Shown one piece after another: positions 1-19,359 of a stretch of DNA of 19,359 bases. The first letter of the stretch is position 1; each line of letters starts with the position of its first letter. The notes under the pieces are model-generated. The model was not told the origin of the DNA and did no database searches. It saw only the letters and a program-made list of their open reading frames with translations. The translations under genes were made by a program, and so were the position numbers. This DNA comes from Candidatus Aenigmatarchaeota archaeon (GTDB taxonomy: Archaea; Aenigmatarchaeota; Aenigmatarchaeia; Aenigmatarchaeales; JACQIB01): the NCBI GenBank assembly GCA_038999215.1, contig JAWABM010000013.1, positions 1 to 19,359 on the forward strand, in the 5' to 3' direction.

Positions 1-1278
1 CTGCAGCACGTGCAGGTTCATTTCGTCCCCATCGAAATCCGCGTTGTACGGCGGGCAGACGCAAAGGTTGAGCGTGAATGTCCTCCAGGGCTGCACCCTG
101 ACCTTGTGGGCCATTATTGACATCCTATGCAGCGATGGCTGCCTGTTGAAGAGCACGACGTCCCCGTTCTGCACGTGCCTCTCCACGATGTATCCGGGCG
201 CTATCTCCTGCGCCGCCTCCTCTTTGTTCTCGACCGTCACCTTCTTCTTCCTTCCATCCGGCCTTATGATGTAGTTCACAGAGGGCCAGCTGGGCACGTT
301 CCTTATCAGCTCCCTCAGGTGCTCGATGTTGTGCTCCCAGACGTTGACGGGTATGGTGAGCTCCTTTGCGATCGTGAGCGGCACCCCAACCTCGTTTATG
401 CTTATGTACGGGTCAGGCGATATCACGGTTCGTGCCGAGAAGTTCACCCTCTTTCCTGCGAGATTCTGCCTGAACCTGCCTTCCTTCGACTTAAGTCTGT
501 CCGCCAGCGTCTTGAGTGGCCGGCCGCTGCGGTGGCGCGCGGCCGGTATGCCTGACAGCGTGTTGTCGAAGAATGTCGCTACGTGGTACTGCAGAAGCTC
601 CCAAAGGTCCTCTATGATGAACTCCGGGGCGCCTATCTCTATGTTCTCCTTTAGCCTTTGGTTGATCCTGATTATGTCAACGAGCTTGTGCGTGAGGTCG
701 TCCTCCGAGCGCTCGCCCGTTTCGAGCGTTATCGACGGCCTCGTGACGACCGGCGGCACGGGCATGAGCGTGACTATCAGCCATTCCGGCCTGCCTCCCT
801 TGAAGTTGATGCTCTGCAGGTCCTCGTCGGTGATCTTCTCCATCCTCTGCCTGATTTCTATCGGAGTGAGCACCTTTTCATCCTCAAGGAAGCTGTACGG
901 CTTCTGGAACTTCACTGTCTTCTGCTCCGCGGAGCAGTGCGGGCACTTCTTTGGCGTAGCTGTCACGGACGTGGTCATTATCCTGCCGCATTCCCTGCAG
1001 CTTGCCCTAAGAAGCCTGTAGATGAGCTTGGAATAGAGCACGTGTATCACAGGCCTTACCAGTTCGATATAGCCGAAATGGCCGAAGCAGTTGCCTATGC
1101 TCTCACCGCAGGTCCTGCATGTCAGTCCGGGGTCTATGGTGCCGAGGCGCGGGTCCATCACCCCGCCCTCTATCGGGAAGCCGTCGTTGTCGTAGAGCTC
1201 CGGCCTCGTTATCTCGGTCCTGGCTATCTTCTTTATCATCGCGGGCGACAGCAGCTGGAAATCTATCTCTTCTATCAT
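1..1278 (-). CDS. rpoA1: DNA-directed RNA polymerase subunit A' (Rpo1N), 3' end outside the window
   Basis: Not in the ORF track because it runs off the window edge. Manual translation from ATG 1278 gives [17 protein letters not shown]...DPRLGTID...CRTCG...[10 protein letters not shown]...[24 protein letters not shown]...[15 protein letters not shown]...[17 protein letters not shown] (catalytic NADFDGD). The ATG overlaps the rpoB TGA (ATGA), with GGTGA 4 nt upstream. Confidence 0.98.
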
Positions 1279-4200
1279 TCGCTCACCTTCAACTTCGGGT
1301 ATATAAGCATGGCCTTGAGCTCGTCGAGCAGCAGCTTGAACGCGTAGCTCATCTCTATCTGCGCCACATCGGTGCCCTTGCAGGCCGGGCATACATAGGC
1401 GTTCCTGGGCTTCTCCCAGACGGCCGTGAGCCCGCACTTCGTGCATATGGGCACGGTGACCTTGTCCGAATCGAAGCGCTCCTTGAGCGTCAGCACGGCG
1501 CCGTGAGCTATCAGGCAGTCCTTTTCCATTTCTCCGAGCCTCAATCCTCCTTCCTTCGCCTTTCCTTCGGTCGGCTGGCGCGTGAGCAGCGTGACAGGGC
1601 CGCGCGGCCTTGCCTGTATCTTGTTAGCGACCATATGATCGAGCTTCTGGTAGTATCCGCAGCCCACGAATATCTCGATGTCGTAGCCCTCGCCCGTCGT
1701 TCCGTTGTAGAATTTCTCCTTGCCGTCGCTCCTGAAGCCCATCGAATGGAGCAGCTTCCTGACGTGCTCTTCGCCAACGTTCTCGAATGCGGTAGCGTCG
1801 CCCTTCTCGCCGTTCATCGAGCAGGCCTTGCCTGTCAGTATCTCCAGTATCTGGCCGACGGTCTGTCGCGACGGTATTGAGTGCGGGTTGAATATGATGT
1901 CCGGTACGTATCCCGATGCGCTGAACGGCAGGCTATCCTCTTCGGCTATCAGGCCTATGACGGACTTCTGCCCGTGCCTGGACGCGAACTTGTCGCCGAC
2001 CTCCGGTATCCTCATGTCCCTTACGGCGACCTTGATGAGCTTGTTGCCGTTTATCGTTTCTGTGGCGAACACCCTGTCGACCACGCCCTTCTCCGTCGGC
2101 CTCATGCAAACGGAAGTTTCCCTCATGTTCGCTATCCCGCCCATCAGCTCGCTGGTCGAAAGGAACCTCATGGGCGATATCTTGCCTATCAGCACGTCTC
2201 TGCCTTTGACCGGCTGTTCCGGCGGGAGCACGCCGTCCTCGTTTATGTTTGCGTAGTCCTCCTCGCTTCTGTATCCGCGCACGTCTTTGTCTGGCACCCC
2301 TATCTTGTCCTCCTGGCCACCCCAGTAGCGCCTCTCTTCCCCGCTATATACCCTGTAGAAGTGCGATCTGAACAGGCCCCTCTCAATCGAGGCCTTGTTG
2401 AACACTATAGCGTCCTGCATGTTGTAGCCGTGGTGCGATATGATTGCCACGACGACATTGTATCCTGCGGGGTGATTCGGCATGCCCGATACAGGCACTC
2501 CCACTGTCTCTACGAGCGGCAGCTGCGGATAGACGAGCACGTTCGATTTGGTGTCGCACCGCAGATGATGGTTCAGCTGGTATATGCCTATGGCTTGGCC
2601 TACCATCTTCGCTCCGAAGTTGACCCTGTCACCTCTGTTGAACTGCGTGAACGGCAGCAGGCTCGCTGAAACCCCCATTATGACGAGCGGCGCGAGCTCC
2701 AAGTGCGTCGTCTCAGGCACTATGTCCCTCTCCGTGAGCGCAACAAGGGCGTTGTCCTCTTCCTCCGCATCAAGATATTCTATCACGCCAGCCTTGACGA
2801 GCCCGCTCCACTTCAGTTCGCCGCTTTCCAGTTTCCTAATGTGCTCTTCCGTCAGCTTCGGCCTACCGGCCTCCACTATCACGAGCGGCCTCCTTACCCT
2901 TCCGGAATCCGTGTTTATCCTTATCTCGTTGATGTCGGGGTAATAAGAGACGTTTATCGAGTTCTGTATCAGGTCCGCCCTCCTCTTCTTCCTTATGATG
3001 TCGACCACTTCAGTGTTCTCGGCCCTGCCGACCTCGGTCCCGTCGAGCAGCACTGCGATGTCCCCTTTGTTCCCGAGCTTGAGGCTCTTCAGGAATTTCT
3101 CCTTCTCGGCTTCGGTCAGTGCAGTCGTTATCTCCGCCATCAGCGCCAGGTGCTTCCTGAGGCCTATCGTGGGGCCTTCCGGTGTCTCTGCCGGGCAGAA
3201 CCTGCCCCAGTTGGTAGGATGCAGCTCCCTTGCTTCGAAGTGCTCCTGCGTCGAGGTGAGCGGCGAAAGTATCATTCTCAGGTGCGACAGCGTCTTTATG
3301 TGGTTGGCCCTGTCCAGCCTTTGCGACACGCCGGTCCGCCCGCCTGTCCATGCGCCCGTCGCCATGGCCGACACGAGCTGGTTAGATACCACGTTCGATT
3401 CCACTATCGTCTGAACGGGCGGCAGTTTGCCCCTCTTGGCCATCTTCTGGTAGTTGTATTTTATCCTGGTTATCAGCCCCCATCGGCCCACGAGTATCGA
3501 GCGGAAAAGCAGCTCCAGAAGATCGCCGCTCATCCTGACCCTCTTGTTGGCGTAGTGGTCTATGTCGTCCTCCTTTATCATGCCGAGGCCGAGCTGTATT
3601 ATCTTCCTTATCGCCATCGCGAGGTATCGCGCCTTCTCCGCCCTGTCCTTCTGCTCCTGGCCGAGGTGCGGCAGCAGGTAGCGGTCGATTACTTGCTTCG
3701 CCCTTTCCTTCTGGTATTCCTTCTGCGTTATCTTCATCGAGTTGATTATGGATTCGAAGGCCTCCTTCGATGTCGCAACGTCCGACTCGTAGAGGTTCGG
3801 ATAGAAGCTCTGTGCCACCCTCTCTCCTCCGCCTATAGCCTCGATTATCTCCTTGTCGTTTTCCATTCCAAGCGCCTTCAGCAGCACGACCACCGGTATC
3901 CTCCTGAGGTTTGCGAACGAGATGGTTATGGTCCCGTCGTTCTTCCTCTCCATCAGGTGCCTCTGCACGTAGCCGTTTCTCTGGGAGTTTATCCTCACCA
4001 TCTCGGTGTAATTGCCGACGTTCTGCTTCTGGGCGATGACGCGGTTTGGCGCTATCTCCTCTATGAGTATGAGCGCCCTTTCCGTGCCGTTAACAATGAA
4101 GTAGCCTCCTGTGTCCGATGGGTCCTCGAATTCGGCCTCGAGCTCCTCGCTGTTCTTCCCGTAGAGCGAGCAGTACTTGGATTTTATCATTATCGGAAGG

Positions 4201-4544
4201 TCTCCTATGTGCACGTTCGCGGTCTCCTGCTCGACGTTGTTCACGACAGGCGTCATCTCAACATATATGGGCGAAGAATATGACAGGTCCCTCAGCCTCG
4301 CCTCGACAGGCATTATCTTCCTCACTGTGCCGTCCGCTTCGCGCACGACCGGTTCGCCGAGCGTCACTTTCCCGAGCCTTATCTGCAGGTCGCCTATCTC
4401 AGGTACTTCGGGCTCTATCTTGGCTATCTCGTCTATTATCTTTTGCAGCGTGTTCTCTACGAAGTTGTTGAAGCTGTTTATTTGGAACTTTATGAAGCCC
4501 GCTTCGCTTTCGAATTGCTTGAGGAGCGCGGCGGTGGTATTCAT
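1275..4544 (-). CDS. rpoB: DNA-directed RNA polymerase subunit B (Rpo2), unsplit, about 1089 aa
   Basis: Motifs [48 protein letters not shown] and a C-terminal Zn ribbon CTKC..CPAC. ATG 4544 (MNTTAALL) has SD-like GTGAT upstream; the ORF track extends the frame to a TTG at 4565. Confidence 0.98.
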
Positions 4545-4548
4545 ATGA

Positions 4549-4803
4549 TCACATCTTGACGACAAGCCTGTAATACACGGTGTTGCCGGCTGTGTGGCTC
4601 TCCCTCTCTATTTTTACGACGTCGCCGACCTTCGCGTCTATCGCCTTTACAGCAGGGTCGACGGCAAGAATCTTCGGAAGCTGGACCTCGGTGATGTTGA
4701 GTTTTTCGAGAAGCGCCTTCTTTTCCTCCTCTGAGAGTATGGTGTGCTTCGGCACAAGTTTGTGATGAAGAATATTGAATGTGAGGGGCTCTTTTGCACT
4801 CAA
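4549..4803 (-). CDS. rpoH: RNA polymerase subunit H (Rpo5)
   Basis: [14 protein letters not shown]...[11 protein letters not shown]...[20 protein letters not shown]. Start placed at TTG 4803 because it follows AGGAGGT at normal spacing; the ORF track uses 4836. Confidence 0.96.
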
Positions 4804-4902
4804 GCTATGACCTCCTGTTGACCGATGGTCGCTCAAAGAGCGGAGATAACTCCGTCTTATGAGTTAATACTTGGAGTTGATTTTATTATTGCAATCCTCA
4901 AC

Positions 4903-4917
4903 TTTATAAAGCTTTGC
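4903..4917 (-). promoter_or_regulatory. TATA box (TTTATAAA) with purine-rich BRE-like element for the rpoH-B-A' operon
   Basis: Minus strand reads GCAAAGC-TTTATAAA in the AT-rich intergenic region about 100 nt upstream of rpoH. The box is palindromic and could also serve the divergent gene. Confidence 0.6.
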
Positions 4918-4984
4918 ATTTCTGCGATTGCCGAAATTTTTCTGCCATACGTGCTTTAAGAATCCGCCTTCACAATTTATTTTC

Positions 4985-5668
4985 ATGCTCCCGAAAGTGC
5001 ACATAAAATATGTCCATGTCTATGACGAGGCCATAGCCTCGCTGATGGGCAAGAAGCACACCAAGCTCGCCCGCAAGGGAGGCATGCTTTTCGCCAAGAG
5101 GCTCAAGAAGGCGGTTAAGCCGATGCTGGCCAGCATCCTGCTTGCGATGGAAACCGAGACGACGCTTAGCTGGAAGCATCGCCACATAAATTGCTATGTG
5201 GCGCACGACATACCGTTCGATTTTGACGATCCCATGACGATAAAGGTGCGCAAGAACATGCGCGATGCGACCGAAACGTTCTTCCATGAGCTGCTGCACC
5301 AGCTGGAGATGCAGAACGAGGGCAGGATAAACCTGAAGAACGACATATACAAGAAATACTGCGGCGAATCCGAGGACGCGCGCGCACACATAATCAGCCA
5401 CGCCATGCTCTGGAAGGTGTATGAGAAGGTCTACGGGAAGAAGAGGCTGAAGAGGATAATAAACGGCTACAAACTCTGGCCGGAGCACTACAGGGCCTGG
5501 CAGATAGTCAGGAAGGAGGGGCCGGACAGGATACTGAAGGCCTACATCAGGCCCCATCCGCCGCTGAAAGCCATACGCCATAAGATACAGCTGAAAATGG
5601 AGCAGAGGAAAATGGCCAAGCAGAAGAAGTTAGGGAAGAAGCGCGCGCTGCTCAAGCTGAAGAAATGA
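4985..5668 (+). CDS. Hypothetical protein with HEXXH zincin-like metal-binding motif and Lys-rich C-terminus
   Basis: The ORF fills the gap between rpoH and tRNA-Lys. It contains ETFFHELLHQL and a later HIISHA. ATG 4985 is preferred to TTG 4928. Confidence 0.75.
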   Translation: MLPKVHIKYVHVYDEAIASLMGKKHTKLARKGGMLFAKRLKKAVKPMLASILLAMETETTLSWKHRHINCYVAHDIPFDFDDPMTIKVRKNMRDATETFFHELLHQLEMQNEGRINLKNDIYKKYCGESEDARAHIISHAMLWKVYEKVYGKKRLKRIINGYKLWPEHYRAWQIVRKEGPDRILKAYIRPHPPLKAIRHKIQLKMEQRKMAKQKKLGKKRALLKLKK

Positions 5669-5672
5669 GATA

Positions 5673-5787
5673 TGGCGGGCCCGAGGGGATTCGAACCCCC
5701 GACTTGCAGGTTTCTCTCATCGCTTCTCGCTCAGCGCTTTTAACGTCGTTAAAAGCCTGCCACTCTGCCAGACTGAGTTACGGGCCC
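5673..5787 (-). tRNA. tRNA-Lys(TTT) with a 38-nt intron at 37/38 (5712-5749), CCA encoded
   Basis: Reverse complement: GGGCCCG TA ACTC AGTCTGGCA GAGT G GCAGG CTTTTA[intron]A CCTGC AAGTC GGGGG TTCGAAT CCCCT CGGGCCC G CCA. BHB central helix CUUU/AGAG. Confidence 0.96.
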
Positions 5788-5792
5788 GCGAA

Positions 5793-5868
5793 TGGCGCCC
5801 GGGTCGGGATTTGAACCCGAGTCACAGCCTTGACAGGGCCGTATACTAGACCGCTATACTACCCGAGC
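5793..5868 (-). tRNA. tRNA-Asp(GTC), CCA encoded, 5 nt upstream of tRNA-Lys (probable dicistronic transcript)
   Basis: GCTCGGG TAGTATAGCGGTCTAGTATA CGGCC CTGTCAA GGCTG TGAC TCGGG TTCAAAT CCCGA CCCGGGC G CCA. Confidence 0.97.
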
Positions 5869-5898
5869 ATCCTTCACATAAGAAATGAACAGCAGCAA

Positions 5899-5910
5899 TT
5901 TAAATGCTTT
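5899..5910 (-). promoter_or_regulatory. TATA box for the tRNA-Asp/tRNA-Lys pair
   Basis: Minus strand AAAGCA-TTTAAA about 30 nt upstream of the tRNA-Asp 5' end. Confidence 0.65.
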
Positions 5911-6116
5911 CAGTCAAGGCTGCCCTTTCCGGCATATATCGCCATGAAGCAGACAGCCACGACGAACAGGCCCAGGACAACGACAGCATCTATCGAGCTG
6001 CTGAATGCGCTGGCGGTGAGAAGCAGCACTGACAGCAGCACAATTATCCCCGCCGCTATGTCCCATATGGCGCTTCTTTTATTGCGCTTTTTCGCAGCCT
6101 TTCTTCGCTTTGCCAT
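5910..6116 (-). CDS. Small membrane protein (basic N-terminus, two hydrophobic helices), probably leaderless
   Basis: MAKRRKAAKKRNKRS followed by two TM-like segments (IAAGIIVLLSVLLLTA; VVVLGLFVVAVCFMAIY). TTTTAAA lies about 22-28 nt upstream of ATG 6116. Confidence 0.7.
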   Translation of the reverse strand: MAKRRKAAKKRNKRSAIWDIAAGIIVLLSVLLLTASAFSSSIDAVVVLGLFVVAVCFMAIYAGKGSLD

Positions 6117-6160
6117 GCTTATTATTCGCAAAGCCTGTTTAAAAGCTTTTGGAAGAATAG

Positions 6161-6277
6161 CGGTCGCAGCGTCCTGAATTTCCCGCCTTTTCGGCAGTAC
6201 AGATCAGATCGCAGGAGCGATTCATTGCCGTGTTCGGAATGGGAACGGATCTTGCCGCTCCGCCTTGGCCGCGACCA
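6161..6277 (-). rRNA. rrf: 5S rRNA (stand-alone; ends approximate)
   Basis: Reverse complement shows terminal helix GGTCGCGGC/GCTGCGACC, helix II GGAGCGG/TCGCTCC, conserved loop C CCGTTCCCATTCCGAACACGG, and GTACTGCC-GAAAA-GGCGGGAA. Length about 117 nt, with its own TATA box about 25 nt upstream. Confidence 0.93.
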
Positions 6278-6297
6278 AGTAATTGTTCGCCGCCGAA

Positions 6298-6308
6298 AGT
6301 ATTTAAAA
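6298..6308 (-). promoter_or_regulatory. TATA box of the 5S rRNA gene (TTTTAAATACT)
   Basis: About 25 nt upstream of the 5S 5' end; the same 10-mer occurs at three other promoters in the window. Confidence 0.75.
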
Positions 6309-6920
6309 CTATCCGTAGAAGTTGCCCGATCCGTTGCCGAGCATCCATATCGCTATGTCAAGCTCCTCCGGGCGCATTCCGAGCTCCTTTGCCAACCCGA
6401 GGAACTCCTGCTCGTTCTCTAGGTACTGCGATTTCGTGAGCTTCCCGACCTCGCCGTGGAACCGCCAGTTCTCTTTCATGAAGCGCTGCACGTGCACGTC
6501 GAGTATGGCGAGTCCGAACACGCCTATGTTGCGCAGGTAGTGGGATGCGAGCTTCATTCCCATGCCCTTCACGTTCTCCACCAGCCATTCCCTCTGCTCG
6601 ATTGCCGGCAGGGAGAGATTCTCCTTTATCTGCTGCAGCTTTTCCTTGGCCTCGAACAGGTACTGCGCCTTCCTGTCCGCGAACCTGACGCCATGGAGGG
6701 ACTTCCTTATGTCCCCGATGTCCGCCTCGAAGAGGTCCCTGCATCCCTTCAGCCGGTCGACCGACGCCCTGCAAGCCGCTGCTTTCGACTGCGCCGTGAG
6801 CATGCAGAAGAACATCTCCTCCAGCATCCTGCTGTCCCGCTCCTTCGTCCTTTCCAGGAAATCCCTTATCTGCCTCCTGTTCCTGAGGTACGTGTCCCTG
6901 AGCTCGTCGAGCGATGGCAT
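6309..6920 (-). CDS. ogg: 8-oxoguanine DNA glycosylase/AP lyase (Ogg2-type, HhH-GPD superfamily)
   Basis: EMFFCMLTAQSKA, GVRF..RKA.Y, REWLVENVKGMGMKLASHYLRNIG..LAILDVHV (catalytic Lys and Asp), LDIAIW. ATG 6920 follows GTGAT. Confidence 0.9.
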   Translation of the reverse strand: MPSLDELRDTYLRNRRQIRDFLERTKERDSRMLEEMFFCMLTAQSKAAACRASVDRLKGCRDLFEADIGDIRKSLHGVRFADRKAQYLFEAKEKLQQIKENLSLPAIEQREWLVENVKGMGMKLASHYLRNIGVFGLAILDVHVQRFMKENWRFHGEVGKLTKSQYLENEQEFLGLAKELGMRPEELDIAIWMLGNGSGNFYG

Positions 6921-6930
6921 GCTTATCACA

Positions 6931-7048
6931 TGGTCCCGAGGGTGAGATTTGAACTCACAGCCTCCCGATTTCTGAGCAGCGACTAAACGTCCAACGCTAA
7001 GCGCGCTGAACTACAGTCGGGCGCTCCGCCAGGTTGAGCTACCTCGGG
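6931..7048 (-). tRNA. tRNA-Tyr(GTA) with a 41-nt intron at 37/38 (6970-7010), CCA encoded
   Basis: CCCGAGG TA GCTC AACCTGGCG GAGC G CCCGA CTGTAG[intron]A TCGGG AGGCT GTGAG TTCAAAT CTCAC CCTCGGG A CCA. C1-G72 and A73 are the archaeal Tyr identity elements. TTTAAATA lies about 26-33 nt upstream. Confidence 0.96.
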
Positions 7049-7082
7049 CTAGGATGAAATTGGTGCCGTAGATTATTTAAAC

Positions 7083-8450
7083 CTAATCGGCTTTTACCTT
7101 GAGCTTGGGCTGGCCGGTGCTTATCCCTGTTATGACGGGCTTGCTAGAATAGGCGAAGAAGGTCTTCTGCCCCCTTCTTGCCTTCGCTCCTGCCGCAGGC
7201 AGCTGGACCGTGCCTCTTATTCCGCTGGCAGGCTTCATTCTGTAGTGCAGTATCATCTCCTCACCCTTCTTTATGCGGCCCATCTTCCAGAAGAGCTCAG
7301 TCCCGAACGAGGTCTTCTTCGCGACGGGCTTAAGGGTCTCGAACGTCCCGGAAAGCATGAAATGCGGCGGTATTACGTCCCTCACCACCACGTCCTCCGC
7401 GTGCTGGCCTCTGTTCTTGACGGCGATCGATATGCCGTATTCCCCGGCTCCGCCGGTCACCCTCTTCTTGACCGCCAGCGCGGTCGCCTGGAGATATCCG
7501 TAAATCGCGCCTATGACGATTATCACAAGTATCACCGGTATCGGCCATACGAACTCGCTGTATTCTATTGTCGCGGATTCGCCGGGCTTGAGCGTCCTTA
7601 TCCATGTCCATTGTGCGCCCTGCTCATCGGCCCGCGGCCCTGAGTAGACTATCCAATAGTACTGGGAGACAGCCGAGGTTATCCTTGCAGCTTTCTCTAT
7701 GTTGCCCTCGTTCGTCGCCGTGAGCGTCACCTTGTTGCCGAACAGGAAAGAGGAGACCTCCCTCTGCACGTCGATGTTGTCTATGACCGCCACCTCGAAG
7801 GTCTTCGTCTCGACGTCGAGATTTGCGCCGTTGCCTGTCAGAAGCGCAACAACGCTCGACGAGCCCGGCATGAAGCCTGCGAGTGGGAACGCCTCGGAAA
7901 CGTCAACCGATTTTGTGGCGTTGAGCTCGCCTATCTCAACGACCTTCTCCTGCGAGCCCAGCTTCAGCGAAAGCTTGGCGTCCCTTATATCGGAGTTTCC
8001 CACGTTCTCCACCTTCAGTGTGACATTGATGCTGTCCTTGCAAACCGTGCAGCTCGTCCTCATGTTTTCTATCAGAGCCGCCGTAGTCCTCTGCTTCACA
8101 GACACTTGGAAGGGCACCTCAACCTTTTCTCCGCCCTTGGAAACGTACAGCTTGAGGTCGTATATTCCGGCCCTCGCGTTCTCAGGCGGGGTTATGAAGA
8201 CCTTTATCGAAAAAGTCCCGCCTGATACGACCTTCACGGAGGGGCTCTCGAGCCTCACCCAATCGGTCGGAAACACGGATATCGAGAACCAGTCCATCGG
8301 ACCGCTGTTCGATATCGTGGCCTCGAAGGTCGCCGTGTCGCCTGCGAAGACGTCCGGCTCGGACGTTATCGTTGCCGAGAAGGACGCCGCGATGGCGGTG
8401 GCTGACACCAGAACGCCGAACAGCAGCCCCCAGACCAGCATTTGCTTCAT
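7083..8450 (-). CDS. Membrane-anchored surface protein with tandem Ig-like (CARDB/NEW3/DUF11-like) beta domains
   Basis: N-terminal signal peptide (MKQMLVWGLLFGVLVSATAIA), repeated xxVxNxG beta-sandwich motifs (ISNSG, VENVGN, ATNEGN, VKNRG), one TM (WPIPVILVIIVIGAIYGYL) and a further domain after it. ATG 8450 follows GTGAT; TATA-like TTTATATA near 8482-8489. Confidence 0.75.
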   Translation of the reverse strand: MKQMLVWGLLFGVLVSATAIAASFSATITSEPDVFAGDTATFEATISNSGPMDWFSISVFPTDWVRLESPSVKVVSGGTFSIKVFITPPENARAGIYDLKLYVSKGGEKVEVPFQVSVKQRTTAALIENMRTSCTVCKDSINVTLKVENVGNSDIRDAKLSLKLGSQEKVVEIGELNATKSVDVSEAFPLAGFMPGSSSVVALLTGNGANLDVETKTFEVAVIDNIDVQREVSSFLFGNKVTLTATNEGNIEKAARITSAVSQYYWIVYSGPRADEQGAQWTWIRTLKPGESATIEYSEFVWPIPVILVIIVIGAIYGYLQATALAVKKRVTGGAGEYGISIAVKNRGQHAEDVVVRDVIPPHFMLSGTFETLKPVAKKTSFGTELFWKMGRIKKGEEMILHYRMKPASGIRGTVQLPAAGAKARRGQKTFFAYSSKPVITGISTGQPKLKVKAD

Positions 8451-8493
8451 CGTTATCACTTTATGATTGTTTTCACCGCTATATATAAATTTT

Positions 8494-8913
8494 CTAGGCG
8501 GCCTTCCTTGAGCCGTACCAGGCCACGCCCAGCAGGGCAGTGAGCGCCGCCATGCCCAGCAGTATCAGCGTGCCGCTGCCTTTTATCCTGATTATTATGT
8601 CTATTATGCCCTGGGCGAAGTCCGGGGTGCCCGCGGGCACCTGTATCATGCCGATGAAAAAATCGCCTATGATTATTATGAGGCCCAGGCCGAGCGTCAG
8701 GAAAAGTATCATCATGAAAAGGGACTTGAAAATGCTTGATCCTGCCGAAGGCAGGGCCGCAGCCTTCCCGCCCCCCTTTATTATGGTAGGCACGTGGTCT
8801 GCGCAGTACACTCCCTGCGCCGTCGGCCTTGCGCAGTTCTCGCAAACGACCTTCCCGCAGGTCTGGCAGCGCCATTCGCCTTCCCCCTTTCCGCACCTTT
8901 CGCAGACCGCCAT
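8494..8913 (-). CDS. Zn-finger (CxxC x3 plus CxxH, B-box-like) protein with two TM helices
   Basis: MAVCERC...CQTCGKVVCENC...YCADH followed by two hydrophobic segments. Alternative ATG at 8937. Confidence 0.75.
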   Translation of the reverse strand: MAVCERCGKGEGEWRCQTCGKVVCENCARPTAQGVYCADHVPTIIKGGGKAAALPSAGSSIFKSLFMMILFLTLGLGLIIIIGDFFIGMIQVPAGTPDFAQGIIDIIIRIKGSGTLILLGMAALTALLGVAWYGSRKAA

Positions 8914-8944
8914 AATAATCCTTTGCCAAATACCCATATAAAAC

Positions 8945-10129
8945 CTATGCCGTCAGGCCCCAGCCTATGAGCTTCCACCTGTCGCCGACGTTCCTGCTTA
9001 TCGCCGCTCTCTCGTTCTGGCTCATAACGACCGGTATCCTGAGGCTCACCTCGGCCACGCCTTTCTTCAGCGACATCACCGCCCCCACTGTCCTCGACGT
9101 CCCCACGATTACCATCAGGTTCTCGCCCTGCTTCACCGGTTCCGCGTCCTTGAACAGGTTGAGCTTGAGTCTGAGCGAGCCGCTTATCGCAGGCAGCTTG
9201 CCTGGCAGGCCCACGACGCTTCCAGAGACGTTGTCCGCCTTCGTGAGCAGCGGGTCCAGCTTTGTCATCACCCCCACTAGGCCTCCCGGCCCTGCTTCCT
9301 CAAGATTCTTCGAAGCCTTCTGCAGCCCGACTATCTCTGTGGTTATTGTTTGCCATTTCTCGCCTATCTTCACAGGAGCTATCTCAACCTGCTCGCCGAC
9401 TTTCAGCTTGCCTGCGAGTATGGCCCCGCCCAGAACTCCTCCTTTCAGCTTGTCCGGCTCGATTCCCGGCTTGTTGATGTCAAAGCTGCGCACAACGAGC
9501 ATCCTCGGATTGGCTTCGGGGTCCCTTTTCGGCGTCGGCACGAACTCCTGTATGGCCTCCAGCACAAGGTCGATGTTGAGCTTCTGCTGCGCGGAGACCG
9601 GGATTATGGGCGCGTTCTCCGCGACGGTACCCTTCACGAACTCTTTTATCTGCCTGTAGCTCTCTCTCGCCCCTGCTTCGTCGACGAGGTCTATCTTGTT
9701 CTGCACGATTATGATGTTCTTTATCCCAGAGATGTCCAGCGCCAGCAGGTGCTCGGCAGTCTGCGGCTGCGGGCACTTCTCGTTCGCTGCGATTATCAGC
9801 AGTGCGCCATCCATGAGGCTTGCGCCTGCGAGCACGGTCGCCATCAGGGTCTCGTGCCCCGGAGCGTCAACGAAGGATATTGTCCGAAGCGGCTCCGCCT
9901 TCTCCATGCAGCCTAGGCACTTGTCGGCGCTCAGCGTGCGCTTGCATTTCGGGCACCTGTATATCGTCGCGTCTGCGTAGCCGAGCTTTATCGTGATGCC
10001 TCGCTTAAGCTCTTCGGAATGCAGAGCAGGCCATTTGCCGCTTATGGCCTCCACAAGGGTGGACTTCCCGTGGTCCACGTGGCCAAGTGTCCCTATGTTG
10101 ACCTCAGGTATGAGCCTCGGATCGGTTAT
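8945..10129 (-). CDS. eif2g: Translation initiation factor aIF2 gamma subunit (394 aa; apparent ATA start)
   Basis: PEVNIGTLGHVDHGKST, EELKRGITIKLGY, Zn knuckle CPKC..CLGC, DAPGHE, QNKID, SAQQ, RSFDINKPG, WKLIGWG. The ORF-track start (GTG 10078) lies inside the P-loop. The frame is open to ATA 10129, which is preceded by an in-frame TGA. Confidence 0.96.
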   Translation of the reverse strand: MTDPRLIPEVNIGTLGHVDHGKSTLVEAISGKWPALHSEELKRGITIKLGYADATIYRCPKCKRTLSADKCLGCMEKAEPLRTISFVDAPGHETLMATVLAGASLMDGALLIIAANEKCPQPQTAEHLLALDISGIKNIIIVQNKIDLVDEAGARESYRQIKEFVKGTVAENAPIIPVSAQQKLNIDLVLEAIQEFVPTPKRDPEANPRMLVVRSFDINKPGIEPDKLKGGVLGGAILAGKLKVGEQVEIAPVKIGEKWQTITTEIVGLQKASKNLEEAGPGGLVGVMTKLDPLLTKADNVSGSVVGLPGKLPAISGSLRLKLNLFKDAEPVKQGENLMVIVGTSRTVGAVMSLKKGVAEVSLRIPVVMSQNERAAISRNVGDRWKLIGWGLTA

Positions 10130-10140
10130 TCAGTTCACCT

Positions 10141-10563
10141 TCATTTTTTCTTCTTGCCGGCAGGCGCTTCCTGCTTTTTCTCCTCCTTCGGCTTCGGGAC
10201 CCAGCCTATTATGGTCGCTATGTCGCCTTCGCCCTCCACCACCTTCGCGTTGACCTGCGCTATTGATTCGGATATCCTGTTCCCGCGGACGTATTTCCTC
10301 TTCTTCTGGCCTTCCTTTGCCGGCCTGAAGCCCGTGCCCTTCGTGAGCAGCAGCTTCCTCCTTTCCCCGCCCTCAAGGTCGCGCTTCATCGGGAATCCGT
10401 CCTTGTCTGACCCGCCCGTTACTTCCAGCGTGAAGCCGGCGAGCCCTATGGCCGAGCCTTCGAACCTGTCCCCTATCTTGAGTCCGATCAGAGAAGGAGC
10501 GTCCTTTTCCATCTGGTAGCTCTTCCTTGTCTTGGGTTCGTTTATGACTATCTTGAACGGCAT
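10141..10563 (-). CDS. rps6e: 30S ribosomal protein eS6
   Basis: FKIVINEPKT, LIGLKIGD, LEVTGGSDKDGFPM, GQKKRKYVRGN..SE.IAQVN. SD GGAGGTG upstream. Confidence 0.97.
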   Translation of the reverse strand: MPFKIVINEPKTRKSYQMEKDAPSLIGLKIGDRFEGSAIGLAGFTLEVTGGSDKDGFPMKRDLEGGERRKLLLTKGTGFRPAKEGQKKRKYVRGNRISESIAQVNAKVVEGEGDIATIIGWVPKPKEEKKQEAPAGKKKK

Positions 10564-10630
10564 TCAAATGCACCTCCTCAGTTTTGCTGCTATGACAGCT
10601 CATTACCGAGTGCTTATAGATTGGCAGGAA

Positions 10631-10642
10631 AGTATTTAAAAA
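10631..10642 (-). promoter_or_regulatory. TATA box of the rps6e-eif2g operon (TTTTTAAATACT)
   Basis: Immediately after the aIF5B stop codon; identical 10-mer to other promoters in the window. Confidence 0.7.
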
Positions 10643-10643
10643 C

Positions 10644-12362
10644 CTATTTGCCGAGAAGCTCCCTTGCGAGCTTTGCCTCAGGCATGCCGTATTTGTCAAG
10701 GACCTTCAGGTCCTCCCTGCCAACGGATGTGACGAGGATGTCGCCCTCTTTTATCTGTCGGCCCACGGTGGGTCCGTCTATCGAGACCGCCACGCGCTGG
10801 CCTTTCTCCGCCTCCTCAACGCCGACGTTCTCCACCTGTATCGCCTTCACTGTGCCGACCTTTGAGCCGTCCTTCTTCCTTAATGCCGCTCCCGGCCTCA
10901 GCCTTCCGTCAAGAACCTCGACTCCGACTATCGCGGGGTCGTTCTGCCTGAACACGAAGCCTTTGAGAAGTTCGATTTTCGCCGGCATGTTTATTCTGGC
11001 CAGTTCCTCCCTCTTCTCAATCTCCTTCTGCTGCTCTGCCCACTTGTCGTATTCCTCGAACAGCGCGTAGATGATGTTGCTCCTGAACACCTTTATCCCC
11101 CTGCTCTTCGCCTCCTGCTCCACGTCCGCGGCGAGCGGCAGGTTGAACACGAATATGACCCTGTTGTACTTGTCAGCGACGGTCTCCATCTCCACGACTT
11201 CCTTCTTTGTCAGCGGGCCCACGCCGGCCTTGTTTATCTTCATGTTCCTCTGCTTCAGCATGTGAATAAGGGCCTCCACGCTGCCGAGCGTGTCCGCCTT
11301 GAGCATCACGCCTTCCCCGCCGCACACGCCGAAGTCGCCGCAGAGCTCCTCCCTCAGCTCCTCCTTAGCCTCCCCGACGCCCTCTTCGCCGCGCAGCGCG
11401 ATTATGGGCGAGCCTGCTATCGCCGCTTCGAGCCCTGGCGCGGATATCTTCACCCCCGCGGCCGCGCCGACGCGCTCCACCTGCTCGAACTCCTTCTCGA
11501 CCCTTATGTCCCTGAGCGGCTTCGGTTTGAGCAGGGCCTTTATCTTCGTGACTATCGGATCCGCCCCGCCGATGACGATGGTGTCGCCCTTCCTTATCTC
11601 TCCGTCGTAAAGGATCATGTCGGCCGTGAGGCCGAGCCCGCGGACTTCCTTTATTTCCAGTATCGAGCCCCTCCCGACATCGGATGTTATCCCTATCTTG
11701 TCCTTGAGGAAGTTCTGCGCAAGGCCTGTGAGCATCATAAGAAGGTCTGGCACGCCTTCGCCCGTTATTCCCGAGCACGGCACTATGGCCACCTGCTTCC
11801 TGAAGTCGTTCACCCTGTCGTACCTCTCCGAGTCGAAGCCGCGCTCGCTCAGCTGGCCTACGAGCTTGTACACCGCAGCGTCGACCTCTTCCCTGACTCT
11901 TTCCGGTTGCCTTGCCAGCGTCTCGGAGAAGTTCGCGTCCTTCGAGGATATCCAGCCGCTTAGCTTGTCCACTTTCGTTGCGGCTATTATGAACGGCGTC
12001 TTGAACTGCTTGAGCAGCTGTATGCTCTCGTCTGTCTGCGGCTTTATGCCCTCCAGCAGATCTATGACGAGCACCGCTATGTCGGCTATGCTCGAGCCGC
12101 GCCGCCTTATGCTGGTGAAGGCCTCGTGCCCGGGCGTGTCCAGGAAAAGCAGGCCAGGTATCTTCACGTCCAGCTTCATCTTCGTGATGAGGCCCCCGCA
12201 GGTCTTTCTTATGGCCTCTATCGGTATCTCGCTCGCGCCAGAGTGCTGAGTGATGTAGCCGGCCTCCTTCTCAGCCACGGCCGTGCCTCTTATCCTGTCG
12301 AGCAGCGTGGTCTTGCCGTGGTCCACGTGGCCCATCACGGCGACTATGGGTTGCCTGAGCAT
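10644..12362 (-). CDS. infB: Translation initiation factor aIF5B (IF2 homolog)
   Basis: MLRQPIVAVMGHVDHGKTTLLD, ITQHSGA, DTPGHEAF, TKVD, KADTLGSVEAL, VFRQNDPAIVGVEV. No intein. ATG 12362 follows GTGAT. Confidence 0.97.
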   Translation of the reverse strand: MLRQPIVAVMGHVDHGKTTLLDRIRGTAVAEKEAGYITQHSGASEIPIEAIRKTCGGLITKMKLDVKIPGLLFLDTPGHEAFTSIRRRGSSIADIAVLVIDLLEGIKPQTDESIQLLKQFKTPFIIAATKVDKLSGWISSKDANFSETLARQPERVREEVDAAVYKLVGQLSERGFDSERYDRVNDFRKQVAIVPCSGITGEGVPDLLMMLTGLAQNFLKDKIGITSDVGRGSILEIKEVRGLGLTADMILYDGEIRKGDTIVIGGADPIVTKIKALLKPKPLRDIRVEKEFEQVERVGAAAGVKISAPGLEAAIAGSPIIALRGEEGVGEAKEELREELCGDFGVCGGEGVMLKADTLGSVEALIHMLKQRNMKINKAGVGPLTKKEVVEMETVADKYNRVIFVFNLPLAADVEQEAKSRGIKVFRSNIIYALFEEYDKWAEQQKEIEKREELARINMPAKIELLKGFVFRQNDPAIVGVEVLDGRLRPGAALRKKDGSKVGTVKAIQVENVGVEEAEKGQRVAVSIDGPTVGRQIKEGDILVTSVGREDLKVLDKYGMPEAKLARELLGK

Positions 12363-12392
12363 GCGCATCACTTTTAAGATTTTCAGGCGTGG

Positions 12393-12402
12393 AGTATTTA
12401 AA
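12393..12402 (-). promoter_or_regulatory. TATA box of infB (TTTAAATACT)
   Basis: About 30-40 nt upstream of the infB ATG; exact repeat of the motif. Confidence 0.7.
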
Positions 12403-12465
12403 TTGCCCTGAAAATGCCGCCCATATTTATCTTTTTTCCGCGAATAGGTTCTGGAGGAGGGGTTC

Positions 12466-13623
12466 TTGGAGGCGAGGGACAGGAAGACCGGGCGTTACGT
12501 GAGGCTGGACGGCAGCAAGTTCAGGTACGGCAGCGGATGGAAATCCGGCCGTTTCGATGTCATGGGCATCAGGGACCTGAAGGAGAGGTACTGCTATCTC
12601 GAGGTCCTCGGATTCACCTATGCTTCATGGTTCTCTCCGAATTCCGACCATTACACGCATACGGGCATGAACGTTGCGATAAACAGCGAGGAGGAGTTGG
12701 CATTCCTTTCCAGGAGGCTGGCAAGAGATGACAGCTTCGACTACAGGAAGGACCCCAACAACACGTCTGTGGATTTTTATTTCAGGCCCAGGAAGAAGGA
12801 CGAGCCCAGGGACCTTCGTTTCGATTGGGACAGGGCCAGGATAAGGAACCCGAACTTCTCGTATTATCACGAGAACCTTCTGCCCGCCCTAGGATCGGAG
12901 GAGGAGAAGCACCTGCTTTGCGGCCTTTTTCCGATATGCGCCATAAGGATACATTCCGAGAGGGCTCCGGACGAGACGCGCGTGATATTCAAGACATCCA
13001 GCAAGATGGTCTACGACAATCTCGGGCTTATTCTGGAGAACCAGAACGTGCCGTACTTCCCGAGCTACCGCCAGATATACAGGGGCAGAGGGAGCAAGAC
13101 AAAGAAATGCGACATATTTTCGTTCCTTTTCTATGAGCCGAGCCGCATTAGAAGGTTCGTCGACGGCAATGAGTTCCCTTCAGCATACTCTTCGCTATGC
13201 AGGATGCGCGACATGGGCAAGGAAGAGGCCTTCGATTACATAAGGGCCATAGAGAGGGCCAAGATATTTGAGAGAGCGAAGATAGAGGGCAGGTTCGGAA
13301 GGACGAATTACGAGGAGCTAAGAGAGGTGATATCCTTCTGCCATAGGGAGATATCATCCGTGGAAAGGGAGCTTGGCGAGCTGGAAAGTGATAGGCAGAT
13401 GTCCATAGATTCGCCTGATGCCGGGCAGCGGCGCAGGGAGCTCGAAAAGCTGAAGCGTTATCGCGACGAATGCTGCGATATGCTGGACGATGCCGAGGAA
13501 AAGCTTGGAAGGATAAGCAGAAGGCGCGCCAGGAAGAGCTTCGGAGGAAGGAGGAGCTACGAGAGGCGCATATTGGAAAACATGAGGGCCCAAGAGAAGT
13601 ACGAGGAATCAAAGAAGGCCTAA
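12466..13623 (+). CDS. Hypothetical protein: possible degenerate double LAGLIDADG-like fold plus C-terminal charged coiled coil
   Basis: 385-aa ORF fills the whole infB-rpl24e gap and has a TTG start behind GGAGGAGG. Motif-like helices [12 protein letters not shown] and [15 protein letters not shown]-rich helical C-terminus. The fold call is by eye only. Confidence 0.75.
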
Positions 13624-13784
13624 GGCTTCTTGGTTATCCACTTCTGCCTTTCCGGCACCCTTCCCATGGCGAAGTTCTTCTGGCACTTCGAGCCGCAGAA
13701 GTAGAATATTTTGCCGTCGTTCCTGACGTACATCTTGCCAGTGCCCTGCTCTATGACGGCCGAACAGAAGCTGCATTTGACCAT
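13620..13784 (-). CDS. rpl24e: 50S ribosomal protein eL24
   Basis: [50 protein letters not shown] (TRASH Zn finger). The true start is ATG 13784, not 13922. Confidence 0.96.
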
Positions 13785-13786
13785 TC

Positions 13787-14005
13787 TTATCTCCTCGGCT
13801 CCATCCCGCCCGCGGATTCCATCTCGGTCTCGCGCAGCATCAGCATGTCCCCGACCCTTACCGGGCCGAGCACGTTCCTGACAAGTATCTTGCCGGCATC
13901 GTTGCCTTCCAAGACCTTGCACCTTACCTGGGTCACTCCCTTCATCCCGCTCCTTCCGAGCACTTGCACTACTTCGGACGCCACTGCATCAGTCGGTGCC
14001 GGCAT
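13787..14005 (-). CDS. rps28e: 30S ribosomal protein eS28
   Basis: [51 protein letters not shown]. Confidence 0.96.
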
Positions 14006-14010
14006 TCAAA

Positions 14011-14328
14011 TCATCCTTCTTTCGCTATCTCAGCGATTATCTTCTTGGCGTCGCCTTCCTCGACAATCCCGATCGCCGCTGTAGAAACGTCTATGCCTGC
14101 GGCCCTTCCGAGGTCCTGCTTCGCCTTCACGCGCGCAAGAGGTATCTTCTTCTCCTTGCACAAGGGCGGAAGATGCATCACGACCTCCTTGGGGTTGACG
14201 TCCTCGGCTATCACGACGAGCTTGGCAATGCCCCTCTCGACGACCTTCGTTGTCTCGTTGGTGCCTATCACAAGCTTGCCGTTTCCCTTTGCAAGTTCGA
14301 CTGCCTGCAAGACTTTTTCCTGTTCCAT
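14011..14328 (-). CDS. rpl7ae: 50S ribosomal protein L7Ae (eL8), short N-terminus
   Basis: [42 protein letters not shown]...[19 protein letters not shown] upstream. Confidence 0.97.
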
Positions 14329-14392
14329 CGAATCACCTCATATTTTGGTCGGTTCATTTTTTCATCTGTTCTTTAGAAGAGCTTGGTTGTGA

Positions 14393-14402
14393 AGTATTTA
14401 AA
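14393..14402 (-). promoter_or_regulatory. TATA box of the rpl7ae operon (TTTAAATACT)
   Basis: Three nt after the gltX stop codon; exact repeat of the motif. Confidence 0.7.
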
Positions 14403-14405
14403 GGT

Positions 14406-16070
14406 TTACCTGTGCGCAAAGTAGAACACGCCAGGCGCGTCGCAGCGGGCGAATCCGATTCTCTCGAACTGAACAATCTGGCCGGGCTTGACCTTCTTCA
14501 GCCCGGGTTCCGCTAGCCCGTCGACCTCCTTGCCGTCCGGCATTATCAGTTTGATCTTCATGTTCTTCTCCGGCACCCAGTGTATCTTCGGTATGTCCTT
14601 GAGCGGCAGTCCGGTGTATCTGGCCTTGCTGTCCATTATGAAATTGGCGAAATGCATGAGGCGCACCTCTTTGCCGCGGTTGGCCACGAAATCGGTCTTG
14701 TCCACGAACACTTTCTTGCTTGTCGGTATGGACCTGTACTTCCTCTTGCCGGGATATACCGGCGCCTTGACAGTTTTGACCGGCACTTTGTCAAGCTTTA
14801 TTTCGATAGGCTCGCCCACGAAGAAGTAGCGGTCCGACGTCTTGTCTATCACCTTTCTGTTCTCGCTATAGAGCTTCTCCCATTCGAAGTGGACCGTGGC
14901 CGCTCCGACTCCCATCTCGATTATCATGCTTTTTATCGCCTGCGGCGTTATTCCCCTCCTTATCAGCGCCCTCACGAGCCCGTACTGCCCGAGCCTAGGA
15001 TCGTCCCAGCCCGCGAACTTTCCGGCCGCGATCGCGTCCCTGATGAACCTCTTGTGCACCTTCTCTCCTGGCATGTAGAGGAATCCGAAGTTTATCGCGA
15101 CAGGTTCGTAGTCGGTCCAGCCCAGCTCATCGCAGATTTTCTTCTGGATTATCGTGTTGAAGGCGTGCTCGGTCCCGCGCAGTATGTGAGTGATGCCCTC
15201 ATCGTGGTCCTCCACGGCCGAATTGAAGTTGTAGGACGGGTACACCCAGTGCTCCACGCCCGTGGTGGGGTTCTTTCCGGACTTCATCCTCATTATGACC
15301 GGGTCCCTCAGCGCCGGGTTCGGGTCGTTTATGTCTGTCTTGAGCCGCAGCACCGCCTGGCCGGGCTGAAGTTTCTTTCCGAGCATCTCCTTCCACAGTT
15401 CCATATTCCTTTCGATGGAGTTGGACCTGCATTCGCACTCCTCCTTTGCGGCGCCCATTCTGCCCTCCTTGGCGGCTTCGACAACAGGGCAAGTGCAGGC
15501 GTAGGCCTTGAACTCCTTTATCAGCTTCTCGGCGAGCTTGTAGTGCTTGCCGAACTTCTCCGAGCATAAGTAGAACTTGTTCCATTTCAATCCCATGACT
15601 TCAAGGTCCTTTTTTATCAGCTCCACGTTGTCCTTCGCGACTTTCGCTGGGTCGGGATCGGTGTCCTCTATGCGCACGATGAACTTTCCTTTGTACATCT
15701 TCGCGTACTCATATGACGTCACCGCGGCCTTCATGTTGCCTATGTGAAGCGCTCCTGACGGGAACGGCGGGAATCTCGTGACGACCTTGCCCTTTACGGC
15801 CCCGGGCAGCGGCGGAAGCCCTTCCCTCTCCTCTTTCTCTGGTTTCTCTATCTTTCCGAACTTCTTCAGCTCCTTGTCGATATCGTCGGCCTTCATCTTG
15901 TTCACGTGCGCTATGGCAGCCGCTACCTCCTTCTTCAGGGCCTCGATGTCCTTTTTCGCGTCCGGAGCTTCTGCTATGACCTTGCCCATTACAGAGCCCA
16001 TCTGGGCCTTGCCGAACTCCTTGGCATTGAGGAGCGCATGCTTCAGCGCTATGTCCTTCAGGTTTGGCAT
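14406..16070 (-). CDS. gltX: Glutamate--tRNA ligase (archaeal type)
   Basis: ALKHALLNA N-terminus, VVTRFPPFPSGALHIGN, RIEDTDP, LRDPVIMR, VYPSYNF..AVEDH..GITHILRGTEH, GWDDPRL, RRGI, VQFERIGFARCD, C-terminal FAHR. Confidence 0.96.
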   Translation of the reverse strand: MPNLKDIALKHALLNAKEFGKAQMGSVMGKVIAEAPDAKKDIEALKKEVAAAIAHVNKMKADDIDKELKKFGKIEKPEKEEREGLPPLPGAVKGKVVTRFPPFPSGALHIGNMKAAVTSYEYAKMYKGKFIVRIEDTDPDPAKVAKDNVELIKKDLEVMGLKWNKFYLCSEKFGKHYKLAEKLIKEFKAYACTCPVVEAAKEGRMGAAKEECECRSNSIERNMELWKEMLGKKLQPGQAVLRLKTDINDPNPALRDPVIMRMKSGKNPTTGVEHWVYPSYNFNSAVEDHDEGITHILRGTEHAFNTIIQKKICDELGWTDYEPVAINFGFLYMPGEKVHKRFIRDAIAAGKFAGWDDPRLGQYGLVRALIRRGITPQAIKSMIIEMGVGAATVHFEWEKLYSENRKVIDKTSDRYFFVGEPIEIKLDKVPVKTVKAPVYPGKRKYRSIPTSKKVFVDKTDFVANRGKEVRLMHFANFIMDSKARYTGLPLKDIPKIHWVPEKNMKIKLIMPDGKEVDGLAEPGLKKVKPGQIVQFERIGFARCDAPGVFYFAHR

Positions 16071-16173
16071 AAAGATTATTCGGCGCAGCGCCTTAAAAAA
16101 CTGCTTTTAAACTTGCTTGACAACTGCGCAGAAGTCAATCAGGATTATATTGAGGTTCAGCAGAGTATTCTGC

Positions 16174-16635
16174 ATGATAAATGTCGCACATGTGCGCGAA
16201 TTCGGGGAGACGGGCGTGTTCTACGCCGATCCGACCCTGAAGGAGAGGGAAGATTTTCTTTATGGCAGCTTTTTCGTAAAGGACGGCAATCTGTTCTTCC
16301 AGCTCAATGACTGCTTGGCGGACGATTTCGATGTCAGGGATATCTTGCCGAAGCGCATACCCAACGCCATCGCAGTGGTGCGCGAATGGTCATATGGGCG
16401 CAGGGACCCGATGGCGCTTGTGCGCGTCCTTGAAAAATCCAGGATTGCAAAGCCGCTTTACGTAGCTCCCGAAAGGAGGTGGGGCAAACTGAGGCTCCGA
16501 CCATTCTCCCTTGACGCTCCGGTTGTTTTTGAGGTTGACATGTCCGAATATGAGGGCGTGATAATACTTTCCGAAGGATACAGGCTATCTGAGGGCAACC
16601 GCGCAATAGCCGACTATTGCCCTGCTGTCCCTTGA
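16174..16635 (+). CDS. Hypothetical protein (orphan, about 153 aa)
   Basis: The only ORF filling the gltX-MEMO1 gap, with plausible globular composition. TTATAT lies about 25-30 nt upstream of ATG 16174. Its 3' end overlaps the MEMO1 3' end by 51 bp. Confidence 0.55.
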   Translation: MINVAHVREFGETGVFYADPTLKEREDFLYGSFFVKDGNLFFQLNDCLADDFDVRDILPKRIPNAIAVVREWSYGRRDPMALVRVLEKSRIAKPLYVAPERRWGKLRLRPFSLDAPVVFEVDMSEYEGVIILSEGYRLSEGNRAIADYCPAVP

Positions 16636-17433
16636 GGTTTCGAAGCTTGTGGAATAATCCAGCAGTTCTCCTTCCGTCCCGCCCAACCGCTTTGCGGCCC
16701 ACAGCATAGCAGCGATGGGCCCGTAGCCGCAGACCGTGCGCTCGCTGCAGACCTCCATCAGCCTCTCCGGCATGAGCTTCGCGGCGTAACCCGCGACTTC
16801 CATGTCCATCTCCTTTATCTTCTTCAGAACCTGGCCTTGCGTTCCAGTGAACGGAGCATAGCCGTACGCCTTTCCATAATGTGTGAAATCGCTGCTGGCT
16901 ATGACGATTATCTTCCTTTTCAGTTTCGCCGCGGCCTCCGCGATATTCTCGCCGAGCGCCTTGCAGTTGTCCTTCGTGTAGGCAGAGCGCTTAATCGCTA
17001 TGGGTACAAAGCGGAAGAAGCGCGAGCTCCTGGAGGCTGACAGCGCCTGCAGCCAGGGCAGCTGCACCTCTATGCTGTGCTCTGCGCTGTGCGCTGCGGC
17101 ATCAACAGGCACGCCGAGCTCCTTCACGAAATCATCATCAATTGATGCCGAACCAAGAGGCGTCTTCCACAGCCCCTCTGAAGAGGCTATGTCCGGGCCG
17201 AGTCCCATGTGGTTGGGTCCGAGTATGACCGCGGTCTCAAAGTCGCTTTTCGCAGCGGCGGCATGGGCGGCGGCCATCTGCCTGCCGCAATATGCGTAGC
17301 CTGCATGCGGCGAGACCAATCCGACGGCCTTCCCTTTCGGCTTTCCCTCGAGAAATCCCTTTATCTTCGAGGCGAGTTCCGCAGAGCTTGCAGGGTAGAA
17401 CGTCCCCGCCACTGCCGGATTCCTTATCATCAT
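16585..17433 (-). CDS. amrB: MEMO1 family protein (AmmeMemoRadiSam system protein B)
   Basis: RNPAVAGTFYP, PHAGYAYCG, ILGPNH, WKTPLG, EHSIEVQLPWL, ASSDFTHYG, TVCGYGPI, IVGY. Adjacent to rps2 as in many archaea. Confidence 0.93.
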   Translation of the reverse strand: MMIRNPAVAGTFYPASSAELASKIKGFLEGKPKGKAVGLVSPHAGYAYCGRQMAAAHAAAAKSDFETAVILGPNHMGLGPDIASSEGLWKTPLGSASIDDDFVKELGVPVDAAAHSAEHSIEVQLPWLQALSASRSSRFFRFVPIAIKRSAYTKDNCKALGENIAEAAAKLKRKIIVIASSDFTHYGKAYGYAPFTGTQGQVLKKIKEMDMEVAGYAAKLMPERLMEVCSERTVCGYGPIAAMLWAAKRLGGTEGELLDYSTSFETSRDSRAIVGYCAVALR

Positions 17434-17458
17434 TCAGAATATTTGTGCGCGGCCGCCT

Positions 17459-18037
17459 TTAAGCTTGCGCCGACTCGAAGTCGTCAGCCTTCATAGCGAA
17501 CTCCTCCTCGCTCTTCAGCACGCCTTTGGCGAGGAGCATCTTCTTAGCGAGCGCCCAGAATATGACCGCCAGCGCCCTCTTGCCCTTGTTGTTGCAGGGT
17601 ATGACGAAATCCACGTCCCTTGTCTCATTGAAGGTGTCGCACAGCGCCACCACGGGTATCCTCATCTTCACGGCCTCGTCCACTGCCTGCTTGTCCACGA
17701 GCGGGTCAGTGACGATGACGGCATCCGCTTCGCTGTATCCCGGGAACGAGGGATTCGTTATCGTGCCTGGCAGGAACCTTCCTGTGAAGCTCTTCGCGCC
17801 GACGGCCTCGGCAAATTTGACAGCGGGCTTCTGGCCTATGGTCTTCCTGCTCACAACTATGATGTTGTTGTACTTTGAAAGGAATTTGGCCGCAGTGTTC
17901 AGCCTCTCGTCTATCATCGACACGTTGAGTATCGCCAGACCGTCCGACCTTATCTTGTATACGAACTTCTTCATGTCCTTGACCGTCTGTTTCATCCCTA
18001 TGTGCACTCCCGCCGAAAGATATTCCTCGAACGGCAT
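17459..18037 (-). CDS. rps2: 30S ribosomal protein uS2
   Basis: EEYLSAGVHIG, MKKFVYKIRSDGL, GRFLPGTITNP, VTDP..DKQAVDEA, IPVVALCDT, IPCNNKG. ATG 18037, with TTTTTAAA about 30 nt upstream. Confidence 0.97.
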   Translation of the reverse strand: MPFEEYLSAGVHIGMKQTVKDMKKFVYKIRSDGLAILNVSMIDERLNTAAKFLSKYNNIIVVSRKTIGQKPAVKFAEAVGAKSFTGRFLPGTITNPSFPGYSEADAVIVTDPLVDKQAVDEAVKMRIPVVALCDTFNETRDVDFVIPCNNKGKRALAVIFWALAKKMLLAKGVLKSEEEFAMKADDFESAQA

Positions 18038-18095
18038 GATAATCAAGCTTTTATTGCTGTTGAAGGTTTAAAAAGGTTGCTCCTTCATTTTAATT

Positions 18096-18863
18096 ATGCA
18101 ATCCAAAGAGGAGCTTTGCAAGGTAATACGCCGCGATTTGCCGAGCAGCATACTGGAGATAAGGCAGGAAACGCATGACACCAAGGTCTTCAGGCTCGCG
18201 GCGCCGGAGGATTTCGACTTTTATCCCGGGCAGTTCGTCATGCTGAAAGTGACAATAGATCCGAGCAGGGGGTTTGAGATAAGAGACAACAAGCCTGCTG
18301 TGCAGACGAGAGCTTATTCCATCGCCTCGACCCCGATGCAGCGCGGGCACATAGATTTGCTGATAAAGAAGCGCGAAAACGGCTTCGTTTCTGCGTACCT
18401 CAATGATTTCGCCAAAGTGGGGGACAAGGTCGCGCTCAGCGGGCCGTACGGCAAATTCTACTTCCGTGACGGCATGGCGAGGCACATCGTTCTCCTGTCA
18501 GCCGGCTGCGGCATAAGCGCTCTGATGAGCATGGCAAAATATGTGGTTTGCAAAAAGCTGGATACTAAGGTCACGATGATACAGAGCAGCCGGACCCCGG
18601 AGGACATCCTGTACAGGAAGGAGTTCGAAGAGCTGGAAAAAAGGGGCGTCAGGACGATAATCACGTTGACACGAACAAGGCCTGATCAGAATTGGAGGGG
18701 CCGCACAGGCAGGATCTCTGCTGAACTGATCAGGGAAGTTGTTCCAGATTATGCCGATGCGCTATACTTCATCTGCGGCATGCCTGAGTTCTCCGAAGGG
18801 CTGACCGCCGCGCTGAAAGGGCTGGGCGTGCCTGCGCAGAACATAAGGACCGAAGGGTGGTAG
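18096..18863 (+). CDS. FAD/NAD(P)H-dependent oxidoreductase, ferredoxin-NADP reductase (FNR)-like
   Basis: FYPGQFV, RAYSIAS, GFVSAYL, GPYGKF, AGCGISAL, GRTGRI, ICGMPEF and C-terminal EGW. No 2Fe-2S domain. Confidence 0.9.
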   Translation: MQSKEELCKVIRRDLPSSILEIRQETHDTKVFRLAAPEDFDFYPGQFVMLKVTIDPSRGFEIRDNKPAVQTRAYSIASTPMQRGHIDLLIKKRENGFVSAYLNDFAKVGDKVALSGPYGKFYFRDGMARHIVLLSAGCGISALMSMAKYVVCKKLDTKVTMIQSSRTPEDILYRKEFEELEKRGVRTIITLTRTRPDQNWRGRTGRISAELIREVVPDYADALYFICGMPEFSEGLTAALKGLGVPAQNIRTEGW

Positions 18864-18869
18864 CCGGGT

Positions 18870-19358
18870 TCAAGCCCAGCCTCTGAGCTTGACCGCGTCC
18901 GCGACGCGCTTCACGGCGACCATGTAGGCGGCCTTTCTCATGTTCACCTTGTGCTTAAGCGACATCTTGAGAACATCGTTGAACGCGGTTGTCATTATAT
19001 CATCCAGCCTGCTGTAGACTTCTTCCGCAGTCCAATAATGCCCGCATTTGTTCTGGACCCATTCGAAATAGCTCACAGTAACCCCTCCCGCGTTCGCAAG
19101 GAAATCCGGTATCGTGAAAACGCCCTTCTTGTAAAGGATGTCATCGGCTTCAGGCGTCGTCGGTCCGTTGGCTGCCTCGGCAATGAGCTTGGCCTTGACG
19201 TTGCCGGCGTTCTTCGATGTTATTTGGTTCTCCAGAGCCGCAGGCACGAGTATGTCCACTGGCAGTTCCAGCAGCTGCTCGTTCGTTATGTTCCTGTAGC
19301 CAGGGAATCCCGCGACGCTGCCGTTCTGCTCCTTGTGCTTCAGGACCTTCTCTGGGTC
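18870..19358 (-). CDS. gdhA: Glutamate dehydrogenase (Glu/Leu/Phe/Val dehydrogenase), C-terminal part only
   Basis: ITNEQLLELPVDILVPAALENQIT, IAEAANGPTTPEAD, PDFLANAGGVTVSYFEWVQN, RKAAYMVAVKRV...RGW. The frame is open to the window end. Confidence 0.95.
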   Translation of the reverse strand, partial: DPEKVLKHKEQNGSVAGFPGYRNITNEQLLELPVDILVPAALENQITSKNAGNVKAKLIAEAANGPTTPEADDILYKKGVFTIPDFLANAGGVTVSYFEWVQNKCGHYWTAEEVYSRLDDIMTTAFNDVLKMSLKHKVNMRKAAYMVAVKRVADAVKLRGWA

Positions 19359-19359
19359 G

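What the first reader, a model, noticed from the sequence alone, without database searches (positions are those of the whole stretch)
10078..10143. aIF2gamma appears to initiate at a non-canonical AUA codon: possible infC-like autoregulation of start-codon fidelity
Seen: the minus strand reads rps6e stop TGA-AGGTGA-ACTGA-ATA ACC GAT CCG AGG CTC ATA CCT GAG GTC AAC ATA GGG ACA CTT GGC CAC GTG GAC CAC. The conserved PEVNIGxxGHVDHGKST must be translated. Yet between the in-frame TGA (10130-10132) and the P-loop there is no ATG, GTG or TTG; the first GTG is the Val inside GHVDH. ATA (10127-10129) sits 5 nt after GGTGA, the same 4-5 nt spacing as GTGA-to-ATG at rpoA', rpoB, ogg, infB, rpl7ae and the surface protein. 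The SD also contains an in-frame GTG-AAC-TGA mini-ORF. Known: bacterial infC (IF3) uses AUU for negative autoregulation, eukaryotic eIF1/eIF5 sense initiation stringency, and eIF2gamma delivers Met-tRNAi and affects start-site selection (Sui- alleles). Inference: an archaeal initiation factor may set its own level through a near-cognate start.
Basis: partly seen in the sequence, partly recalled or inferred. Interest (0 to 1): 0.85.

Follow-up and report, generated by a model that had tools for sequence, protein, structure and literature searches.

The report
Weak start codons on initiation genes
In this tiny uncultured archaeon and many relatives, the gene for the protein that delivers the starter tRNA begins at a weak codon such as AUA instead of AUG, as do a few other genes of the same step, which hints that the translation-start machinery may tune its own supply.

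Summary
The single, intact aIF2-gamma gene has no ATG/GTG/TTG before its P-loop, and ATA sits 5 nt behind a Shine-Dalgarno (SD) site, exactly where an ortholog has ATG. It is a lineage trait: 41 of 85 distinct Aenigmatarchaeota-type aIF2-gamma genes have SD plus a middle-T codon (TTC, ATA, ATT, GTA, ATC, CTG), and so do 4 of 10 Woesearchaeota genes, one with the same TGA-ATA junction. The trait is gene-selective: aIF1 (CTG 17, ATA 4 of 31) and MetRS (4 of 5) share it; aIF2-alpha, aIF2-beta and aIF1A do not, and only 1 of 478 other ribosomal-operon genes does. Against strict conservation, all six family-level relatives use ATG, and in most cases a GTG inside the SD stays in frame as a rival start. 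The start at ATA is about 90% likely. An infC-like, stringency-sensing feedback is the best reading (about 50%) but untested; plain throttling is the main rival.

The parts
8945..10129 (-). aIF2-gamma gene (eif2g), 394 codons from the proposed ATA start plus stop; single copy, intact
   Evidence: NCBIfam PRK04000 563 bits (cut-off 315) and TIGR03680 545.7 (cut-off 514.5)
10127..10129 (-). proposed start codon ATA (AUA)
   Evidence: no ATG/GTG/TTG in frame before the P-loop; ortholog L398 begins with ATG and the same following residues
10135..10140 (-). Shine-Dalgarno site AGGTGA, 5 nt before ATA; its GTG is in frame but blocked by the TGA
10130..10144 (-). 4-codon mini-ORF (MKVN, stop); its ATG overlaps the rps6e stop, its TGA abuts the ATA; not seen in relatives
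10058..10084 (-). P-loop GHVDHGKST; the first in-frame GTG (10078) lies inside it, so a canonical start would cut the GTP-binding motif
10141..10563 (-). rps6e, the upstream cistron; ends 11 nt before the ATA
10644..12362 (-). infB (aIF5B), same gene run, ordinary ATG start

Best explanation
The 30S subunit is placed by the GGTGA site so that AUA sits in the P site, and Met-tRNAi starts aIF2-gamma there at low efficiency (inferred from comparison, about 90%). This belongs to a small set of weak starts in Aenigmatarchaeota and some Woesearchaeota that falls on genes of the Met-tRNAi supply and checking step: aIF1 (mostly CUG), aIF2-gamma (AUA, AUU, AUC, UUC, GUA, CUG) and MetRS (UUC, GUC) (shown in sequence). 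Most likely these starts read out start-codon stringency: when aIF1/aIF2 proofreading is plentiful the weak starts are rejected and less factor is made; when it is scarce they are accepted (inferred by analogy with infC and eIF1; not tested).
For: ATA stands where L398 has ATG, before the same TDPRLIPEVNIGTLGH. 41 of 85 distinct eif2g loci have SD plus a middle-T non-canonical codon, 43 have ATG, 1 unclassified. The residue after the odd codon is small (A/S/T/P/G) in 24 of 41, like the residue after ATG (28 of 43), and in only 2 and 1 of 41 at the next two places. A start at the SD's own GTG is impossible in 6 loci (window, L007, L051, L064, L269, L292) and in Woesearchaeota L081, which has the same TGA-ATA junction, and L077. 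The label changes 17 times on a quick tree of 79 proteins, at least 7 forced by well-supported branches. Selectivity: aIF1 CTG 17, ATA 4, GTG 3, ATG 7 of 31; aIF2-alpha ATG in 29 of 29 informative loci, aIF2-beta ATG 29 + TTG 1 of 30, aIF1A ATG 28 + TTG 1 of 29 informative; 1 real case among 478 other operon genes; among 378 G000 genes with an ortholog, only eif2g and aIF1 were forced non-canonical. MetRS shows SD + NTC in 4 of 5 genes, of two subtypes only 29-33% identical. 11 of the 41 odd eif2g genes have no adjacent upstream ORF and still keep the weak start. In 5 genomes read in full a CYTH-type gene inserted behind rps6e carries the weak start and eif2g is joined to it by an ATGA overlap. 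Literature: aIF1 rejects AUU in S. solfataricus (PMC4705826, passage); aIF2 swings the tRNA out when no start codon is present (PMC5103072, abstract).
Against: No expression, proteomic or reporter data. All 6 family-level relatives use ATG for eif2g, and 43 of 85 loci overall. The spacer is 5 nt in 35 of 38 cases, which keeps the SD's GTG in frame, whereas ATG starts in this genome use 4, 5 and 6 nt about equally (36, 32, 35). No TTC case is forced: all 17 have an open in-frame GTG. 9 of the 41 have an in-frame ATG beside the SD and may start there. The same rule flagged 3 of 49 outgroup genes, each with an ATG within 2 codons. Weak starts also occur on unrelated genes (rps6e, rpl19e, a KH-domain gene). 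MetRS and aIF2 supply the starter tRNA, so feedback through them could be positive rather than damping. Related genomes are not independent.
Confidence: 0.5

Rival explanations
1. The AUA start is real but only a fixed brake: it lowers output of a factor that sits in a strongly transcribed ribosomal-protein operon and is needed in fewer copies. No feedback.
For: Directly behind rps6e, 25 of 31 eif2g genes have the weak start; with no adjacent ORF only 11 of 34 do. aIF1 lies inside the S10/spc operon. In E. coli AUA, AUC, AUU and CUG gave 1-2% of AUG output (10.1101/063800, passage).
Against: Other non-ribosomal genes of the same operon keep canonical starts (rnp1 20 of 20, adk 11 of 11). 11 stand-alone eif2g genes keep the weak start. 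A brake does not explain why aIF1, aIF2-gamma and MetRS are picked out.
Confidence: 0.28
2. Neutral drift: behind a strong SD this lineage tolerates any middle-U codon, so ATG decays by chance and nothing is regulated.
For: Eight different codons occur and the state flips often on the tree; scattered cases on unrelated genes; earlier scan notes report broad ATT/ATA use in Lokiarchaea (unchecked).
Against: Operon genes with the same GGTG site keep canonical starts: 128 of 174 have ATG/GTG/TTG 4-6 nt behind it, and 45 of the other 46 have an ATG elsewhere near the start. In eif2g only 3 of 44 such sites carry ATG.
Confidence: 0.1
3. The gene starts at ATG 10144 by termination-reinitiation from rps6e, and the TGA at 10132-10130 is read through, or is a recent nonsense change or an assembly error. 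In relatives the start is the GTG inside the SD.
For: ATG 10144 is in frame and overlaps the rps6e stop, a layout shown to couple translation in archaea (PMC6728339, abstract). L400 begins MKVNPKLVPE, like the mini-ORF. The SD's GTG is in frame and open in most relatives.
Against: TGA is the commonest stop here (309 against 144 TAA and 141 TAG). No conserved TGA at this place in relatives. The gene is single-copy and otherwise intact. A run contig shows the same TGA and ATA (weak). A GTG start does not explain the middle-T codon three codons later on three unrelated proteins, nor the 8 loci where it is blocked or out of frame.
Confidence: 0.09
4. A small bulge-helix-bulge intron removes the TGA and joins ATG 10144 to the gene.
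For: Relatives carry intron-like inserts in the P-loop of this very gene (L022, L030, L398).
Against: None of 80 frame-restoring cuts forms the 4-bp central helix (best 3 of 4 pairs, at most 1 of 3 flanking pairs), and the region folds weakly, while the L022 and L030 inserts fold into long hairpins.
Confidence: 0.03

Closest known systems
Bacterial infC (IF3): AUU start codon with translational autorepression
   Same: A start-site fidelity factor whose own gene begins at a near-cognate codon behind an SD site (PMC4705826, passage; 10.1101/063800, passage).
   Different: Archaeal, non-homologous factors; the gene here is the tRNA-delivering GTPase subunit; several codons are used, some with two mismatches to the anticodon; at least three genes share the trait; about half of the lineage uses ATG; feedback not shown.
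Eukaryotic eIF1 (poor AUG context) and eIF5 stringency autoregulation
   Same: Homologous machinery (aIF1/eIF1, aIF2/eIF2); a factor's own initiation site senses stringency (PMC4705826 and PMC6237735, passages).
   Different: Eukaryotes keep AUG and vary its context or uORFs; here the codon itself is changed and placed by an SD. I found no such control reported for e/aIF2-gamma.
Near-cognate start sites in Haloferax volcanii ribosome profiling (PMC7261190)
   Same: About 30% of putative alternative start sites were near-cognate codons (passage), so archaeal ribosomes may use them.
   Different: The authors set those sites aside as possible false positives; they were alternative sites, not the sole start of an essential gene. 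The supplement listing them was not seen.
Translational coupling by termination-reinitiation in archaea (PMC6728339)
   Same: ATGA overlaps occur at the mini-ORF here and between the inserted CYTH-type gene and eif2g in relatives.
   Different: Described with canonical start codons; here the eif2g start lies 11 nt behind the rps6e stop and is non-canonical.

Membership tests
aIF2-gamma (PRK04000, TIGR03680) | Score above the curated family cut-off, with intact P-loop | tested here: met
   563.4 against 315 and 545.7 against 514.5 bits; single copy
infC-type start-codon autoregulation | The fidelity factor's gene begins at a weak codon behind an SD | tested here: met
   eif2g ATA; aIF1 CTG in the same genome; inferred from sequence, not from protein
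infC-type start-codon autoregulation | The weak start is conserved across relatives | tested here: inconclusive
   eif2g 41 of 85 loci but 0 of 6 family relatives; aIF1 21 of 31 in the order
infC-type start-codon autoregulation | The weak start is selective for the factor's gene | tested here: met
   aIF1 12 of 21 against 1 of 478 other operon genes; 2 of 378 genes forced in G000, both initiation factors; a few unrelated genes also carry weak starts
infC-type start-codon autoregulation | The factor discriminates against the codon its gene uses | not testable with these tools
   Published for aIF1 against AUU in S. solfataricus (PMC4705826, passage) and in general terms for aIF2 (PMC5103072, abstract); nothing for this lineage or for AUA/UUC
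infC-type start-codon autoregulation | Synthesis rises when the factor falls, and an AUG swap abolishes the control | not testable with these tools
   needs a reporter or a reconstituted system
UGA readthrough or reassigned TGA | In-frame TGA conserved at the same place, or TGA not used as stop | tested here: not met
   TGA is the commonest stop; the position is not conserved; selenocysteine machinery was not searched for
Bulge-helix-bulge intron in a protein gene | 4-bp central helix with paired flanks at a frame-restoring cut | tested here: not met
   best 3 of 4 pairs among 80 candidate cuts
Genome-wide relaxed start-codon use | Many ordinary SD-led genes begin at non-canonical codons | tested here: not met
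   the genome test is conservative and covers 378 genes

The most novel reading that the evidence does not exclude
In Aenigmatarchaeota and some Woesearchaeota the genes that charge, deliver and proofread the initiator tRNA (MetRS, aIF2-gamma, aIF1) form a stringency-sensing regulon wired only through start codons, and codons with two mismatches to the initiator anticodon (UUC, GUA, GUC) serve as the true starts of essential genes.
Probability: 0.33. Interest if true: 0.87.

Novelty: new variant of a known kind. Interest (0 to 1): 0.72.

Why it matters
Start-codon feedback is known for bacterial IF3 and eukaryotic eIF1, and the archaeal reviews I read list only AUG, GUG and UUG as starts and describe no such loop. 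A gene-selective set of weak starts on aIF1, aIF2-gamma and MetRS would fill that gap and extend the idea from one factor to the whole initiator-tRNA step. It also gives natural leaders that can be tested at once in the existing Pyrococcus toeprinting system. If UUC is a true start, the list of natural start codons grows. Practically, gene callers either cut aIF2-gamma inside its P-loop or start it at the SD's GTG in these genomes.

Tried and rejected
Sequencing runs: no RNA holder listed; only contigs could be laid, and no piece bridges the start with 31 letters on both sides. Exact look-up of the two translations in the protein collection found neither. A homology-free codon count behind SD motifs was too noisy; a broader one gave ATA 12 of 192 at spacer 5 against 3 of 118 at spacer 6, a hint only. 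Two genome-wide ortholog screens were discarded because alignments ran into non-coding frames; one search replaced them. In one search, 9 of 478 non-aIF1 genes were flagged; I kept 1 (rpl19e, L144) and judged 8 to be misplaced columns or a paralog hit, for three of which (rpl23 twice, secY) the start was not visible in the printed stretch. Of 14 flagged aIF1 genes I dropped 2 (one GTG, one ATG). Of 93 eif2g loci given to searches were dropped as duplicates, truncated or without the anchor motif; 79 entered the tree, whose careful search did not finish. An altered initiator tRNA was considered and rejected: the candidate has A1-U72, three G-C pairs in the anticodon stem and a CAU anticodon. A lineage-specific change in the switch-I segment of aIF2-gamma was not seen: the GYAD/GFAD pattern is shared with outgroups. 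Loss of aIF1 or aIF1A is excluded (each found in 39 of 41 genomes). MetRS could be read in only 5 genomes. G000 candidates without usable orthologs (a PQ-loop-like gene with ATT, a glycosyltransferase with ACG, two others) remain unconfirmed. Ten literature searches returned no paper on a non-AUG start of archaeal aIF2-gamma, aIF1 or MetRS; the library lacks most subscription journals.

Full report
What is there. The window holds the usual archaeal run rpl7ae-rps28e-rpl24e-infB-rps6e-eif2g on the minus strand. The closest named relatives of the aIF2-gamma protein are Aenigmatarchaeota. The gene is single-copy, passes both curated family cut-offs, and is open for only 15 codons before GHVDH, with no ATG, GTG or TTG in that stretch. 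ATA (10129-10127) follows GGTGA by 5 nt, within the 4-5 nt seen at six ATG genes of the window. The genome's 16S end is complementary to this site. A low-depth contig of a public run repeats the TGA and ATA, but at its very end; this is weak.

Is ATA the start? Ortholog L398 begins with ATG followed by the same 16 residues. Among 85 distinct eif2g loci from Aenigmatarchaeota and unnamed archaea that group with them, 44 have GGTG[A/G/T] with an in-frame codon 4-6 nt behind it: TTC 17, ATA 8, ATT 5, GTA 4, ATG 3, ATC 2, TTT 1, GTC 1 and 3 others. The non-ATG codon has a middle T in 38 of 41, against 1 of 41 on either side. With GGCG allowed, 41 loci are of this type, 43 have ATG and 1 is unclassified. 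The residue after the odd codon is small in 24 of 41, as after ATG in 28 of 43, and this drops to 2 and 1 of 41 at the next places; the tails read like ATG tails (IAEKK/MAEKK, ITEKK/MTEKK, FKKIDE/MKKIDE). Four loci have no canonical codon at all before the conserved motif (window, L007, L269, L292), and in two more the SD's GTG is blocked or out of frame (L051, L064). I put the ATA start at about 90%.

Limits. In 35 of 38 cases the spacer is 5 nt, which leaves the GTG of GGTG in frame, and every one of the 17 TTC cases has that GTG open; UUC as a start therefore rests on alignment and the second-residue signal, not on a forced case. Nine of the 41 have an ATG next to the SD. All six family-level relatives, including the same-genus genome, start eif2g at ATG. 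In the window's order I count 2 forced, 10 with only the SD's GTG as canonical option, 2 ambiguous and 24 ATG among 38 readable genomes. On a quick tree of 79 proteins the state changes 17 times, at least 7 forced by well-supported branches, so it is old and labile or repeatedly gained.

How far it reaches. Applied to 49 readable outgroup genes, the same rule flagged 3, each with an ATG within two codons. Looking further upstream, 4 of 10 Woesearchaeota genes have SD plus ATA or ATC; L081 has the same layout as the window, with an in-frame TGA directly before ATA and a Thr codon after it. The other 6 have ATG.

Is it selective? Yes. aIF1 of the same genome starts at CTG behind GAGGTGG, with the first ATG past the zinc-binding cysteines. 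At the same position 31 genomes of the order show CTG 17, ATA 4, GTG 3 and ATG 7, and 13 have no canonical codon nearby. In other orders of the phylum aIF1 mostly has ATG, with several ATA and ATC cases. Around the Thermococcus centre aIF1 has GTG in 30 of 30 loci; around the Woesearchaeota centre ATG in 23 and GTG in 1 of 24 readable loci, 6 unread. aIF2-alpha, aIF2-beta and aIF1A are canonical in all 88 informative loci. In the large ribosomal-protein operon of 21 genomes, aIF1 is non-canonical in 12 of 21, the other 30 families in 1 of 478 genes. Among 378 genes of this genome with an ortholog in partial copies of three relatives, only eif2g and aIF1 are forced non-canonical; this test misses cases with a canonical codon close behind. 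One such case is MetRS: SD + 5 nt + GTC here and TTC in three relatives, across two distant subtypes, with one more genome unresolved. Scattered cases on other genes exist.

Context. Directly behind rps6e, 25 of 31 eif2g genes have the weak start; with no adjacent ORF, 11 of 34 do. Where a CYTH-type gene (name from its ExExK motif, recalled) is inserted behind rps6e, it takes over the weak start and eif2g begins at an ATG overlapping its stop (5 genomes read, a sixth with the same junction), so eif2g may still be gated by coupling. In two genomes with other inserted genes eif2g keeps its own weak start.

Mechanism. Shown: the sequence layout, its spread and its selectivity. Known: aIF1 lets the S. 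solfataricus 30S reject AUU, and IF3 and eIF1 limit their own synthesis through weak initiation sites (PMC4705826, passages); aIF1 destabilises SD-positioned complexes for proofreading (PMC6237735, abstract and passages); aIF2 swings the tRNA out when no start codon pairs (PMC5103072, abstract); AUA, AUC, AUU and CUG give 1-2% of AUG output in E. coli and the remaining codons 0.1-1% (10.1101/063800, passages; its supplement is closed, so the UUC value was not seen). Inferred: SD pairing holds AUA in the P site, proofreading by aIF1 and aIF2 rejects most attempts, and so the supply of these factors follows current stringency. I give this 50%, a fixed brake 28%, drift 10%, readthrough or a GTG/ATG start 9%, an intron 3%. 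The intron test was negative, TGA is the commonest stop, and the initiator tRNA looks ordinary.

What is known. The reviews I read in passages (PMC7531240, PMC6412873, PMC4705826, PMC8211752) name AUG, GUG and UUG for archaea and describe no archaeal start-codon feedback. Haloferax profiling saw near-cognate alternative starts and set them aside (PMC7261190, passages; supplement not seen). Ten searches found no report for aIF2-gamma, aIF1 or MetRS. Earlier notes of this scan report the aIF1 CUG start in this genome and in Hadarchaeum and Thorarchaeota, and broad ATT/ATA use in Lokiarchaea; I had found the aIF1 case before reading them, and no note covers an aIF2-gamma start. Verdict: a real feature that works like infC/eIF1 control in layout, whose defining functional test is still open; a new variant of a known kind, interest 0.72.

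Noticed in passing
G000:C3 minus strand, about 20965 (aIF1): aIF1 begins at CTG 6 nt behind GAGGTGG; CTG or ATA in 21 of 31 genomes of the order.
   Followed up: yes
G000:C7 plus strand, about 3711 (MetRS); L473, L474, L246: MetRS has SD + 5 nt + GTC or TTC in 4 of 5 genomes read, across two subtypes.
   Followed up: partly
L022, L030, L398 (eif2g P-loop); L394/L002: Short hairpin-forming inserts of about 30 nt interrupt the P-loop codons and look like bulge-helix-bulge introns in a protein gene; the same-genus genome has a much longer insert at the same place.
   Followed up: partly
G000:C10 minus strand, about 8780-8900: Initiator tRNA-Met with an insert of about 40 nt in the D-arm, missed by ARAGORN defaults.
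   Followed up: partly
L006, L011, L013, L015, L021, L403: A CYTH-type gene is inserted between rps6e and eif2g in one family, takes the weak start and overlaps the eif2g ATG with its stop.
   Followed up: yes
L391, L414-L442: aIF1 starts at GTG in 30 of 30 genomes around the Thermococcus centre, a milder weak start in a genetically tractable group.
   Followed up: partly
L077, L081, L087, L088: Woesearchaeota eif2g with SD plus ATA or ATC before a long lysine- and alanine-rich N-terminal tail.
   Followed up: partly
L028, L295, L407 (rps6e); L144 (rpl19e); L370, L386 (KH-domain gene); G010 orthologs: Other scattered non-canonical starts: GTA, ATT, ATC. Gene names for the last two groups are from recalled motifs.
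   Followed up: no
G000:C7 plus about 31075; C18 minus about 1966; C24 plus about 4925; C3 plus about 28577: Four further G000 genes with SD plus ATT, ACG, ATC or TTC and no clear canonical start; orthologs were lacking or uninformative.
   Followed up: partly
G000:C12 minus strand, near 200: A RadB-like gene (name recalled) has an in-frame TAA about 58 codons before its end where G002 has a sense codon.
   Followed up: no
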